Shown here: one piece after another, positions 1 to 64,000 of the stretch
How the letters are laid out: every line of letters starts with the position of its first letter
Position numbering within the stretch: the stretch's first letter is position 1
Origin: Candidatus Heimdallarchaeota archaeon
GTDB lineage: Archaea > Asgardarchaeota > Heimdallarchaeia > Hodarchaeales > Hodarchaeaceae
Direction of reading: 5' to 3'
Assembly (NCBI GenBank): GCA_020353515.1
Contig: CP070695.1
Coordinates: forward strand, 1,271,637 to 1,335,636
Length of the DNA stretch: 64,000 bases
The notes under the pieces: model-generated
The model's database searches: none
Seen by the model: only the letters and a program-made list of their open reading frames with translations
Told to the model about the DNA's origin: nothing
Made by a program: the position numbers and the translations under genes

Positions 1-1
1 T

Positions 2-1444
2 AAACTGCTCTTAGTAGCTGGAATTATCATAATAAGTATTAGCTTGCCAATTATGGGAATCATGGGAGGTGGAGAATCAGAAAAAGAAATAATAGCTGTG
101 TTCTTTGGTTCAAGTATGGATAAAAAAGTGAGTCAAGAGGTTGTGGCATCAACAGGAATATCAGCACGTTATTACAACATTTCTAAGATACAAGAGGACC
201 CATCATTTAAATTTGATAATGAGAGTATTGCAGCGATTTGGTGGATCAACGAATTACCTTTATCAATAGATTTAACCTTTGCAGGTGAAATAAATGAATG
301 GGAACAAGCAGGAAAAGGGTTATTTGTACTGAATCGTTATTTTAATAAAACACCACTCCAAGTATTGAAAAATTTCGGCATAAAAGCTTATGCACCAGTA
401 GTATATCCTATTAATGGGTCTTTCGTAAAACAAGAGTTGAATATAGTAGAAAACGAATCAATATTAACTTCAAATATCACTACTTTTGAAGTCAACTGTA
501 GCACAGCATGGGTAGAGGTTGATAATCAAATACAGATGCTGATGGAAGTTAAAAAACCTGAAATGGAACCTTTTTTGAATGATTTGACATCAGGTATTTG
601 GTTTGTAGACAGCCGTGTCATTGTAGGTAGTTTTTCGATCGAAATACCAATAGAAATTCCAGACTCCCAATTTAATTTACATGAGATAGATCAAGCCACA
701 TCAACAGAGATGATTGATATCTTAGGTCAACTTGTACAATTAACAATAAGGAGTTTACCCTCCGATAATGGTATTCAAATTCAGTTTGGAGATGTGAATC
801 AATTAACAACAATGGGTCTCGTTGTAATCGCGAGTGTTTTATCCATTCTCGTTTTGATAAAGGTAGGAGTGATATCAAAAATACGTGAAATCGTGGTGGG
901 AGGTTTATTGAGTTTATTCTTATTTTTCGCCCATATTGCTTATTCACCACAAAGACGACGAATCAATGAAACCGAACTCTTAGAAAATGAATTACGAGGC
1001 CAGATTGTACATTTCTTAACAGTGAAGGGGGAACAAGGGGCGCACTTACGGGAGATTCAAAGAGAAATAGGATGTGGGATTTCTTCCTTATTATGGCATT
1101 TACAAGCATTAGATGATTTTAATTTGATAACCCATGAGAAGATTGGAAAATATCATATTTTTTACCTTGTTGGGGCGAAGTCTGTTCAAATTTCAGAGAT
1201 AGCCTTGGCTCTCAAAAGTGATGTGGCAAAAGAATTGTGTCGTGTGCTGATAAGGAAAGGAAAACCTTTATCATTATCAAAAATCTCACAAGAAATTGAT
1301 GTTCATCACTCAAGTATTCAACATCACATTAAAAGATTAGAAGAATTAGGAATTATAATTTCGTTGAAGGAAAAGAAACGATCTAAGTATATAGTTGGCC
1401 CAAAACGTTTATCTTGGTTAAAGAGTCATTTGGAGGTGGCTTGA
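2..1444 (+). CDS. Membrane-anchored transcription regulator: extracellular N-domain, TM helices, tandem C-terminal winged HTH (5' end outside window)
   Basis: Frame is open from nt 2 (KLLLVAGIIIISISLP, signal-like). Two hydrophobic helices, then two ArsR/MarR-like HTHs (GAHLREIQREIGCGISSLLWHLQAL; LSLSKISQEIDVHHSSIQHHIKRLEELGII). Confidence 0.75.
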   Translation, partial: KLLLVAGIIIISISLPIMGIMGGGESEKEIIAVFFGSSMDKKVSQEVVASTGISARYYNISKIQEDPSFKFDNESIAAIWWINELPLSIDLTFAGEINEWEQAGKGLFVLNRYFNKTPLQVLKNFGIKAYAPVVYPINGSFVKQELNIVENESILTSNITTFEVNCSTAWVEVDNQIQMLMEVKKPEMEPFLNDLTSGIWFVDSRVIVGSFSIEIPIEIPDSQFNLHEIDQATSTEMIDILGQLVQLTIRSLPSDNGIQIQFGDVNQLTTMGLVVIASVLSILVLIKVGVISKIREIVVGGLLSLFLFFAHIAYSPQRRRINETELLENELRGQIVHFLTVKGEQGAHLREIQREIGCGISSLLWHLQALDDFNLITHEKIGKYHIFYLVGAKSVQISEIALALKSDVAKELCRVLIRKGKPLSLSKISQEIDVHHSSIQHHIKRLEELGIIISLKEKKRSKYIVGPKRLSWLKSHLEVA

Positions 1445-3076
1445 ACGAAGGATAAAGGCCTACACAGACGGAAAACATGGCTTCTGGGAATTTGTTTAGT
1501 GACAATAGCCATGGGAAGTACAATATCAGGTGTGGGAATAACAGGGTATCAGTTCAGCCAACTGGATCCATTTTTTGAGAAGAAATTGTTTGGTTTAGTA
1601 TTTGATTACAATCCTAACGCACCAATAGATCAGAATCTGTGCCTAAAAACAGATCTAATGAATCAGACACAGTATAAGAATGATGATCCAGATGGAGAGG
1701 AAGATAATATCATTGCTTTAGTAGGACATAACTCTCAAGAGATCAAATCTGCCTTTTTAGCATTACAACAGGTGAAACGGACACAAGATATCATAATTGA
1801 TACTATTGAGTGGCAAACCATAGTCCCATTTGCGAAATATTTACACCAGTTTACTCTCCCCTCTGGGGAAGAGGTCATCTTAGGACAAGACTTCCTTGGA
1901 ATGGCACTGAAGCTTAATGGAAGCGGTTTTAATCCTACAGATTATCAACTCGGATACGCTAATGTCCCGTTGGATTTTTTAGAGTTTATAGTACCAGAAA
2001 GTGGAGATTCTTCTCTTAATTTATCAGTAGAGACATCTATCACGATCCAAGAAACCACAAATGAGCTCCAAATTAATCTAATTTATTCCAACGTGACTTT
2101 TTTATTCCAAACAGATAATATTGATTTAGAAAATATTTTTGCCTTAGAATTTGCAGACCATTTAATAATAGTCCAGTTTGATAGGATCGAATTTTCCAAC
2201 ATTTTTAGAAAATATTCTCACCATGGGACTTCTGGCGTGGAGACTCTATCCGAAATTAGAATAGGAAACACTTTGAATCTGATAATTAATGAGGAGCTTC
2301 CACAAGATCAAAATTGGACCAACGCTTTTGATTATGAAATTCAAGAGGATTTTAGAGGTTTAATACCAATACAAGAGACATTCTCATTGTATCAAGGTTC
2401 AGATATTAAGAATCGTCTACAACAGTTCTCTGATATTTCATTCTCTATTATCACAGCACAAAATATTGGTGTACTGAACGGAACTCAGGCTGTAGACAAT
2501 TTTAGAGTATTGATTGATGATCAGAACAGAACTTCAAGAGAGATTGACCGTAATAGTTATCCTGTAAAAGAAGAGATTACAGTGCTTCATGATGAGCAGC
2601 TGCTATTTTCAACCCAAGTTAAAGGACGAAATTTTGCACAGCAGGATGATATTCTCTCTTTAGTTCCAATAGAAACACAAGTAATTGCATTAGATCAGCA
2701 AAGTGGGTTTGCAGAGAATCTTTTATTCCTACAAGAAACCTCTTTACTAAAAGAACTGGTTGCTGAATGTGTTAAACGATTTATAAGCAATCCAACAGTA
2801 TCTACATTAGGAACCAATGAAATTATTAACAAGGGAGGATTGGATCTTATGTCAGCACTATATTATCAAGATTTTCAACTTAAAGGATGGACTGGGTCGG
2901 GTTTTAAGATAAATTTAATTCAATACGCAGTCAAGACTCGTTCATCATCTTCTATCAATACAAAATTAAGTCAACTCACACTTAGTCCAACTGTGTCAGA
3001 ATTATTAGGGTTTCTAATTCTAGGAGTTATTATTATACGAAGAATGAGAACAAAAAGAAAGCGTAAAAATCTCTAA
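1445..3076 (+). CDS. Cell-surface protein with C-terminal TM anchor and basic tail; paralog of 3389..5086
   Basis: ORF track starts at GTG 1499, but the frame is open from 1445 (ACG, after GGAGGTG) and gives a complete signal-like N-terminus. Ends LLGFLILGVIIIRRMRTKRKRK. Start uncertain. Confidence 0.65.
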   Translation, partial: TKDKGLHRRKTWLLGICLVTIAMGSTISGVGITGYQFSQLDPFFEKKLFGLVFDYNPNAPIDQNLCLKTDLMNQTQYKNDDPDGEEDNIIALVGHNSQEIKSAFLALQQVKRTQDIIIDTIEWQTIVPFAKYLHQFTLPSGEEVILGQDFLGMALKLNGSGFNPTDYQLGYANVPLDFLEFIVPESGDSSLNLSVETSITIQETTNELQINLIYSNVTFLFQTDNIDLENIFALEFADHLIIVQFDRIEFSNIFRKYSHHGTSGVETLSEIRIGNTLNLIINEELPQDQNWTNAFDYEIQEDFRGLIPIQETFSLYQGSDIKNRLQQFSDISFSIITAQNIGVLNGTQAVDNFRVLIDDQNRTSREIDRNSYPVKEEITVLHDEQLLFSTQVKGRNFAQQDDILSLVPIETQVIALDQQSGFAENLLFLQETSLLKELVAECVKRFISNPTVSTLGTNEIINKGGLDLMSALYYQDFQLKGWTGSGFKINLIQYAVKTRSSSSINTKLSQLTLSPTVSELLGFLILGVIIIRRMRTKRKRKNL

Positions 3077-3287
3077 AAAAAGATTAATTTCACATTCTCA
3101 AATCAAAATGAAGCAATTACGATCATTACAAACAAATAAGGCTGGAATTAACATTATACACTAATTAATCTCAGGATTTCGTGAATACAAAGGTTTAAAG
3201 GGAATTAAAAATCATTTTTTACTTTTTTTGGCGGATTTTTGTTTCGCACATTTTTTTAAAGGATGATAAATGCATAGTTCTTAGGCT

Positions 3288-3347
3288 AATTTCTCGACTT
3301 TTGAGGTAACTCAGAAACTTGACTTATGAGTTTCATAGTCGAGAATT
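3288..3347 (+). promoter_or_regulatory. Stem-loop in probable long 5' UTR of the surface protein gene
   Basis: TTCTCGACT(3291-3299)/AGTCGAGAA(3337-3345) and AACTCA(3308-3313)/TGAGTT(3327-3332); TTTTAAAG TATA-like box at about 3254-3261. Confidence 0.45.
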
Positions 3348-3388
3348 CAATTAAATTCATTTAAAAGTTATTTAGGTGAAATCTAAAA

Positions 3389-5086
3389 ATGAAAAAACAA
3401 AAAATATTGATTATACAGTTGGCATTGTCTACAATTGCTATCTTAACTAGTTCGATAATTTTTTCAGCTGCTAATACAACGTCTCCTACTGAATTCATTC
3501 TCTCTCATGACTTTAGTGAAGATTATTTCTCTGAAACAATCGATGTTCCACTTAAACCATACTTCCCTGATGATAACGCCTCTGTCTTTATATCTTATGT
3601 TAATTCATCAGGTATTGAATTGTTGTACTCTGGATTAGAAAAAGTAGAAATGGATCTTTATCTCAGTGATGTTTTTTCCACTACAGCTATGGAAGCCATA
3701 AAAAATGCTGGTTTTAGTGACCAACCGATTGCAAATGTAAATGCGACATCACCCTTTCAATTTCTAATTGAACATTGGACAACAACAGAAGATGGTTCAA
3801 CTTTTTCAGAGAAATTCGTTACAAATGATTTTGTTGGAATTATTGCATACTCCACTACTCCAGAAGATAAAATCTTGGATCCTGAAGACACTATCTACGT
3901 TGGATACACACTTGCTCTCAATCAATTAACTGAAGCTCTTAACACAGTAATCACAGACCCCTCCCATGGTTATGATCCTATTCCTCGCTATGATGTTGAA
4001 ACTACCTTTGATGTTGTGAACACAAACGAAATTCATTTTGGAATCAAATATACCAATATGGTGACATTTTGGCAAAAAGTAGACGAAAGTGCTTTTGATC
4101 CACTTAAAGATGTTCCAAGCATATTATTAAGAGATGAAATAGAAAAATTAAAAGCAATGACTGCTGGATTTCACGCAGCAACAGTATTTGACTACCTAGC
4201 TTTTGACTACGAAGTAACGTGGTCCGAGGACACAAGTGGGGAACTTCCAGAAGTTACAACCGACGTTATCACCCATTACAATATTGGGGAAGTAAGTTGG
4301 TTATTCACAATGGACTCTGGAACACCAATTGACCCAGAGTACTCTGACTCGTTCAAGGAATCATTGATTTATGAAATCGATCTTCCTGGTAGTGGAATAT
4401 CCGTCCCTTATCTAGGAACAATTCCTGATAAACTATCTCATACATTTGATATCGAAGCTTATCCATTTGATGATGCACAAGCACGTATAAATGATTCGAA
4501 TGGTTTTGGTTTTGCAGTAATGACACAGACTAATTCTTATGGATTATCATTTGAAGAAACCATCTGGGATGATGGAAGTCTCACGATTTCAGCAGGAGAC
4601 GATTTTCAAACTTCTTTTGTTGGAAAAAACACCTATAAATTGAAAGGTGTTGAAGAGCTAGGTTTCAATCCTGATACGGATCGTGAAGTCACTCTTCTTG
4701 CTGAGAAGCAAGCAGATATGAGTCATGTAACTACTCCCTTGGTGAAAGGATATTTAGATATTTCTCACGGACTCTATCACGACTTTATAAAGTGGATACT
4801 GGACGTTGGATTTGGTTATACACAAACCTATGAATACAGGGTTGGCCAAGCAAATTACTTGACTCTCACTCAATTCGGTGATTGGGTAGGCGGAGAAATC
4901 ATCCACGATCCCACCTATTCCGCTGTTGCCGCTATGGCTGCTGAACCTCCAGAATCGAGCTCTACACCAGAAGAATCTAGTGAAGAACACGAAGAATCTA
5001 GTGATGGTGTTCCTGGATTCGAGATTCTCTCAGTATTGCTAGGAATTCTTCCTGTCTATGCGTTGTACCGTAAACGACGCCGATAA
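3389..5086 (+). CDS. Secreted cell-surface (S-layer-like) protein with PGF-CTERM-type sorting signal
   Basis: N-terminal signal peptide, acidic body, Glu/Ser linker, C-terminal VPGFEILSVLLGILPVYALYRKRRR (PGF + TM + basic). Confidence 0.8.
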   Translation: MKKQKILIIQLALSTIAILTSSIIFSAANTTSPTEFILSHDFSEDYFSETIDVPLKPYFPDDNASVFISYVNSSGIELLYSGLEKVEMDLYLSDVFSTTAMEAIKNAGFSDQPIANVNATSPFQFLIEHWTTTEDGSTFSEKFVTNDFVGIIAYSTTPEDKILDPEDTIYVGYTLALNQLTEALNTVITDPSHGYDPIPRYDVETTFDVVNTNEIHFGIKYTNMVTFWQKVDESAFDPLKDVPSILLRDEIEKLKAMTAGFHAATVFDYLAFDYEVTWSEDTSGELPEVTTDVITHYNIGEVSWLFTMDSGTPIDPEYSDSFKESLIYEIDLPGSGISVPYLGTIPDKLSHTFDIEAYPFDDAQARINDSNGFGFAVMTQTNSYGLSFEETIWDDGSLTISAGDDFQTSFVGKNTYKLKGVEELGFNPDTDREVTLLAEKQADMSHVTTPLVKGYLDISHGLYHDFIKWILDVGFGYTQTYEYRVGQANYLTLTQFGDWVGGEIIHDPTYSAVAAMAAEPPESSSTPEESSEEHEESSDGVPGFEILSVLLGILPVYALYRKRRR

Positions 5087-5115
5087 TCTCCCCTCTCTCT
5101 TTTTTTCCTTTTTAA
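5087..5115 (+). terminator. Pyrimidine/oligo-T archaeal terminator
   Basis: tctcccctctctctttttttcctttttaa directly after the stop codon. Confidence 0.5.
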
Positions 5116-5410
5116 TTAAATAATCTTCTTCAGAGTTTTCTTTTTTGATGCTAATACTCTTGTTGAATCGATCTTAAGGATCATAAATGGGATTATATAA
5201 AGTATAGATTTCGAACCTAGTCTGAAATTAGGCAATAAACATTCGACTAGGTGGAAAATTAATAATTTCTTTAAACTATAGAATATCTTAAAATTTATAA
5301 AAATGAACATAAGTATAATTTTTAATGTACTATTTAAAAAGGAATGAACACACTTCAATTCCGACAAAGGACCAATTAATAATAAGGTATCTCAAGTAGG
5401 ATGAACAATC

Positions 5411-8026
5411 ATGGCTTTAATAGATCCATTATTAGATCCAGTTAACCTTTTTGTCTCTTTACTTCTGACATTCTCTCCCATAATCATTCTATTCGTACCA
5501 TATCTCTTCACGCGGCGAAAGGATGAAAATTTTTTCGCTGTCATCTTTAATCGTGCTTATCTCGGGTTTATTGTGTTTTATTTGGCATACTTCATTATTC
5601 CCAGCATTTTGAACGCTATAGTACCAAATCCAACTCAGTATATGGATCAAGAATATTATCCAGTTACAGGAACAAATGAATACAGTAGCATTTGGGATTC
5701 ATCTGCTGTTGATGAGGAAACACTAAATGACTTTCTAACATTAATTGGTTTGCCAGGAATACCTTTATTAGTTAAATACATGTTCCAACATTTTGTAAAT
5801 TCAATTGTTAATTATTTATATTATCCAATCATAATTCTAGCGTTTGTTTTTGGCATTTCACCAGTTATTTCAATGATTATTTTGTTATACCAAACATGGG
5901 GTGAGAGTCGAAATGAAAAAAAGCCACTGAAACGGCTAATAAAACAAAATCAGGCTGAAATAAAACTTCTTCAAAACAAACGAAAATTAGCTAGCGAAAC
6001 TGAGATTCCAGAGATAACCCATGAAATAAATACACTTGAAAATGATGTCAATAATTTGCAACAGCAGCTAACAGAAGGACGGAGTGTCACTGAAAGATTA
6101 CAAGAAATACAATTTGAAATGGAAGTTTCACCTTTTCAGGAAATTACAAAACGGGTGAAGGAAAAGGAGTGGGGGAATGAAAGAGAATTACTGAAAGTAC
6201 TCATTGCAATCCTACCCATTACCTTATTTCTTCTGATGACAATCCTTCAACTACTAGGAGAAACTGAAAATCCAAGTTTACTACAAGGAACAGCGATGGG
6301 ACATTTTCTAGAAATATTCTTTGCTTATATTGCTTCAATAGTATTCAGTGTTTATCTTATAAAAGCAAGTCGGTTATCAAGAAAAGGTAAGTTCTTAGGA
6401 AATCAACTCTATGTTGCAATGGTTCAGAGCTTATCGACTGTAGGTGCATTTATGTCAGGACTCGCAGTTATTCTCTTTCTGGTTCAATATTTTGACCAAA
6501 TCTTTGTAGTTTCTTATTTCGTTGCATATTTTATTATGGTTTCAATATTTTTTGTACTTTTTTTGGATATTTTTGAACCTTTCTCGATTTATTTGTTGAT
6601 CAAACTCATTGAGACATTTAAAAATTTCAAATTGGCAGTTGAACGGATCAACTCTGCTAATATAGCGAAATCAGCTGTATTGGGGATAATTATTGGTTTC
6701 CTTTTAGCTATAGGTTTTCTTGTTTATCGTGTCATAGTTTCAGGATTGTTTCCTCGAAATATTGATACAGTACAATATAGTACTTTCTTTTGGTTTACTT
6801 TGAATTACGTAAGTTTTCTTTTAAGTGCAGCATTAATTCTATTTATAAGAAGATGGAATTGGAGTATTTTTACAACCACGTTGATTGCATATTTGTCAAT
6901 ATCCTCAGTCAGCCTCTTACTCTTTTTGTGGTATGATGAAGCTCTTTATAGATTAATACCATTTCTAAATTTAGATAATCCAATTTTCATCATTGACGCT
7001 GTTCCTTTAATACCGCCGTTTATCACACTTACGTCAGGGCTCGCTGGAGGAGGAGAACGGCTCCAATGGTACACAAATATCTGGAAGGAAGGTGTCTATG
7101 GTGATATACATTTTATTATTCCAGAATTACATCGGATTCCAGTAATTTGGAAAGGAGAGGGCGGCATTTTCCTTGGTCTTTTGTCCATTCCTTATAATCT
7201 CCTTCATCCTCTAGCAATAATATTGACATATGGCAGCATTCTATTTTTGGTAAGACGGAAGTTTCATATTAGAACACAGAAAAGTGATTTAGAAGGAGAA
7301 GAAAAAATTCAATACAGGTCAGTCTATTCTGATATAGGAAGACTTCCCAGTTTAAATGAACTAGAAAGGAAATCAGACATAATTTCAATCGGAGCAACTC
7401 CAGTTGATGATCCAGAAATAAACCAAAAATTAGAAGAAGCATGGGTAGAGATTGAAAGAGGGCATCAGTTACGTGATGCAATAACTGGAAAAGTAGAACC
7501 TCTTAATGAGTTAACGAGGAAAAGTGGATTAAGTACTGTGGAGATTCATCAAATCTTAGATAATCTGACCTTTGATATCGATATCCCATTCAACCAAGTT
7601 TTGACTGTCTTGCATAGAGAATTTTCGTATTCATTTGAAGAGGTAACAATAGACTCCCTTCATGTTATGATGCTGGATGGACGGGCAGTATTATCACATA
7701 CTTTTGCAACCGAATCACAGGTTGAACCAGCGTTGGTAGCTGGTCTTTTTTCCGCAATTACTTCTTTCGCGAAAGAAGCGGTACGAAGTGAACAGTTATT
7801 AAAGACAATAGATCATGGTGATGTTGTTCTAACCATTGAATATGCAAAATGGGTCTTTGCTGCGATTTTTGCAGATAGTACATCTACTGAATTACGAAGA
7901 AAACTAGGAGATTTTTTGACAAGCTTTGAGGCAAGACATGCAAAAACCCTCCCAATATGGTTAGGAGATCTTGACATATTTAAGAGCGATGTTAAAATCA
8001 TTGATGACGTTTTCTCTGCTTTATAA
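5411..8026 (+). CDS. Polytopic membrane protein with coiled-coil insert and C-terminal longin/roadblock-like domain
   Basis: Many TM helices; heptad segment at aa ~170-235; C-terminal DGRAVLSHTF...EPALVAGLFSAITSFAKE...LRRKLGDFLTSFE, typical of Asgard longin-like domains. Confidence 0.7.
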   Translation: MALIDPLLDPVNLFVSLLLTFSPIIILFVPYLFTRRKDENFFAVIFNRAYLGFIVFYLAYFIIPSILNAIVPNPTQYMDQEYYPVTGTNEYSSIWDSSAVDEETLNDFLTLIGLPGIPLLVKYMFQHFVNSIVNYLYYPIIILAFVFGISPVISMIILLYQTWGESRNEKKPLKRLIKQNQAEIKLLQNKRKLASETEIPEITHEINTLENDVNNLQQQLTEGRSVTERLQEIQFEMEVSPFQEITKRVKEKEWGNERELLKVLIAILPITLFLLMTILQLLGETENPSLLQGTAMGHFLEIFFAYIASIVFSVYLIKASRLSRKGKFLGNQLYVAMVQSLSTVGAFMSGLAVILFLVQYFDQIFVVSYFVAYFIMVSIFFVLFLDIFEPFSIYLLIKLIETFKNFKLAVERINSANIAKSAVLGIIIGFLLAIGFLVYRVIVSGLFPRNIDTVQYSTFFWFTLNYVSFLLSAALILFIRRWNWSIFTTTLIAYLSISSVSLLLFLWYDEALYRLIPFLNLDNPIFIIDAVPLIPPFITLTSGLAGGGERLQWYTNIWKEGVYGDIHFIIPELHRIPVIWKGEGGIFLGLLSIPYNLLHPLAIILTYGSILFLVRRKFHIRTQKSDLEGEEKIQYRSVYSDIGRLPSLNELERKSDIISIGATPVDDPEINQKLEEAWVEIERGHQLRDAITGKVEPLNELTRKSGLSTVEIHQILDNLTFDIDIPFNQVLTVLHREFSYSFEEVTIDSLHVMMLDGRAVLSHTFATESQVEPALVAGLFSAITSFAKEAVRSEQLLKTIDHGDVVLTIEYAKWVFAAIFADSTSTELRRKLGDFLTSFEARHAKTLPIWLGDLDIFKSDVKIIDDVFSAL

Positions 8027-8059
8027 CCCCAGATTCAAGACATTCCTTGAAATTAAACC

Positions 8060-10690
8060 TTATATCGCTTCACCAATTATGAAAAGATATTCTCCAGAGT
8101 CTAATTGGGCAATTGAACAAAGAATTGTTGTAAAATCCGTTTTCAAAACGATTTTTAGCCCATTTAAAGGATTTATAGCTTTTTGATGAAGCAAAAATCC
8201 CTTTTGAGTCATCAAAGCAGCCCACTGTAATAATTCTGATTCCGAATATGTCAATATTCTGATTGATTTGGAGTTTATTCCAATTCCTGATTCAAAGATT
8301 AAATCCCGTTCTAAAATGTCAGATATAAGAGTTTTTGGAAGAGAATTTTCCTGTAACTCGCTAATTAACTCAGTAAACCATCTGGTATCCTCTTCAGTTA
8401 CATCTTGTAATCTTTCCTCAGAAATATAATCAGCTATATCAGCTTCAGGAACAGTAGAAGCTTGATCTTCAGCTATGGTTTCTTCAAGCTTGGCTTCATC
8501 AGGAGGAAGTAGAGAGATGAAATGTGGTAATTCACGATTTTGGTCAGCAAGTACGAGAATCCCATCACGAAGATATGAAATAATAACCTCTGTAATCTTT
8601 CGATAACTATAATCTGAATCTAAAAGACATTGATTAACGATCTCCAATGCAAAGAGGCCCTCGGATAAGGCAAGTTGATCAATTTGCTTATTAATAATCT
8701 CGTACAATATCGGATGAGATATTTCTTCTTTATAGGATCGATTCATCTGTAAGGGAGAAATTAAGGATAATCCTAGAAAACAATCAAGAAGCTTAATTGT
8801 TGGAGCGAATTCATCAATCAATCCAACAAATTCTTCGAGATTTTGCTGAAATTCCGTTTCGAATTGATAAGAGAAATTTCTAATTCGTCTCTTAAAATTG
8901 TTTAAGTACTTGGGAGTTCGATTGAGGATGACGGCAGTGACAGAACTGGCTCCTTCTACAGTAATGATTTCAAAAGCCCTGTCTCCTATCTCTTCCTTAA
9001 ATATGCGCAGTATTGACCGTTCTTTCACAAGATCCGTCTTAAGCTCGCTAAAAAGACCTGAAATTGCGCTTAAGAACCCTGAAACTAGTTGAGGGTCTAT
9101 TTTTAACATCGTAATGCCTAGTTCAAAAATACAAATTCCAGTTTTTTTATGGACTACTAGAATGTGATTACAGGTTAGTAAATTTGTCAAATCTTTATAG
9201 TTAAATGGTTCTATCTCTATCCCAGAAGGTGTGTCTTCATCCTGTTCAATCACGGAGGATTCTAACTTAGGTATATGTAATTCATCAGAGATTACAGGTC
9301 TACCAATTTTTGCAACCCCTCTATACCGAGGGATAGAACTAGGCATTAAATCTTCTTGAGGGTCTATATGTTTTGATAAACGAGGACGAATATGGATTTT
9401 TATTGGCCCTTGACTTCCTAATCCTACAATTAACGCTTCCCCCCGCGCGAGATGAGGTAAATTTGACACTACTTCAGAACTTATTCCTTCCATCAATCGA
9501 ATCTTGTTAATGTCTTTATCAGATCTTATCCTTAACGCAATTAATGTGTTCATATTAGCAATGATGTTATCTGGAAAATCTGCAGGTCTTTGAGATATCA
9601 GAATTTCATAAATTCCAAATTTTCGACCTTCTCGAGAAATTCGTGATAAGATTTCATTTGTAGTAGAGAAGCGGTGTGCTTCTTCGACAACCAGAACGAC
9701 TTCCTGCTCTCTTGCTATTTCTCCCTGAATTTTCATGTCGAATATTAGAGTTAAGACTTCGTTAACAAATAAATTTCGTTTTTTCTCGTCAGTAAACTCA
9801 TCTAAACGGATAATGGATATTTGGCCTGGACGAACAAGAGCATTCAAGTCAAATTCTTCTTCAAATAGGTTCAAGTTTTGTAAAGAATAGATCTTTGATA
9901 CAAGAGTTTCTCGAGTTGAGGTATGAAAATCAGACTTTTGAATTAATGAGACTAATTCATCTAGCAAGATTGGTTTTTTAATTAAATTTGATAAGGAGTT
10001 CTCTTGCGCAGCTGTTAAATCAATCAATCTACGAATTCGTTGTAAATCAAATTTGCTCCCGAGTCCTAAAGAGTCTTTTTCAAAAATGAGTATATTATCT
10101 TTGAACTCACGAGGGGAATATTCTTCGTAATTTAACTGTTCAATTTCTCCACCATCATTTGGTTGAGCTAAACCCCAATATTCGTTATGAATGTCAAATA
10201 ATAAGACTGATGCTGACTTAAATTTCATAATAATTTCTTCTAGCATCACCCCCACGCTGTAAGATTTTCCTGCACCTGTGCTTGCAACACACAGAACATG
10301 TCGTTCTATAAACTTGGGTGATATAAGAAAGGGATCTGTATGATCCTGATATGTTACGACATCTCCTAAATAAATTCCTTGATCCCCCCTATATGAGATA
10401 ATCTTAGAAACTAGTCCTTTAGGTGGGTGTTCGATTTGTGCTTGTGATGAAATGGGGAACCTACATGGGGAGAGTGAAAAATCTTCAGAGTTTATTTCTC
10501 CTAGAATTGTTGCGGTTCCTCTTATTTCTTCTCCCCTGGTTTGAATGAGGTGCGCTACTTGCGCTAAATACTGTTTTTCAGGTGTTTTTTCTGAATCTGT
10601 AATCAAAACAAAATCTTGTTCATGAATGGTTGCTTTACTTTCATCTATATAGAAAGAAATTTCCCCTGTTGAAGATTTTATTACTTCCAT
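8060..10690 (-). CDS. HerA/FtsK-family (DUF87) ATPase fused to a longin-like domain
   Basis: HAS-barrel-like N-terminus, Walker A ASTGAGKS, FDIHNEY, Walker B VEEAHRF, REGRKFG, SQRP; then DPQLVSGFLSAISGLFSE longin-like motif. Confidence 0.8.
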   Translation of the reverse strand: MEVIKSSTGEISFYIDESKATIHEQDFVLITDSEKTPEKQYLAQVAHLIQTRGEEIRGTATILGEINSEDFSLSPCRFPISSQAQIEHPPKGLVSKIISYRGDQGIYLGDVVTYQDHTDPFLISPKFIERHVLCVASTGAGKSYSVGVMLEEIIMKFKSASVLLFDIHNEYWGLAQPNDGGEIEQLNYEEYSPREFKDNILIFEKDSLGLGSKFDLQRIRRLIDLTAAQENSLSNLIKKPILLDELVSLIQKSDFHTSTRETLVSKIYSLQNLNLFEEEFDLNALVRPGQISIIRLDEFTDEKKRNLFVNEVLTLIFDMKIQGEIAREQEVVLVVEEAHRFSTTNEILSRISREGRKFGIYEILISQRPADFPDNIIANMNTLIALRIRSDKDINKIRLMEGISSEVVSNLPHLARGEALIVGLGSQGPIKIHIRPRLSKHIDPQEDLMPSSIPRYRGVAKIGRPVISDELHIPKLESSVIEQDEDTPSGIEIEPFNYKDLTNLLTCNHILVVHKKTGICIFELGITMLKIDPQLVSGFLSAISGLFSELKTDLVKERSILRIFKEEIGDRAFEIITVEGASSVTAVILNRTPKYLNNFKRRIRNFSYQFETEFQQNLEEFVGLIDEFAPTIKLLDCFLGLSLISPLQMNRSYKEEISHPILYEIINKQIDQLALSEGLFALEIVNQCLLDSDYSYRKITEVIISYLRDGILVLADQNRELPHFISLLPPDEAKLEETIAEDQASTVPEADIADYISEERLQDVTEEDTRWFTELISELQENSLPKTLISDILERDLIFESGIGINSKSIRILTYSESELLQWAALMTQKGFLLHQKAINPLNGLKIVLKTDFTTILCSIAQLDSGEYLFIIGEAI

Positions 10691-11060
10691 TGCACGTTAC
10701 AACCATTTCAAGTTGAACTCAATCTACTGAGCGCTCTATATTAAGGTACTATTTGAATTAATGGACTAAGGGCACTCATTCTAGTCAGATAATGAGTTTC
10801 TTGTACCAAATGCTTTTTACCTTCTTCATTAGATATAGAATTTTGATTAGTATAAAAATTACGTTATTGTATATAACTCAATTAATAATATTGAATCTCT
10901 GGGAAAGAATACCTATGATGTTTTTTTTGGCTAATAGCATGAAATTAATTTGATGATTGATTACATAATTATGATAAACTTCGCAAAAACTTAATATTTC
11001 ATTCTTAACAGGATAAGTATTAAATCACCTAATTCACTTTTAGGTGGAGAGTAAGCTATC

Positions 11061-12032
11061 ATGGCAAGTACCCCTCAAAATAATGAGTATGATATGGTAA
11101 TAGTTGGTGCTGGACCAGCAGGTATGGCTTCTGCGATCTATGGTTCACGTATGGGTTGGAAAACATTAGTACTCGAAAAAGAGGCGGTAGGGGGCCTGGC
11201 AGCGGTCACTCCAATAATAGAAAACTATCCTGGGTTCTCTGAAATCACTGGTCTTGAGTTTGCAGAGAAATTACGAAAACAGGCGGAAAAATTTGGTGCT
11301 GAGATTCAAGAACTAGTAGAAGTAACTGACATAAAAACAGACCAAGTTCCATTTGAAGTAGTATCTACTTCGGGTGTCTACAAAGCAAAAGTGGTCATAT
11401 TTGCTACTGGTACTTCTCATCGTCATTTGAATGTCCCAGGTGAAAAAGAATTTGAAGCGAAGGGTGTATCTTACTGTGCAACATGTGATGGGCCTTTATA
11501 TAAATCTAAAAAGGTAGCTGTAGTTGGAGGGGGGAATTCTGCAGTCACAGAAGCTCTGTATCTGGATAATGTTGTCCGAGAAGTGTATTTAATTCACCGT
11601 CGAGACCAATTACGAGCAGAACAATCATTACAGAAGGAAATTCTTAATAATTCTAAAGTCAACTTCATTTGGGATTCTGTGGTTTCTGAAATCCATGGAA
11701 GCGAGGCGGGTGGAGTCAAGAAATTAACTCTGAAAAATGTAAAAACAGGAGAAGAAGATTCTCTTCGTGTAAAAGCAATATTTATAGCTATTGGTATTAT
11801 TCCTAATAATGAATTAGCAAAAAAAGTTGGCATTGAGTTGGCTGACGAAGGGTTGATCAAGGTCGATGATAAACAGCGAACCAATATTCCTCGAATTTAT
11901 GCCTGTGGCGACATTACTCCTGGCCAAGGACAGATTTCGGTAGCTGTAGGTGAGGGTACAACTGCTGCGATTTCCGCTTTTCTTGATATGAGAGGTGGGG
12001 ATTGGTATGGAGAAGAAGATAGCACTGGTTGA
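11061..12032 (+). CDS. trxB: Thioredoxin-disulfide reductase
   Basis: GAGPAG, CATC active site, GGGNSA, C-terminal GD FAD motif. Confidence 0.95.
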   Translation: MASTPQNNEYDMVIVGAGPAGMASAIYGSRMGWKTLVLEKEAVGGLAAVTPIIENYPGFSEITGLEFAEKLRKQAEKFGAEIQELVEVTDIKTDQVPFEVVSTSGVYKAKVVIFATGTSHRHLNVPGEKEFEAKGVSYCATCDGPLYKSKKVAVVGGGNSAVTEALYLDNVVREVYLIHRRDQLRAEQSLQKEILNNSKVNFIWDSVVSEIHGSEAGGVKKLTLKNVKTGEEDSLRVKAIFIAIGIIPNNELAKKVGIELADEGLIKVDDKQRTNIPRIYACGDITPGQGQISVAVGEGTTAAISAFLDMRGGDWYGEEDSTG

Positions 12033-12040
12033 TTTAGGTC

Positions 12041-12544
12041 TTGAATCAGAAAGAAGTTTCAAGCACGGTTGCAATTGATAGAATTTCAGCTCACTTCAGT
12101 GCCTCACATGCTCTAATTTCTGAAAATTACGAAGAAGGACTTCACGGTCATAATTATCAAGTTGAAATTGAGATTGAAGGGAATTTAGGTACCGATAATG
12201 TTATCATTGACTTTATTTTTTTAGAAAACCTCCTCTCCCAAACCCTTTCAAATTGGGATCATTTTGTATTATTACCATCAAATAATAAAAACATGAAAAT
12301 TCGTGAAAATAAGAATAATATCGAAATCAAATACGGAAGACGATTTTACTCTATTCCTAGGACTGAGGTCAAGTTTTTGGAATGCTCAAATGTTACCACA
12401 GAAGCCTTAGCCCAATTATTAGGTGAGAAGATGAGGAGTTTTTTAAAAAAAGAGAGTTTTTGGAAAAGGATACAGACGATAAAGATCACAATTTGGGAAA
12501 CATCCGTCTATCGCGCTAGTTATTCTGTTAGATCCAATTTTTAA
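12041..12544 (+). CDS. 6-pyruvoyl-tetrahydropterin synthase family (T-fold), probably PTPS-III type
   Basis: FSASH, EGLHGHNY, TTEALA, IWET; Glu rather than Cys before HGH. Confidence 0.8.
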   Translation: MNQKEVSSTVAIDRISAHFSASHALISENYEEGLHGHNYQVEIEIEGNLGTDNVIIDFIFLENLLSQTLSNWDHFVLLPSNNKNMKIRENKNNIEIKYGRRFYSIPRTEVKFLECSNVTTEALAQLLGEKMRSFLKKESFWKRIQTIKITIWETSVYRASYSVRSNF

Positions 12545-13340
12545 GAAAAGTAGCAATATCCATTTTTGGAAATCCAGGTATTTGTTGTCCTTCGGAAGTT
12601 AAATTGTAGCGAAGTCCAGAATGTTGAGAATGAAAAGCTGTTATGAGATCAATAGCAATATGGAATTTCTCTAATTTCTTCTTCTTTCTCTTTTTAAGAG
12701 GAGATTTAAGTATACTATATTCACCAATTTGAGTTCCAAAATCAAAACCAATAAGTCCAATAAGAGGAGATTGAAAGTGGAATGCTAAAAAAATTGCTCG
12801 ATCTCCATCAGTAAACCCCCCAAAATTGAAAAGAAATTGTCCAGGTTCACACTGAGCTGTTCCCCATACATCAGTTTTAAAGATAAAATCAGAGTTTTTC
12901 TGGAAGAAAGAGGAAATCTGTTGTTGATTGTCCCCATGGGCATGAATTAATGCTAAAGTACCTTTCTGAATGGCCCAACTGATTGCATCTAAATCACCAT
13001 CGAGATCAGTTACCACTAAGGAGGGAACGACATTATTTTCCTTAAATAATGTTGTTGCTCCATCAACAGTAATTATCTTAAAATCTCTTAAAATCTTCTT
13101 CAAATAAGGGCCAATGAAAACTCTTGAAAAGTCTTTTTTCAAGGATGGCCCTGCTCCAGCGATAATCACAGGTTGTTCTTGAAATATTTTTAATTTTGAA
13201 AGGATATCTTTTTTCTTATCAGAGTTAAATTTGATTAAATATTTCTCTAATAGTTTTACTGATTGAATATCTGCCTCCGTGTCAAAGTCTAACTTTTCCA
13301 TAATCTGATAGTAGCTTTCCTTCCAATCTGGCCAATTCAT
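12528..13340 (-). CDS. mptE: 6-hydroxymethyl-7,8-dihydropterin pyrophosphokinase (DUF115)
   Basis: GAGPSL, TVDGAT, VTDLDG, HAHGDN, NFGGFTDGDRA, GFDFG. Start moved to ATG 13340 (MNWPDW). Confidence 0.85.
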   Translation of the reverse strand: MNWPDWKESYYQIMEKLDFDTEADIQSVKLLEKYLIKFNSDKKKDILSKLKIFQEQPVIIAGAGPSLKKDFSRVFIGPYLKKILRDFKIITVDGATTLFKENNVVPSLVVTDLDGDLDAISWAIQKGTLALIHAHGDNQQQISSFFQKNSDFIFKTDVWGTAQCEPGQFLFNFGGFTDGDRAIFLAFHFQSPLIGLIGFDFGTQIGEYSILKSPLKKRKKKKLEKFHIAIDLITAFHSQHSGLRYNLTSEGQQIPGFPKMDIATFLKNWI

Positions 13341-13401
13341 TCTGAATATCTCTGGTAATAGACTATTATATTTACAATGAAGTAGGGTTCTGACCACAAA
13401 T

Positions 13402-13415
13402 AAAATATTTAAGGA
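13402..13415 (+). promoter_or_regulatory. Probable BRE/TATA for the 5S precursor
   Basis: AAAATATTTAAGGA about 55-65 nt upstream of the processing stem. Confidence 0.4.
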
Positions 13416-13469
13416 TTCTTGAAACCGCTCCTTTTGGTTTGTTTTACAAACTTGACGCTTATTACATGC

Positions 13470-13614
13470 GAGACTCTGCCGAAAGTTAAGTTAGGTTCCG
13501 TTTCGGTCTGTACTGTTGTGCGCGAGCCAACGGGAACATCGAGAAGCTGAGTATTGCTCGGCCAGAGGGCCTAGGTTACACCCGGTCTCATTCCGAACCC
13601 GGAAACAGAGTCTC
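13470..13614 (+). repeat. Processing stem and BHB-like motif flanking the permuted 5S
   Basis: GAGACTCTG(13470-13478)/CAGAGTCTC(13606-13614) perfect inverted repeat; central CCGA/CCGG; bulges AAG(13483-85) and AAA(13603-05). Confidence 0.85.
13485..13604 (+). rRNA. rrf: 5S rRNA, circularly permuted gene (3' half 13485-13552, ATT linker, 5' half 13556-13604)
   Basis: 5' half GCTCGGCCAGAGGGCCTAGGTTACACCCGGTCTCATTCCGAACCCGGAA; 3' half GTTAAGTTAGGTTCCGTTTCGGTCTGTACTGTTGTGCGCGAGCCAACGGGAACATCGAGAAGCTGAGT. Helices I-V, loop C and loop E all form after re-ordering; 120 nt. Confidence 0.92.
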
Positions 13615-13896
13615 CTTCGTCTTAGGCCCTGGAATTTACTCTTTTAATATTTTATTTTTGTTGCTTAACTACTTTTCTTATTAATTTTTATTATTACATC
13701 TTGATTCCAGTAATACAGGGATAATTAATATATTATTAATTAAAATAAACTATTTTCAATCTTTATCTTAGTGAAAGTTAAAATAAAGTAAATACAAGCA
13801 TTCGATATGATGGCTATATTCTTTGTATTGCACAAATCTCGTGATTTTTCCTCCACATATTCCCAAAAAGAAATTTTACTCCATTGGAGGCGTTAA

Positions 13897-14808
13897 ATGG
13901 TATTCTCTTCAATAGCCCAGAGCTACTTTGACGAATTCCCATTCCGCCGGGGTACTCCACGGAAACCATCTTCAGGCTTTTTTTTCTTATCTCACGCTCA
14001 TTCAGACCATACATCAGGTCTCCGATCAAGCTTATCTGATCCTGATGCTACAATAGTCTGCTCCAAAGAAACAGCAGCCGTCATCAAGGTACTATATGGA
14101 ATTCCTAGAGAAAAATGTCTTGAAATCAAATCTAGTCAGTCTCTAGACTTCGACAATTTCATAGTTCATGCAATCGATGCCAATCATTGTGTTGGTAGTC
14201 TCTCTTTTGTGATTGAATCAAAAGATGGTTTGAGAGAGGTTTATACTGGTGATTTTAGGTTAGGGGTTCCGATTTTTGATGAACTTAGGTTAATTCAAGA
14301 AACAGATCATCTCTGGGTTGATTATACTTATGGAATTGATCCAATATTTCGGTTTCCTTCAAGAGAAGAAATAATTTCAGAAATAATTACATTAATCCTA
14401 TCTGAGGGGAATTTTCCAGAAAGGGATGTATGGATTTCTTCATATCAAATTGGTAAAGAAAAGCTTCTTAAAACCATCAGTGACGCGCTAAAAGTTAAAA
14501 TTTGGGCATCAGATCTCAAAGTGAAAACCTATAAAGAAATTGGAGGAGAATGGGACATTTTTACGAATGATAGAGATTCAGGAGTTTTTGTTGGTAGCCG
14601 TCGAATGGTAGAAAGGTTACATGGAATAGATAAACAATATCATGATAAGATGACTGAAGCCCTAAGAATCTCTCCCACTGGGTGGGCCTCACGCTTACAC
14701 CAAAAGCATTTAGATGTGAATTTTTTTCCTTACTCAGATCACTGTTCATATTCTGAGGTTCATAAATTCATTAAGCTAGTTAATGCAAAAAGAATCAAAA
14801 AAATCTGA
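13897..14808 (+). CDS. SNM1/Pso2/Apollo-like beta-CASP DNA-repair metallo-beta-lactamase nuclease
   Basis: FLSHAHSDH, DANHCVGS, YTGDFR, YQIGKEK, PTGW, PYSDHCSYSE. Confidence 0.8.
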   Translation: MVFSSIAQSYFDEFPFRRGTPRKPSSGFFFLSHAHSDHTSGLRSSLSDPDATIVCSKETAAVIKVLYGIPREKCLEIKSSQSLDFDNFIVHAIDANHCVGSLSFVIESKDGLREVYTGDFRLGVPIFDELRLIQETDHLWVDYTYGIDPIFRFPSREEIISEIITLILSEGNFPERDVWISSYQIGKEKLLKTISDALKVKIWASDLKVKTYKEIGGEWDIFTNDRDSGVFVGSRRMVERLHGIDKQYHDKMTEALRISPTGWASRLHQKHLDVNFFPYSDHCSYSEVHKFIKLVNAKRIKKI

Positions 14809-14890
14809 AGAAATAAAAAACTTTCAAAAAAGGCAAAAAAGCCATTCTAAATTCTCTCATATCGATAATCTAACATGAAAGGGATCTCCT

Positions 14891-17086
14891 TTGAGCATAA
14901 AAAATCTTCGAGATATACGTGGAATTGGCCCATCAGTGGAAGACAAGCTGAAGGCATATTTTAAAAGCGAAAATGACGCTCTCACCGCATTACGTGAATC
15001 TCGAATAGCAGAAATATCATCTATCGAGGGAATTGGGGAAAGATTTGCTCTGAGTATGTGTCGTAACCTCCATTTTCAAGAAACTGGGGAGCAGATTCAA
15101 AATTTCTTGAAAACAGAGGATGCGATCTTACTTTATAATCGAGTAATAGATATCATCTCAAAATTTGCTAATACTGCATACTCAAGGTCAAAACTATATT
15201 TATTCTTTCCATTACCAATTACAGCTTTAAATAAAATAAAAACGAGGCAAAAAACGACCCAACGTGCACAAAAATTGGTATCATTAATAAAAAACTCTCC
15301 TCATTCCTTCGAAGATTATGACAAACTGCTCAGGAACCTTTCACCTCTAAAGGAACAAATATCTCAGTTAGATACAGCTTCACGTGTAATAGCAACTGCA
15401 GATAGGCAAATCCATGAAGAGCTTATAGCTAACGAGATAGCAAATTATTGTGAAATCCTTTTTATCGAAGAAATTGAACAAATTTCAGGTTTCATTGGGA
15501 GCTATGATGAAGTTATTTGGATTGGATCAGATATTTTACTTGAAGAAGGAGTTACTAATGCAATTACCATTTCCGAGACTCAACGAAAAGATTTAATTAG
15601 AATAATCCCAGAAAAAACCCTCGTCTTCTTTGCAAATAATAAGAAAATCCTCGAATCAATATCTGGAATAGCTAGATTACTTAAAACAATTTCTCCATCG
15701 GAATTGACTGTATTCATTAGGGAATTAGATCTAGATATACTTATCGAGATGGGTAATGAGCTTTCAAACCTAGAAGAGTCAGGTGAACCAACACAACTTT
15801 TTAACGAAGAATATGCCCGTCTTTTAAACGCAGAACAGAGCTTTGATAACAGCTTAAGTGAAGTTCTTCTACTATTAAATGAAGAACTAGAAAAAACACT
15901 TCAGGACACCACTGTTCACTTAGAAGGAGAAAAAATTCTCGCTCTCTTAAAAGGTATGGGAGAGGAGGAACATAGATACTCCAGGGATAGTGGAAAAGCA
16001 GAACTACGTGAATATCTGGATGATGAACTATATTTAGCAGTTGAAGAGATCGTAACTAAAGCAGAGGAAAACCTTATTCAAAAATTAGCTTTGAGAAGTG
16101 ATGAAACAGATTACATCACAGGAATTTTCCCAAGAGAACTTCAATATCCAGTCGATCCTGTTGATGACGTAGTTAATCGCGTAAAAACCTATTTACGACA
16201 ATCAAGAGCAGTTAAATCTTTTGAACTTAAAGTAGCATTAGCTAAATCTCTTGAGCGATTTGAAATCATTGCTAAAACTGCATTGAATTATATATTTGAG
16301 TTAGATTTTCTTTTAATGATTGGAAAGTTTGCCCTTAGTTATAATCTGGTTCTCCCACAACTTGTTGAAGATCAGGGTACTGGAATCCTTGTGGAAGAAA
16401 GCCGAAATCTATTTTTAATACAACAAGAGCAACGGGGGATGTTGAAAGTTGAATCCGTCTCATATGCAGTAGGAGAAATTGGACAGATTGCTGGTAGTGT
16501 AGATGGTGAACGGATTATCCTTCTTTCAGGTGCAAATAGCGGAGGAAAGACAACACTGATAGTTTCTATTGCAGTATTGGTCATTCTAGGCCAAATGGGG
16601 CTGCCAATTCCGTGTAAACAAGCTATATTCGGGGGTTTTAACGAATTACATTATTATCGAAAGGCCTCAGGACAAATGGATGCTGGAGCTTTTGAAACTA
16701 CATTACGGACATTATCTCAAATGATAATGAGTCCAAATTCACGATTGGTGTTAGCTGATGAAATGGAAAGCATGTCGGAGCCAGGCGCATCCGCTCGGGT
16801 GATAGCAGCCTTTTTAGACCTATTAGGTCGCTCACCAAATTCAGTTGGAGTATTCGTAACCCACTTAGCCCAATTAATAGCAAAATATACTAAGGGAAAA
16901 CTGCGTATCGATGGGATTGAGGCACAAGGTCTATCTAAGGATTTAGAACTCATTGTAAATCGGACACCTGTATACTATCAATATGCGAAATCAACACCAG
17001 AATTAATTGTGAGAAGATTACAACAAATCTCGAAAGGCGATGAAAAAGAAATCTATTCTTACATACTAGAAGCCTTTGAATCTTAA
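14891..17086 (+). CDS. Archaeal MutS5-like ATPase with N-terminal HhH motifs
   Basis: IRGIG/IEGIG HhH; GANSGGKT, DAGAFE, LADEME, VTHL MutS domain V motifs; no mismatch-recognition domain evident. Confidence 0.85.
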   Translation: MSIKNLRDIRGIGPSVEDKLKAYFKSENDALTALRESRIAEISSIEGIGERFALSMCRNLHFQETGEQIQNFLKTEDAILLYNRVIDIISKFANTAYSRSKLYLFFPLPITALNKIKTRQKTTQRAQKLVSLIKNSPHSFEDYDKLLRNLSPLKEQISQLDTASRVIATADRQIHEELIANEIANYCEILFIEEIEQISGFIGSYDEVIWIGSDILLEEGVTNAITISETQRKDLIRIIPEKTLVFFANNKKILESISGIARLLKTISPSELTVFIRELDLDILIEMGNELSNLEESGEPTQLFNEEYARLLNAEQSFDNSLSEVLLLLNEELEKTLQDTTVHLEGEKILALLKGMGEEEHRYSRDSGKAELREYLDDELYLAVEEIVTKAEENLIQKLALRSDETDYITGIFPRELQYPVDPVDDVVNRVKTYLRQSRAVKSFELKVALAKSLERFEIIAKTALNYIFELDFLLMIGKFALSYNLVLPQLVEDQGTGILVEESRNLFLIQQEQRGMLKVESVSYAVGEIGQIAGSVDGERIILLSGANSGGKTTLIVSIAVLVILGQMGLPIPCKQAIFGGFNELHYYRKASGQMDAGAFETTLRTLSQMIMSPNSRLVLADEMESMSEPGASARVIAAFLDLLGRSPNSVGVFVTHLAQLIAKYTKGKLRIDGIEAQGLSKDLELIVNRTPVYYQYAKSTPELIVRRLQQISKGDEKEIYSYILEAFES

Positions 17087-17469
17087 GATCTGAAAACTGG
17101 TATATAATGGTGTGAAAACCATCCAGTAGGATGTTTAAAATGACAAATCGTGAGGGAAAAAGAAGAATTCAAAATTTCGAAAAAGAATAGAATTCAGATA
17201 AAAGAGAACCGTCGAAATGGTGTTTAATTCTTTGTTGTGTATACCGCCCATTGGTCTACCAGCTCTCATAATACTATATATCAAAAAGTTTGGAAAAACG
17301 CGTGAACATAAATATCCTTACTAGAAGATGCAAAGGTTCTTAGGCAGTATGACTTTGCAACGATCATTATCGATCGTTGATCTTACTCCGTGCACTAGTT
17401 TAATATCGTTTTTATAAGGACACATGGATTGAATTTTAATATTTAATTCTTTAAAATGAAAACTAAGAA

Positions 17470-17543
17470 TGGGCCGGGACGGATTTGAACCATCGACATC
17501 CAGTGTGTGAGACTGGCATCATACCGGGCTAGATCACCGGCCC
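17470..17543 (-). tRNA. tRNA-Val(CAC), no intron
   Basis: GGGCCGG...CCAGT-CTCACAC-ACTGG...GATGG-TTCAAAT-CCGTC-CCGGCCC-A cloverleaf. Confidence 0.95.
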
Positions 17544-17650
17544 ATGGTATTTTCAGATTAGAAAATTCTTTTTTTGGACGAATAAAAGAATAATTTCGAG
17601 TTTTAATAAGAATTTTGAGTTTTATTATCAGATAAAGGTAGAAAAGGTAT

Positions 17651-18361
17651 TTATCTTAGGGGTTCAATTTTCAAGATTAACTGGTTCTCTGCAATTCCCA
17701 CGACTACGATCGGTTCATCCTCATCAATTTGGATGTCTGATTGGGCTTTCCAAATAGCTCCCCCTATCTTTACTCGTCCCTCTGTTTTCGGGGAGACCAT
17801 GGAAATTGTTTTTCCATTTTGTCCAATTAAATGCGTTTTATCTCCAGCCACAGGTGTTTTCTGTTGTGAACTCCTAACTCTAAACCAAATTAGCATGATG
17901 AAAACACCTAATACACCAATACTATAAGCTAACCCACGAATGGGATCCTGCCAAAGTACCACACCTCCAATGATTCCCAAAAGACCAATACCAATTACAA
18001 TTGGTAAAAAGGGGACGATAAAGCTCAAATCACCCCCCTGTGAACTAAAGAAAGCGATAATGAAAATCAATACGATTATTATTAGGGGCCATGTAAAAAC
18101 TTGGGTTTCATTTGACTGAGATACAAAATCGCTGCTTAGTGTTAGGATTATTGCGAGGATTATAATTATTGGAAGCCAGTTGAGTAGTTCAACAGCACCT
18201 CCACTCGCCAACCATTGTACAAACACAAGTACGACAGAAATTATGAAAATAATGAAGCCAAGATTATAAAGGACAGGAATTTCAAGTAGTGACCCAAGAA
18301 ACATTAAGAAAATACCGATAGGTATTCCTGAAAGGGGAACTTGTTGAGGATCTACAGCCAT
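17651..18361 (-). CDS. NfeD-family membrane protein (C-terminal OB fold)
   Basis: Multiple TM helices, then LIGQNG...EGRVKIGGAIWKAQS...VVG. Confidence 0.8.
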   Translation of the reverse strand: MAVDPQQVPLSGIPIGIFLMFLGSLLEIPVLYNLGFIIFIISVVLVFVQWLASGGAVELLNWLPIIIILAIILTLSSDFVSQSNETQVFTWPLIIIVLIFIIAFFSSQGGDLSFIVPFLPIVIGIGLLGIIGGVVLWQDPIRGLAYSIGVLGVFIMLIWFRVRSSQQKTPVAGDKTHLIGQNGKTISMVSPKTEGRVKIGGAIWKAQSDIQIDEDEPIVVVGIAENQLILKIEPLR

Positions 18362-18584
18362 CTTTATTCGATATATTCAATGCCTCAAATGAGCTTTTAG
18401 GCTTTTCCTTAGAGGAACAGTTTTCATGGATTCTACTCAGGAAATTAGTCTGATCCAGTACAACATCTACATACATCAATTTTCGGTAACTTTCTGTTTT
18501 CTGAAAGCAAAAATACAAAATTTCTTTCTTCAAAGGGAGGTTGATGTTTCCCTTCAAATAACATTCATGGAGACCAATTAAAGT

Positions 18585-19967
18585 ATGTTAGAGATCACAG
18601 TATTCGGCGCAGCAGAATCGGTGGGAAAGTCTTGTATCATGATTTCCGATCGTGACCATAAAATTCTTTTAGATGCTGGAATACAACTCCACCCTCGTAG
18701 GACTGGATTACTTTCAACACCTCCTGAAGGAGTGGATGTGTATAGCGACGAGATCGACTCAGTATTGCTCTCTCATGCCCATATTGATCATTCTGCCTAC
18801 ATTCCTGCTCTGTACAGGGCGGGATATCAAGGATTGGTACACTGTACAACTCCAACCAAGGATATTACAGAAATATTGTGGAAGGATCATTTGAAAATTG
18901 AAGGCCCACATCATTATGGTATCTCTCACTTACACTCAGCTCTTGCGAAAACTAAGACACATGAGTATCAACGGAAATTCTCGATAACTGATGGGATCAC
19001 AGCTGAGTTTTTTGATGCTAGCCATATCTTAGGGAGCGCTACAATTCTCCTTGATTGGAAGGGGACATTGATTCTATATACTGGGGACTTCAATAATGCA
19101 AAAACCCCTTATCATGATCCTATTGTGTATCCCGACCCAGATGAACCCATAGATATATTATTGACTGAAACAACGAATGCTAATCGAAAAATAAGCAGTA
19201 GTAGAAAACTTGTTGCATCGAACTTGACAAAGGCATTGTTAAAATGTTATTCCCGTGGTGGAAAGGCAATTATCCCTTCTTTTGCATTAGGTAGAAGTCA
19301 GGAAATCCAAGCATACCTCACTAGTGATTTTGATTCCTTTCTTTATAAGTTTCCCCTCTATATAGATGGAATGATCCTTGATATGAACATGATTTATCAA
19401 AAATATTTGAATGAGAAATGGGTTTCACCACGTATTCTTATGGAACTGAAAGAAAAAGGTTATCGGACTCCATTCGAGCATGAAGGACTTAAAACAATTG
19501 ATGAAGTCTCCTATACGGGAAAGAGGGGGAAGAAAAGAGAAAAGTTGATAACCCAAGAACAACGGAGTATAATTTTGACGACATCAGGAATGCTTGAGGG
19601 TGGCCCTGTTTATGACTACCTCCGACATGGAGGAAGTAGTTCTCTAAATGGGTTATATATCGTTGGATATCAAGTCAAAGGAACTCTTGGGGCAGATATT
19701 ATATCTGGGAAGAAAGAATTAACCCTGAATAATGGATTTGGGCAATTGTTTGATGTATCATTAGCTTTGGAGGTAAAACGGTTTGAATTTTCGGGTCATG
19801 CTTCGCTAGATGGATTAATTCAAATGGTACGCTACAGCTCACCCTCTTTAGTTTATGCTTTACATGGAGAACCTGAAGCTCAACAAGCTTATTCCCGAGC
19901 GCTTGAGGGATTTAACCAGAAAATCTCAATATTATCTCCTAAAGAAGTACTTTACAACTACCCATGA
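18585..19967 (+). CDS. beta-CASP ribonuclease, CPSF73-like, without KH domains
   Basis: GAAESVGKSC, SHAHIDH, SHILGS, YTGDF, PSFALGRSQE, SGMLEGG, FSGHA, HGE. Confidence 0.88.
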   Translation: MLEITVFGAAESVGKSCIMISDRDHKILLDAGIQLHPRRTGLLSTPPEGVDVYSDEIDSVLLSHAHIDHSAYIPALYRAGYQGLVHCTTPTKDITEILWKDHLKIEGPHHYGISHLHSALAKTKTHEYQRKFSITDGITAEFFDASHILGSATILLDWKGTLILYTGDFNNAKTPYHDPIVYPDPDEPIDILLTETTNANRKISSSRKLVASNLTKALLKCYSRGGKAIIPSFALGRSQEIQAYLTSDFDSFLYKFPLYIDGMILDMNMIYQKYLNEKWVSPRILMELKEKGYRTPFEHEGLKTIDEVSYTGKRGKKREKLITQEQRSIILTTSGMLEGGPVYDYLRHGGSSSLNGLYIVGYQVKGTLGADIISGKKELTLNNGFGQLFDVSLALEVKRFEFSGHASLDGLIQMVRYSSPSLVYALHGEPEAQQAYSRALEGFNQKISILSPKEVLYNYP

Positions 19968-20446
19968 TGGATTACTTATTAAATCAGAAAAAGAGGGAGT
20001 CTCTAATGCAACAAAAAGAAGCAGTGTTATCTGGAATTGTTTATAATCAAATAATGCGCCTCCTTGCAAAAAATCCGAAAATTGAAGTTGTAGGTCTCTG
20101 TTTCGGAATTCGTTGTCATGAAAAAATCGAACTCAAATCATTTGTATCATTAGTAAATTTAGATAATTCTTCAACTAGTTTTTCATTAGATTATGAAGCA
20201 ATGTATCAAGAGATCCAATGCCATGAAGAAAGGGACGAAATCCTTGTTGGGATATTTCACAGTCATCCTAAAGGAACAAAAGTATATCCATCACAAAAAG
20301 ATCTTTATTATATGCGTTATTGGCCCCACCCGTACTTATGGTTGATTGGTGGTTGTGGAGAAGAAGAGACTGACTCCTTGCTATCGATTTTTTCCCTCCT
20401 AAACGAAAAGATTGTTGAGATTCCTTATTCAATATTAAATGCCTAA
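19964..20446 (+). CDS. JAB/MPN+ (JAMM) metalloisopeptidase
   Basis: EVVGL...GIFHSHP...PSQKD. Confidence 0.85.
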   Translation: MMDYLLNQKKRESLMQQKEAVLSGIVYNQIMRLLAKNPKIEVVGLCFGIRCHEKIELKSFVSLVNLDNSSTSFSLDYEAMYQEIQCHEERDEILVGIFHSHPKGTKVYPSQKDLYYMRYWPHPYLWLIGGCGEEETDSLLSIFSLLNEKIVEIPYSILNA

Positions 20447-20463
20447 TATATGAATTTAAAGGA

Positions 20464-21492
20464 TTAAGAATAAACCCCAGGTATGGGGGTCTGACATTTT
20501 GAACACTTCCCGTCTGATAAGTCTCGTATCTCTGGATAAAAACCTGTTCTTTGGATTAAAAGAACGTTACATTTGTGACAATATGTGTCATTCCCCATAT
20601 GACTCCTTACATTTCCTAGATAAATGTAGTTCAATCCAACATCTTTTGCTACCTTGTAGGCAGCTTCTAAAGTTTTAATCGGTGTTAGAGGTAAATTTCG
20701 TAGTTTATGATCAGGATGAAATCGCGAAAAGTGTACAGGCACATTCGGATCCAGTTTGTTCGAGATCCATTCGCACATCTCTTTTATCATCTCCATGGAG
20801 TCATTTTTTGTCGGAATAACTAAATTAGTTATCTCTAAATGAACACCCAACTTATGAAAAATCTCACAAGTCTTAAGTACTGGTTTCCAGGATGGTGAAC
20901 TGCAGATTTCCTTGTAAAATTCAGATGAAAATCCCTTCACATCGATATTAGCTGCATCGATGAGATGACCTAATTTTTCAGCTAGTCCCTTTGTGATATA
21001 TCCATTATCTACGACTACCATCTTCAAATTATGTCTATGTGCGATTTCTGCAATATCTCGTACGTATTCAAATGCTATCATTGGTTCATTGTAAGTCGAG
21101 GCAATCGAATACAGCTTCCTAGTTAGTGCTACTTGTACTAGATCCTCTGGCATCATCTCTCTCAAAGAGGAGATCTTATGATTCGTAGAAATTGAGTAAT
21201 TTTGACAATGGAGACAACCCATGTTGCATCCATGGGAACCAAACGATAAAATCCCCGTTCCAGGCAGAAAATGATAAAGTGGTTTCTTTTCAATCGGATC
21301 AATCGCTAACGATGATATTAAGCCATATGTACGAGGAATTATCTTCCCATTTTTACTAATTCGTGCCCCACACCAACCAATTTCGTTATCCGAAAGTTGA
21401 CAATGTCTGGGACATGCTAAACATTGTAATTTTCCTGATTTCAGTAGTCTATAAAATTCCCATTCTTTCTCCTGCGTTAATACTTTCGACAA
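20464..21492 (-). CDS. amrS: AmmeMemoRadiSam system radical SAM enzyme
   Basis: CLACPRHC, DPIEKKPLYHF, CNMGCLHCQN, TYNEP, HFSRFHP, YLGNV. Confidence 0.9.
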   Translation of the reverse strand: MSKVLTQEKEWEFYRLLKSGKLQCLACPRHCQLSDNEIGWCGARISKNGKIIPRTYGLISSLAIDPIEKKPLYHFLPGTGILSFGSHGCNMGCLHCQNYSISTNHKISSLREMMPEDLVQVALTRKLYSIASTYNEPMIAFEYVRDIAEIAHRHNLKMVVVDNGYITKGLAEKLGHLIDAANIDVKGFSSEFYKEICSSPSWKPVLKTCEIFHKLGVHLEITNLVIPTKNDSMEMIKEMCEWISNKLDPNVPVHFSRFHPDHKLRNLPLTPIKTLEAAYKVAKDVGLNYIYLGNVRSHMGNDTYCHKCNVLLIQRTGFYPEIRDLSDGKCSKCQTPIPGVYS

Positions 21493-21516
21493 AAGGAATA
21501 TTTCACCCTTGGCTTT

Positions 21517-22251
21517 CTACTGAATCGAGATAACATCGGTAGATTCATCATAATTTAGTAGATTCTTTTCAGCCATTCGTCCAAGAGTACGAGTTATTAT
21601 TACTGGAGAAATCAGTCCTTCAAGCGTTTTCTTTAATTGTTCTTTCGATGTTTTTCCAAGTTTCATCACTGCTGCAAGAATGTCAACTTCAGGAATATCT
21701 TCTGCTGATTCCTCAAGTAGGAACGAAATAACAGCATTATTTGCTTTTAAGGTTTCTAATTCTTTTCTTAGCTCCTCATTCTCAACTTGTTTTGCCTCAA
21801 TTTCTGTTTTTAGTTTTATTTCCATCTCTTGATTTTCTTTTGTCAGAGAGGCAATTCTCTCTCTTTTTTGGGTAATTTCAGATTTCATGTTGTTTATTTC
21901 CTCATTGATTGTTTGAAGAGCTTCTGCAATGCTGTTACTCTCTGTTTGAATTTCTTCTGACCGATTTTTTTTCATTTGAAGTTCTTCTGCGGTACTCGTC
22001 TGCTTACGGACTAATTCTTCTTTTAAATTTGACTGAGAATTTATTTCTTCTTGAAGAGAAGAAATTTTAGCTTCTTGTTCTGTAATCTGAGTATCGACTG
22101 CTTCTTTTTCTTTAATAAGAGTTTCAAGATAATCTTTTGATTCTTTTAAGTCTTGAACTCTTGTGAATACTAGTTGTTTTGTATCGTCTCCCAAGCGACT
22201 CAGAGCTTCTTCACTTCTAATAAATTTCTCTCTTAAAGTATCTGTATCCAT
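21517..22251 (-). CDS. Long coiled-coil protein with C-terminal winged helix
   Basis: About 170 aa heptad-rich E/K/Q region, then PEVDILA...ITRTLGRMAEKNLLNYDESTDVI. Confidence 0.65.
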   Translation of the reverse strand: MDTDTLREKFIRSEEALSRLGDDTKQLVFTRVQDLKESKDYLETLIKEKEAVDTQITEQEAKISSLQEEINSQSNLKEELVRKQTSTAEELQMKKNRSEEIQTESNSIAEALQTINEEINNMKSEITQKRERIASLTKENQEMEIKLKTEIEAKQVENEELRKELETLKANNAVISFLLEESAEDIPEVDILAAVMKLGKTSKEQLKKTLEGLISPVIITRTLGRMAEKNLLNYDESTDVISIQ

Positions 22252-22253
22252 AG

Positions 22254-23018
22254 TCAGACCTCCTTGTCAAACAGATCAATCTTTACCAAGAGCGTGACGC
22301 CATCTTCTGATTCGTTGAATTCTAGAACCTTTCGTGCCTCTAACAACTTTAAAACTGAATTTAAGGTGGTTGGATCCATACCTAATGCTGATCGAATTTC
22401 AGTCAGTTTTGAATGGGGACTGGGTTTCTTTGCCAAGAATTTAATTAATCCAACTTCTGGACTTTGAATATATTCTTTTGAACAAAGAATTCGGATTGCC
22501 TGAAACCTATTTGCTAGTAAAGATTTTTCAGCTTCTAATCGTTCATACTCTTGTGTGATTGCTTTCATACGGGTTTCAAATTTAGGTTTCAATTCATCAT
22601 GAATATTCTCTAATGAAGCAAGCTCTACTTCAAGCGAACGAAGAGTCGTTGTATGATTCGTTTTTTCAGAGTCAAGAATACCAAATTTATTTTTATCTGC
22701 CAATAAATCTGATTGGTTTTGAGATACTTGAGTATTTATCAAATCAATATTACTTTGAATTGAAGAAATTTCATTCTCAATTTGGCCAATTTCACTACGG
22801 AAAGTCTGAAGATCATTTATTAAATCAGAGATCTCTCGTGTATAATCATTAGACATTCGACGTCGTTCATTTATATAATTTCTAAGGGATTCAATATCAC
22901 TAATAAGAGATTTTAAATCTTCTCGTATTAGTTGAACTCGACTCTGAAACTTATTTACTAATTCCTCTAAACTAAGCGCCAATTTTCTAATTTCTTCTGC
23001 AGATTTAGGGGTACTCAT
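22254..23018 (-). CDS. Long coiled-coil protein with C-terminal winged helix (paralog of neighbour)
   Basis: Heptad region, then PEVGLIKFL...LTEIRSALGMDPTTLNSVLKLLEARKVLEFNESEDGV. Confidence 0.65.
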   Translation of the reverse strand: MSTPKSAEEIRKLALSLEELVNKFQSRVQLIREDLKSLISDIESLRNYINERRRMSNDYTREISDLINDLQTFRSEIGQIENEISSIQSNIDLINTQVSQNQSDLLADKNKFGILDSEKTNHTTTLRSLEVELASLENIHDELKPKFETRMKAITQEYERLEAEKSLLANRFQAIRILCSKEYIQSPEVGLIKFLAKKPSPHSKLTEIRSALGMDPTTLNSVLKLLEARKVLEFNESEDGVTLLVKIDLFDKEV

Positions 23019-23483
23019 AATGGTATCTCCGTTTTTCTTTCTATTCAGAGATCTTTACGTTACTATCCTCTTGATTAAATGTTAAGTGTTAATTTACTAT
23101 CATTTTAGAATGAAACAGTCTTTTATCGTCTTATATAAAGATGACTTCAAGCTATATTTCACCTTTCCCTTTTCGAAGTTATTCTGTCCTTAATAAATAG
23201 CTAGAAAAAAGACTAATGAGGGGCCATTCTGTTGAGGATATTGATTGTATAACACATTAACCTCTCTAAACTCATAAAAAACACAGCTGTATTAATAGGG
23301 GTTACTTAAGAAATTAATTTTGTCATCTTTCATACTATAGATGTACTTTCAATTATAATTTTCTTATTAGATTTTTAGCATTTAATTTCAAGCGTTGTGA
23401 ATTTAAATCTTTTCGCAATATTTCACCTTATTTTAGCCGAAAATCTTTCTTCCTAAGGATTAAAAACTTCTAAATGTTTTTAT

Positions 23484-23509
23484 TCACATAAAGCGAAAAC
23501 TTTATGTGA
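23484..23509. promoter_or_regulatory. Palindromic operator overlapping BRE/TATA of the hsp20-cdc48 operon
   Basis: TCACATAAAG-CGAAAA-CTTTATGTGA, perfect 10-bp inverted repeat. Confidence 0.6.
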
Positions 23510-23564
23510 TTTTTCTTACATTGCTATATACGAATTATTCAAGTGAAATTAGGAGTAAATTATA

Positions 23565-24191
23565 ATGTCTGATCCCACTGGTGACAATTATGATGATGAG
23601 GAACGTCATCCACGCCGACGTCCTCGAGAAAATCCATTTGATGACTTTTTTCGGAACTTTATGAATCAATTTGGTGGATTCAACTTCGAAAACATCTGGG
23701 ATCAAATGGATTACTTTCTTGAAGATATTTTCCGTCGTTTCAATGTGCGAGATTTGATGGACGAAAGTGATAGTTCTAAATTCCCAGGATTTGTTTGGGG
23801 ATTTAGAATGACTAAAGGACCTGATGGTCGTCCTCATGTTGAACGCTTTGGAAACAATCCTCGAAAAGTATCAGGTAGTGGTCCTGGGTTACAACCATCT
23901 TATGAAAGAGAACCATTAGTTGATATAATTGATGATATAGATTTCTTACGTGTCATCGCTGAAATTCCAGGTGTTTCGAAAAAAGATATTGATCTCTCTG
24001 CAACAGAAAATAGTCTATTGATTCAAGCTGAATCAATTGATAAGAAACGAAGATATTACAAAGAACTGGATCTTCCGTGTATTATTTTTCCAGAATCAGC
24101 TTCTGCTAAGTTTAAAAACGGTGTTCTTGAAGTTGAATTAAAGAAGAATACTGTTTTAAACAAAACGGGAAAGAAAGTGCAAGTTGATTAA
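23565..24191 (+). CDS. hsp20: Small heat shock protein (archaeal Hsp20)
   Basis: GFRMTKGPDGRPHVERFGN, REPLVD, AEIPGV, FKNGVLEV. Confidence 0.92.
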   Translation: MSDPTGDNYDDEERHPRRRPRENPFDDFFRNFMNQFGGFNFENIWDQMDYFLEDIFRRFNVRDLMDESDSSKFPGFVWGFRMTKGPDGRPHVERFGNNPRKVSGSGPGLQPSYEREPLVDIIDDIDFLRVIAEIPGVSKKDIDLSATENSLLIQAESIDKKRRYYKELDLPCIIFPESASAKFKNGVLEVELKKNTVLNKTGKKVQVD

Positions 24192-24227
24192 TTCTAATCT
24201 GAAATAGTTTGGAGACCCGACTTTTTA

Positions 24228-26405
24228 ATGAAATCTGCAGAAATTCGGTTAAAGGTCAAAGAAGCGCATTACCGTGATGTTGGCCGAGGTATGGCGAGGA
24301 TCTCAAAAGCACATATGAAAGAATTAAAGATTTCTTCCGGTGATGTCCTGTTAATTGAGGGAGCTTTGGGAAAAAAAACAACTGCAATCGCCTGGCCTGC
24401 TTATAGTAGTGAAGAAAAAGATTTGATGATTTCAATTGATGCAACAACCCGATCAAATGCAGGAGTTCGATTGGATGAGTTAGTAACTATTCGAAAGGCA
24501 TCTACGGCTGCAGCAGAAAAGATTGTTTTTGCTCCCACTACAGGAAATATCTTGAAGGGCATTGAAGGATATCTTCACCGCGAACTTCAGGGGAGAGCCT
24601 TTTCTCTTGATGATAAAATTCGTTTAGAGTACATGGGTAATCTTTTTGAATATAATGTCTTGAGTATCTCACCAAAGCAGGATTCTGTTTTCATAGATCA
24701 AGGTACTGTCATTAAAATTACTTCTACCTCTACCATCTCTGAAGGGGTATCCGCTGATTATAAACTCATACCAAAAATAGCTTATGAGGATATTGGAGGA
24801 TTAGATGATACGATTCAGAAATTAAGAGAAATGGTTGAGCTCCCCATGCGATATCCTGAATTGTTTCAGCGTTTGGGAGTAGAACCACCAAAAGGGGTTC
24901 TTCTTTACGGCCCTCCTGGTACTGGAAAAACTTTATTGGCAAAAGCAGTTGCAAATGAAACTGAATCTCATTTTATTGATGTATCTGGCCCCGAGGTTAT
25001 GTCAGTTTACCACGGGGGAAGTGAGAAAAGGATCCGTGAGATTTTCCAAGAAGCGGAAGAAAAATCTCCTAGTATCTTGTTTATCGATGAAATTGATAGT
25101 ATCTCTCCTAAACGTGATGAGAAGTCCTCTGGTGAGATGGAACGACGAGTAGTTGCACAAATGCTCGCTTTGATGGATGGCCTAGAAAGTCGTGGTGAAA
25201 TAATCGTAATTGGAGCTACAAATCGTCCTAATGCAATTGATCCAGCTCTACGTCGTCCTGGCCGATTTGATCGTGAAATTGAAATCGGAATTCCTGATAA
25301 AAATGGTCGGTTGTCAATATTAGAAATCCATACACGATCTATGCCTCTTGCTGACACAGTTAATCTAGAAGACCTTGCAACCCGAACTCATGGTTTCGTA
25401 GGAGCAGATTTGTTATCATTAACCAAAGAAGCTGGAATGCATGCAATTAGGCGAGTTTTTCCAAAAATTGTATGGGGGGAAGAAATCTCTATGGATATAA
25501 TTAATCAAATATTGGTATTACCTGAAGATTTTGATATTGCTTTGACAGAAGTCAAACCTAGTGCCCTCAGAGAAGTCTTTGTAGAAGTACCTACCGTAAC
25601 ATGGGATGAAGTTGGAGGGTTAGATGAGATAAAACGTGAATTGAAAGAAATTATTGAATGGCCTTCAAAATACCCTATGATATTCAATTATTTAGAAGCA
25701 GAAATACCACGGGGAATTCTGTTGACAGGCCCTCCGGGAACAGGTAAGACGCTATTGGTTCGAGCTATTGCAAGTGAGTCTTCGAAAAATTTTATTTATG
25801 TGAAAGGTTCGGAAATTCATTCAAAATGGGTAGGAGAGAGCGAAAAAGCAATTCAAGAAACATTTCGTAAAGCTAGAATTAGTGCTCCATGTATAGTATT
25901 TTTTGACGAGATTGATGCTTTACTTCCATCACGAACGTCTAATGTTTCCGATTCTGGTGTCACTGATAGGATTGTGACTACTTTCTTGACTGAAATGGAT
26001 GGTTTGGAAGAATTAATCAATGTTATAGTTATCGCAGCTTCCAATCGTCCAGATATTCTTGATACAGCCTTATTAAGACCAGGTAGATTTGAACGAGTCA
26101 TTGAACTCCCATTACCAGATGAAAAAGCCCGTGAAGAAATACTAAGGGTCCATATAAAGAATAAGCCCATATCCTCTCGTGTTTTACTATCTGACATAGC
26201 AAACAGAACAAATGGGTTCAGCGGTGCTGATCTTAAAGGAATTATAAATCGTGCAACTTTCCTATCTATTAACCAGTTTCTTGAAAAAAATAAAGAGGCT
26301 TTTGATAAAATACCTCCTTTAGAAAGAACCGAATTTATTAAAGATCAACAGCTTGAAATAAAATTATCCCATATAAACGAGGCTCTTGAGTATTATAAAT
26401 CTTGA
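24228..26405 (+). CDS. cdc48: CDC48/VAT (p97) AAA+ ATPase
   Basis: N-domain DVGRGMARI; two AAA modules with GPPGTGKT, DEID, RPGRF. Confidence 0.95.
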   Translation: MKSAEIRLKVKEAHYRDVGRGMARISKAHMKELKISSGDVLLIEGALGKKTTAIAWPAYSSEEKDLMISIDATTRSNAGVRLDELVTIRKASTAAAEKIVFAPTTGNILKGIEGYLHRELQGRAFSLDDKIRLEYMGNLFEYNVLSISPKQDSVFIDQGTVIKITSTSTISEGVSADYKLIPKIAYEDIGGLDDTIQKLREMVELPMRYPELFQRLGVEPPKGVLLYGPPGTGKTLLAKAVANETESHFIDVSGPEVMSVYHGGSEKRIREIFQEAEEKSPSILFIDEIDSISPKRDEKSSGEMERRVVAQMLALMDGLESRGEIIVIGATNRPNAIDPALRRPGRFDREIEIGIPDKNGRLSILEIHTRSMPLADTVNLEDLATRTHGFVGADLLSLTKEAGMHAIRRVFPKIVWGEEISMDIINQILVLPEDFDIALTEVKPSALREVFVEVPTVTWDEVGGLDEIKRELKEIIEWPSKYPMIFNYLEAEIPRGILLTGPPGTGKTLLVRAIASESSKNFIYVKGSEIHSKWVGESEKAIQETFRKARISAPCIVFFDEIDALLPSRTSNVSDSGVTDRIVTTFLTEMDGLEELINVIVIAASNRPDILDTALLRPGRFERVIELPLPDEKAREEILRVHIKNKPISSRVLLSDIANRTNGFSGADLKGIINRATFLSINQFLEKNKEAFDKIPPLERTEFIKDQQLEIKLSHINEALEYYKS

Positions 26406-26445
26406 CACTCTAAATATTAGTTAATCAATCACTGGAAGTTTTACT

Positions 26446-27243
26446 TTGCAACTCGAAAATCTAACTGGAGAAATTGAAGATTGGCTTGAAAGAGTGGAAG
26501 AAGAAGAAAATCTCAAATTTATAAGGCAGATGGAATCTAAACCTCTTGAGGGGACTGTTGCAATCGAAATGCTAGGGTATTACGGATCTGTAGACCGAAT
26601 GATTACAAAAGAAATTCAAAAATTGAGTCAAAATACAAGAAAACTTGCTGGTTTTTTTTCAAGTTACTTTAATGAAATGGTGCAAATGTATTCCGGTGAA
26701 ATTTTACTCCCTATCACCATTCTTCAAACACAAATTGGTTCAAAAGACTTCATTTTAACCACAAGCAATTTTGCAATACCTGATGTGATTAGTTATAGGC
26801 TGGCTGAGGAATTATATAGATTTTATAAGAAACAAAGAGTTTCAAAGATATATCTAGTAGATGGTGCATATAATTACAAACGTAACATTAAACAGAAACC
26901 ACAAGTTCATAAAATTACTTCGTCAGAGTTTCAAATCAGGGTTACAAATGAAAAATTAGCCAATTTTACTCTTATGGGTCAGATAGCCAGTTCATTCCTA
27001 ACTTATTGGAGTTATAATGGAGACATTCCCATTGAGATTTTAGTTGTAGATGCTTTTTCCGATTATGACCCAATTTCTTCACTTGAGTTGCTAAAGGTTT
27101 TAACCAAACAATGGGAGATAGAAGCGGATTTTAATGAATTAGAAAAGAGATCACAAGAATTTATACATTTATACAAACAATCCAAAAAAGAAATCCATGC
27201 AGAGGAGCAAAAAGTGGACTTTGATCCACGTTTCTTTGTCTGA
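26446..27243 (+). CDS. PAC2/proteasome assembly chaperone-like protein
   Basis: AIEMLGYYGSV resembles the PAC2 GxPGxGxV motif; DPISSLELLKVL; aromatic C-terminus PRFFV; follows cdc48. Confidence 0.55.
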   Translation: MQLENLTGEIEDWLERVEEEENLKFIRQMESKPLEGTVAIEMLGYYGSVDRMITKEIQKLSQNTRKLAGFFSSYFNEMVQMYSGEILLPITILQTQIGSKDFILTTSNFAIPDVISYRLAEELYRFYKKQRVSKIYLVDGAYNYKRNIKQKPQVHKITSSEFQIRVTNEKLANFTLMGQIASSFLTYWSYNGDIPIEILVVDAFSDYDPISSLELLKVLTKQWEIEADFNELEKRSQEFIHLYKQSKKEIHAEEQKVDFDPRFFV

Positions 27244-27256
27244 GAGATGAAAAAAG

Positions 27257-27820
27257 ATGAGTAGAGATCCCTTAAATGAAATTGACTTGATACTGAAGAT
27301 CCTTTCCTACCAAATTGAGAATAAGAATGTTCTCGCGATGAACGAGATTGATGATATTCTTCATTTATTGGCAAATCGTACACGAAGACGAATGCTGGCA
27401 GAATTAGCACTCGGTGAGGGATTTGTGAATGAACTAGTAAAACGCTTGGATGATCACCCACAATCAATCATTAGACATTTAGAAGTTTTGAAGAAACATA
27501 ACTTGGTCGTTGGAAAACAACGTCCAGGTTCAGGAAGAGGGAGACCGAGACTATATTACACATTATTTCCAGAGGTTGCAGAGTTATTCCGAAAACCAAG
27601 TCAAAAAGTTTCAGAGTTAGAGGGAATTCATGATTGTAGTAGCTTTCCTCGCTTGAATACCATTAAAATACGTCTCAATGAAAAAATATCTCACTCTGAA
27701 CAAAGAAAAATAATTTCTGAAGTTGAGAGTATTAAGAAAGAGCATGAAATAGCACTTCAAGTGTGTAACGAGATTCTCGAGAAAGTGAAGGAAAGAGTTA
27801 AAAAAATAGAAGTAAAGTGA
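27257..27820 (+). CDS. ArsR-family wHTH regulator with C-terminal coiled coil
   Basis: LANRTRRRML...FVNELV...PQSIIRHLEVLKKHNLV...GRPRLYY. Confidence 0.85.
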   Translation: MSRDPLNEIDLILKILSYQIENKNVLAMNEIDDILHLLANRTRRRMLAELALGEGFVNELVKRLDDHPQSIIRHLEVLKKHNLVVGKQRPGSGRGRPRLYYTLFPEVAELFRKPSQKVSELEGIHDCSSFPRLNTIKIRLNEKISHSEQRKIISEVESIKKEHEIALQVCNEILEKVKERVKKIEVK

Positions 27821-27839
27821 AAAGAAAGGTTGATAGAAA

Positions 27840-30101
27840 CTGTCTCAGGGCCATACCCAGAGTTATCAAAGAACGCTTTTCCTTTTTAAGAATGAAAATG
27901 AAGCCAATTCTATTTTATCAGAGTTTCTACAATATTGCTTAGAAATAAAATATACAGATCTAACTGGATTGATCATATTAGCTGATAAACTAAACCAGTC
28001 AGAAATTCCTCAAAGCCTAAATAATTTTTTGCCATTACTTAATGGTGTCAAAAGGATAAATTCTCGTGAAATTTCTACTATATTAGGCCAAACTGTGGAT
28101 TTCCTTTTTATAGACCTACGTGAAGATTTTGTTCCTAATAAGATAAATATCCTATTGGAAGCTGTTCGTGGAGGTGGTGTGATTTTTATTCTTGGTCTTC
28201 CTTATTCTGAATGGATTTACTCAGTCAATCAGAAGCAGGATTCCATTGAGAAAGGATCTTCTACAGAGATAAAAAGAAGAAAATCTATCTTCTTAAGTTG
28301 GTTTTATGAGAATCTTAAGAATAATACGCAATGTAATACCAAAAAAGTTTGTTCTACTGAAGTCATTGCCAGCTTCAAGCCAATGCCATATAACATTAAT
28401 CTAGCAGCTCATATCAAGGATATTCTTGTTACGATTGAACAAAAAAAGGTGATTAACGGCCTTAATGACATTTTTTTTGATTCTACAAATTCTAATAGCT
28501 GTACCACTTTGTTAGCTAATAGGGGAAGAGGAAAATCGGCTTCTATAGGACTATTTATTTCTCAAGTTCTTTCAAAAATAAGTAAACGTACATTCACAGC
28601 AACAATCTCTTCTCCCCATCCAACAAATGTTCAAGTACTATTTGATTTTCTTTCAAGAGGTTTAATCTCAGAAAACATTAAGTTTCGTAAAATCAAACAA
28701 GAGGGTTTGGTTTCTGGAATATACACTTCATCTAATTCTAATTCAAAAATTACATATATTTGGCCGAGCGAAATAAAAACTAATTTAAAAACTGATTTAT
28801 TTGTTGTTGATGAAGCAGCAGCAATACCTATAGAAATTTTGAAGAAAATTACAAAAATAAGCGCCAAAAAAATATTTTTATCAACAATTCATGGGTATGA
28901 AGGAGCAGGAAGAGGTTTCCAACACAAATTTCTTCATTACTTAAGAAAGCAGAAACAGATCAATTATATAGAGTACAATTTAACTCAACCAATAAGATAT
29001 ATGAAAGGAGATTCTATAGAGAAGCTGCTAAATCATACCTTTCTTTTGGATGTTGAACTAGAACCGTTAAAAGTTGATTCTCGATCCATCGAGAGAAATA
29101 CATTAAAATTGCAAGTGCATAAGGATCCAAAATACTTGTTTTCAAAGGATGGACTACCCCACCTCAAACAACTCTTCAGTCTACTAATTTATGCACATTA
29201 TCGAAATCAACCAAACGATTTAATAGTGCTAGCTGATTCAGGAAAACACTTTCTAGCTGGTGTTTATGGAAAAGATAATCAAAAAAACGAATTATTATTG
29301 GTGTCCAGTCAATTAGCTGAAGAGGGGATGATGAAAAGTGAAGAGATTCAAGAAATTACTTCTGGTAAATTTATAAAAGGAAACCTCATCTCAACTATTT
29401 CCATACGTCATTTTTCAGAGAAATTAGCTAAATTACGTGGCTTAAGAGTTGTTAGAATAGCTGTTCATCCAAGTTTAATCGATAAAGGATTTGGACGTTT
29501 AGCTATAGAGCTGCAAGATCAAATCTTTTCATCTTATGAATGGATTGGTGTTAGTTATGGTGCAACAGTTAAACTAATGAAATTCTGGAGGAAATTTAAT
29601 TTCGTTTCAGTCCATATTCGCCCGATCAAAACATTGGAAACGGGTGAATGGAATATTATTGTGATACGACCATTAGGGCCTTCCGCTAAGGACATTATTA
29701 GTCAAGCTTCTGCTGATTTTCTTTTACAGTTTATAGCTTTACTCAAACAATCAATACATTCAATGAAACCAGAATTAGTCGTCCAAATTCTCAAGAGTTG
29801 CAATCCTATTCCTGATTATAAGCCTAAAATTACCTCTAGTGGTACTATCAGGTTAAAGAATTATTTAAAAGGGCATTTGAACTTTTTACTTGCAGTAGAT
29901 GTAATATATGAGTTAACTGTAAAATATTTTGTATCACCACAGACAATCAAACTCAGTCCAAGTCAAGAAGCATTATTAATTACTCGTATCCTTCAAGGAA
30001 GGACATGGGGTCAAACATTAAGCAAAACAGGGTTAAAATGGAAAACAGCTAATAGTTTACTAGAGAAAGCTGTTGCTAAAATCGCACAAGAGTATTTTTA
30101 A
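27840..30101 (+). CDS. tmcA: RNA cytidine acetyltransferase TmcA/NAT10
   Basis: ANRGRGKS, DEAAAIP, STIHGYEGAGRGF, AHYRNQPNDL, RIAVHP. Frame extends from TTG 27969 back to CTG 27840; start uncertain. Confidence 0.88.
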   Translation: MSQGHTQSYQRTLFLFKNENEANSILSEFLQYCLEIKYTDLTGLIILADKLNQSEIPQSLNNFLPLLNGVKRINSREISTILGQTVDFLFIDLREDFVPNKINILLEAVRGGGVIFILGLPYSEWIYSVNQKQDSIEKGSSTEIKRRKSIFLSWFYENLKNNTQCNTKKVCSTEVIASFKPMPYNINLAAHIKDILVTIEQKKVINGLNDIFFDSTNSNSCTTLLANRGRGKSASIGLFISQVLSKISKRTFTATISSPHPTNVQVLFDFLSRGLISENIKFRKIKQEGLVSGIYTSSNSNSKITYIWPSEIKTNLKTDLFVVDEAAAIPIEILKKITKISAKKIFLSTIHGYEGAGRGFQHKFLHYLRKQKQINYIEYNLTQPIRYMKGDSIEKLLNHTFLLDVELEPLKVDSRSIERNTLKLQVHKDPKYLFSKDGLPHLKQLFSLLIYAHYRNQPNDLIVLADSGKHFLAGVYGKDNQKNELLLVSSQLAEEGMMKSEEIQEITSGKFIKGNLISTISIRHFSEKLAKLRGLRVVRIAVHPSLIDKGFGRLAIELQDQIFSSYEWIGVSYGATVKLMKFWRKFNFVSVHIRPIKTLETGEWNIIVIRPLGPSAKDIISQASADFLLQFIALLKQSIHSMKPELVVQILKSCNPIPDYKPKITSSGTIRLKNYLKGHLNFLLAVDVIYELTVKYFVSPQTIKLSPSQEALLITRILQGRTWGQTLSKTGLKWKTANSLLEKAVAKIAQEYF

Positions 30102-30129
30102 TGCGAATATTTGAATCTAAATCCGATTT

Positions 30130-30438
30130 CTACCGATCAAGAATAGTATCTAAGGAGAAGAGATTTGAGTCATTTTTTCCTGATAAAGCAGTTTCTACTC
30201 TTTCAGAAATTGTGAGACCGTTGTTAAAAGCGTATACACGATGTTTATCAATTTGAATAGCACAACAAACCAAATTCAACGAACATTTACCTTGATGATG
30301 ATAATCATCACCATTGAATGATAGACTCCCTTCATCACAATGACAGAGTTTGTTTAAAATAGATGTTGAGTCATTTATATTGACAGGTTTTGAAAGTTGA
30401 TTGAAGAATGATTGCCATGTGGTCATATAAAACAACAC
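30130..30438 (-). CDS. Hypothetical protein
   Basis: 102-aa ORF filling the gap; Cys/His-containing; no recognised motif. Confidence 0.4.
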   Translation of the reverse strand: MLFYMTTWQSFFNQLSKPVNINDSTSILNKLCHCDEGSLSFNGDDYHHQGKCSLNLVCCAIQIDKHRVYAFNNGLTISERVETALSGKNDSNLFSLDTILDR

Positions 30439-30932
30439 TTTCTATATTTTCAAGATTTTGACTAAGTAAGTGGACAAATAGAAATGTATCAAGTTGGTTT
30501 TAATAGAAAGATATTATACAGATGGTAACCATTATGAGATCTGTCCGATAAAAAGCTCAAATTGTAAAATTAATCCTTTTGTCGGATTGCTACAAATTTA
30601 ACTAAATTTAGGTTTATTTATCTAAAAATAGACTTTAACGAGTTTTTTGAATCATATCTCAAGAATAAGCCTTTTCTATGAGAATTACTTAAGATTTAGA
30701 AAATAAGAAAATATTCGACTAATGAGATAAATGGCGTAATTAGTAGTGGTTTTTTTTTGAGAACTTCAGTTGAAGTGATCAGGTAATAGAAAGAAGAAGA
30801 TAATCAATATTAAAAAGCAGTTTCTTACTCATTATAGGTTTAATGAATACCGAAAACGAAATCTATTTACAAGGATCCAAAATAAAAAATGTGAAGACAA
30901 TGTACCATTAAGCTACGATCTTAACTCCTTGG

Positions 30933-32252
30933 GTGATAGTTATGAACGGAGAAAGTCTTTTTTTGATAATTATCGTATTGATTGTTATAATCATTATTAT
31001 TATCACCACGAGGAAAGGTTCTGCAAAACACGTTCAAAGAGCATACGAATTAGAACAACAAGGAAAATATATTGATGCCCTTGATTATTTTGCACGTGAT
31101 TCATTAGAACAAGCAGCAAATTTAGTATTAAGAACTCCTGAAGCTTCGCAAGTTCTGGTTTTACGTCGCCTAGAAAAGAAATATTCTCCTAAACAAATTG
31201 AAAAGATATTTCTCCAGTTAGCTCGAACTAATATGGAGAGTAATGATCCACATGCTGCTGCTTCAGCCTTTGTATTAGCGAGAAAACCATTCGCTGCTGC
31301 CAAAGTATATATTGATTCAGGAACTTTAGAGGATATTCCTGCTGCGATACAGATCGTTGATCGAAATATTTCACTTATTCATAATCGAGATCAAGCCATT
31401 CGTAATTTAGCAAGACATGCGTATAATATTCAAAAATATGTAAAAGCAGCAGAGCTTTTACGTACAATTGGAGCAGATGAGGAAGCCAATGCAGTATTAA
31501 TTGCAGCTGCTACAGAAATGAAAAAACAAGGACGAATTGATGAAGCTGAACACTTTCTGACAACTATACGTAGGCCAACCATTGCTATAGAGCATTATTT
31601 ACAGGAAGTTAAAAATAACCTCAAGCAAGGCAACATTGAGAAAATGAGAAGAGCCCTATCTGTTGCTAAAGATATTGTTGAAAAACTACCATCAGAGGAA
31701 AAAGATTCCATTAAAGATGATTTTAACTCCTTAATAAATACAATAACAGAGTATGATCGTCTTTTAAAAATACTAGATTCAGCACGAGATATATTACGAA
31801 AAAAGAATACCAATCAAGCAATAGCTCTCTATGATGAGCTATTAGAAAGTCTTGGAGAAGAGGCTCCAACTCCTATTTTGGCAGAAGCCGCTTTAGCAAA
31901 TGAAGAGAAAGATCCGCAATATGCTTCAAAATTATTTCACAGGGCTGCTCTGCAAGCGCAATCCCCTCGGGCTGCAGAATCGTTCAAATTACGAGCCAAA
32001 AAATTAGAAATTATAACAGAAGGCCACTTCCCCCAAGCGGAAAGAACAGTAGTTGATTTTGACACAGAGGTTGAAGAATTTTGTAGTGTGTGTCGAATGA
32101 GGATTTCTGAACCATCAAATCTCGTACGCTGTCCTGATTGTGGATCTCCAGCTCATTATTCACATCTTGCTGAGTGGTTGAAGATAAGAGGACATTGTCC
32201 TATCTGTAAGAAAAGAATAAAGATCCAGAGGCCAAAAAATGTCACATTCTAG
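30933..32252 (+). CDS. Membrane-anchored alpha-solenoid (TPR-like) protein with C-terminal RING finger
   Basis: N-terminal TM; Ala-rich helical repeats; CSVC...CPDCGSPAHYSHLAEWL...CPIC. Confidence 0.8.
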   Translation: MIVMNGESLFLIIIVLIVIIIIIITTRKGSAKHVQRAYELEQQGKYIDALDYFARDSLEQAANLVLRTPEASQVLVLRRLEKKYSPKQIEKIFLQLARTNMESNDPHAAASAFVLARKPFAAAKVYIDSGTLEDIPAAIQIVDRNISLIHNRDQAIRNLARHAYNIQKYVKAAELLRTIGADEEANAVLIAAATEMKKQGRIDEAEHFLTTIRRPTIAIEHYLQEVKNNLKQGNIEKMRRALSVAKDIVEKLPSEEKDSIKDDFNSLINTITEYDRLLKILDSARDILRKKNTNQAIALYDELLESLGEEAPTPILAEAALANEEKDPQYASKLFHRAALQAQSPRAAESFKLRAKKLEIITEGHFPQAERTVVDFDTEVEEFCSVCRMRISEPSNLVRCPDCGSPAHYSHLAEWLKIRGHCPICKKRIKIQRPKNVTF

Positions 32253-32264
32253 AAATCAGGTTTT

Positions 32265-33047
32265 TTAAGAATTTTTATTTTCAGATGAAGAATAAAACTT
32301 TCTAGCATACATTAAGCGTTGAAATGCAGAAATGTTAGACATTATTCCAATGATTAACACAATTAACCCTAGAATACCAAAATGAAAAAACCACCATTCC
32401 CCTATGCCTATGAAATTCTCAATGATTAATATTTCAGCTAAACATCCTATTGATAATACAGTTATTTTCTCTTTACGTTCAAAAATTCCTGTGGTGGAAT
32501 CCATGCTTAAACCACCACGTTTTTCTGCAGTTGATCTAATATAACTAGCTAATATCATACCTTCAAAACAGAAAAAGACCCATTCTGGATAGACATATCC
32601 CCCGATCAAAATTCCAAGTAAAAAGAAAAATTCCGAAACACGATCTAATGTGCGATCAAGTAGGGCCCCAAAATGCCCTGCTATGCCTTTTGCTCGGGCT
32701 AAACTCCCATCTAACATGTCAAGGAGAGATGAACATCCGAGTAAAAGTGTTCCTATCAACAACCCTAAACTTGATCCTATAGTAGGGCCTGACGCATATG
32801 CAGCACAACTGAGGATGCTTGCACTAACACTCATGATGGAAATCATATTCGGAGTAATCCCTGTTTTTGCAAGAAATCTCCCAAATGGTGCAAAAAAAGA
32901 TTCATATCGTTTTCTCAATTTCTTGGGAGGTTTAGACGTCTCCAACCTATTAACACATTCCGAAATCAAAAATTGAAGGTAATCTATACAACTTTCTTTA
33001 ATGTGATAAATTTTTTGAAAATACAATGACATTTTACAATTAACCAC
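32265..33047 (-). CDS. CDP-alcohol phosphatidyltransferase (archaetidylinositol phosphate synthase-like)
   Basis: TPNMIS, DMLDGSLARAKG...GALLDRTLDR signature. True start is probably later (TTG ~32945). Confidence 0.85.
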   Translation of the reverse strand: MVNCKMSLYFQKIYHIKESCIDYLQFLISECVNRLETSKPPKKLRKRYESFFAPFGRFLAKTGITPNMISIMSVSASILSCAAYASGPTIGSSLGLLIGTLLLGCSSLLDMLDGSLARAKGIAGHFGALLDRTLDRVSEFFFLLGILIGGYVYPEWVFFCFEGMILASYIRSTAEKRGGLSMDSTTGIFERKEKITVLSIGCLAEILIIENFIGIGEWWFFHFGILGLIVLIIGIMSNISAFQRLMYARKFYSSSENKNS

Positions 33048-33161
33048 ATACAGTCACAATAATATACATTAATCCTCATATCTTATCTTTATATTACGAG
33101 GCACGATTTCAATTGAATTGGAGAGTTTTCTCTTAAATTATCTAGCATAGGAAGAAATTTT

Positions 33162-33971
33162 GTGGAAGTCATTGAGAAACAACTGAGAAAAATCATTGGA
33201 GAACAACGAAAAACCAGTTCCGTGGGCCTACTTTACAGTGGAGGATTGGATTCATCAATAATTGCCAAAATCATGGTTTCATTGATGGAATCACCCTCTA
33301 TTAATCTGCTTTCTGTTGGATTAAGTGATTGTTATGATATGAAGAATGCTACCTTGGGATCTACAGAACTAGGGATAAATTTACATAAATATGTCCTCAC
33401 AGAAAAGAGGGTACTGAAAGCAATCCGAAGTTTAAAACAATTGAATGTTATTCCTCATCCTGTTGCCCTTTCAATCGCAATTCCAATATTCTTAGGAATG
33501 CAAAAATTAGTAAATGACTATGAGGTAAAAACTATCTTTCTTGGTCAAGGAGCTGATGAGCTTTTTGGGGGTTATCAGAAATATGTAGAGCTGTACAAGA
33601 ACAAAGGAGTGGAGGAAACAGAAAAAGCAATGATCAATGACTTGCTATCTTTACAAAATGATCAAATCATTAGAGAACGAAAAATAGCAAATCATTTTGG
33701 CGTACATCTCATATATCCATTCCTAGATTCATGTATAATAAAGCGGGCGCAATATTATCCTGTCACCACTCACATTGTACAAACACACCAGGGGAAGTTC
33801 ATTAGAAAAGCTTTACTACGAAAATTAGCACACAAAATAGGTTTATCGAAGAATGTAACTGAACAACCCAAAAAAGCTATTCAGTATGGATCAGGAACAG
33901 TGAAATTACTTAGAAGGATTGCCAAATCAAATAATCAAAATGTCTCAGAGTGGTTTGAAAGTAGTTTTTAA
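33162..33971 (+). CDS. Asparagine synthetase C-terminal (ATP pyrophosphatase) domain protein, no glutaminase domain
   Basis: YSGGLDSS, GQGADELFGGY, YPFLD, RKALLR, KKAIQYGSG. Confidence 0.85.
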   Translation: MEVIEKQLRKIIGEQRKTSSVGLLYSGGLDSSIIAKIMVSLMESPSINLLSVGLSDCYDMKNATLGSTELGINLHKYVLTEKRVLKAIRSLKQLNVIPHPVALSIAIPIFLGMQKLVNDYEVKTIFLGQGADELFGGYQKYVELYKNKGVEETEKAMINDLLSLQNDQIIRERKIANHFGVHLIYPFLDSCIIKRAQYYPVTTHIVQTHQGKFIRKALLRKLAHKIGLSKNVTEQPKKAIQYGSGTVKLLRRIAKSNNQNVSEWFESSF

Positions 33972-34008
33972 CCTGAAAATAAGAGTTTACTAGATAACCA
34001 AGTTAAAA

Positions 34009-35085
34009 TTACTTATTTGAACGTGATAATATAGTGGCAGAGCTTTTCGGATCTATTTGTACAATCAAATCATTAACTGGATTTATTACATGATATGAAC
34101 CTTTTTTTAAATCAGATATACAATCTGAAATCTCATTATCCGTATAGCGAATCGAGAAGTGAATAGGTATCAATACTTTTAGATTAGATAATTTATTTGC
34201 TTCAAATATTAAAGATTTGATATCTGAATGCGAATCTAGATGATACCCTTCTTCTTGTGTAAGATAAGTGGATTCATGAATCAAAATATGACAATCTGAA
34301 AAAAATTTGAAAAGTTCTAAATCCACATGAGTATCGCCTGAATAGCACATAATAGTTTTATTTTCAAAAAAAATGTCAGAACGTGAAATTTTTCGACCCC
34401 CTACCCTGATCGAGCTTTTACTTTTTTCTATTTGCTTCAGTGTTCTATTAAAAGGTATACCTAATTCTTTTGCTTTTTCAACCTTCAATTTTGTTATCTT
34501 AAATTCGAATTTATAAGCAAAAGATCCAAAAAGAAGATGATTATTCTTTTGAGCTGATAAAGTGTATCCAGAATCGAGTTCAATTTCCTCACCGTTCTTT
34601 ATAATTTTAATTTGTACAACGGCTCTTACTGTTTCCCCCACTTCTATTGTGAGTAATCGATAGAAAAATTCGTCGTCTGGTAATATTGAATCCATATTCG
34701 TGTCATTAAAACTCTTCTTCATACGTATCTGAAAAGGGACGGTAGAATCTTTAGGAATAATAATTATTAATGGTTTATCTGTCCTTTTTTCTTTTTCTAA
34801 CAACATTATACGATGTATTATATGAGCTAATCCTCCCCAATGATCGAAATGAAGATGAGATAAAATAATATGTGTAATTTTTCCAAAAGTTGGTTTTCCT
34901 AAAGCGATAAGTTGGGAATTTGCCTTTGACCTCGATTTTTCTATCCAAGACTGTTGGAATTTATGAAAAGCTTGAACTATTTCTGAAGGGCATTCAAACA
35001 AAAAACGATTGTCTACTAGGAATGAAACTGTTGCTACCTCGGCTGTTGGTACTGTACCTCTTGAGCCAATCAAACCGATGATCAT
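34009..35085 (-). CDS. rnz: Ribonuclease Z
   Basis: GSRGTVP, SHLHFDHWGG, exosite KAKELGIP, YSGDT, HESTY, HS, HFSIRY. Confidence 0.85.
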   Translation of the reverse strand: MIIGLIGSRGTVPTAEVATVSFLVDNRFLFECPSEIVQAFHKFQQSWIEKSRSKANSQLIALGKPTFGKITHIILSHLHFDHWGGLAHIIHRIMLLEKEKRTDKPLIIIIPKDSTVPFQIRMKKSFNDTNMDSILPDDEFFYRLLTIEVGETVRAVVQIKIIKNGEEIELDSGYTLSAQKNNHLLFGSFAYKFEFKITKLKVEKAKELGIPFNRTLKQIEKSKSSIRVGGRKISRSDIFFENKTIMCYSGDTHVDLELFKFFSDCHILIHESTYLTQEEGYHLDSHSDIKSLIFEANKLSNLKVLIPIHFSIRYTDNEISDCISDLKKGSYHVINPVNDLIVQIDPKSSATILSRSNK

Positions 35086-35165
35086 TCACTATCTACTCCA
35101 CATAAACAACTTCTTAGCAGAAAAACAAAAATGTGGCATAAATTTGAATATATTAATTAAAAAAA

Positions 35166-35234
35166 CTATCTGGTTCTTCGGCGTTCTTTACGCTTTCTTT
35201 TTCTCAGACGTTTCTTTTTCCATTTCTTTCTCAT
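35166..35234 (-). CDS. rpl41e: Ribosomal protein eL41 (eS32), 22 aa; not in ORF track
   Basis: Hand translation MRKKWKKKRLRKRKRKERRRTR*, matching the eL41 pattern MRxKWxKKRxRxxKRK. Confidence 0.88.
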   Translation of the reverse strand: MRKKWKKKRLRKRKRKERRRTR

Positions 35235-35252
35235 AGTTGTTCACTCATTTGA

Positions 35253-35681
35253 TTATTGGATCCTGTTAAGAATTTCCTCTAACCAAGCTTTGAATTTTCC
35301 TTTTGGAGTTACCCCTGTGCGTTGATTGAATTTGTTTCCAGCGTTAAACACCATGAAAGTAGGAACAGAGAAAATTCGGTATTTTGTTGCTGCTTGTGGA
35401 TTGTGATCAGTGTTGATCTTCACAAAAAGAATCCGATTAACAAATTCGTGACTTAATTCCTCGTAAATAGGACCCATAACTTGACAAGGTTTACACCATG
35501 CATCTGCAGAAAAATCTACTAGGACTGGAATAGGAGACGATTGAATAATTTCATCAATATTCGCATCATTGACTATCGTGATACCATCACGATTGACCTT
35601 GTCAAAAAATAAAGCTCTTTTTTGCAGAGATGATGCCTTCTTTCTAAGGATTTCTTGGATTTCAGGATCAGAATCGGTCAT
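35253..35681 (-). CDS. trxA: Thioredoxin
   Basis: LVDFSADAWCKPC, IFSVPTF. Confidence 0.9.
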   Translation of the reverse strand: MTDSDPEIQEILRKKASSLQKRALFFDKVNRDGITIVNDANIDEIIQSSPIPVLVDFSADAWCKPCQVMGPIYEELSHEFVNRILFVKINTDHNPQAATKYRIFSVPTFMVFNAGNKFNQRTGVTPKGKFKAWLEEILNRIQ

Positions 35682-36094
35682 TTAATAATTTCATTCTCCT
35701 AGTGTGTCACGAATGGCCCAAACTAATTGGGTCACTCCAATTTATCCGAGAGGAGGAAGCCTTAAAAATATTTCATCATCCCTAATTTGAGGAAGAAGTC
35801 TTCTCATGATGTTCATAAAAATAGAGTGTTAATCGGTTCTATATTGCCGAAGTAAAAACTTTGATAAAGGGATTATACTCATTCAAAATAACCATTAATA
35901 GACTGGATTCACGTGATCGTTTGAACTAAGAAGTAAAGGTCTTGGTAAATACCAAAGGGGTTCCATTTTCAAATATAATCTACTTAACAGTTTGAAACAT
36001 TCTAGAAGTTTTCACGAAGAATTAGGTATCTATAAATCTCAAAATAAACCTGGATGATAGCACATACGTTAATTTTAATAGCGGAGGAATCCTT

Positions 36095-36955
36095 ATTACA
36101 AAAATATTAATTGGAATACCAGTATATAATGAACAAGCTTACCTCTCTAAATGTATAAGTTCTCTTTACGAATTTATTAATATGGAATGCCAAGATTATG
36201 AAATTTCCGTTTTATTGGTGGATGATGGAAGTACGGATCAATCTCAAGAAATATATGAGAAATCCTTAGCTGAAATATATCCTCTTGATTATACTCGTCA
36301 CAGCAGCGGTCCTCTTGGTTATGGTAGAACTATATTAACTCTATTTCAGAGAGCGAAAATTGATTATGACATTTTGATCACTTTCGACGCGGATCTTCAG
36401 CATGCTCCATTTAGTATAAAGGATATAATTGAAAATTTTGAAGATAATTCTCAAATCACCCTAGTATCAACTAGCCGTTATCTTTCATACCGCTTTTGGA
36501 AACAGAACACGAAAGTACCAATAGATAGATACATTACCAATATGTTAATGACAAAAACAATTAACGAATGCTTTAATCTTGATCTTACTGACTGTTTTTG
36601 TGGATTAAAAGGTTATAAGACAGAGATTCTTCCAACGAATCTTGATGAAACAGGATATGCTTTTCCCCTTGTTTTTTGGCATTATGTCTTCCAAAATAGA
36701 TTGAAGATCAAAGAAATTGAAACTCCTATAATATATAGATTAGACCGACGTGCTCGGGGTGAATGGAAACAAAGGCTAGAAGAATATTATATGAAACTAG
36801 AAACACTTGTTTCATCAACAGAGCTTAAACGTATAATTAAGCAAGATTATCAAAAAGCACTAGAACAAATGAATGATCTGATAAATCACTTTGAAAACTC
36901 TCCAATATGCACTTATCAAGATTTTATCAAAAGAAATCAGACAGATCATCAATAA
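36095..36955 (+). CDS. Family 2 glycosyltransferase (DPM1-like)
   Basis: ITKILIGIPVYNE lies in-frame upstream of the ORF-track ATG; VDDGSTD, DADLQH, TDCFCGLKGY. Proposed ATT start. Confidence 0.85.
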   Translation: MTKILIGIPVYNEQAYLSKCISSLYEFINMECQDYEISVLLVDDGSTDQSQEIYEKSLAEIYPLDYTRHSSGPLGYGRTILTLFQRAKIDYDILITFDADLQHAPFSIKDIIENFEDNSQITLVSTSRYLSYRFWKQNTKVPIDRYITNMLMTKTINECFNLDLTDCFCGLKGYKTEILPTNLDETGYAFPLVFWHYVFQNRLKIKEIETPIIYRLDRRARGEWKQRLEEYYMKLETLVSSTELKRIIKQDYQKALEQMNDLINHFENSPICTYQDFIKRNQTDHQ

Positions 36956-37049
36956 TTTATCTTTCAGTTGTTGAACCTCTCAAAAAAAAATAGAAGTGGA
37001 ATATCTCTTTAATGAATTGCTTAATATTGAAATAGTAATAAAATGAAAA

Positions 37050-37185
37050 AGCCGCTGGTGGGATTTTCCTATAGAATTCCTCTGAATCCTATAACTTGAA
37101 CCCACGGCCAACAGATCTCTCGGGCTTCTCTCGCAATAGATATGGCCTTACGAGTCTGTCGCTCTACCAACTAAGCCACAGCGGC
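37050..37185 (-). tRNA. tRNA-Thr(CGT) with two introns: 37/38 (37117-37148, 32 nt) and T-loop 59/60 (37064-37094, 31 nt)
   Basis: Removing both gives a 73-nt cloverleaf. Canonical BHB ACAGA-CTCG-TAA-GGC/GCC-CGAG-AGA-TCTGT; relaxed BHB in the T arm. Confidence 0.92.
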
Positions 37186-37687
37186 TAATTTTGTGCAAGA
37201 TGTATAAATTAGAATAGTATTTAGTCAATAAAGATTCATACAAGTTAGTAGTATTAATTTTTCTTCGTTTGCTCATATTTAAAACTATTTTATATTAGCC
37301 TTTACATGTTCTACTTTGAGCGATACTCAAAGTAGGTGTGCTTTATTAGACTTTTCTCTATTTACAATGACCTTTTCAGTATTTTGATGTTTAAATTGGA
37401 AATAACAGAACTTTTATAAAAATCATGACGTGTAAATTCTAAATTTGAACAAAATTAAACTTTTATAGATTAAATAATGCCTTAACTGATTCAAAATACA
37501 TTAAAATCGTTTTTTAAAAATTTTACAATGAAAGTAGCTTTTGAAGAATCATCGAGAAGGTTAAAAAGCCTATTCAAAAAAGTCTAAAAATGAATTAAAG
37601 CAGAAATGTAGGCATTTTTCCATTATCTCACTTGGGATTTTTGCTTAATTTTAATTTAAGTCTATTATTCAAAAGAAGGAATCATAA

Positions 37688-37966
37688 ATGGCTGCGATTG
37701 AAGTAGGCCGGGTAATTGTAAAGACCGCTGGTCGCGAAGCGCTGAGGAAAGCCGTTATTGTAGATCTTGTTGATCAAAATTTTGCTTTGATATCTGGAGC
37801 AGGAATATCTCCAGTGAAAAGACGACGATGTAATATCAAACATCTTCGTCCTCTTGATCTCAGCGTCCCAATAAAACGTGGAGCGAAAGATGAAGACATC
37901 GCTAAAGCAATTGATAAAGCAAATATCGTGAATGAGATAAAAACTCCATTAAAGCTCACACTTTGA
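37688..37966 (+). CDS. rpl14e: Ribosomal protein eL14
   Basis: AIEVGRVIVKTAGREA...VDLVDQNFALISG...VKRRRCNIKHL. Confidence 0.95.
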   Translation: MAAIEVGRVIVKTAGREALRKAVIVDLVDQNFALISGAGISPVKRRRCNIKHLRPLDLSVPIKRGAKDEDIAKAIDKANIVNEIKTPLKLTL

Positions 37967-37982
37967 TAGATCAATTCGATGG

Positions 37983-38990
37983 TTGTGTCGAATAAGTGAG
38001 GGTGAAATGTTACAAACTAATCTTAAAGTCTACGATAAGGTTCTAAATTATTTTACTGATTATAAGCTAGGAAAATCTCCGCAAGACAGAAGCCTTGTGG
38101 AGCTTTTGAATCTGGGGATAATTAACCTTGACAAACCAGCAAATCCTACTTCACATGAAGTTACAGCATGGGTAAAGCGTATTTTAGGAATTAATAAAGC
38201 TGGACATGGCGGTACATTGGATCCTGCTGTTACAGGATCTTTGCCAATCGCGTTAGGTCGTGCAACCCGTGCTTTACAGGTTCTTCTTCCAGCAGGGAAA
38301 GAATATATATGCATTATGAAGTCTCACGCCCCTGTCTCCTCTAAAAAGGTTCTTTCCGTACTTGAGAATTTTCAGGGGAAAATTTATCAAACACCTCCTC
38401 TTAGAAGTAATGTTAAACGAAGACTTCGTGTTAGGAAAATATACAATTTGGAGTTGCAGGAGCATTCTAACTCCCAGTTTTCTTTACTTCGCATAGAGTG
38501 TGAGGCTGGAACTTATATCCGTAAGTTAGTTCATGATATTGGACTATTATTAGGTACAGGAGCCAATATGCAGGAGCTACGTCGCGTTAGGACTGGTCCG
38601 TTTTATGAAAACACTTGTGTAACGCTTCAAGAGTTATCTGATGCTTGGTTTTATTACAAAAAGGAAGGAAACGAGACTTTTATTCGAAAAATAATCCACC
38701 CTATTGAAATCATTTGTCAAAACCTTCCCAAGATATTTATACGTGATTCTGCTGTTGATGCGATATGCCATGGTGCAGCGTTGACTATTCCGGGTGTTAT
38801 TCGAGTTACTGAAGGTATTGAGAAGGATTCATTAATAGCAATTCTTACGATGAAAGGAGAACTTGTCGCTTTTGCCAAGGGGGAATTATCTACCAAAGAA
38901 ATCCTAGATCAATCCAATGGTATCTGTGCTTACACAGATACAGTATTCATGGAGAAAAAAACTTATCCATCTATGTGGAAATCTTCATGA
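37983..38990 (+). CDS. cbf5: H/ACA pseudouridine synthase Cbf5
   Basis: LDKPANPTSHEV, GHGGTLDP, CEAGTYIR, PUA domain. Likely start ATG 38007. Confidence 0.95.
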   Translation: MCRISEGEMLQTNLKVYDKVLNYFTDYKLGKSPQDRSLVELLNLGIINLDKPANPTSHEVTAWVKRILGINKAGHGGTLDPAVTGSLPIALGRATRALQVLLPAGKEYICIMKSHAPVSSKKVLSVLENFQGKIYQTPPLRSNVKRRLRVRKIYNLELQEHSNSQFSLLRIECEAGTYIRKLVHDIGLLLGTGANMQELRRVRTGPFYENTCVTLQELSDAWFYYKKEGNETFIRKIIHPIEIICQNLPKIFIRDSAVDAICHGAALTIPGVIRVTEGIEKDSLIAILTMKGELVAFAKGELSTKEILDQSNGICAYTDTVFMEKKTYPSMWKSS

Positions 38991-38998
38991 GGATTAAA

Positions 38999-39409
38999 TT
39001 AAACCCTACGGCCTCGACGTCCCCCACGTGCTCTGGTACTGTCATGCGGGATAGGTGTAACTTCCTCAATCCTTGTAATCTGTAATCCTGAACGGGCTAT
39101 CGCTCGGATCGCAGCTTGAGCACCTGGACCTGGGTTGCGAGCGCCGGAGCCTCCTGGTGCACGAACTCTGACAACTATCTTTTGAATTCCTCTTTCTTTC
39201 GCAACACGTGCAATAGCATGCCCAACTTTCATTGCTGCATAAGGAGATGATTGGTTGCGATCAGCCCTGACTACTTGGCCCCCTGATGACTTAGCTATTG
39301 TTTCTGCACCAGTCATATCGGTGAGAGTAATTAGTGTGTTATTATATGAGCTTAATATGTGAGCAACAGCCATGATTGGGGCTTGATTTTTTTTAGACAT
39401 TTTTTTCAC
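38999..39409 (-). CDS. rps11: Ribosomal protein uS11
   Basis: [38 protein letters not shown]. Confidence 0.97.
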
Positions 39410-39441
39410 ATTATACAGGGGTTTTAATCTTCTTTAGGTTC

Positions 39442-39987
39442 TTACGTAGAAGCGTTAGGAGAACCAGATGGAGGTACAGACAGAGCAGGATGGGCAGCAT
39501 CAGTGTATGGGGAACTAGGTGCAAACTCAACAAATTCCTCTTCTCCCCGTGAGACATGGTAACTTGGTGATGTTACTTTCTTTCCATGTATCGCAATATG
39601 GCCATGGGTGATCATTTGTCTGGCTTGCCAAGGGGTTTTTGCTAGCCCAAGTTGGTGCACAATTGACTGAAGTCTTCTTTTAAGAAATTGATCAATTGAG
39701 AGAGATAAGATCTCATCTGTTAATCCATCTTCTGTGGGCATAATTCCCATTTTATATAGTTTCTTTATTAGAATAAGTCGCTCAGCTTCCCGTAAATGCT
39801 CAGGGAGTGCTAATGACGCTCGTGCTCTTGCTCGGAATTTCCTGAGAACAGTTTGAGCTTTCCAAATTTCTTTCTTATTTCTAAGCCCAAAATTCCCTAA
39901 ATAATTCATCTCCTCCTCAATTCGGGATTTATTAAAGGGGTGGCGGGGCCCTTCTAGTTTTTTACGCAATCTACGAGGATCACCCAT
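39442..39987 (-). CDS. rps4: Ribosomal protein uS4
   Basis: [36 protein letters not shown]. Confidence 0.97.
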
Positions 39988-39997
39988 ATGCTATACC

Positions 39998-40450
39998 TCA
40001 TTTCTTGGCAAATTTCTTTTTTGACACACCTATAGTTGCTCCACCACGACCAGATGTTTTTGTACGCTGTCCCCGAACAGGAAGACCAAGATAATGACGA
40101 ATTCCTCTGTATGAGCGGGTTTTCTTTTCTCGTTCAATATCAATCCGAAGTGTATCAATTAAATCATTACTAATAATGTGTATATCCTCACCCGATACAA
40201 GATCCTTTTGCCGATTTAGCATCCAACTTGGTATCCCAAATGCTGAACAGTTCGTTAAAACATCCTCAATTAACTGGATTTCCTCATCTGTTAAAAATCC
40301 ACATCGCATATCGGGATCAAGATCCGCTTTCTCACAGATTTGGGACGCTAGTCGGTGTCCTACCCCTTTAATTTGGGCAAGTGCATAGCCCACCAACCAA
40401 TCACCACGACAGTCTGCGCCTGCAATTCTTAATTGATGGTTGTACTCCAT
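39998..40450 (-). CDS. rps13: Ribosomal protein uS13
   Basis: IKGVG, PSWMLNRQKD, YRGIRHYLGLPVRGQRTKT. Confidence 0.97.
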   Translation of the reverse strand: MEYNHQLRIAGADCRGDWLVGYALAQIKGVGHRLASQICEKADLDPDMRCGFLTDEEIQLIEDVLTNCSAFGIPSWMLNRQKDLVSGEDIHIISNDLIDTLRIDIEREKKTRSYRGIRHYLGLPVRGQRTKTSGRGGATIGVSKKKFAKK

Positions 40451-40630
40451 GCTGAGTTCCTACTTAGGGTTCTTATTTAAGCAATTAATGATAGTAATAC
40501 TTGCGAGTATATACATTCTACTCTTCTATTAAAGGAGTTTCGAGGGAATATATTATCTTTTGTAGTTCAGATCCTAAATCAGTAGTTTTCACGATATAAG
40601 TGTTAAGCTAATATCTAACAGAAAATAAAA

Positions 40631-40748
40631 CGCCGAGGGAGAGATTTGAACTCTCGAGCTCAGAGAGCACATGCTACCTAGAGAAGCGAAAGATTTTCTT
40701 TCATCATGCTTTCCAGGCATGCTTCCTACCGGACTAGAATACCTCGGC
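40631..40748 (-). tRNA. tRNA-Ser(GGA) with 37/38 intron (40676-40710, 35 nt)
   Basis: GCCGAGG acceptor, CATGC-CTGGAA|intron|A-GCATG, long variable arm, GAGAG-TTCAAAT-CTCTC, G73. Confidence 0.93.
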
Positions 40749-41187
40749 TACTCTTTATTTTTCTTTTTTGAAGAGAGGGTGTTAAAACCTATTTATAGTC
40801 TTATTAAGGCGTGGCTACTCATTTCTCTATAAATATTTATGTTTTCTTTTCTAAGTTTTCTACAGCCAATTGAATCGCGTTTTTTTAAAGAAAAAGGAAA
40901 AATATTAATTAAATAATTGAATACAGTACTACATCACTATTATGAGCAATTTCATTTTGAGACAGAAAAAATCTAAGTCAACCTACAATTCTGTATAAAG
41001 ATAAACATAGGATTATCGTGTAGAGTACGAATTGAGTTATTTGATTGGTTAAATGTAATAAGAAAAGCTTATTTTTGAAGTGAAATTTAACTCAGGGATG
41101 TTTCTTAGATTTCACTAGACTTTTTAAGTCAACTTTTGATATTATAATAATAATGGGTTTTATAGTATTGATGATTAGGAGATTATT

Positions 41188-42900
41188 TTGTTGAGAAAAA
41201 CAGTTGTAAGATCATCAAGAGTGCTTCTCACCCTCGCTGGTATAGGTTTCTTGGGTATGATCGTTGCACTTCTTTTTTTTACAGGAGTCGCAAATTCAAT
41301 TGATCAAACTGCTGATCCTGTAACATGGAGTAGAACGCTATTCGGATTTGATTATCGTGTAATAACAGCTTATAGCTTTTTTCTTGTTTTGATTGGCTTT
41401 CTTCCTGTCCTTGTTGTTATGGATGCCAGTGCAAAGAAGAGTGTTAAAAAAATCTATATTCATTTACTTTTAATATTTGGTATTGGATTATTAATGCTGA
41501 TCTATTCTGCTTTAGTTTATGGTACCTTTCTGACTCCAATCGATCCCCTTCAGACCTGGTTTGAGTATTTCATTCTTGCAGCTTTACTTATCGTCTTTGG
41601 GTTAATGCCACTTTTGTTTAGTATCCAAGACCATGAACGAGTGTGGAATTTTAAGCTTCTCTTTGCTCTATTTATTCTAATTGGGATTGTCCTTGAAATC
41701 ATTGGTATTGTTGTCTATAGCCAGATTATTGTAATTTCTGATATTGGATGGGATATCCTTTTCTTATTTGGAATTTTGATACTATTTCTAGGTGTTGTAC
41801 CACTTTTATTAACTGCTGGTCCAACTTTTCGTGAAAACCTTTATCGATTACGTATTATTTGGATCTTAGGTACGTTAATAGGGATTGTGATAATTCTGGT
41901 ATCTTATTTGACATACGCTGGGATCCTTGATCTTCCTGATATTGACTGGTTTGTAATTCTAGCCTTTGGAGGCCTTTTTACATTATTGGCTATTCTTCCA
42001 TTAACGAGTGTAGTACAACTGACTGAGACTATCCGTAAATTACGATTTATATGGTTAATTGCCCTTTTCCTTGGAATAATATCAGTAATAATTTCTGCGA
42101 TCCTAATCTTACCAGAGTCACCTGAAATTGAAGCAGCCGTCGGAACACTCCTCGGAACCTCACTCTTCGGGGCTACTTGGGATATTTTCTATATGTACGG
42201 AACTCTAATTATAATTCTTTCCCTCACATTCATATGTTCAATTGTATTCTTTGAAACCGAAGAAGTAAGTGGTCCAGCAGGATTAGTAGAAAGTCTTGAC
42301 AGATTGCCTGGCATTGAAACCACGCCAAGCGAGATGGTAGCCTATTTGGAGATTCTAAGCAAATCCCAAACAAATATGGTTAATCAATTTAAAGAAGCAG
42401 TCAGGGCAGATAAATTCCGCCCTCGGGTATATGAATTAATAATTAAGTTATATCAAGATCGAAATCGCGCGATAAAATCAAGAATATCACGATTCCAAAA
42501 GGCGGGAGCAGCAGTTTCTGCTGAAGAAGAAGTAGAAGCCTTGTTCGATGTTGCTCTGGGTGAACCCTCAGAGGCTCCAGGTGAACCACCTCTTCCTCCT
42601 ATCACGGAAGCCGTGACCCCCCCGACTCCTCCATCAGCACCTCCAACTCCCCCACCCACCCCACCGTCCACCCCACCACTTCCTCCATCTACTGCTCCAC
42701 CACTTCCTCCCTCTACAGGCACCCCACCTGCCCCCTCTTTAGGAGCCCCCCCTCCCCCTTCTCCTAGAGTTACACCAGGCCAACCATCAGAGTCACCACT
42801 TGATTTGATTGCTGATGCTAGGTCAACAAGCATTGCTGAATTACGTGGAGAAATGCTAAAAGAATTACGAAGACTTCGTGAGATCTTCAAGGAAGAATAA
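41188..42900 (+). CDS. Polytopic membrane protein (five 2-TM repeats) with polyproline tail and WH2-like C-terminus
   Basis: Repeating TM pairs; about 75-aa Pro-rich tract; C-terminal DARSTSIAELRGEMLKELRRLREIF. Confidence 0.7.
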   Translation: MLRKTVVRSSRVLLTLAGIGFLGMIVALLFFTGVANSIDQTADPVTWSRTLFGFDYRVITAYSFFLVLIGFLPVLVVMDASAKKSVKKIYIHLLLIFGIGLLMLIYSALVYGTFLTPIDPLQTWFEYFILAALLIVFGLMPLLFSIQDHERVWNFKLLFALFILIGIVLEIIGIVVYSQIIVISDIGWDILFLFGILILFLGVVPLLLTAGPTFRENLYRLRIIWILGTLIGIVIILVSYLTYAGILDLPDIDWFVILAFGGLFTLLAILPLTSVVQLTETIRKLRFIWLIALFLGIISVIISAILILPESPEIEAAVGTLLGTSLFGATWDIFYMYGTLIIILSLTFICSIVFFETEEVSGPAGLVESLDRLPGIETTPSEMVAYLEILSKSQTNMVNQFKEAVRADKFRPRVYELIIKLYQDRNRAIKSRISRFQKAGAAVSAEEEVEALFDVALGEPSEAPGEPPLPPITEAVTPPTPPSAPPTPPPTPPSTPPLPPSTAPPLPPSTGTPPAPSLGAPPPPSPRVTPGQPSESPLDLIADARSTSIAELRGEMLKELRRLREIFKEE

Positions 42901-43009
42901 ATCCTCGGAGACCTAGTAACAAATAAGATTCAATTATTTGGAGTAACTACACTCCTTTAACGTAGCTTAGCTATCTACTCTAATCCTATTTTTGGCGTGT
43001 ATACACTAC

Positions 43010-44902
43010 TTAGACTTGTTTCCAGTATATTACCTCTTTATTTATCTCCAGAATTTCTATAAAAAACGCGTATGCCTTATTACGAGTCGCTATCTTAATC
43101 TTTCCCGATTTTGACGTTGTTCCTACAAAAAAAGGATCCTTTTTCTTATCTAATTGGTCTTGAGTGTAGAATTGAATTGTAGTGTTACTTATGCGCTTAG
43201 GAAAACTAATATACAGAGTTTTTTTTCTAAAAGAAATCATTTTTTCCTTCACAATACTGAATCCAGAGAGGTGGGAATCCCTATCTGATTTATCGACATC
43301 TAACCTAACATGAAATGTCCGTTCTAACATTCGGATGTTCTCTCCCCCCTTTCCTAGAATTGCTGGAATGTCTTTTTGAGCACATTGGATCTCAAATCTT
43401 TTCCCGTAACGATCTTTTGGTATTAAGACAATAGGTTGAGCTGTAAATTTCTCAATAGCATTCGTTAGGTTTTGAATAGTCCGTGCATCAATTAAAATTT
43501 GGTCATAATTCTCGGTTTCAAGTGGAATTACCACTGTCTGTTCTCCAAAAGTGTACATTTCATAGACCGGTTCCCCAGTCTCAAAATCTTTTACTTCCAC
43601 CACTGGTCGCGCTAGATCACTTTCAACCAACCCAGCTGGAACCTTAACTGTCATTTTTACATCTAAAACTCTTGTTATTTTTCCTGCTTCAATGTAAATG
43701 ATAGTATCAAGAACACTAGGGATCACACCCAATTCTAATCTCCCAATAAAGCGTTGAATGGCATCTATTGCTGTGCTAGAGTGAATTACTCCCACTAAAC
43801 CGATACCAGCCAATCGAAGGTCTGTATAAAGCTTAAAATCTTCTGTGTCTCTAATTTCATCAAAAATAGTATAATCTGGACGTGAAAGAAGGAGTATGTC
43901 ATGAATTTCCGTATGAGACCCGAAATTCTTGGAATACTGAGTAATTTCAGCTTTCAAATCTAAGTCCCGTGGTGATTCAATTGTTTTTACAATCTTAGAT
44001 TTTCCTTCATAAAAAAGAGCTAGGGCTCTAGTGAACGTGGTTTTCCCAGTTCCTGGGCTGCCTGCAACTAAAATCCCTTCCGCTTTTTCTTGTAGTCGTT
44101 GATAAAGGTTGGGGGATAGGTGATAATCATCAATTGTAAGTTTGACAAGGGGTTTTACTGCAGTAATTTCCCATCCATCTGAAAATGGAGGACGACAAAT
44201 AACAATCCGAATATTTCCATACTGAACAATTGTTGAACCTTTACGGTCGATCTCAATAAAAGAATCTTCAAATTGTTGTGCCTTTTCAATGATTTCTTCA
44301 TTTAATTGTTTAAGAAATCCCTTTGTACAAATTTTATCAGATGTTTGATCAAAGCTAACATTACCAGGAGACCCTCGTTTTCTAAAAACAGGAACTCCTT
44401 GTTTAAGATGGATACTCATAGTTCTTTCATCAAAATAATCCTCAATTTGAAGTCTTTTTTCCAGAGTCTTTCCTTTTTCTGGAATATGAATGACTTCTAA
44501 ACCAATTGATTTTGCAGCTAAATATTGAATCTTGTCTGATGTGACAAGAATACCTCCTTCTTTCCATGCAAAATCCCGAATGATCGCATCAATTTCACCA
44601 CTTCGAGCCCTTTTTATTTCAGAAAGATGTGGCCTTCGTCCTCCGTAATCTATCAGAATACCCTTCATATCACAAACACGACGGATATCTGTGAGTTCAT
44701 TTAATCCCTCAATCCCTATTCTTCTCCCATTATTCGCCTGATGTTCGAGTTCAGCTATTATCGAAGCATGGATTGTTATCTTGGAGATATCTTCGCTTTT
44801 TTTAGTTTCAAGAAGGTCTTTCAAACCTCCATTGATGATAGTTGAGGTGTCAGGAACATAAAAATTATCTTCTGAATTAATCGAGTATCTTCCCTCCATC
44901 AA
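43010..44902 (-). CDS. PINA: PIN-domain ATPase with KH domain (Holliday junction branch migration family)
   Basis: VPDTS PIN motif, GEIDAIIR, GSPGTGKT, ESPRDL, LLLSRPDYTIFDEIR, KH ILGKGG. Confidence 0.9.
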   Translation of the reverse strand: MMEGRYSINSEDNFYVPDTSTIINGGLKDLLETKKSEDISKITIHASIIAELEHQANNGRRIGIEGLNELTDIRRVCDMKGILIDYGGRRPHLSEIKRARSGEIDAIIRDFAWKEGGILVTSDKIQYLAAKSIGLEVIHIPEKGKTLEKRLQIEDYFDERTMSIHLKQGVPVFRKRGSPGNVSFDQTSDKICTKGFLKQLNEEIIEKAQQFEDSFIEIDRKGSTIVQYGNIRIVICRPPFSDGWEITAVKPLVKLTIDDYHLSPNLYQRLQEKAEGILVAGSPGTGKTTFTRALALFYEGKSKIVKTIESPRDLDLKAEITQYSKNFGSHTEIHDILLLSRPDYTIFDEIRDTEDFKLYTDLRLAGIGLVGVIHSSTAIDAIQRFIGRLELGVIPSVLDTIIYIEAGKITRVLDVKMTVKVPAGLVESDLARPVVEVKDFETGEPVYEMYTFGEQTVVIPLETENYDQILIDARTIQNLTNAIEKFTAQPIVLIPKDRYGKRFEIQCAQKDIPAILGKGGENIRMLERTFHVRLDVDKSDRDSHLSGFSIVKEKMISFRKKTLYISFPKRISNTTIQFYTQDQLDKKKDPFFVGTTSKSGKIKIATRNKAYAFFIEILEINKEVIYWKQV

Positions 44903-45537
44903 TTTTCCTCCTTATTTTCTTGATTAACTTGTGGTAATTCATCCCGATATTCGTATTCCAACTCATTACGTTCTAATTCTAATTGTGAGGCCTGGTAATA
45001 GGTGACATCCCCAAGACGGTCAACTACTGAGAGTAATAACGTTTTTCTGTCGATTTTAGACTGATTAACAAGTTGGTCTAAAAAATCAAGATCAAGATCT
45101 TCGCCTTCTGGAAGAGGAAAAATGACCTTTTTGCTTATCGATTCTCCTGGCTTTCCTCCTCGAGAATAAATTCGAAATGGTGCTGTAATTTGAGTTCCAA
45201 TTCGGACAACATAACCCCTATTCCTCAGATCCTTATAAACTAAATAACGACTCCAGAAAGTTTTGTTAATTTTAGTGAAATGAGTAACTAATTCAGACGA
45301 TGTAATCTTTTGATTCGTGGTTGAATTCATAACAATAATTCTTTTTCGATCCATGAGGAGTAAAACTTCTTCTGGTTCTAAAACAAGAGAATCTTTTGAA
45401 GTCCATTGTCCAAAATAACCATTATCGAAGATCTCTTGGGCAAGGTGATCATTAACCATTAGGGATGAGCCTTGCATATCAAAATACAATATTGGCACTG
45501 AAATTTCTTTATCCGTAGAATCTAGGTCATGAGACAT
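44899..45537 (-). CDS. endA: tRNA-splicing endonuclease subunit, probably structural (non-catalytic)
   Basis: GYFG, LEPEEVLLL, YLVYKDLRNRGYVVR, RKTLLLSVVD..GDVTYY; catalytic Tyr and His positions appear substituted. Confidence 0.85.
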   Translation of the reverse strand: MSHDLDSTDKEISVPILYFDMQGSSLMVNDHLAQEIFDNGYFGQWTSKDSLVLEPEEVLLLMDRKRIIVMNSTTNQKITSSELVTHFTKINKTFWSRYLVYKDLRNRGYVVRIGTQITAPFRIYSRGGKPGESISKKVIFPLPEGEDLDLDFLDQLVNQSKIDRKTLLLSVVDRLGDVTYYQASQLELERNELEYEYRDELPQVNQENKEEN

Positions 45538-46030
45538 GATCTGTAATAACCAACCAGTTTGGTAAATATTTTGGTGAATGTGCTTTTTAGCTCTCTTTTC
45601 AGTTTTTACATGATCAGAGACTTCTTGTTTAGCCTTAGTTTCATCCCCTATTAAAGGTAAATATTGTCAAATATGCAATTCTCATGAGAATATGGATAAT
45701 AAACTGATTAAGACTTAAGTTGTTTTAACTAAGGCTGATCTAAATAGTCGTAACCATTTTTTGTTAAGCAAAATGAATCCGAATATCTTTGAAAAGACTA
45801 TAGAGGATTTCATTACCTATTTAATTATCCTCAAACTAAATTGTATTCCCCTCCTTAGAATTTCAATATTTTTTGATACCATTGTTGGTTGAGTCAAAGA
45901 GTACGGAGGATTTAAATCACTTGTCGAAAACTTCTTAAAATGACGTGTACTAAACATCAGAGATTATTCTGTTTATTAAAGCACATTTACTCTTAAAAAA
46001 TCATCAGGATGTCGATAGGAGGCTGTAAGC

Positions 46031-47035
46031 ATGGGTCATAGGAAAAAACACGCGCCACATCGAGGTTCTCTAGGATATAGAAGGAAAATCGCTAGAAGGC
46101 ATACAGCACGATGGAGAACTTGGCCAGAATCATCAGATTCAACTCCAAGATTGTTAGGTTACGCTGGATATAAAGCTGGAATGACGCATCTAGCAATGGT
46201 TAATACAGATAGAAGATCTCCATTTTTCAAACAAGAACAATTCGTACCTGTGACTGTTATTGAAACACCTCCACTAGCCATATTTGGCATAAGAACTTAT
46301 ATTATTGATCAATTGACTCAAAAGCTTCGGATTGAGACCCAAATCTGGGGAGAAAACATCGAAAAAGATCTTGAACGCCGAATAAAAATTCCAAAAGAAA
46401 ACCAGAACAAAGACCAGAAAATTGATGAAATCAGGGAAAATCTAGACCGTGTGAAAGAAATTCGAGTATTGGCTCATACTTTACCCAAAGAAGCTGGTTT
46501 TCCCCAAAAAAATCCCGATATTTTAGAAATCAAAGTTGGGGGGTCAGTTAATGAAGCATTCAATTATGCAGTTAAGATTTTAGATCAAAAAATCTCTGTT
46601 GAAGACGTTTATAAACCTAGTGACATTGTAGATGTCTGTGCAACTACAAAAGGGAAAGGATTTGCAGGACCAGTAAAAAGACATGGTATTAAGATCCTTC
46701 CTCGTAAAACCCGAAAAGGTCGAAGAGTCGTCGGATGTATTGGGCCTTGGCATCCTGCACGAGTGATGTGGACTGTTCCCCGAGCTGGTCAGCTAGGTTA
46801 TTTTGCCCGTACAGAATACAATAAACAAATTCTCAAAATTGGAGAAGATGGCGAAGAAGTTACTCCTGTTAGCGGATTTAAAAGATATGGAAAAGTAGGA
46901 AAACATTGTATTGTTCGTGGAAGTGTTCCAGGGTCAGTTAAACGTTTGGTGCGACTAAGAGATCCAATTAGACTGAAACCCAAAGAAATCGAGGATCTCC
47001 AAATAACATATATCAGTACTACAGCGAAGAATTGA
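46031..47035 (+). CDS. rpl3: Ribosomal protein uL3
   Basis: PHRGSLG, GYKAGMTH, TKGKGFAGPVKRHG, GCIGPWHP. Confidence 0.97.
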   Translation: MGHRKKHAPHRGSLGYRRKIARRHTARWRTWPESSDSTPRLLGYAGYKAGMTHLAMVNTDRRSPFFKQEQFVPVTVIETPPLAIFGIRTYIIDQLTQKLRIETQIWGENIEKDLERRIKIPKENQNKDQKIDEIRENLDRVKEIRVLAHTLPKEAGFPQKNPDILEIKVGGSVNEAFNYAVKILDQKISVEDVYKPSDIVDVCATTKGKGFAGPVKRHGIKILPRKTRKGRRVVGCIGPWHPARVMWTVPRAGQLGYFARTEYNKQILKIGEDGEEVTPVSGFKRYGKVGKHCIVRGSVPGSVKRLVRLRDPIRLKPKEIEDLQITYISTTAKN

Positions 47036-47054
47036 AAGTAACTAGGCGAGAAAG

Positions 47055-47843
47055 ATGTATTCCTCTAAAATTCCTCTATATGATTTGAAAGGAAAGGAGA
47101 TCAAAAAAATCGAGGTTGGCTCAGTATTTCGAGCTCCTTTTCGTCCTGATGTAATTAAACGCTGTGTATTAGCTAGTCGGCGAAATCGCCAAATTCCATA
47201 TGGTGTTGATCCTCGTGCCGGAAAAAAAACATCCGCAGAGAGTTGGGGTACTGGACGTGGAGCTGCTCGAATCCCAAGAGTGAAGGGATCACGCTCACAC
47301 TCTGCAAGTCGTGGAGCCTTTATTCCCTTTGCAGTAGGAGGTCGCCGTACACACCCTCCTAATGGAATGCAAAATTTCTCTGAAAAAATAAACAAAAAAG
47401 AAAAAGTTCTAGCTAAAAAGTCCGCAATTGCATGTACGGCAAATCCAGTCTTAGTTGAGTCACGAGGTCACATCATTGAGGATATTAAGTCGTTACCTTT
47501 GATTATAAGTGATGATCTTGAATCAATAGAGAAAACTAATGAAATACAGACCGTTTTCAATAATTTAGGGTTATCATATGATTTAGCCAAAGCTAAAAGG
47601 CGTAATTCTCAAATTAGGCCAGGTAAAGGGAAAAGACGAGGAAGAAAATACAAAAAGGGAAAATCAGTCTTAGTAGTCATAGTACACGATTATGGAATAG
47701 GTGCAGCAGCAAGAAATTTGCCTGGCGTTGATGTCGTTGTGGTTGATCAACTAAATATTGAACATCTCGCTCCTGGAACTCATCCTGGACGATTAACGCT
47801 CTGGACAAAATCCGCAATTGATTTCCTTCGCGAATCAGAATAA
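47055..47843 (+). CDS. rpl4: Ribosomal protein uL4
   Basis: AESWGTGRGAARIPR, HLAPGTHPGRLTLWT. Confidence 0.97.
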   Translation: MYSSKIPLYDLKGKEIKKIEVGSVFRAPFRPDVIKRCVLASRRNRQIPYGVDPRAGKKTSAESWGTGRGAARIPRVKGSRSHSASRGAFIPFAVGGRRTHPPNGMQNFSEKINKKEKVLAKKSAIACTANPVLVESRGHIIEDIKSLPLIISDDLESIEKTNEIQTVFNNLGLSYDLAKAKRRNSQIRPGKGKRRGRKYKKGKSVLVVIVHDYGIGAAARNLPGVDVVVVDQLNIEHLAPGTHPGRLTLWTKSAIDFLRESE

Positions 47844-47887
47844 ACTCAAGCTTTAAAATTACTTTCGATAATAGAGGTGAAACCAAG

Positions 47888-48163
47888 CTGAAATTTAGAC
47901 AACCTCAGGATATTATCAAATACCCATTAATCACAGAGGCGGCTTTCAATAAAATGGACAGCATTTATGAAAATGCACTAGTTTTCATTGTTGATCGTCG
48001 GGCTACTAAACACGAAATTAAGCAAGCTTTCGAGGCACTTTATAAAGTTAAAATCGTTAAGGTTAACACCCTCATAACCCCTCAAGGTAAGAAAAAAGCT
48101 TTCATAAAGCTTTCACCAGATCACAGCGCCTTGGATCTGGCAACTGAAGTTGGAATCATCTAA
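47888..48163 (+). CDS. rpl23: Ribosomal protein uL23 (proposed CTG start)
   Basis: Conserved N-terminus DIIKYPLITE lies upstream of the ORF-track ATG; ENALVFIVD, VNTLITPQGKKKAFIKL. Confidence 0.95.
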   Translation: MKFRQPQDIIKYPLITEAAFNKMDSIYENALVFIVDRRATKHEIKQAFEALYKVKIVKVNTLITPQGKKKAFIKLSPDHSALDLATEVGII

Positions 48164-48176
48164 ATAGGTGTAAAAA

Positions 48177-48920
48177 ATGGGAAAGCGTATTCTAGTTCAA
48201 CGCCGAGGCCGTGGTTCACCAACATTCCGAGCTTTATCACATCGGAAGCGAGGAAAAGCAAGATATCTATCCCTTACTGAAAAAGAGCGTAATGATAAAA
48301 TAGAATTCACAATAATTGATTTTATCCATGAGCGTGGTAGGGGTGTTCCATTAATGCTCATTAGATATGAGGATGGAAGTGAATGTTTTCTTCCTGCTCC
48401 TGAAGGTGTCTTTGTAGGACAAAAACGAGAACAAGGTGTAAATGCCGCGTTAGAAGTTGGAAATGTCCTCCCTATCAATAAAATCCCAGAAGGGGTATGG
48501 GTTTGCAATGTAGAAATGCGCCCTGGTGATGGAGGAGCTTTATGTCGGGCTTCTGGAACTCATGGATTGGTAAGAGGCCAAACAAAAGAAGGTTCTTCAA
48601 TTCAATTGCCCTCTCGGAGAATGAAACGAATTGATAACAAAGCTCGTGCGATGATTGGTGTTATTTCTGCAGGTGGTCGTCCAGATCGTCCCTTTATCAA
48701 AGCAGGATTAAAAAGGGCTTATATGCGGGCCAAAGGGCATAAATCTTTCCCAGTAGTTCGGGGGGTAGCCATGAACATAGCATCCCATCCTTTTGGAGGT
48801 GGAGCACATCAGGGTCCAGGTCAACCAACTACAGTTTCACGTAATGCTCCACCAGGCAGAAAAGTAGGATTAATTGCAGCACGTCGCACAGGACTAAGAC
48901 GTGGTCGTATTCGAGATTGA
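48177..48920 (+). CDS. rpl2: Ribosomal protein uL2
   Basis: MGKRILVQRRGRG, VRGVAMN, HPFGGG, PPGRKVGLIAARRTG. Confidence 0.97.
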   Translation: MGKRILVQRRGRGSPTFRALSHRKRGKARYLSLTEKERNDKIEFTIIDFIHERGRGVPLMLIRYEDGSECFLPAPEGVFVGQKREQGVNAALEVGNVLPINKIPEGVWVCNVEMRPGDGGALCRASGTHGLVRGQTKEGSSIQLPSRRMKRIDNKARAMIGVISAGGRPDRPFIKAGLKRAYMRAKGHKSFPVVRGVAMNIASHPFGGGAHQGPGQPTTVSRNAPPGRKVGLIAARRTGLRRGRIRD

Positions 48921-48933
48921 TAGGAGAGCTCTT

Positions 48934-49581
48934 TCATTTTTTAGAAAGTTTCTTCTTTACTTTTTTCAACCTTACAAAAGCCTCTCGTTCTCGCTCTGCT
49001 AAAGTTAATTGGATCCAACTCACTGTCGCCTCGATTCGGGGTATTATAATATAATTTAAAGCGTTTACACGGCGTTTTGTTTCAATTATCTCTCTAGCAA
49101 GTCTAGTTAAAGTTGATTGAATCTCGGCTAGACTCACAATGGCTTGAAGAGCATTCTCGAAGATTTTCAATGAAGAATCAAATCTAGCTGTGGTCTCACT
49201 CATAGAGTAGTGAATTAAATCCTCTTTATAGAATGTCTCTTGACGTATTTGGAAGACTGGAACGGAAATTCCCATCAATCTTCGACTCATACTCTCTAAG
49301 TTAAACTTACGAGGATAACCAAAAGCCACATTTTTGATTGTGACTTCACCCATTTGTAGTTGTAACTGAATAAATTGGTCTTGAGACTCTGTTATCGTCT
49401 CTTGGACTTTTTCTCGCTTTTGTTTGTATAACATAACCGTTGAGAATAATTCACCAGTCAAAGCTTCTAATTTTTCACTTAATAATTCGTACCCCTTATT
49501 TGCGAGTTCTAATCTCTGCTTTAACTCCAATAACTGCATTCTTGTAGGTGTGATCCCTGGGATTATGTTCTCTGTACTCAT
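48934..49581 (-). CDS. atpD: A/V-type ATP synthase subunit D (isolated)
   Basis: PTRMQLLELKQRL...GYELLSEK, TKRRVNALNYIIIP, EREREAFVRLK. Start set at ATG 49581. Confidence 0.92.
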   Translation of the reverse strand: MSTENIIPGITPTRMQLLELKQRLELANKGYELLSEKLEALTGELFSTVMLYKQKREKVQETITESQDQFIQLQLQMGEVTIKNVAFGYPRKFNLESMSRRLMGISVPVFQIRQETFYKEDLIHYSMSETTARFDSSLKIFENALQAIVSLAEIQSTLTRLAREIIETKRRVNALNYIIIPRIEATVSWIQLTLAEREREAFVRLKKVKKKLSKK

Positions 49582-49647
49582 GAAAGAACCTCTAAACAAA
49601 TAGATGATTCATTTAGGAGGAATTATAAATAGTTTTGAATTTATTAG

Positions 49648-49774
49648 TGCGGGGGGTGAGATTTGAACTCACGAACGCCTATGCGAGCAGATCTTGAGTC
49701 TAAGTCATATGATTATCGACTGGATGTCCAATAAACACATTCTGGCCCCGTTGACCTGGCTGGGGTACCCCCGC
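49648..49774 (-). tRNA. tRNA-Leu(CAA) with 42-nt non-canonical intron in the 5' strand of the anticodon stem (~49699-49740)
   Basis: Removal gives an 85-nt GCGGGGG...CCAGA-CTCAAGA-TCTGC...GTGAG-TTCAAAT-CTCAC-CCCCCGC-A. Junction ambiguous within the repeated AGA. Confidence 0.88.
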
Positions 49775-50072
49775 GGGAATTTAAGGGAGTATTAGCTTGT
49801 TTATTCTATATCTCTTAGATTTATATTAATCATTTTATAATTTTAGAGTCATAAATCGTCTCAAGGTACTATAATGGTAGATGTTACGAATTGCTGTAAT
49901 ATCTAAGATACTGCTTCCGAGGAATGATTGTATCCAAAATATACAGAATTTAGGTGTAATGATGACCAAAAAAAACCAAAAAACCATTTTGTACAGAATT
50001 TTTGCTTTAAAAACTTCAAGCGGGATTTTTGATTGTCTAGCAGATTAATTTTAAAAGATATAAAACCTTACT

Positions 50073-50270
50073 ATGTTTGAAATATTGGAGAAAATAAAAA
50101 TTATGTTAAATCTTCCTTTTTTCCTCTTAAATAGCTTGAACTTCATAATTAGTTCAATTCCAACTTCTAATACTATCTTATCGGAGTTACCTTTTTTGCT
50201 TGTCCTGTTTGGGTCACTTATCATCCTAGCTTTATTATTTAGATATTTTAGTCAAAAAAAATCCTTGTAA
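50073..50270 (+). CDS. Possible small membrane protein
   Basis: One hydrophobic helix plus basic tail; fills the gap. Confidence 0.3.
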   Translation: MFEILEKIKIMLNLPFFLLNSLNFIISSIPTSNTILSELPFLLVLFGSLIILALLFRYFSQKKSL

Positions 50271-50273
50271 TAG

Positions 50274-51113
50274 TTATTTGTAATTCAACTGGTCTTCAAG
50301 TTTGCTGAAAGTGATCATAATAGCTTCCTCTAGTCGAAGGGAGCGAGTTCCATAGTTTTGTAAAATATTAAAGCAGTGATCGAACAAATCACTTACTTTT
50401 TTACCTTCTGCTTTAACCATCTCTGGGATCCCTTGGTAAGGTCCCCCAAAAGCTATCAGATAACTATCATTTCTCCCCATATCTGCGGAAAATGATGAGA
50501 TTGGTTGACAAGATCTTGAAGTAGCAATTTTAAACCCTGATCGGTTGACAAGTGATTTACCAAGAGTTGTGGTTGAGGTGTGAACCGAGAATCCCCAATA
50601 AAGATTTTCTGGCGCCTTAGGAAGAACAATTGCTTTGAACCCGTCTTTAGTCTTTCGTATTTTTGTTGTAACACGTAGTGTCTTGTTTAATAATGATTTA
50701 CTTGGGGGAGAAATAACTTCAAGGAGCTGTGTCCCCCCCACGTCCGCTACTACACGATTTTGATTTAGAAAAATGGCTGCTTCTCTAATTTCGTCTGATT
50801 TTAGCTCTCGAGAGCGAATGTGGTGTGGCGTTGCTAGTGGGGAGAGAATACCAACTGCAGAAGTATCACGGGAGAGGGGAAACAATCTTTTTCGAAGGTA
50901 CTGGGGACATTCAACATATTGAAGAATTCGTGTAATTATTCGCCTTTCACGACCTGCTCGTGTGGGTTTAAGAAAAGGGTCATGATAAACAAGTATATCT
51001 TGAACTCGGAAGATTGCGGCAATTCGTGCTATTTGAAAGATTTTTTCGGTTTTTGTACGGATATCTGTGCAGTCCAGAACAGCAGAATCAGGGATAGCGA
51101 TTGTAATTTGCAA
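50274..51113 (-). CDS. SPOUT RNA methyltransferase (DUF171/SPOUT1 family)
   Basis: IAIPDS, IARIAAIFRV, CPQYLRKRLFP, YWGF, FGGP, TRSLRLEEA. Confidence 0.9.
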   Translation of the reverse strand: MQITIAIPDSAVLDCTDIRTKTEKIFQIARIAAIFRVQDILVYHDPFLKPTRAGRERRIITRILQYVECPQYLRKRLFPLSRDTSAVGILSPLATPHHIRSRELKSDEIREAAIFLNQNRVVADVGGTQLLEVISPPSKSLLNKTLRVTTKIRKTKDGFKAIVLPKAPENLYWGFSVHTSTTTLGKSLVNRSGFKIATSRSCQPISSFSADMGRNDSYLIAFGGPYQGIPEMVKAEGKKVSDLFDHCFNILQNYGTRSLRLEEAIMITFSKLEDQLNYK

Positions 51114-51200
51114 TTGAATTTTTCACTTCTAGAGTCTAAACACTATGAAAGTCAAATGGGATGTAATTATCCAATAATTCGAAACATGGGATTAAAAATT

Positions 51201-52085
51201 CTAAGATAGGTTATTTTCATAATAATAATCTACATATGCTCTAATAACGTCTTTTTGATTAATAATCCCGAGAAGCTTGCCATCTGCGCTTACTACAGGA
51301 AGTTGATCGAATTGTTTTGAGCTCATTTTCCTCGCTACCTCACTAATTGTACTCCCCTTATAACATACTTCAACGTTTCGTTCCATTATCTCGCTTACTG
51401 TCATATTTGAAGGTAAAGTTAAAGTTTTTGAGCCAATAATTAGCACAGATTCACTATCCCAAGAGGAACTATCATTTTCAGCCCCGTGTCCCGTTCGGCT
51501 TTTACTTTGGGAGTCAAAAATTTCCATCACCTTAAGAAAATCATGTTGCGTGATTAATCCCACCATTTGGGTCTCATCGATCACAGGAATTCCTTTTTGA
51601 TGACTCAAACGAAAAATAGATGCTGCTGCTGGAAGAGGTGTTTTTTCCCAGATTACAGTAATATTTGGGGAGAAATAACTTTCTACATCGGATTGGATTC
51701 TAGCTGGAACCACGACTTTTTTAACCAGATCATTTCGCGATACTAAGCCAAGAAGTGATTTATCATCTTCATCTACGATGGGGATTCTTTGAAAAACTTC
51801 TCGGATAAAAATCCGAGCCGCATTTATTGCTTTATCATTAGGCTTTAGTGTGACAACATCACGAACCATCAATAAAGAAAGCTGGGTTTCATCTGGATTT
51901 CGAAAAAGATCAGAGCGAGACACAATACCAGCAAGTTCGTCTGAACCTTTCTTTAAAACAGGATAAACACTAAGTCCTGTTTCCCGTATCTTATCTAATA
52001 AAATATCTCTATTCCCAGGAATGGTTATGGTAACAAGGTCCTCTCTCTTTGTCATAATTCTGGAAATTGGAAAGTCTTTAACCAA
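51201..52085 (-). CDS. Four-CBS-domain protein
   Basis: Four repeats of PV...GIVS/T.xD; NPDETQLSLLM. Confidence 0.88.
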   Translation of the reverse strand: MVKDFPISRIMTKREDLVTITIPGNRDILLDKIRETGLSVYPVLKKGSDELAGIVSRSDLFRNPDETQLSLLMVRDVVTLKPNDKAINAARIFIREVFQRIPIVDEDDKSLLGLVSRNDLVKKVVVPARIQSDVESYFSPNITVIWEKTPLPAAASIFRLSHQKGIPVIDETQMVGLITQHDFLKVMEIFDSQSKSRTGHGAENDSSSWDSESVLIIGSKTLTLPSNMTVSEIMERNVEVCYKGSTISEVARKMSSKQFDQLPVVSADGKLLGIINQKDVIRAYVDYYYENNLS

Positions 52086-52190
52086 TTGTTGTCACCTATT
52101 AAATAATTTTTTTGTTTCTCAGAAAATCAGTATTTTTCAATTCCCCGATGAAGAAATGACTGGATGATCATATAAAAGCAAAAATTATTA

Positions 52191-52376
52191 TCAAGCGTTA
52201 AGTGTAAGTAAGTTCAATACCAAAATTATAGCTACAAATGCAACGGCCAACACTACAGTCCAATATGGCCCCATCTTTAAACCTGGGGAGTCTGATTCAG
52301 AATAGAACCGGATTAATCCTGCACCTGTAGCAGGCATTGGAGAATCCTCTCGACGCTTAGATTTTCTAACACTCAA
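52191..52376 (-). CDS. secG: Preprotein translocase Sec61beta subunit
   Basis: PATGAGLIRFYSE...KMGP plus one TM. Confidence 0.9.
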   Translation of the reverse strand: MSVRKSKRREDSPMPATGAGLIRFYSESDSPGLKMGPYWTVVLAVAFVAIILVLNLLTLNA

Positions 52377-52689
52377 TATTGATACACCTTTTTTAGGTAA
52401 ACATTGTACCTCGTGTGAATTAATAGTTTTTGATTAAAGGCCCAAGTTGTATACTGGTAAAATATCATCCCAGTAAAACCATGAGATTCATCAGTAATTT
52501 CAATACTAACCTAGACATATCCTTGGACGTAATAAATATATTGTCTCTGATACCAAACTTCATTTATCACTTATGAAGTTTTACATGATGACGTCAAGTT
52601 TATTCATTGTTATCAGATTTTTTTCAGATTTGTCAAAAAAGTCTCCCTTGATTTGTTTAAGATTAAGAAAAAGACATAAATTCGAAATA

Positions 52690-53466
52690 TTAGCTCCAAA
52701 TACCTACTATTTTTGCCTTAATCGTGATCAATCGCCACCACATCCAATCTAACCAATCAGCGAATTGATCAATGATCGGTACTGGTCCAATTTTCTCAAT
52801 CACAAATGCAAAGAAGATTGTACCAAAAAAACCAATAATTTTAGACGAGACATCATGGGCCCAATAAAAGGCTTCTTGCGGATCCATGTGAAATTGAGTG
52901 ATGAGAATATAGACACACCATAGATGGAAAGTAATTCTTAAAGCATTTCCAATAAAGAGAGCAATAAAGAAAGCAAGGCTAGCGCGTATCTTCGCAATCC
53001 ATGGTGCCTCAGTTACCATAATGATAGCGATAAGTAATCCTCCAGCTTGCATTCCTGTACAAGCCTTAACAATCCAATAATCTCCATCAGGAAGAGGATC
53101 TGCATATGGAATCCGAATCCCTGGTGTCTGAACCGTTGCTTCCAGAAACGGAAAGGATCCACCTCTCAATGATTCAGGGATTATTGTACTAGGGTCAGTT
53201 GTAGGGATTAGGTAATTTTCTATTCTTAAAATATTCAATAGTACATGGATTATGTCACGAGTTGGAATTTCTATAAATACCCAATCAGGCAAAGTGTATA
53301 TTAAGAAGGTAATAACTGAAGCAATCAACAAAGTCATTATCATAAGTTTGTCATTATGAAATCGTTTCGTGGTAGTCTCGCGGTGTGGTTTGGTTATTGC
53401 CCCATCTGGAGATTTAGCTTCATGAGGGTAACCAACAGCGGCCGATGTGTGTGTTTTGCTTGTCAT
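52690..53466 (-). CDS. Archaeosortase/exosortase family protein
   Basis: Catalytic triad contexts IVKACTG (Cys), GNALRI (Arg), AHD (His); multi-TM. Confidence 0.82.
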   Translation of the reverse strand: MTSKTHTSAAVGYPHEAKSPDGAITKPHRETTTKRFHNDKLMIMTLLIASVITFLIYTLPDWVFIEIPTRDIIHVLLNILRIENYLIPTTDPSTIIPESLRGGSFPFLEATVQTPGIRIPYADPLPDGDYWIVKACTGMQAGGLLIAIIMVTEAPWIAKIRASLAFFIALFIGNALRITFHLWCVYILITQFHMDPQEAFYWAHDVSSKIIGFFGTIFFAFVIEKIGPVPIIDQFADWLDWMWWRLITIKAKIVGIWS

Positions 53467-53663
53467 ATAGCTCGATCTCTATTTAATTAGACTGAATGAA
53501 CTGAAATAGCTTCATTTAAAATCTTTATTCTTCGAAGAGAAATATTGATTTCATCCTTGATTCTAGATAGCAGATTTACTCCAACCTCCAGTCGTTTTCC
53601 CCTTTTTACACATGAATACATTAAATAGCCCGTGGTTAAAGAAAAAACGAAATCTAATTTATT

Positions 53664-55277
53664 TCAAGATGATTGAAATTTCTTAGGATCCTTGAGGCAG
53701 TACCAGCCATATTTCACAGCACAGATCTCTTTCTCTACTAAATCTCGTAAAACTTGTTTTATTTGTTCTTTGGGAAGTTTAACGTCTGATGTAAGAAGAT
53801 TTGACTGCGCTTTGTAATGAGGTCGTTGTAAAAGTGCTTTGATTACTTGTTCTTCCGATGGAGTAAGATCAATATTTTTAGGGATTTTATATTGGATAGT
53901 TTCTTTCACTTGGTCAAGTGTTGACCCTCGTTTATGTTCAAGAATATGTTTGTCTTTTAGAATGTACCAACCGTATGAAACCCTTAAAATACCCTTATCA
54001 ACCAGATTTCTTAAAACTTCTTTTAGAACGCTTTGTTTCAAGCCCGTTGGTCGTGTGAGGAGGTTTGATTGTGCTTTAAGGTTTGGTCTTGACTTAATTG
54101 CTTTGATAGTGGCAATTTCTTCGGGTGTTAACCCTTCCCCAACTCGAGAAATCCGCGGTGATTTCTTTTTCTTCTTTTTTCTCTCACCATCACTAAAAGT
54201 TTTCTTAAAAAAAGGCAAATGGCTTTTTTTGATTATGTACCATCCAACTTGTGTTCGAAGTAGTCCCTTTGATATAAGACTCCTTAAATGCATTTCTGCT
54301 TCATCAATGGGGATATTAATATCTTTAGCTAGAATTTCTGGTTTTGTTCGATGTTTAATACGCATATATGTTCGTTCAAGAATTTCCATTTCTGTTTCTG
54401 TTGGTAGGTCTTCCTCCCAATTATCACGTCTAAACAATGAAGTTGTTTGTTTTAAATAGGGTTGAATTGTATGGGAATAGGATTTTTGAGGGGGTATTGG
54501 ATGAAATATGTCAGCTTCTGCATCGTCATCTGAGTCTTCATCCTCTTCGGTAGAATCTTCATATTCAATAATATCAGAGTCTAAATCAGACGAAGAACTT
54601 GTAGAAAATGGAACTTCTGTTTCAACAGATACTTCTCCTACTTGAGTATCTTTTTTTTCAATCAAATTATCTGAGAATTCTAATTCAGGAGACAACTGAT
54701 CTTTTAACAGAGTAGTATTTTTTTTCTCTGAAACAATGTTTCTTGATGTTATAACGGGAAGATCAGGGGATTGTGTACTTATACGAGGCATTTTTTTAGA
54801 GATTTGTTGATTGTATGATTCTCGATCATTTGAATGGATCGAATTAGAGCTGAAAACGAGCGTTTTTTGAGTTGTACTAATTGAATATTCCTGGTTATCT
54901 ATGAGTGTTAATATCTGGCCAGTCAATGTATCAAATGGTGAGCCGATACCTTCAGCTTCAATAATGAGAGAATCAGCAGCTTTTGTGGTAAGAAAATATT
55001 TGACCCTAATTTTCCTTAAACTCAATTGATTTAAGTTAAAAAATTCCTGAATTTCTCGATTCATTACAGTTGATTCATCACCATGAATTTCAAGAGTATA
55101 ATCTTGTTCTGAGCGGTTTTCTTCAATATAGAAAACAAGACTTGGAAAGTCAGGAATTCTAGGAGTAGCGTGCACACTGTTATCAATGAATTCGATTTCA
55201 CGGAATCGTCCACGCGCTTTCAAGAAATTTACAAAATCATTTAAAACGGTATTTTGACGATACACAAAAACACACAA
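53664..55277 (-). CDS. Protein with acidic disordered linker and three tandem winged-helix repeats
   Basis: Three ~60-aa repeats (L/P)TxxE..I.....LRxL(V/I)xK....GWYx(I/L)K; D/E-rich tract. Confidence 0.7.
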   Translation of the reverse strand: MCVFVYRQNTVLNDFVNFLKARGRFREIEFIDNSVHATPRIPDFPSLVFYIEENRSEQDYTLEIHGDESTVMNREIQEFFNLNQLSLRKIRVKYFLTTKAADSLIIEAEGIGSPFDTLTGQILTLIDNQEYSISTTQKTLVFSSNSIHSNDRESYNQQISKKMPRISTQSPDLPVITSRNIVSEKKNTTLLKDQLSPELEFSDNLIEKKDTQVGEVSVETEVPFSTSSSSDLDSDIIEYEDSTEEDEDSDDDAEADIFHPIPPQKSYSHTIQPYLKQTTSLFRRDNWEEDLPTETEMEILERTYMRIKHRTKPEILAKDINIPIDEAEMHLRSLISKGLLRTQVGWYIIKKSHLPFFKKTFSDGERKKKKKKSPRISRVGEGLTPEEIATIKAIKSRPNLKAQSNLLTRPTGLKQSVLKEVLRNLVDKGILRVSYGWYILKDKHILEHKRGSTLDQVKETIQYKIPKNIDLTPSEEQVIKALLQRPHYKAQSNLLTSDVKLPKEQIKQVLRDLVEKEICAVKYGWYCLKDPKKFQSS

Positions 55278-55567
55278 ATCCCATTAAATGTGGAATAAAG
55301 CCCAATTGAGAAACGGTAATAGAGATAATCCGACTAGAAGCTCTTTTGTATCGTCTTGAAAAACTTTTTGGTGATTATAAGAAAAATCTCGGTCTTTCAG
55401 AGCATTTCAAAATATATATTTGATTGAAATTTAATTAGAGAATTGGATACAGCATAAAATTCTCAATTTAGGAAGGAAACACGATTATTGAGTAATTATG
55501 AAAGTTTTACTTAAAAAAAGCTGATTTCTGGATCTTTCGTTGAAACAAAAAAATAAAAGAAATATAT

Positions 55568-56035
55568 TCAGCCTCTATTCAATAATTTATCACGAATTTC
55601 TTCCAATGTCAAATCCTTGAGCTCTTTTCGAAGATCTTCTGGAAGGGAAAAAAAAACACTTCTCATTTCACTGAAATTCGATTGATCAGGATGTTGGAGG
55701 ATTTCTTCCCATAAGGCAACATAATCATGGATTGGAATCCCTAAAGGAGTAGGAGAAATCAACCTGTATTCTTTGAAAGGATGCTTTTCTTCTCTTCGTG
55801 TGCTAATTTGTTTTTGGGGGGAAATATTTAGCATTGGTGATTGAATTTGTTCAACCAAGCCAAAATGAAATAACTCACCTAGAACTGCAATCACTGTTGG
55901 CATATCAGCATCAATATTTTGCAAAGATTTGGTAATTTGGGGGATTGTTAATTGCTCAATGGTAAGTAACTGCAATATTGGAACTGTAATCGGATTATCC
56001 AAGAGTTTAGCTAGCTTATTGCGAAACTGCATCAA
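55568..56035 (-). CDS. Hypothetical protein with N-terminal wHTH-like segment
   Basis: LLDNPITVPILQLL...LTIPQIT...VLGELFHFGLVE. Confidence 0.5.
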   Translation of the reverse strand: MMQFRNKLAKLLDNPITVPILQLLTIEQLTIPQITKSLQNIDADMPTVIAVLGELFHFGLVEQIQSPMLNISPQKQISTRREEKHPFKEYRLISPTPLGIPIHDYVALWEEILQHPDQSNFSEMRSVFFSLPEDLRKELKDLTLEEIRDKLLNRG

Positions 56036-56212
56036 TCGAAAGAGAAATCAATTTAGAATCTTAAATTTACTCTAATCAGTCACATTGGTTTTCTTGCATT
56101 TTAAAAAGACAATTTAAATACAAGAACATTAGACCAGTTATCTGATGTAAGTATTGGCCCATATGTTTTTTCATAGATCGAGCAAATAGCAGGTAGTAAT
56201 AGAGGAGTTAAA

Positions 56213-56920
56213 ATGGTAGAACCCAATGGAAGCGACATAATTGTCGAATGTATTGATTTGAAGAAGTCCTATATTCTAGGGGAAGTGAAAGTGGACGCTT
56301 TAAGGGGAATTAACATGAAAATTGAACGTGGAGAAATGGTCGCTATCCAAGGCCCATCAGGCTGTGGAAAAACGACTTTATTGAATATTATTGGATCACT
56401 AGATTATCCTACTTCTGGAAAAGTACTACTTGAAGGAAAAGAAATCTCAACTGCAAGTGAACGTGAACTCACAGAAATCCGTAGGAAGAGTGTGGGCTTT
56501 ATTTTTCAATTTTACAACCTTTTACCAGTTTTGACTGCATTAGAGAATGTTGAACTACCAATGTTAATTGCAGGAAAAGCCAAAGAACAAAGACATGAAA
56601 GAGCAATGGACTTGCTAGAGAAAGTGGGATTACTTGAAAGAAAAGATCATAAGCCAGATGAGCTAAGCGGTGGGGAACGTCAACGAGTAGCAATAGCTCG
56701 TGCACTCGCTAATCATCCTTTAATCTTATTGGCTGATGAACCCACTGGAGATTTAGATACGGAAACTGGATTAGCAATAATTAAGTTATTGAAAGAAATA
56801 AATAGAACAGAAAATCAAACCTTAATCTTAGTCACTCACGATGGTAATATTGCTAATCAATCAGAGAGAATATTCCACATCATTGACGGATTAATTTCAT
56901 CTGTACAAGAAGTCATTTGA
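56213..56920 (+). CDS. ABC transporter ATP-binding protein (LolD/MacB type)
   Basis: GPSGCGKT, LSGGERQRVAIARAL, ADEPTG, VTHD. Confidence 0.93.
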   Translation: MVEPNGSDIIVECIDLKKSYILGEVKVDALRGINMKIERGEMVAIQGPSGCGKTTLLNIIGSLDYPTSGKVLLEGKEISTASERELTEIRRKSVGFIFQFYNLLPVLTALENVELPMLIAGKAKEQRHERAMDLLEKVGLLERKDHKPDELSGGERQRVAIARALANHPLILLADEPTGDLDTETGLAIIKLLKEINRTENQTLILVTHDGNIANQSERIFHIIDGLISSVQEVI

Positions 56921-56942
56921 CAGAATAATAAGACATTTTGAG

Positions 56943-57890
56943 CTAAATGAGTAAAGCACGGAGGGAATCATTGCCGGTTCTTTTAGATTCCTCATCCAAT
57001 ATCTTTATCAGCTCTTTAAATCGGTTTCTTATGGTCACAGGCGTGATTTTTGCTACATTAGCGATCTCCTGTTGGGTTCTACGTTCTCCAGTTTGTATTG
57101 TAGAAATATAGAGAGCCGCTGCAGCAAGGCTCATTGGATTTTTACCCACAGTTGCACCTCTACTTCGTGCAATATTCAAAATTTCTACTGCCTGCCTACG
57201 CGCTTTCATCGTAACACGCAAACTGATGCCTAGACGATGAACTAAAGCAGAATAATCGCTTGGAAACACCTTCAAATCCAGTTTTTGAAGTATTATTCGA
57301 ATACAACGTCCAAGTTCTTTTGATGAAATATTAGAGACCGAAGCAATGTCTTTTAATGTTTGAGGTAATTTTTTTCTACGACAAGCTAGATAGAGACTCG
57401 CTGAAATCATTCCATCAATTGAGCGGCCCCGAATAAGATTCCGTTTCAATGCTTTTCGGTAGATCATTGCCCCCATTTCTGCAACATCTTCGGGGAGCTC
57501 TAGCTGACTTTTGATTCGTTTTAACTCTTTCAACGCAAAACGTAAATTACGGATCTCTGATTTTCGTGTTCGATTATCAATTCGGGACAATCGTCGATAT
57601 TTGGTTTGAGAAGAAAAAGGAAGAGTCTTCCCTGAAATATCTTTTCTAATGTTTCCAATTTGGGTTCGTAAACCCATTTCAGCTTTTAAGGGAGTAATTG
57701 GACTACCTGTGCGAGATCGTTCAGCGAGTTCACTGGAATCATATGCCCGCCATTCAGGGCCCATATCGATTTGCATGTCGAGTACCAGACCACAAGAAGC
57801 ACATATGGATGTCCCTTTGGTAAAGTCCATGACTATATCAACACTACCGCATTCGGGACACTTGGGTTCTTGAGATGCAACAGGCGGCAA
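56943..57890 (-). CDS. tfb: Transcription initiation factor B
   Basis: Zn ribbon CPECG...CASCG, GPEWRAY B-reader, two cyclin folds (RGRS, GKNP, TIRNRFKEL). Confidence 0.96.
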   Translation of the reverse strand: MPPVASQEPKCPECGSVDIVMDFTKGTSICASCGLVLDMQIDMGPEWRAYDSSELAERSRTGSPITPLKAEMGLRTQIGNIRKDISGKTLPFSSQTKYRRLSRIDNRTRKSEIRNLRFALKELKRIKSQLELPEDVAEMGAMIYRKALKRNLIRGRSIDGMISASLYLACRRKKLPQTLKDIASVSNISSKELGRCIRIILQKLDLKVFPSDYSALVHRLGISLRVTMKARRQAVEILNIARSRGATVGKNPMSLAAAALYISTIQTGERRTQQEIANVAKITPVTIRNRFKELIKILDEESKRTGNDSLRALLI

Positions 57891-58143
57891 AAAAAGGCCC
57901 TCCTAAATTTTGAGAACTGAATTAGTTCTCATCTCCACCTATACCCTCTATGCTGATTTAAAAGGTTTTGCACATTTCTTTTTGAATTGTTCTAGTAATC
58001 CTATATCCTAAATAATCCATTATGATTATATTTTTTGATAGTAAAAGTTACTAGAAAAACAATTCAACATTTAAATTAATTACTTTAAACTTTTTAGGAG
58101 TACTGTGCCTTCTAACAACGTTTTAAGGAGCTTTACTCTGAAA

Positions 58144-58191
58144 GTCTTTATAAAGACGCTCTCACCTTATAAAGTACCTTTATAAAGTGAG
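58144..58191. promoter_or_regulatory. Array of three TATA-like boxes upstream of tbp
   Basis: GTCTTTATAAAGAC (perfect palindrome) plus CTCACCTTATAAAG-TAC-CTTTATAAAGTGAG (14-bp inverted repeat, 1 mismatch). Confidence 0.6.
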
Positions 58192-58269
58192 GGGAAAGTA
58201 ATATCTTTTGTGTAATTAATCTCCATACCTTTTATTTAGGAGAATTGGTGGGTTTTAGATTAGGTTATT

Positions 58270-58875
58270 TTGGTGAAGTTTATGTCTGACGATCCAGAAA
58301 GAGATGACTTATTTGCTGAGGTTCAAAATGTTGTAGCTTCAGTTGATTTAAGATGTAAAATAAAATTAGAAAAAGCTGCAAGTCGTCTGCCTGGAGATGT
58401 GCAAGTTTCATACATCCCAGAACAATTCCCTGGAGTTGTAGTCAAGATCAAAAAACCCAAGGTTTCAATCTTAGTTTTTTCCTCAGGGAAGTTAGTTGTT
58501 ACAGGAGCAAAATCAGTCCCTATGATTGAGGAAGCAGTTGAAGTAATTTCTGAGTTACTCAGACAAGCAGGACATAATGTTAAACATGAAGCTACTATAA
58601 CAGTACAGAATATTGTTGCCTCAGGAACATTAGGGAAAAGAATCAATTTAGAGCTCGCTGCATTATTGCTAGAGCATTCAATGTACGAACCTGAGCAATT
58701 TCCAGGATTAATATATCGAATGCAAGACCCAAAAGTTGTTCTTCTCCTTTTTCAGTCAGGAAAGCTTGTGTGTACTGGTGCGAAAAAAGAAGAATATGTA
58801 TATCAGTCAATTCATAAAATATTTGGGATTCTTGAAGAGATAGATGCATTTGAAGTAAGCGGGGTTCAATTTTAG
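58270..58875 (+). CDS. tbp: TATA-box binding protein
   Basis: Two repeats QNVVAS/QNIVAS, PEQFPG, FSSGKLVVTGAK/FQSGKLVCTGAK. Confidence 0.97.
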   Translation: MVKFMSDDPERDDLFAEVQNVVASVDLRCKIKLEKAASRLPGDVQVSYIPEQFPGVVVKIKKPKVSILVFSSGKLVVTGAKSVPMIEEAVEVISELLRQAGHNVKHEATITVQNIVASGTLGKRINLELAALLLEHSMYEPEQFPGLIYRMQDPKVVLLLFQSGKLVCTGAKKEEYVYQSIHKIFGILEEIDAFEVSGVQF

Positions 58876-60398
58876 ATCAAATCTTTGCGAATGAAGTCAA
58901 ATCCCTCTTGTATTGCAATAGGGACGTGTCGTAGAAGATTTGAGAGGTTAAAATCCTTTTTCACAAGTTCCCCTGCCCTACCGTTGATGTATGTTCCGAT
59001 ACAGGCAGCATAGAAAGCTATTTCTGTTTGTGTAAGAAATCCAGCAATTAGACCAGCCAAAACATCACCTGTTCCTCCCCTTGTCATTTGAGCTGTCCCT
59101 GTTTTATTGATTTTAATTCGGTTAGTATTATCAGTAACGATATCCCAATGGCCTTTGATTACCCACACATTTGGAAATTGGGTCGAAACCTCCTTAACCA
59201 ACTGACATCGTTTATGAAATTCATGAGCACCTGCAGGGATAGGGATATCTGTAATTGCAGCAAATTCTCCAGCATGGGGCGTTAATATCGTTTTAGATGA
59301 AACTTCCGCCATGTCTAGAAGTTTGAGTGCATCTGCATCTATCACAATTGGTTTTTTTAATTGGTTAACTAAGGATAAAACCTTTGAGACTGCTATTTTA
59401 GTATCTGGATGTTGTCCTAGTCCTGGTCCTAGAACAGTAACGTCATTTTGTTCAATTAACTCTTTTGAGAGTGATTCTTCAGTTAAGTGTGGAGACGGAT
59501 AGTCATAGACAATAAATTCAGGTGAATAGGATCGAATAACATTACTAATTTTCTGTGGGGCTAAGATTGATACCAAATCCACTCCTGATTGGATAGCTCC
59601 CATTCCAGAAAGTGCAGGAGCGCCAGAATATGTCTCACTTCCTCCAATGACCAAAATTCTCCCATTATCTCCCTTTTTCGACCAAAAACTACGGGATTTA
59701 AGAGCTAATAAATCACCTGGTCCAATAATCTTTTCAGCTTCAGGTGGAACCCCTATTGGGATAATTCGTAGTTTTCCTGAATTCTTTGCATTCAATCCTC
59801 GCTTTTGTTTGTGAAATATTCCTGTATGTTGTGGAGTTAAGAATATATTCGCAGTATCCCCCGTATCTGGATCAATCCCAGTAGGGGTATCTGCACTAAT
59901 TACAATAGCGCCCTTTTCCTGCCATCTCTTAATTGATTGTAGTAATGTAGTTAATGGCTCTCTTAAAATACCTTTTATTCCTGTACCAAGTATACAATCT
60001 ACAATCAAAGTATTTGAATCTATATCCAGAGATTTTACATCCTCAATTTGTTTAAGTTCAAAAATTTTAATAGATTCAGACATGTTTTGCAATATTTTCC
60101 AATTTTGAAGTGTTGACCGCTTTGTAATGTCTTTATGCGACCCTATTAAATATAGACGGATTGGTAGATTCTTGCGTGAAAGATGTCGAGCTGCCACCAT
60201 TCCATCCCCTCCATTTCCGCCTTTTCCAGCAAGGATTACAATGTCAGATGGTTTATTCATAGAACTAAAAATTTCCCAAACAAGTTCTGCTAGTCCTCCC
60301 CCAGCATTTTCCATTAAAATAATACGGTTTACTCCAAGATATTCTGAGTTTACATCTGTAATACTCATTTCAAGAGTAGAGATCTTCTCTGAATTCAC
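58872..60398 (-). CDS. nnr: Bifunctional NAD(P)HX epimerase/dehydratase
   Basis: LMENAG, GGNGGDG, DTPTG; KGDNGRILVIGGS, DADAL, LTPHAGEF, GGTGDVLAG. Confidence 0.93.
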   Translation of the reverse strand: MNSEKISTLEMSITDVNSEYLGVNRIILMENAGGGLAELVWEIFSSMNKPSDIVILAGKGGNGGDGMVAARHLSRKNLPIRLYLIGSHKDITKRSTLQNWKILQNMSESIKIFELKQIEDVKSLDIDSNTLIVDCILGTGIKGILREPLTTLLQSIKRWQEKGAIVISADTPTGIDPDTGDTANIFLTPQHTGIFHKQKRGLNAKNSGKLRIIPIGVPPEAEKIIGPGDLLALKSRSFWSKKGDNGRILVIGGSETYSGAPALSGMGAIQSGVDLVSILAPQKISNVIRSYSPEFIVYDYPSPHLTEESLSKELIEQNDVTVLGPGLGQHPDTKIAVSKVLSLVNQLKKPIVIDADALKLLDMAEVSSKTILTPHAGEFAAITDIPIPAGAHEFHKRCQLVKEVSTQFPNVWVIKGHWDIVTDNTNRIKINKTGTAQMTRGGTGDVLAGLIAGFLTQTEIAFYAACIGTYINGRAGELVKKDFNLSNLLRHVPIAIQEGFDFIRKDLI

Positions 60399-60517
60399 CT
60401 TTAATCACCAGAGAGAATATAAAGTAGGAACATAGAGATTGATTAGACTATTACTAGATCTTTCTGAAAAATTTTCCCACCAATAAATATTCAAAGTCCT
60501 CAAAACTTTTCAAACCA

Positions 60518-61993
60518 TTGACGGATAGATGTGATTTGGACTATCTATTTTTTTTCCTATTGAGCATTAATATTATTTCAGGGCTTCTTCTTCTTCCATA
60601 TCCAATCAATATGTTTCTTCTCGCGATTTCATCACGTAAATGGAAGGATCCTCAAATTATGGAGTACTATAAAGAATCTGAGCTTCCTAATGTTACAATT
60701 CAGCTGCCTGTTTTTAATGAGTCTAGAATTATTCGACGTACTCTTTCTAACCTTACTAGACTATTATATCCAAAGGATAAACTACATATTCAGGTTCTTG
60801 ATGATTCTACCGATCAAACAGTGTCGATTCTTGATACTGAAGTTCTATCTCTTAAAAACCAAGGAATAAATATCGAAGTAATTCGTAGAAGGAGTAGAGA
60901 GGGGTATAAAGCTGGAGCTCTGGTAAATGGATTAAAACATGGAGTTTCTGAATTTATTGTGATTTTTGATGCCGATTTTCAGCCCAACACCCAATTTTTG
61001 ATGGATTCAATTCACCACTTCAAAAACAATGATCAATTAGGTGCCATTCAAACCCGCTGGGTTCATTCCAATCTTAATTTTTCTTTATTTACTCGATCCA
61101 TGGCAATTGGGCTTGATGGTCATTTTCTTGTTGAAAAACCAGGTCGTAAAAGAAGGAATGCCTTCATCACCTTTAATGGCACTGGTGGAATATGGAGACG
61201 TTCAGCAATAGAAGACTGTGGGGGATGGTCTTCAGCAACGCTTGCAGAAGATTTGGATCTAGCATATCGTGCTCAGATGAAGGGTTATGAGATTATTTAT
61301 TTAAAGGATGTTACCAACTCGCAAGAAGTTCCTCCCACGATTCGCTGTTGGATCATCCAACAAAGTAGATGGTCAAAAGGATTCTCACAGAATATAAGGA
61401 AGAATTATATTTCATTTTGGAAGAAATCAAAAGGAAAATCACGTATTCAGGGGACAATTCACCAAACTCAATATTTGGTACCGCTTTTGATCTTAATTAT
61501 AACAATAACAAGCTCCTTATTGTTATTCTTTCCTGAATATGATGGAACCTTATTGACTATTTTCAGTGTTTTCTATTCTGTTGCTGCGATCTTAGGTCTC
61601 TTGGCTTATATGGTTTCAGTAATTAGAGCAAAAAGGCCACTTAGAGATATTTTATTAATTCCATTTTTCCTTTTTTGGGGAGCTGGATTAATAGTCAGAA
61701 TGGGATTAGGTACATTAAGCGGACTAATTAGGAAGGGAGGAGAATTTGAAAGAACTCCCAAGTTTAATTTATTCAATGATCAGAAGAAAAGCTCAATTAA
61801 CATTAGGGAGAAAATTCCTTTGGATAAAGTACTTTTGGCTGAATTGGCTTATATTGTGATCATTGGTATAGGCTTACTTAAAGGAATAGAATTAGGAGGA
61901 TTGTTTCTGTCTCAAGTGGTCTTCTACTCATTTCTTCTTCTTAGTCTATTGAATCTGGTGCTCTCTGAACTGTTACATGCTCTGGCTAGGTGA
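60518..61993 (+). CDS. Processive GT2, cellulose-synthase-like
   Basis: QLPVFNE, LDDSTD, KAGAL, FDADF, AEDLDL, QQSRW (QxxRW), C-terminal TMs. Confidence 0.9.
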   Translation: MTDRCDLDYLFFFLLSINIISGLLLLPYPINMFLLAISSRKWKDPQIMEYYKESELPNVTIQLPVFNESRIIRRTLSNLTRLLYPKDKLHIQVLDDSTDQTVSILDTEVLSLKNQGINIEVIRRRSREGYKAGALVNGLKHGVSEFIVIFDADFQPNTQFLMDSIHHFKNNDQLGAIQTRWVHSNLNFSLFTRSMAIGLDGHFLVEKPGRKRRNAFITFNGTGGIWRRSAIEDCGGWSSATLAEDLDLAYRAQMKGYEIIYLKDVTNSQEVPPTIRCWIIQQSRWSKGFSQNIRKNYISFWKKSKGKSRIQGTIHQTQYLVPLLILIITITSSLLLFFPEYDGTLLTIFSVFYSVAAILGLLAYMVSVIRAKRPLRDILLIPFFLFWGAGLIVRMGLGTLSGLIRKGGEFERTPKFNLFNDQKKSSINIREKIPLDKVLLAELAYIVIIGIGLLKGIELGGLFLSQVVFYSFLLLSLLNLVLSELLHALAR

Positions 61994-61996
61994 ATA

Positions 61997-62419
61997 TTAA
62001 CTTCTTATAATTCCCACACAATCATGTTTCTCTGGTAAGCGGTGCTCAGCACAGAAGTAGCTATTACAATAACTACAGGTAAAACCCATCAGTTCTTTTT
62101 TCCCACAATATTCGCATGAACCTCTCATAACGGTTTTTTTGACTGTTTTAGGAGGAGGAATTATAGTTGGGCGGAAAGATGGCGATTGTGGAGTGTAATA
62201 CTGATTATAAGGAGAAGTTCGAACTTGGCCTCTCATTGGCTGTATAATAAGGATATAGGCAATTATTAAAGAAATTAAAGTCGTAGTTCCACCTAAGAAG
62301 AGTAAATAAGTAACACTGGTTGAAAAAACTGATGAAAAAAGAGACATAATAATAATTAGGATTATTGAGAAAACTCCAAGAATTAGAGCTAGTTGTTCTT
62401 GTTGAGTAAGCTTATACAA
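61997..62419 (-). CDS. Membrane protein with AN1-type zinc finger
   Basis: Two TMs; CEYC...FTCSYCNSYFCAEHRLPEKHDC. Confidence 0.85.
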   Translation of the reverse strand: MYKLTQQEQLALILGVFSIILIIIMSLFSSVFSTSVTYLLFLGGTTTLISLIIAYILIIQPMRGQVRTSPYNQYYTPQSPSFRPTIIPPPKTVKKTVMRGSCEYCGKKELMGFTCSYCNSYFCAEHRLPEKHDCVGIIRS

Positions 62420-63002
62420 TGAATATCCCCCTGAAGGGATGAAATAGCCATAAAATGACTGTTATTCCCATGATTACTCCAAAGACCCCACTATGCCAAC
62501 GATAGACTTTAGCACCATCTAGAATGGAAAAGGGGATAAGATTGAATAAAGCCAGATCAATAGAAACCCTACTCACGAATAATAAAACATTTGTAAAATT
62601 TAATGGCATTAAAGCTGAAAAAAACAGAAATAACCCACCTAACAAGATATTTAATAATGGTCCAGCCATAGCAATCCGTGCTTCAGTGTCAGGACGATAT
62701 GTTCCAGAACTTAATACGACACCTGGTGCAATAATTTTCACTGGAAATACTGGAACTATTGAAAACAAAGAAAAAATGGCCATATTTGGATCAAGTCGAA
62801 AGTTCGAGGTTAACCCATTACCTTGAGCTACAAATTTATGTGCTAATTCATGAAGAAACCAAAGTGGAATGATGAATAACGCTAGAATTAGTAGTTCCAA
62901 AAGTGTGTCGAAATCGTAAATTGCTATAGAAAGTTCAACTACCACAAATATTAATGTCCCAATTAATAAATCACGCTTCTCAATTTGTGTAAATGAAAAC
63001 AT
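62412..63002 (-). CDS. M50 (site-2-type) intramembrane metalloprotease
   Basis: HELAH, AGPLLN, FNLIPFSILDG. Confidence 0.9.
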   Translation of the reverse strand: MFSFTQIEKRDLLIGTLIFVVVELSIAIYDFDTLLELLILALFIIPLWFLHELAHKFVAQGNGLTSNFRLDPNMAIFSLFSIVPVFPVKIIAPGVVLSSGTYRPDTEARIAMAGPLLNILLGGLFLFFSALMPLNFTNVLLFVSRVSIDLALFNLIPFSILDGAKVYRWHSGVFGVIMGITVILWLFHPFRGIFIV

Positions 63003-63023
63003 CCTAAAAAGCAGCCTCTCTCC

Positions 63024-63206
63024 TTACTTATCACTAATTTGATTGACCAATTTTTCCCATGTACCAAGTTCCTGCTTCAATAATTCTTCAATAGCAATTC
63101 TTAAAAAATGAGACCGAGATTCATATTGTTCAATACGTACAAAATTATCTATAAGGATCAGTATCTGATCTGGGATTTTAATACTGATAGGTTTCTGACG
63201 CGTCAT
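63024..63206 (-). CDS. Ribbon-helix-helix (CopG-like) regulator
   Basis: ISIKIP...IDNFV...YESRSHFLRIAIEELL. Confidence 0.85.
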   Translation of the reverse strand: MTRQKPISIKIPDQILILIDNFVRIEQYESRSHFLRIAIEELLKQELGTWEKLVNQISDK

Positions 63207-63439
63207 TAGTGCATCCTCTCGTTACTTCAGTATAAGGCTACTTATTTCACTTTATATCTTTGTTTTTTCATTTTTTAAATGCTTTCTCAGACCTAATAAC
63301 TTTTTTGTTTTTTCAATGCTGCAATTTTAATCGTTTTACCTTTATAAAAAAATAAAGGGAAAGATATTACCAGTTATAAAAAAGAAACAATTTTATATCT
63401 TGGTTATCTTGCTTAATTTTTAGAGTAAGGTGTCCTAAA

Positions 63440-64000
63440 GTGAAAAGTGTTCTAATAGTGCCTACTGGTATTCTCGTAGGAGAGAAAGTCCAAGAAACGG
63501 TTAAAATTATTGATTCTATATGGTTTGATGAAAATTTCACAGTAACGAATGATAATCTAGGAGACTACATTAAAAAAGAAGGGAGTAGACTTGTAGAATT
63601 GCTTGATCAAACGGAAGAGGAGATTATTTCTGACAATCCCCATATTACTGATTTCTTACGTCAAGAAGGTTTTGAAAACGCCAGATTCGCTATAGCTGAG
63701 GAATTAACTCCATTTAGGAGGTTAATAAATGATTATATTAACAAGAATATGCAGATAAAACCTTCTATTTCGCTATCAAGCATCATTCGAGAGAAAGCAA
63801 TGCAGAGAACACGAGTACTCTTAAGGGAAAAAGTCGAAGCGAGGGATGTTTACCTCGCGCAGGCAATCAAGAGTATAGATGATGTGAATTCCATTCTTAA
63901 CTTAATTTATGCGCGATTGTCTGAATGGTATGGTATTCACTTTCCAGAATTACAGGATTTAGTACGAGATAATCCTCAATACATCACATTGATTTCAAAA
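63440..64000 (+). CDS. nop5: C/D-box RNP protein Nop5 (Nop56/58), truncated by window end; not in ORF track
   Basis: GTG start after AAGGTG; RDVYLAQAIKSIDD...ARLSEWYGIHFPEL. Confidence 0.92.
   Translation, partial: MKSVLIVPTGILVGEKVQETVKIIDSIWFDENFTVTNDNLGDYIKKEGSRLVELLDQTEEEIISDNPHITDFLRQEGFENARFAIAEELTPFRRLINDYINKNMQIKPSISLSSIIREKAMQRTRVLLREKVEARDVYLAQAIKSIDDVNSILNLIYARLSEWYGIHFPELQDLVRDNPQYITLISK

What the first reader, a model, noticed from the sequence alone, without database searches (positions are those of the whole stretch)
13470..13614. Circularly permuted 5S rRNA gene with a BHB-like processing stem predicting a 120-nt circular 5S rRNA
Seen: the 3' half of an archaeal 5S rRNA (13485-13552: GTTAAG, helix II strand, helix V TTTCGGT/ATCGAGA, loop E GTAC/GGGAAC, helix IV with GCGA loop, GCTGAGT) precedes the 5' half (13556-13604: GCTCGGC...ACCCGGTCTCATTCCGAACCCGGAA). 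The normal 3' and 5' ends are fused by only ATT, closing helix I as a hairpin. The unit is enclosed by GAGACTCTG/CAGAGTCTC, a CCGA/CCGG central helix (one mismatch) and 3-nt bulges AAG and AAA. Established: archaeal EndA cuts after the second nt of each BHB bulge and RtcB circularises the excised piece. Applying that rule (AA|G and AA|A) releases exactly 120 nt, and ligation regenerates the conserved CCGAACCCGGAA-GTTAAG. Inference: this 5S rRNA matures like an intron into a covalently closed circle, or is re-opened at the ATT loop. Permuted genes rescued this way are known for Thermoproteus SRP RNA and some tRNAs, and permuted 5S occurs in some algal mitochondria. I know of no archaeal 5S case, and standard rRNA finders would probably miss or truncate it.
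Basis: partly seen in the sequence, partly recalled or inferred. Interest (0 to 1): 0.96.

Follow-up and report, generated by a model that had tools for sequence, protein, structure and literature searches.

The report
Back-to-front 5S rRNA gene, ring product
This Hodarchaeales (Asgard) archaeon encodes its only 5S ribosomal RNA with the back part before the front part, between tRNA-splicing-type cut signals, and environmental RNA contains the predicted cut-and-rejoined 120-base form; the same layout occurs in most Asgard families sampled, which explains why 5S genes seemed to be missing from these close relatives of eukaryotes.

Summary
Window 13485-13552 is 5S positions 52-118, ATT caps helix I, and 13556-13604 is positions 3-51. 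The unit lies in a bulge-helix-bulge (BHB) stem.

- **Only copy.** The closed 4.94-Mb genome has no collinear 5S. The joined sequence CCGGAAGTTAAG occurs nowhere in its DNA.
- **Conserved.** A covariance model of the permuted form finds full-length matches in 79 of 83 genomes of the class. Strong matches occur in about 20 Asgard families. Collinear 5S occurs only in six other families.
- **Covariation.** All 5S helices and all 9 pairs of the flanking helix show compensatory changes.
- **RNA.** Contigs from two metatranscriptome studies carry the predicted back-joint. One is 150 nt, which equals 120 plus k-1, as expected for a 120-nt cycle.
- **Enzymes.** The genome has two EndA paralogues (alpha-like and beta-like) and RtcB.

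Best reading: EndA cuts and RtcB joins, giving a 120-nt ring. Whether that ring is the ribosome's mature 5S is likely but not shown. I found no published report. This scan has noted the same layout before on at least 70 other genomes.

The parts
13402..13412 (+). TATA-box-like promoter element (AAATATTTAAG)
   Evidence: AATATTTAAAGRCTCTTGAA is conserved at the same distance upstream in 8 of the 14 genus members aligned; the rest carry other TATA-like variants at about the same place. Function is inferred.
13436..13469 (+). 5' leader with a small hairpin (GTTTG 13437-13441 / CAAAC 13447-13451) and a weak distal helix strand GACG 13454-13457
   Evidence: Relatives have a different hairpin at the same place and a GCGCC/GGCGC distal helix. 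Inferred.
13470..13478 (+). Outer helix of the BHB, 5' strand (GAGACTCTG); discarded
   Evidence: 9 bp perfect with 13606-13614. All 9 pairs show changes on both sides in two alignments.
13479..13482 (+). Central 4-bp helix of the BHB, 5' strand (CCGA); discarded. It mimics the 5' strand of helix III.
   Evidence: Pairs with 13599-13602. It reads CCGG in 6 of the aligned genus members. CTGG/CCAG is a compensatory change in G021, and CGTG/CACG and CGGG/CCCG occur in other families.
13483..13485 (+). Bulge 1 (AAG); predicted cut 13484|13485
   Evidence: 3-nt bulge in 41 of 46 units parsed. The RNA joint is compatible with this cut.
13485..13552 (+). Back part of 5S rRNA (positions 52-118): GUUAAG, helix II 3' strand, helix V, loop E, helix IV, helix I 3' strand
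   Evidence: covariation.
13553..13555 (+). ATT cap that closes helix I where a normal 5S has its two ends
   Evidence: In other families the cap is a UNCG-type tetraloop or an extended hairpin.
13556..13604 (+). Front part of 5S rRNA (positions 3-51): helix I 5' strand, loop A, helix II 5' strand, helix III, loop C. 13599-13602 (CCGG) doubles as the 3' strand of the BHB central helix.
13603..13605 (+). Bulge 2 (AAA); predicted cut 13604|13605
   Evidence: The RNA back-joint is 13602->13483 with 2 nt of ambiguity, which equals 13604->13485.
13606..13614 (+). Outer helix of the BHB, 3' strand (CAGAGTCTC); discarded
13615..13659 (+). 3' trailer with CGTC 13618-13621 (weak distal helix) and T runs (13642-13645, 13650-13653, 13655-13659) that look like an archaeal terminator
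   Evidence: T runs follow the unit in all genus members. Inferred.

Best explanation
This is the single, functional 5S rRNA gene of the genome, circularly permuted between positions 51 and 52. It is transcribed on its own from a TATA promoter as a precursor of about 200 nt.

The leader and trailer pair into a bulge-helix-bulge motif. This has a 9-bp outer helix, a central helix CCGA/CCGG that borrows the 3' strand of helix III, and two 3-nt bulges. The splicing endonuclease (here a two-paralogue, alpha/beta-type EndA) cuts after the second base of each bulge. RtcB joins the 2',3'-cyclic phosphate end at A13604 to the 5'-OH end at G13485.

The native ends are already joined by the ATT cap, so the product is necessarily a covalently closed 120-nt ring carrying the normal 5S sequence ...CCGAACCCGGAA-GUUAAG.... 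After release, CCGG 13599-13602 pairs with 13582-13585 to form helix III. The ring itself most likely serves as the 5S rRNA of the large subunit.

- **Shown:** the layout, its uniqueness in the genome, its conservation and covariation, the joint in RNA, and the presence of the enzymes.
- **Inferred:** which enzymes act, that the molecule is a closed ring rather than a mixture, and that the ring enters ribosomes.
For: - **Anatomy and 5S identity:**
- **No other 5S in the closed genome:** RF00001 finds none, the permuted model finds one hit, and nhmmer finds only these two halves. CCGGAAGTTAAG is absent from all 4.94 Mb.
- **The over-cut-off RF00001 hits in the relatives search** sit beside bacterial 23S, so they are contaminants.
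- **Conservation:** 20 of 21 genus genomes, and 79 of 83 class genomes including 14 of 14 high-quality ones. Strong full-length matches occur in families f1, f3-f10, f12-f14, f18, f19 and f21-f26 of the phylum. Collinear 5S over the cut-off occurs in f11, f15, f17, f20, f27 and f28; the one other over-cut-off hit (G067, f7) spans tandem permuted copies.
- **Covariation:** 90.8% of cells paired against 71.9% shuffled, 34 of 44 pairs with double changes, 0 of 500 shuffles as high. In 22 units from other families, 93.2% against 61.3%, with the outer helix 91% paired and 9 of 9 pairs changing on both sides.
- **Per-unit parse:** 41 of 46 units have H of 3-4 bp, two 3-nt bulges and an outer helix of 3-15 bp. 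All 41 rebuild GGAAG(U/C)UAAG-type junctions.
- **Tandem units in G023** each have their own flanking helix.
- **RNA:** the X1 contig of 150 nt reads 13560-13602 then 13483-13589, going back 120. The X2 contig wraps the joint twice. No contig reaches the flanks. The two RNAs carry the 5S variants of two different species of the genus.
- **Enzymes:** EndA alpha-like and beta-like paralogues and RtcB.
- **Folding:** the BHB conformer is within 3 kcal/mol of the MFE.
- **Ring rather than re-opened:** helix I caps are UNCG-type tetraloops or structured extensions in many families. The breakpoint differs between lineages (51|52, 50|51, and 34|35 in G155) while the product stays the same.
Against: - The RNA evidence is assembled contigs of metatranscriptomes at depth about 8, not raw reads. 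A de Bruijn cycle could also arise from a mixture of precursor and joined linear forms.
- The RNAs come from close relatives (2-5 differences), not from this strain.
- In this genome the central helix has an A.C mismatch and no inner helix h' is evident, so the motif is relaxed rather than strict hBHBh'.
- No experiment shows EndA or RtcB acting on it, nor the ring in ribosomes.
- RF00001 could not be run on the re-ordered sequence.
Confidence: 0.9

Rival explanations
1. The ring is only an intermediate. After EndA/RtcB joining it is re-opened in or near the helix I cap (ATT), giving a conventional linear 5S of about 117 nt. This is how circular intermediates of permuted tRNAs are opened by RNase P and tRNase Z.
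For: Permuted tRNA genes mature this way (recalled; cited in PMC4267664). Circular pre-16S/23S are classically re-linearised (PMC12918454). Contig depth is one figure per contig, so it cannot show whether cap-spanning molecules are rare.
Against: - The cap is only 3-4 nt and is often a UNCG-type tetraloop or a structured extension. It is not a spacer with processing signals.
- At a mean depth of only about 8, both contigs still run through the cap and the joint without a break.
- 23S rRNA stays circular in the ribosomes of many archaea (PMC12918454).
Confidence: 0.25
2. The RNA is never joined. It works as a permuted linear 5S with ends at 51/52, like the permuted mitochondrial 5S of brown algae.
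For: Brown-algal mt 5S is permuted and linear (PMC4267664).
Against: RNA contigs of two studies carry the joint CCCGGAA|GTTAAG, which does not exist in the genome. The break lies inside the most conserved 5S sequence, and G52-C26 must pair. The conserved BHB would have no purpose.
Confidence: 0.03
3. Misassembly, pseudogene or mobile-element debris; the real 5S lies elsewhere or was not assembled.
For: Several MAG contigs break inside the unit.
Against: The genome is a single closed contig with one hit. The same layout occurs in closed genomes of other families (G028, G038, G083, G093, G116). Compensatory changes show purifying selection on structure. The promoter is conserved.
Confidence: 0.01

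Closest known systems
Permuted, circularised SRP RNA gene of Thermoproteus tenax / T. uzoniensis (Plagens et al. 2015, eLife, PMC4731332)
   Same: An essential structured RNA encoded back part first. [quoted passage not shown] The product is a stable circular RNA that is the functional form. The gene was 'missing' to standard finders.
   Different: A different RNA (5S rRNA, a ribosome component). Here the trait spans about 20 families of a phylum rather than one genus. The central BHB helix borrows a strand of the RNA's own helix III. Circularity and function are not yet shown experimentally.
Circularly permuted tRNA genes (Cyanidioschyzon merolae; Thermofilum pendens; PMC3978253, PMC3218864, listed)
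   Same: The 3' half precedes the 5' half, there is a BHB at the junction, and a circular intermediate forms.
   Different: tRNA circles are re-opened at an intervening sequence to give linear tRNA. Here the native ends are joined by a 3-4-nt cap that looks like a permanent loop.
BHB processing and circular forms of archaeal 16S/23S rRNA (PMC12918454; PMC7758197)
   Same: An rRNA is excised at a BHB in a leader/trailer stem and ligated into a circle. 23S can stay circular or permuted in ribosomes.
   Different: In those genes the order is collinear and the joint lies outside, or at the edge of, the mature sequence. The 2026 paper states that this pathway applies to 16S and 23S 'but not 5S rRNAs'. 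Here the gene itself is permuted and the joint rebuilds the conserved core.
Permuted mitochondrial 5S rRNA of brown algae (Rfam mtPerm-5S; Valach et al. 2014, PMC4267664)
   Same: 5S rRNA with helix I replaced by a closed hairpin and the ends moved elsewhere.
   Different: There the break lies between the alpha and gamma domains, with no BHB, no ligation and a linear product, in an organelle.
Canonical archaeal 5S rRNA (Rfam RF00001)
   Same: All helices I-V, loop A, loop C, loop E and the GAAGUUAAG box are present after re-ordering.
   Different: The gene order is 52-118, cap, 3-51. RF00001 finds only fragments below its cut-off.

Membership tests
5S rRNA (RF00001) | Three-way junction of helices I, II-III and IV-V supported by covariation | tested here: met
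   Every one of helices I to V has pairs with changes on both sides, and 90-97% of cells are paired. The re-ordered sequence folds into the junction.
5S rRNA (RF00001) | Conserved sequence boxes (loop A CAUAG-like, loop C CCGAAC, GAAGUUAAG, loop E GUAC/GGGAA) | tested here: met
   Invariant columns in the 25-sequence alignment. GAAGUUAAG exists only after joining.
5S rRNA (RF00001) | Collinear gene that reaches the Rfam gathering score (38 bits) | tested here: not met
   Two fragments of 20.8 and 15.6 bits and no hit at gathering threshold. The re-ordered form could be scored only with an HMM: 73.7 bits, full length.
BHB substrate of the archaeal splicing endonuclease | Two 3-nt bulges on opposite strands separated by a 4-bp helix | tested here: met
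   Window: AAG and AAA bulges, with the helix 3 bp plus an A.C mismatch. 41 of 46 units from 26 families parse cleanly and 30 of those 41 have 4 of 4 pairs.
BHB substrate of the archaeal splicing endonuclease | Flanking helices h and h' on both sides (strict hBHBh') | tested here: inconclusive
   The outer helix h is strong (9 bp, covarying). No convincing inner helix h' lies next to the bulges. This fits relaxed motifs cut by alpha/beta-type enzymes (PMC5829648 abstract). The genome has alpha-like and beta-like paralogues.
BHB substrate of the archaeal splicing endonuclease | Cleavage by EndA and ligation by RtcB | not testable with these tools
   The genes are present. The joint position in RNA equals the position given by the cut rule.
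Circularly permuted ncRNA genes rescued by splicing-type circularisation | 3' part upstream of 5' part, native ends joined by a short linker, BHB at the new ends | tested here: met
Circularly permuted ncRNA genes rescued by splicing-type circularisation | Joined (circular) RNA detected | tested here: met
   A back-joint of 120 nt in contigs of two metatranscriptome studies. One contig is 120 + 30 nt and one wraps the joint twice. These are contigs of relatives, not raw reads; closed-circle topology is inferred.
Brown-algal permuted mt 5S (mtPerm-5S) | Ends between the alpha and gamma domains, linear RNA, no ligation | tested here: not met
   The break here is at 51|52 in the beta domain and the RNA is joined.

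The most novel reading that the evidence does not exclude
The covalently closed ring is itself the 5S rRNA inside the ribosomes of most Asgard archaea, including all sampled Heimdallarchaeia/Hodarchaeales, the proposed closest relatives of eukaryotes. The permuted gene would then be old within the phylum. Collinear 5S genes in six Asgard families, and perhaps in eukaryotes, would be reversions or an earlier state. Gene order of 5S would then be a rare genomic change usable to test where eukaryotes branch.
Probability: 0.5. Interest if true: 0.95.

Novelty: new variant of a known kind. Interest (0 to 1): 0.9.

Why it matters
- **It settles a reported gap.** The authors of the closed Heimdallarchaeum genomes wrote that 5S rRNA genes 'could not be predicted' (PMC8813620). 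Standard finders miss the gene in most Asgard genomes.
- **It extends a known pathway.** Splicing-type circularisation, accepted for 16S/23S 'but not 5S' (PMC12918454), now reaches the third rRNA, and in a form where the gene cannot work without it.
- **A circular 5S would be new.** It would be a new kind of ribosome component, and a natural counterpart of engineered permuted 5S (PMC7283268).
- **It is a discrete evolutionary character.** Families have either the permuted or the collinear form. In an RpoB tree the collinear families do not form one clade. That bears on Asgard phylogeny and on how the eukaryotic linear 5S gene arose.
- **It has a practical use.** The covariance model of the permuted form could be added to rRNA annotation and to MAG quality standards that ask for a 5S gene.

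Tried and rejected
- **Rfam on the window.** At gathering threshold it finds no 5S here. At E-value threshold it finds only fragments.
- **Collinear hits in relatives.** L001 and L002 turned out to lie beside bacterial 23S, so they are contaminants. The 31-bit 'collinear' hits in G028, G038 and G023 are artefacts. They combine a permuted unit with a flank, or two tandem permuted units with the 46-nt spacer read as an insert.
- **Pattern scan of genome contigs.** It was useful only for naming the clade.
- **Automatic BHB parse** failed for 5 of 46 units that carry an extra hairpin or insert between the outer helix and the central helix (G028b, G093, G089, archSRP, G023A). I read these by eye.
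- **MFE fold of the precursor.** The unconstrained fold pairs the 5' flank CCG with helix III's 5' strand instead of forming the BHB. Covariation (CTGG/CCAG, CGTG/CACG, CGGG/CCCG) favours the BHB pairing.
- **Flanks in RNA.** No contig covered positions below 13479 or above 13604. This is only absence in contigs.
- **Literature searches** for permuted or circular archaeal 5S found nothing.

Full report
**What is in the sequence.**
- GAGACTCTG (13470-13478) is the exact complement of CAGAGTCTC (13606-13614).
- Inside it, CCGA (13479-13482) faces CCGG (13599-13602), giving three pairs and one A.C.
- AAG (13483-13485) and AAA (13603-13605) are left unpaired on opposite strands.
- Between them lie GUUAAG and the rest of the back part of a 5S rRNA (13485-13552), three bases ATT, and the front part (13556-13604).
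- GCTGAGT-ATT-GCTCGGC makes helix I a closed hairpin.

**5S identity.** Rfam at its gathering threshold sees no 5S in the window. At E-value threshold, 13580-13604 aligns to RF00001 positions 27-51, ending exactly at 51. The stretch from 13485 aligns from position 52 onward. Infernal cannot be given a re-ordered sequence here. So I built a profile HMM from nine collinear 5S genes of other Asgard families. The re-ordered sequence matches it over positions 5-115 at 73.7 bits (E 3e-24). The genomic order gives two separate matches, 51-116 and then 3-50. The re-ordered sequence folds into the 5S three-way junction.

**It is the only 5S of the genome.** The window lies in a closed 4.94-Mb contig. 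RF00001 finds nothing in it. My covariance model of the permuted form finds exactly one hit. nhmmer with the collinear HMM finds only these two halves. The 12-mer CCGGAAGTTAAG that a normal 5S would contain is absent from the whole genome. Titles of near-identical loci name the genus as Hodarchaeota/Hodarchaeales MAGs.

**Conservation and covariation.** BLAST finds the same layout in 20 of 21 genomes of the genus. The two RF00001 hits over the cut-off in relatives lie beside bacterial 23S and are contaminants.

I aligned 25 units from five families (A2) and scored the structure I named.
- 90.8% of cells are paired, against 71.9% in shuffles and about 46% when partners are slid by one column.
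- 34 of 44 pairs have changes on both sides, and 0 of 500 shuffles reach any measure.
- All nine pairs of the flanking helix change on both sides. An example is GAGACTCTG/CAGAGTCTC becoming GAATCTCTG/CAGAGATTC or GATATTG/CAATATC.

The covariance model R1 then found full-length matches in 79 of 83 genomes of the class. That covers 17 of 18 genera and all 14 high-quality genomes.

In a sample of 151 genomes of the phylum, strong full-length matches occur in families f1, f3-f10, f12-f14, f18, f19 and f21-f26. RF00001 passes its cut-off in f11 (25 of 26; all 26 match at E <= 0.001), f17 (17 of 19), f20, f15, f27 and f28. The one other over-cut-off hit, G067 of f7 at 38.4 bits, lies on short contigs that hold tandem permuted copies. 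So a family has one form or the other.

I fetched 22 units from the other families. Each has its own flanking complement. On that model-fitted alignment 93.2% of cells pair against 61.3% shuffled. The outer helix is 91% paired, with four to six pair types at every position.

A per-unit parse gives a clean motif in 41 of 46 units. These have a central helix of 3-4 pairs, two 3-nt bulges and an outer helix of 3-15 bp (5 bp or more in 40 of the 41). The predicted product is 115-131 nt (150 nt in G099, whose loop-C intron is still counted in). The joint always rebuilds ...GGAA|GUUAAG or ...GGA|AGUUAAG.

The central helix covaries together with helix III: CCGG/CCGG, CTGG/CCAG, CGTG/CACG and CGGG/CCCG. 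This favours the BHB pairing over the alternative that the unconstrained fold prefers. The BHB conformer costs less than 3 kcal/mol.

Three closed genomes have sizes that fit Odinarchaeum (G083), Atabeyarchaeia (G093) and Freyarchaeia (G116).

**Variants that bear on mechanism.**
- G023 has two tandem permuted units. Each is bracketed by its own helix (CCCTTTCCCC/GGGGGAAGGG and GTCACACCT/AGGTGTGAC). So the unit is what is excised, not the spacer.
- The breakpoint is 51|52 in this genus and several families, and 50|51 in others.
- In one AT-rich genome (G155) it is 34|35 inside loop C, with TAGCG-CCGG-AAC / CCGG-TCT-CGCTA. The predicted product is the same.
- A breakpoint that moves while the product stays constant is what one expects if the product is a ring.
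- Helix I is capped by UNCG-type tetraloops (UUCG, UACG, CUCG) or by a structured extension in many families. This looks like a permanent loop rather than a spacer to be removed.

**RNA.** Two metatranscriptomes from different studies hold parts of the stretch. Laid on 13420-13680, they show the following.
- Run X1 has one 150-nt contig (depth 8) that reads 13560-13602 and then continues at 13483-13589.
- This is a joint that 'goes back 120' with 2 nt of ambiguity, identical to the predicted 13604|13485.
- 150 equals 120 + 30, the length a 120-nt cycle takes as a k=31 unitig. That reading is my inference from how such assemblies are written.
- Run X2 has a 144-nt contig that passes the joint twice. 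It also has an 87-nt contig with TCTCATTCCGAAC in front of 13479.
- No contig reaches the flanks.
- The base differences identify the RNAs as those of two other species of the genus (G014-like and G015-like).
- The joined sequence does not exist in the DNA, so it is made after transcription.

Limits: these are contigs, not reads. Depth is low and the topology is inferred.

**Enzymes and expression signals.**
- The genome has two splicing-endonuclease paralogues, 26% identical. One is 183 aa with the usual His region.
- The other is 212 aa, lies in this window at 44899-45537 (-), and lacks the His at the aligned position. This fits an alpha/beta enzyme of the broad-specificity type (PMC5829648 abstract).
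- RtcB is present.
- Upstream, AATATTTAAAG-type TATA boxes are conserved about 60 nt before the outer helix (8 of the 14 aligned share that string), followed by a leader hairpin. T runs follow the trailer.
- Neighbouring genes are unrelated (MptE-like, metallo-beta-lactamase fold). So this is a stand-alone transcription unit.
- Collinear 5S genes of other Asgard families have a TATA box directly upstream and no processing stem.

**Comparison with what is known.**
- *Thermoproteus SRP RNA.* This is the closest precedent: permuted, cut by the splicing endonuclease, and circular and functional (PMC4731332).
- *Permuted tRNA genes.* They use the same logic but are re-opened.
- *Brown-algal mitochondrial 5S.* It is permuted at a different place and is never ligated.
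- *Archaeal 16S/23S.* They are excised and circularised at BHB motifs. A 2026 paper says this holds for 16S and 23S 'but not 5S rRNAs'.
- *Heimdallarchaeum genome paper.* It states that 5S genes could not be predicted. My model finds two permuted copies in each of those genomes.
- *Literature.* Five searches found no report of a permuted or circular archaeal 5S.
- *Earlier notes of this scan.* They describe the same layout on at least 70 other genomes, including ring-sized RNA joints and a loop-C mini-intron. They agree with what I found independently, but they are not independent evidence.

**Evolution (tentative).** I built an RpoB tree of 29 family representatives with FastTree. It is a single gene and its deep nodes are weak. 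The eight collinear tips do not form one clade. For example, f27 is sister to permuted f14 with support 1.0. Parsimony needs five changes, against 7.2 for shuffled labels. Either the permutation is old and was reverted several times, or it arose repeatedly at the same spot. The tandem units in G023 show one route for reversion.

**Verdict.** That the ring is the mature ribosomal 5S is the most likely reading, at about 0.6-0.7, but it needs raw reads or bench work. The mechanism is of a known kind. Its application to 5S rRNA, across most of the phylum closest to eukaryotes, appears to be unreported.

Noticed in passing
L025:1470-1720 (G001, same genus); L212 (G099) and L215 (G089), AT-rich family f14: A 29-33-nt insert sits in loop C of the permuted 5S. 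It has its own BHB (TCCG / CGGG central helix, 3-nt bulges, inner hairpin). Its removal restores the consensus CCGAA|CCCGG, so it is a mini-intron inside the permuted gene.
   Followed up: partly
L214 (G155, family f14), minus strand: The permuted 5S has a different breakpoint, inside loop C (34|35), with TAGCG-CCGG-AAC / CCGG-TCT-CGCTA. A degenerate relic of the usual junction (GATCTGGAAGTT) remains in the trailer.
   Followed up: partly
L005:1428-1747 (G023, family f2): Two tandem permuted 5S units are separated by 46 nt, and each has its own flanking helix. RF00001 reads them as one collinear gene with a 46-nt insert (31 bits).
   Followed up: yes
L003:1500-1700 (G028) and L202 (G093); also L213 (G145): In some copies an extra hairpin of 20-30 nt sits between the outer helix and the central BHB helix on the 5' side. 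G093 shows a duplicated CGTGAGAG. Heimdallarchaeum genomes carry two permuted 5S copies each.
   Followed up: partly
window 40631-40748 (-): A tRNA gene has an intervening sequence of about 46 nt near the variable region. Rfam finds it (53.7 bits) but ARAGORN misses it.
   Followed up: no
window 44899-45537 (-): A splicing-endonuclease paralogue (212 aa; PF01974 + PF02778). It lacks the His at the position aligned with the catalytic region of the 183-aa paralogue, so it is probably the structural beta subunit.
   Followed up: partly
L014:1145-1219 (G009): A partial duplicate of the first 66 nt of the unit (5' flank plus the start of the back part) lies 350 nt upstream of the complete permuted 5S.
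   Followed up: no
L245 (G119), L246 (G068), L247 (G130), L248/L253 (G093): RpoB open frames of 1624-2162 aa match the query in two blocks. This suggests inteins in RNA polymerase subunit B of several Asgard families.
   Followed up: no
L249-L251 (G141 f24, G156 f26, G101 f21): Three GC-rich families have RpoB only 42-44% identical to the window's (other families are at 58-70%). They sit on a long branch, yet carry a typical permuted 5S with GCUAAG.
   Followed up: no

Follow-up and report, generated by a model that had tools for sequence, protein, structure and literature searches.

Gene and Protein Architecture

The gene described here lies in a contig of Candidatus Heimdallarchaeota archaeon, within a stretch of 64,000 nucleotides that was analysed as a whole and is referred to as the window. 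The open reading frame (41188..42900, forward strand) is open for 570 codons. The start used in the database copy and in the homologs is the TTG at 41191, one codon downstream, which results in a protein of 569 aa. The gene is a real feature and encodes a ten-transmembrane (10-TM) protein that presents a conserved end helix on a proline-rich arm. The original prediction, made from the letters of the sequence, had listed the reading frame, about ten TM helices, a helical domain, a proline tract and a distinct tail, and all of these are confirmed. The features are collected in Table 1.

Table 1. Features of the 10-TM gene and its neighbors (window positions)
Feature	Positions	Strand	Basis
AGGAG, Shine-Dalgarno-like, ahead of the TTG starts 41188/41191	41177..41181	+	sequence; function inferred
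Complete gene; encodes a 569-aa 10-TM protein (Hodarchaeales form of the pan-Asgard family)	41191..42900	+	
Membrane domain, five two-TM repeats, N-in/C-in	41191..42258	+	hydropathy, charge bias, repeat profiles, AF2
Limits of the two-TM repeats: aa 4-78, 84-147, 149-211, 214-276, 280-356			
Cytosolic helical hairpin, steadiness-box/CdvA/OST1-C-like, aa 376-442	42316..42516	+	hhalign, fold matches
Disordered Pro-rich arm	42568..42789	+	sequence; AF2 pLDDT <50
PSAP motif, single, within the arm	42631..42642	+	sequence; putative function
Conserved C-terminal amphipathic helix (tail)	42790..42897	+	consensus [ST][IV][AS]xL[RK]xEM[LM]xELx[RK]L[KR]
PIN/ATPase/KH gene, synteny marker common with single-TM orthologs	43010..44902	-	cluster c1; Pfam on ortholog L073
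tRNA splicing endonuclease gene, synteny marker	44899..45537	-	cluster c2; Pfam on ortholog L041

Homologs of the full protein numbered 79 among 8000 candidates scored. All of the named ones bear Asgard labels, mostly of Hodarchaeales, which agrees with the Asgard host assumed originally. Conservation differs between the parts of the protein. In rows covering at least 80% of the region in question (of 78), identity to the query averages 0.52 over the TM part (73 rows), 0.65 over the hairpin (77 rows), 0.44 over the arm (44 rows) and 0.97 over the 36-aa tail (72 rows). The AF2 model features helices at aa 379-405 and 411-455, then disorder, and then a single helix at aa 536-568. With the entire model as query, Foldseek gave no PDB match at E 0.001, and an ESM Atlas search with aa 370-570 gave no usable match.

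The Membrane Domain

The ten hydrophobic segments are separated by loops with K/R counts of 4, 4, 2, 3 and 3 on the inner side and 2, 0, 0, 0 and 0 on the outer side, and this inside-positive bias places both the N- and the C-terminus in the cytosol. The TM part is modelled with a pLDDT of 92.5 and a pTM of 0.89. Profile comparisons determined that the five-fold TM repeat proposed originally is real, with the first repeat recovered weakly: adjacent repeats among repeats 2-5 are matched by hhalign with probabilities of 96-98%, the score for the third against the fourth being 61 compared to a maximum of 14.5 in 25 column shuffles, and repeat 1 reaches 67-70% at best. When the TM domain alone was used in a fold search, the matches at the top were all designed proteins, either helical repeats or barrels (Z 8.2, rmsd 5.3 over 270; Z 8.1). 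No natural fold exceeded Z 6.6, a result that does not imply a new fold.

The Cytosolic Hairpin

The membrane domain is followed by a helical hairpin whose second arm continues as a helix up to aa 455. The original prediction recorded a helical domain at this place, which is present, and missed that it resembles the steadiness box (SB) of Vps23 and CdvA. A profile of 14 diverse 10-TM hairpins matched the SB of 28 distinct Asgard UEV-Vps23 rows with an hhalign probability of 91% (E 9e-7) and a score of 32.5, compared to at most 16.5 in 40 column shuffles and 8.7 for the reversed profile. The corresponding profile from 15 single-TM members of the family reached 96%, and a profile built from 67 close homologs alone gave only 2.7%. 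A fold search that covered 48,161 chains placed four ESCRT-I chains, CdvA and an Asgard OST1 among the top 11 (Z 8.4-8.8), with unrelated hairpins tying in the same search (Z 8.4-9.1). The matches include 2F66_A (Z 8.8, rmsd 2.0 over 65 of 65), 2P22_A, 6VME_B, 2CAZ_D (Z 8.4, rmsd 1.2 over 60), 9S9G (Z 8.5, rmsd 1.9 over 71) and 8WHN. Weak to moderate Pfam matches were found in 16 hairpins for GvpG (6/16), CdvA (2/16, best E 3.9e-5), SHOCT (2/16) and Vps23_core (one). The best PDB sequence match of the hairpin is OST1 (E 0.0017), and within the genome the hairpin profiles rank the C-terminus of ribophorin I and an SPFH-like protein ahead of Vps23; the module is therefore not specific to ESCRT. 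The comparisons thus make the hairpin part of a broad superfamily of hairpins to which ESCRT-I and CdvA also belong. Membership in it is not enough to put the protein in the ESCRT system. A hairpin link between ESCRT-I and CdvA is also drawn in PMC11188069.

The protein differs from each of the characterized hairpin proteins. It carries a helical hairpin similar in profile to that of the Vps23/TSG101 core (PF09454), with a resemblance in fold that is tied with that of unrelated hairpins; unlike Vps23 and other SB proteins, it features an integral anchor, a Pro arm and an end helix, and no Pfam match to a UEV, a long stalk or Vps28-C was found in it. It also lies outside the ESCRT locus, with the ESCRT genes of this genome near C1:3.97 Mb and the 10-TM gene at 1.31 Mb. 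Vps4 is encoded at C1:3965495-3966688, and its MIT domain lies in the first 80 aa. Asgard SB fusions are described in PMC11188069 as patchy and absent from Hodarchaeia, whereas the tail family is near-universal. CdvA (PF18822; PDB 9S9G) has the same order of hairpin, flexible linker and C-terminal docking peptide, as outlined in PMC12818579; in contrast to CdvA, TM helices replace the PRC domain and there is no cdv operon context. The tail is a helix, and any likeness of it to E3B would be putative. The cytosolic domain of OST1/ribophorin I (PDB 8WHN; PMC11417166), SHOCT and GvpG likewise carry a hairpin immediately after a TM segment, but unlike OST1 the 10-TM protein has a single hairpin rather than a four-helix bundle, lacks a lumenal domain, and continues into an arm and a tail.

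The Proline-Rich Arm

The arm contains 34 Pro in 74 aa, with the PPLPP repeat that had been described present three times, and its longest Pro run is 4. Profilin-type sites are runs of at least five prolines. Such runs occur in 14 of the linkers of 67 close homologs, and PPPPP is not enriched in these linkers (17 observed compared to 19.9 in shuffled sequences). Two other motifs are enriched in the same linkers, P[ST]AP (78 vs 15 shuffled) and PP[LIM]P (79 vs 21 shuffled). In 34 other Asgard linkers P[ST]AP alone is enriched (29 vs 7.2), and PP[LIM]P is not (7 vs 4.6). P[ST]AP is approximately four- to five-fold above shuffles in all three linker groups, the counts being inflated throughout by kinship among relatives and by repeats. 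The composition of the arm also varies, with some orthologs being Glu-rich and Pro falling as low as 9%. The maximum run of 4, the lack of PPPPP enrichment and the Glu-rich arms leave the original reading of the tract as profilin-binding polyproline weak, and a spacer role fits the arm best.

The C-Terminal Helix

In the model the tail (aa 534-569) forms a single continuous helix. The helix is amphipathic, its surface residues (R/K, E) are conserved as much as its core residues, and L551 and M555 are invariant. It was originally described as WH2-like, a label that does not hold. Pfam WH2 (PF02205) gave no match in the protein or tail, at the locus in the genome, or in 29 aligned tails at E 5. 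The WH2 helix is followed by an L-basic-basic-T/V signature (PMC9433394), and the corresponding residues here are LRRL. In the 29 tails the fourth residue is L in 24 and I in 5, never T or V, and the second is K in 11, A in 5, R in 4, N in 4 and D in 2. Pfam VASP_tetra (PF08776) matched neither the tail positions in five genomes (E 5) nor the 29 tails. The protein resembles WASP/WAVE and Ena/VASP (PF02205, PF08776) in that a membrane-proximal Pro-rich arm precedes an amphipathic basic helix; it differs from them in being an integral membrane protein that matches neither profile and carries neither the signature nor the profilin-type runs.

Other likenesses of the tail are short. Weak GCN4 coiled-coil segments are its only PDB sequence matches above noise (E 0.15 or worse). 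The last 12 residues aligned to the C-termini of 30 Asgard ESCRT-IIIA proteins with an hhalign probability of 46%, a value obtained without a shuffle control, and the tail HMM reached E 0.2 at best on ESCRT-IIIA tails. The pattern behind this tentative likeness is a C-terminal E-x-x-x-E-L-x-x-L-K over 12 residues, and the ESCRT-IIIA C-termini are read as MIM1-like in PMC7240154; unlike ESCRT-IIIA, the tail has about 10 extra conserved residues upstream and there is no ESCRT-III core. Pfam OAR matched 11/29 tails (best E 0.0076, below the cut-off) and was rejected as a short chance likeness. Weak tail-profile matches also fall on an N-terminal amphipathic bundle-type helix (L143:1489-1860, +), whose gene product is presumably MscL-like, and on the ends of two membrane proteins that we take to be PH-like. 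One family member, P0090, carries three tandem tail copies at a spacing of about 41 aa, followed by a helical domain.

Distribution and Forms of the Family

The tail sequence by itself matched 121/301 Asgard genomes. A profile of 29 tails, derived from matches in these same 301 genomes, raised this to 257/301, including 83/90 good-quality genomes, mostly as a single copy. The tail carriers exist in three forms, a 10-TM form (Hodarchaeales), a single-TM form and a soluble form whose N-terminus is a coiled coil; in almost all of them the helix terminates a low-complexity arm, and every family member also has a coiled coil or a hairpin. All protein matches of the tail profile that carry names are Asgard. 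A pattern scan over one genome per species found at least 120 stretches; the 80 titled stretches listed comprise 62 C-terminal tails, 12 internal ones and 6 without a protein match, and the 62 listed C-terminal tails bear 50 Asgard titles, 10 titles of unclassified archaea and 2 other titles with Loki-type sequence. Loki-type tail proteins were seen at two loci under Bathyarchaeota and Nanopelagicaceae titles (L208, L213), which are probably mis-binned contigs. An ESM Atlas search with a single-TM member pointed to uncharacterised Thorarchaeota, Nitrososphaerota and Bathyarchaeota clusters (0.81-0.84), which serve as leads only.

The membrane forms occupy a common chromosomal position across Asgard families, from which we infer that the 10-TM gene is the ortholog of the single-TM forms with an anchor enlarged by repeats. 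In 13/15 loci with single-TM or gap-broken members there is a ribose-5-phosphate isomerase gene, which usually adjoins the member and is often accompanied by the PIN-ATPase and tRNA endonuclease genes seen beside the 10-TM gene in the window. The two tandem 10-TM loci also contain the isomerase, as do two further loci of f11.

Named members include the soluble WEU40329.1 from Odinarchaeum and the 10-TM proteins UCG90090.1 and UCG90088.1, all annotated as hypothetical, and a soluble homolog is encoded by the cultured Promethearchaeum syntrophicum MK-D1 (NZ_CP042905.2, L221). No description of the family was found in titles and passages of the literature covered, with subscription papers and bioRxiv supplements lying outside that coverage, nor in the available portions of PMC9433394, PMC7240154, PMC9192718, PMC11417166, PMC12818579, PMC12993045, PMC12050087, PMC11188069 and PMC13716822. 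The family may already be listed among the SB proteins in the supplements of PMC11188069. It is apparently an undescribed family of adaptors, near-universal in Asgard archaea and based on a hairpin that is already known.

Possible Genomic Links to Actin

The genome encodes actin, profilin and gelsolins, of which the first two had been expected of an Asgard archaeon. In family f14 a soluble tail gene is followed downstream by an actin paralog in the same orientation in 15/15 loci. These comprise 13 loci fetched together, four of which were picked with knowledge of the link and nine of which were not, together with two others (L045 and L060). The f14 paralog is 42% identical to the actin of this genome, and the two genes are directly adjacent in 4 of the 13 loci. 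The block (L045:5316-6923 and 14 other loci) consists of the tail gene, an optional intervening gene that is presumably deacetylase-like, the actin paralog, and a small last gene that we take to be helix-turn-helix-like. The link to actin is absent from 3/3 non-f14 loci and from L147, and it does not appear in the f27 and f29 loci.

The second link comes from lineages with divergent actin. The tail is found in 0/13 genomes of families f16, f21 and f24, in which actin is only 52-56% identical, and a repeated search of five tail-less genomes at E 1 recovered it in 0/5. In tail-bearing families the full-length main actins are at least 72% identical. Family f24 keeps full-length Vps4 in 4/4 genomes (44-49%) and ESCRT-IIIA in 3/4, and gelsolin was found in 0/4 of its genomes compared to 9/10 tail-bearing genomes. 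No match to a full-length Vps4 was found in f21 and f16. This co-loss rests on one or two related lineages with genomes that are 75-91% complete, and Pfam profilin, with matches in 4/20 genomes, is too insensitive for a co-loss test. In addition, two single incomplete genomes (G004 and G007) have an ordinary actin and lack the tail. Within Hodarchaeales the tail is near-invariant and so is actin (100% in a congener).

Proposed Function and Alternative Partners

The best explanation is that the protein is a membrane-anchored adaptor for the actin system whose tail binds actin or an actin paralog, to which, with the strict WH2/profilin version included, we assign a probability of about 0.4. The hairpin would pack with its own copies or with other hairpin proteins and thereby cluster the membrane form, the arm would mainly act as a spacer, and the end helix would bind actin or one of its paralogs, probably at the hydrophobic cleft. 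This cleft of actin is used by many actin-binding helices. The protein would tether or organise cortical actin in a linker-like manner without a WH2 domain or membership in the WASP family, and the data imply neither a nucleating nor an elongating activity. Of the membrane-tethered actin regulator proposed originally, the conserved cytosolic helix and the two genomic actin clues speak for the general idea; the WH2 label is not supported and the profilin reading is weak.

The actin reading is favored by the tail gene ahead of the f14 actin paralog, by the absence of the tail where actin has diverged, including f24 with Vps4 and without gelsolin, and by the near-invariance of both tail and actin in Hodarchaeales together with the all-Asgard names of the tail matches. 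Counted against it are the failed WH2 profile and signature, the restriction of the f14 link to one family, a paralog and a soluble form, often with the deacetylase-like gene in between, the location of the membrane form among housekeeping genes, the hairpin relatives in ESCRT-I and CdvA, the tail-less G004 and G007, and the few incomplete lineages behind the co-loss. A further point against it is that in the text of a Lokiactin co-immunoprecipitation study (PMC13716822) profilin, gelsolins, an ARF GTPase and BAR proteins are the only ones named. GNAMCCOK_00620, a putative homolog by purA synteny, is undetected in the proteome and the co-immunoprecipitation in supplement 13 of that paper, which allows no inference.

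It was also considered that the tail homo-oligomerises as a short coiled-coil bundle or binds another conserved Asgard partner, so that the protein is a structural membrane scaffold with no tie to actin or ESCRT. The continuous amphipathic helix, the GCN4 segments as its PDB matches, the weak matches to the presumed MscL-like and PH-like proteins, and the coiled coil or hairpin in every member are consistent with this. The unmatched VASP_tetra profile argues against it, and surface residues conserved like the core suit a partner; the tandem tails of P0090 would be an arrangement that docking motifs often adopt. We judge this alternative rather unlikely.

A membrane-anchored adaptor of the ESCRT system, similar to CdvA or ESCRT-0, is rather unlikely. 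In this case the hairpin would join ESCRT-I headpieces, P[ST]AP would bind the UEV of Vps23, and the MIM1-like end of the tail would be recognized by the MIT domain of Vps4. The SB match of the hairpin profiles, the five ESCRT-I and CdvA chains among the 11 top fold matches, the Pfam CdvA and Vps23_core matches, the ESCRT-IIIA-like last 12 residues, the enrichment of P[ST]AP in every linker group and the CdvA-like layout all point in this direction. They are offset by the lack of specificity of the hairpin module, by the low probability from the close homologs alone, by the invariant first half of the tail, which lies outside the MIM1 match, and by f24, which keeps Vps4 yet has no tail. Family f11 has the tail (65/76) and an SB-bearing membrane form, yet a UEV-Vps23 match was found in 0/9 of its genomes, which weakens the P[ST]AP route. 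ESCRT-III genes occur in a fetched locus only for G038, about 10 kb away.

A strict WASP/WAVE/VASP-type factor, with a polyproline stretch to recruit profilin-actin and a WH2 domain to pass it on to filaments, is a subset of the best explanation and is improbable: the Pro tract followed by a helix, the resemblance of LRRL to the WH2 four-residue motif, the PP[LIM]P enrichment in close homologs and the weak polyproline binding of some Asgard profilins (about 300 uM, according to PMC9433394) are outweighed by the unmatched WH2 profile and signature in 29 tails, the lack of PPPPP enrichment with runs of at least five in 14 of the 67 close linkers, the lack of PP[LIM]P enrichment beyond Hodarchaeales and arms in which Pro falls to 9%. 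A partner outside all of these readings is given a very slim chance.

Under the preferred actin reading, the family could further be the missing membrane-actin link of Asgard archaea, ancestral and near-universal, in which ESCRT-I/CdvA-type hairpins cluster and a non-WH2 helix captures actin; this wider proposal is possible but doubtful. If it is true, the soluble form would serve the actin paralog in Lokiarchaeia, the 10-TM form would be an elaboration of Hodarchaeales, and the family would be a functional forerunner of the eukaryotic filament-tethering and elongation factors, with ESCRT-type modules tied to the actin cortex. Actin underlies Asgard protrusions and crawling, and the established regulators are only profilins and gelsolins, according to PMC13716822; Asgard machinery that recruits profilin-actin is described in PMC9433394 as not yet discovered. 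With actin as the partner, the family would be a candidate for connecting the membrane to the actin skeleton in the archaea closest to eukaryotes. Each of the three partners would be informative: the protein would prove to be a linker of membrane and actin, the Asgard equivalent of CdvA/ESCRT-0, or a scaffold of a new type. The soluble homolog in cultured MK-D1 makes in vivo work possible.

Related Genes

The genome carries a second 10-TM paralog, P0022, that is 72% identical (G000:C1:400180-401460, -; L001:10058-11464). P0022 is broken by an assembly gap right after the hairpin. What is recorded as a single "contig" is in fact a scaffold containing many N gaps, which makes the context of the paralog uninformative. 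Several congeners have two tandem 10-TM copies. Three other Pro-rich proteins of the genome, each with short helices of a similar kind, were not recovered by the tail profile. Two of them, with loosely similar ends (C1:1351324-1351923 and 714580-715227), were excluded; the third is encoded at G000:C1:1913915-1915651. At G000:C1:2911382-2912179 (+; L036) lies the gene for a soluble protein that also ends in this tail (E 4e-10). Its neighbors are genes for a small GTPase and a roadblock protein and an alpha-2-macroglobulin-like gene, with actin about 25 kb away on the scaffold, and this neighborhood is kept in two other loci (L053 and L069). Beside the soluble tail gene of several Asgard families lies an unannotated gene of 84-130 aa (cluster c3, no Pfam match), which is found in loci L046, L050, L054, L060, L061, L064, L065 and L145.
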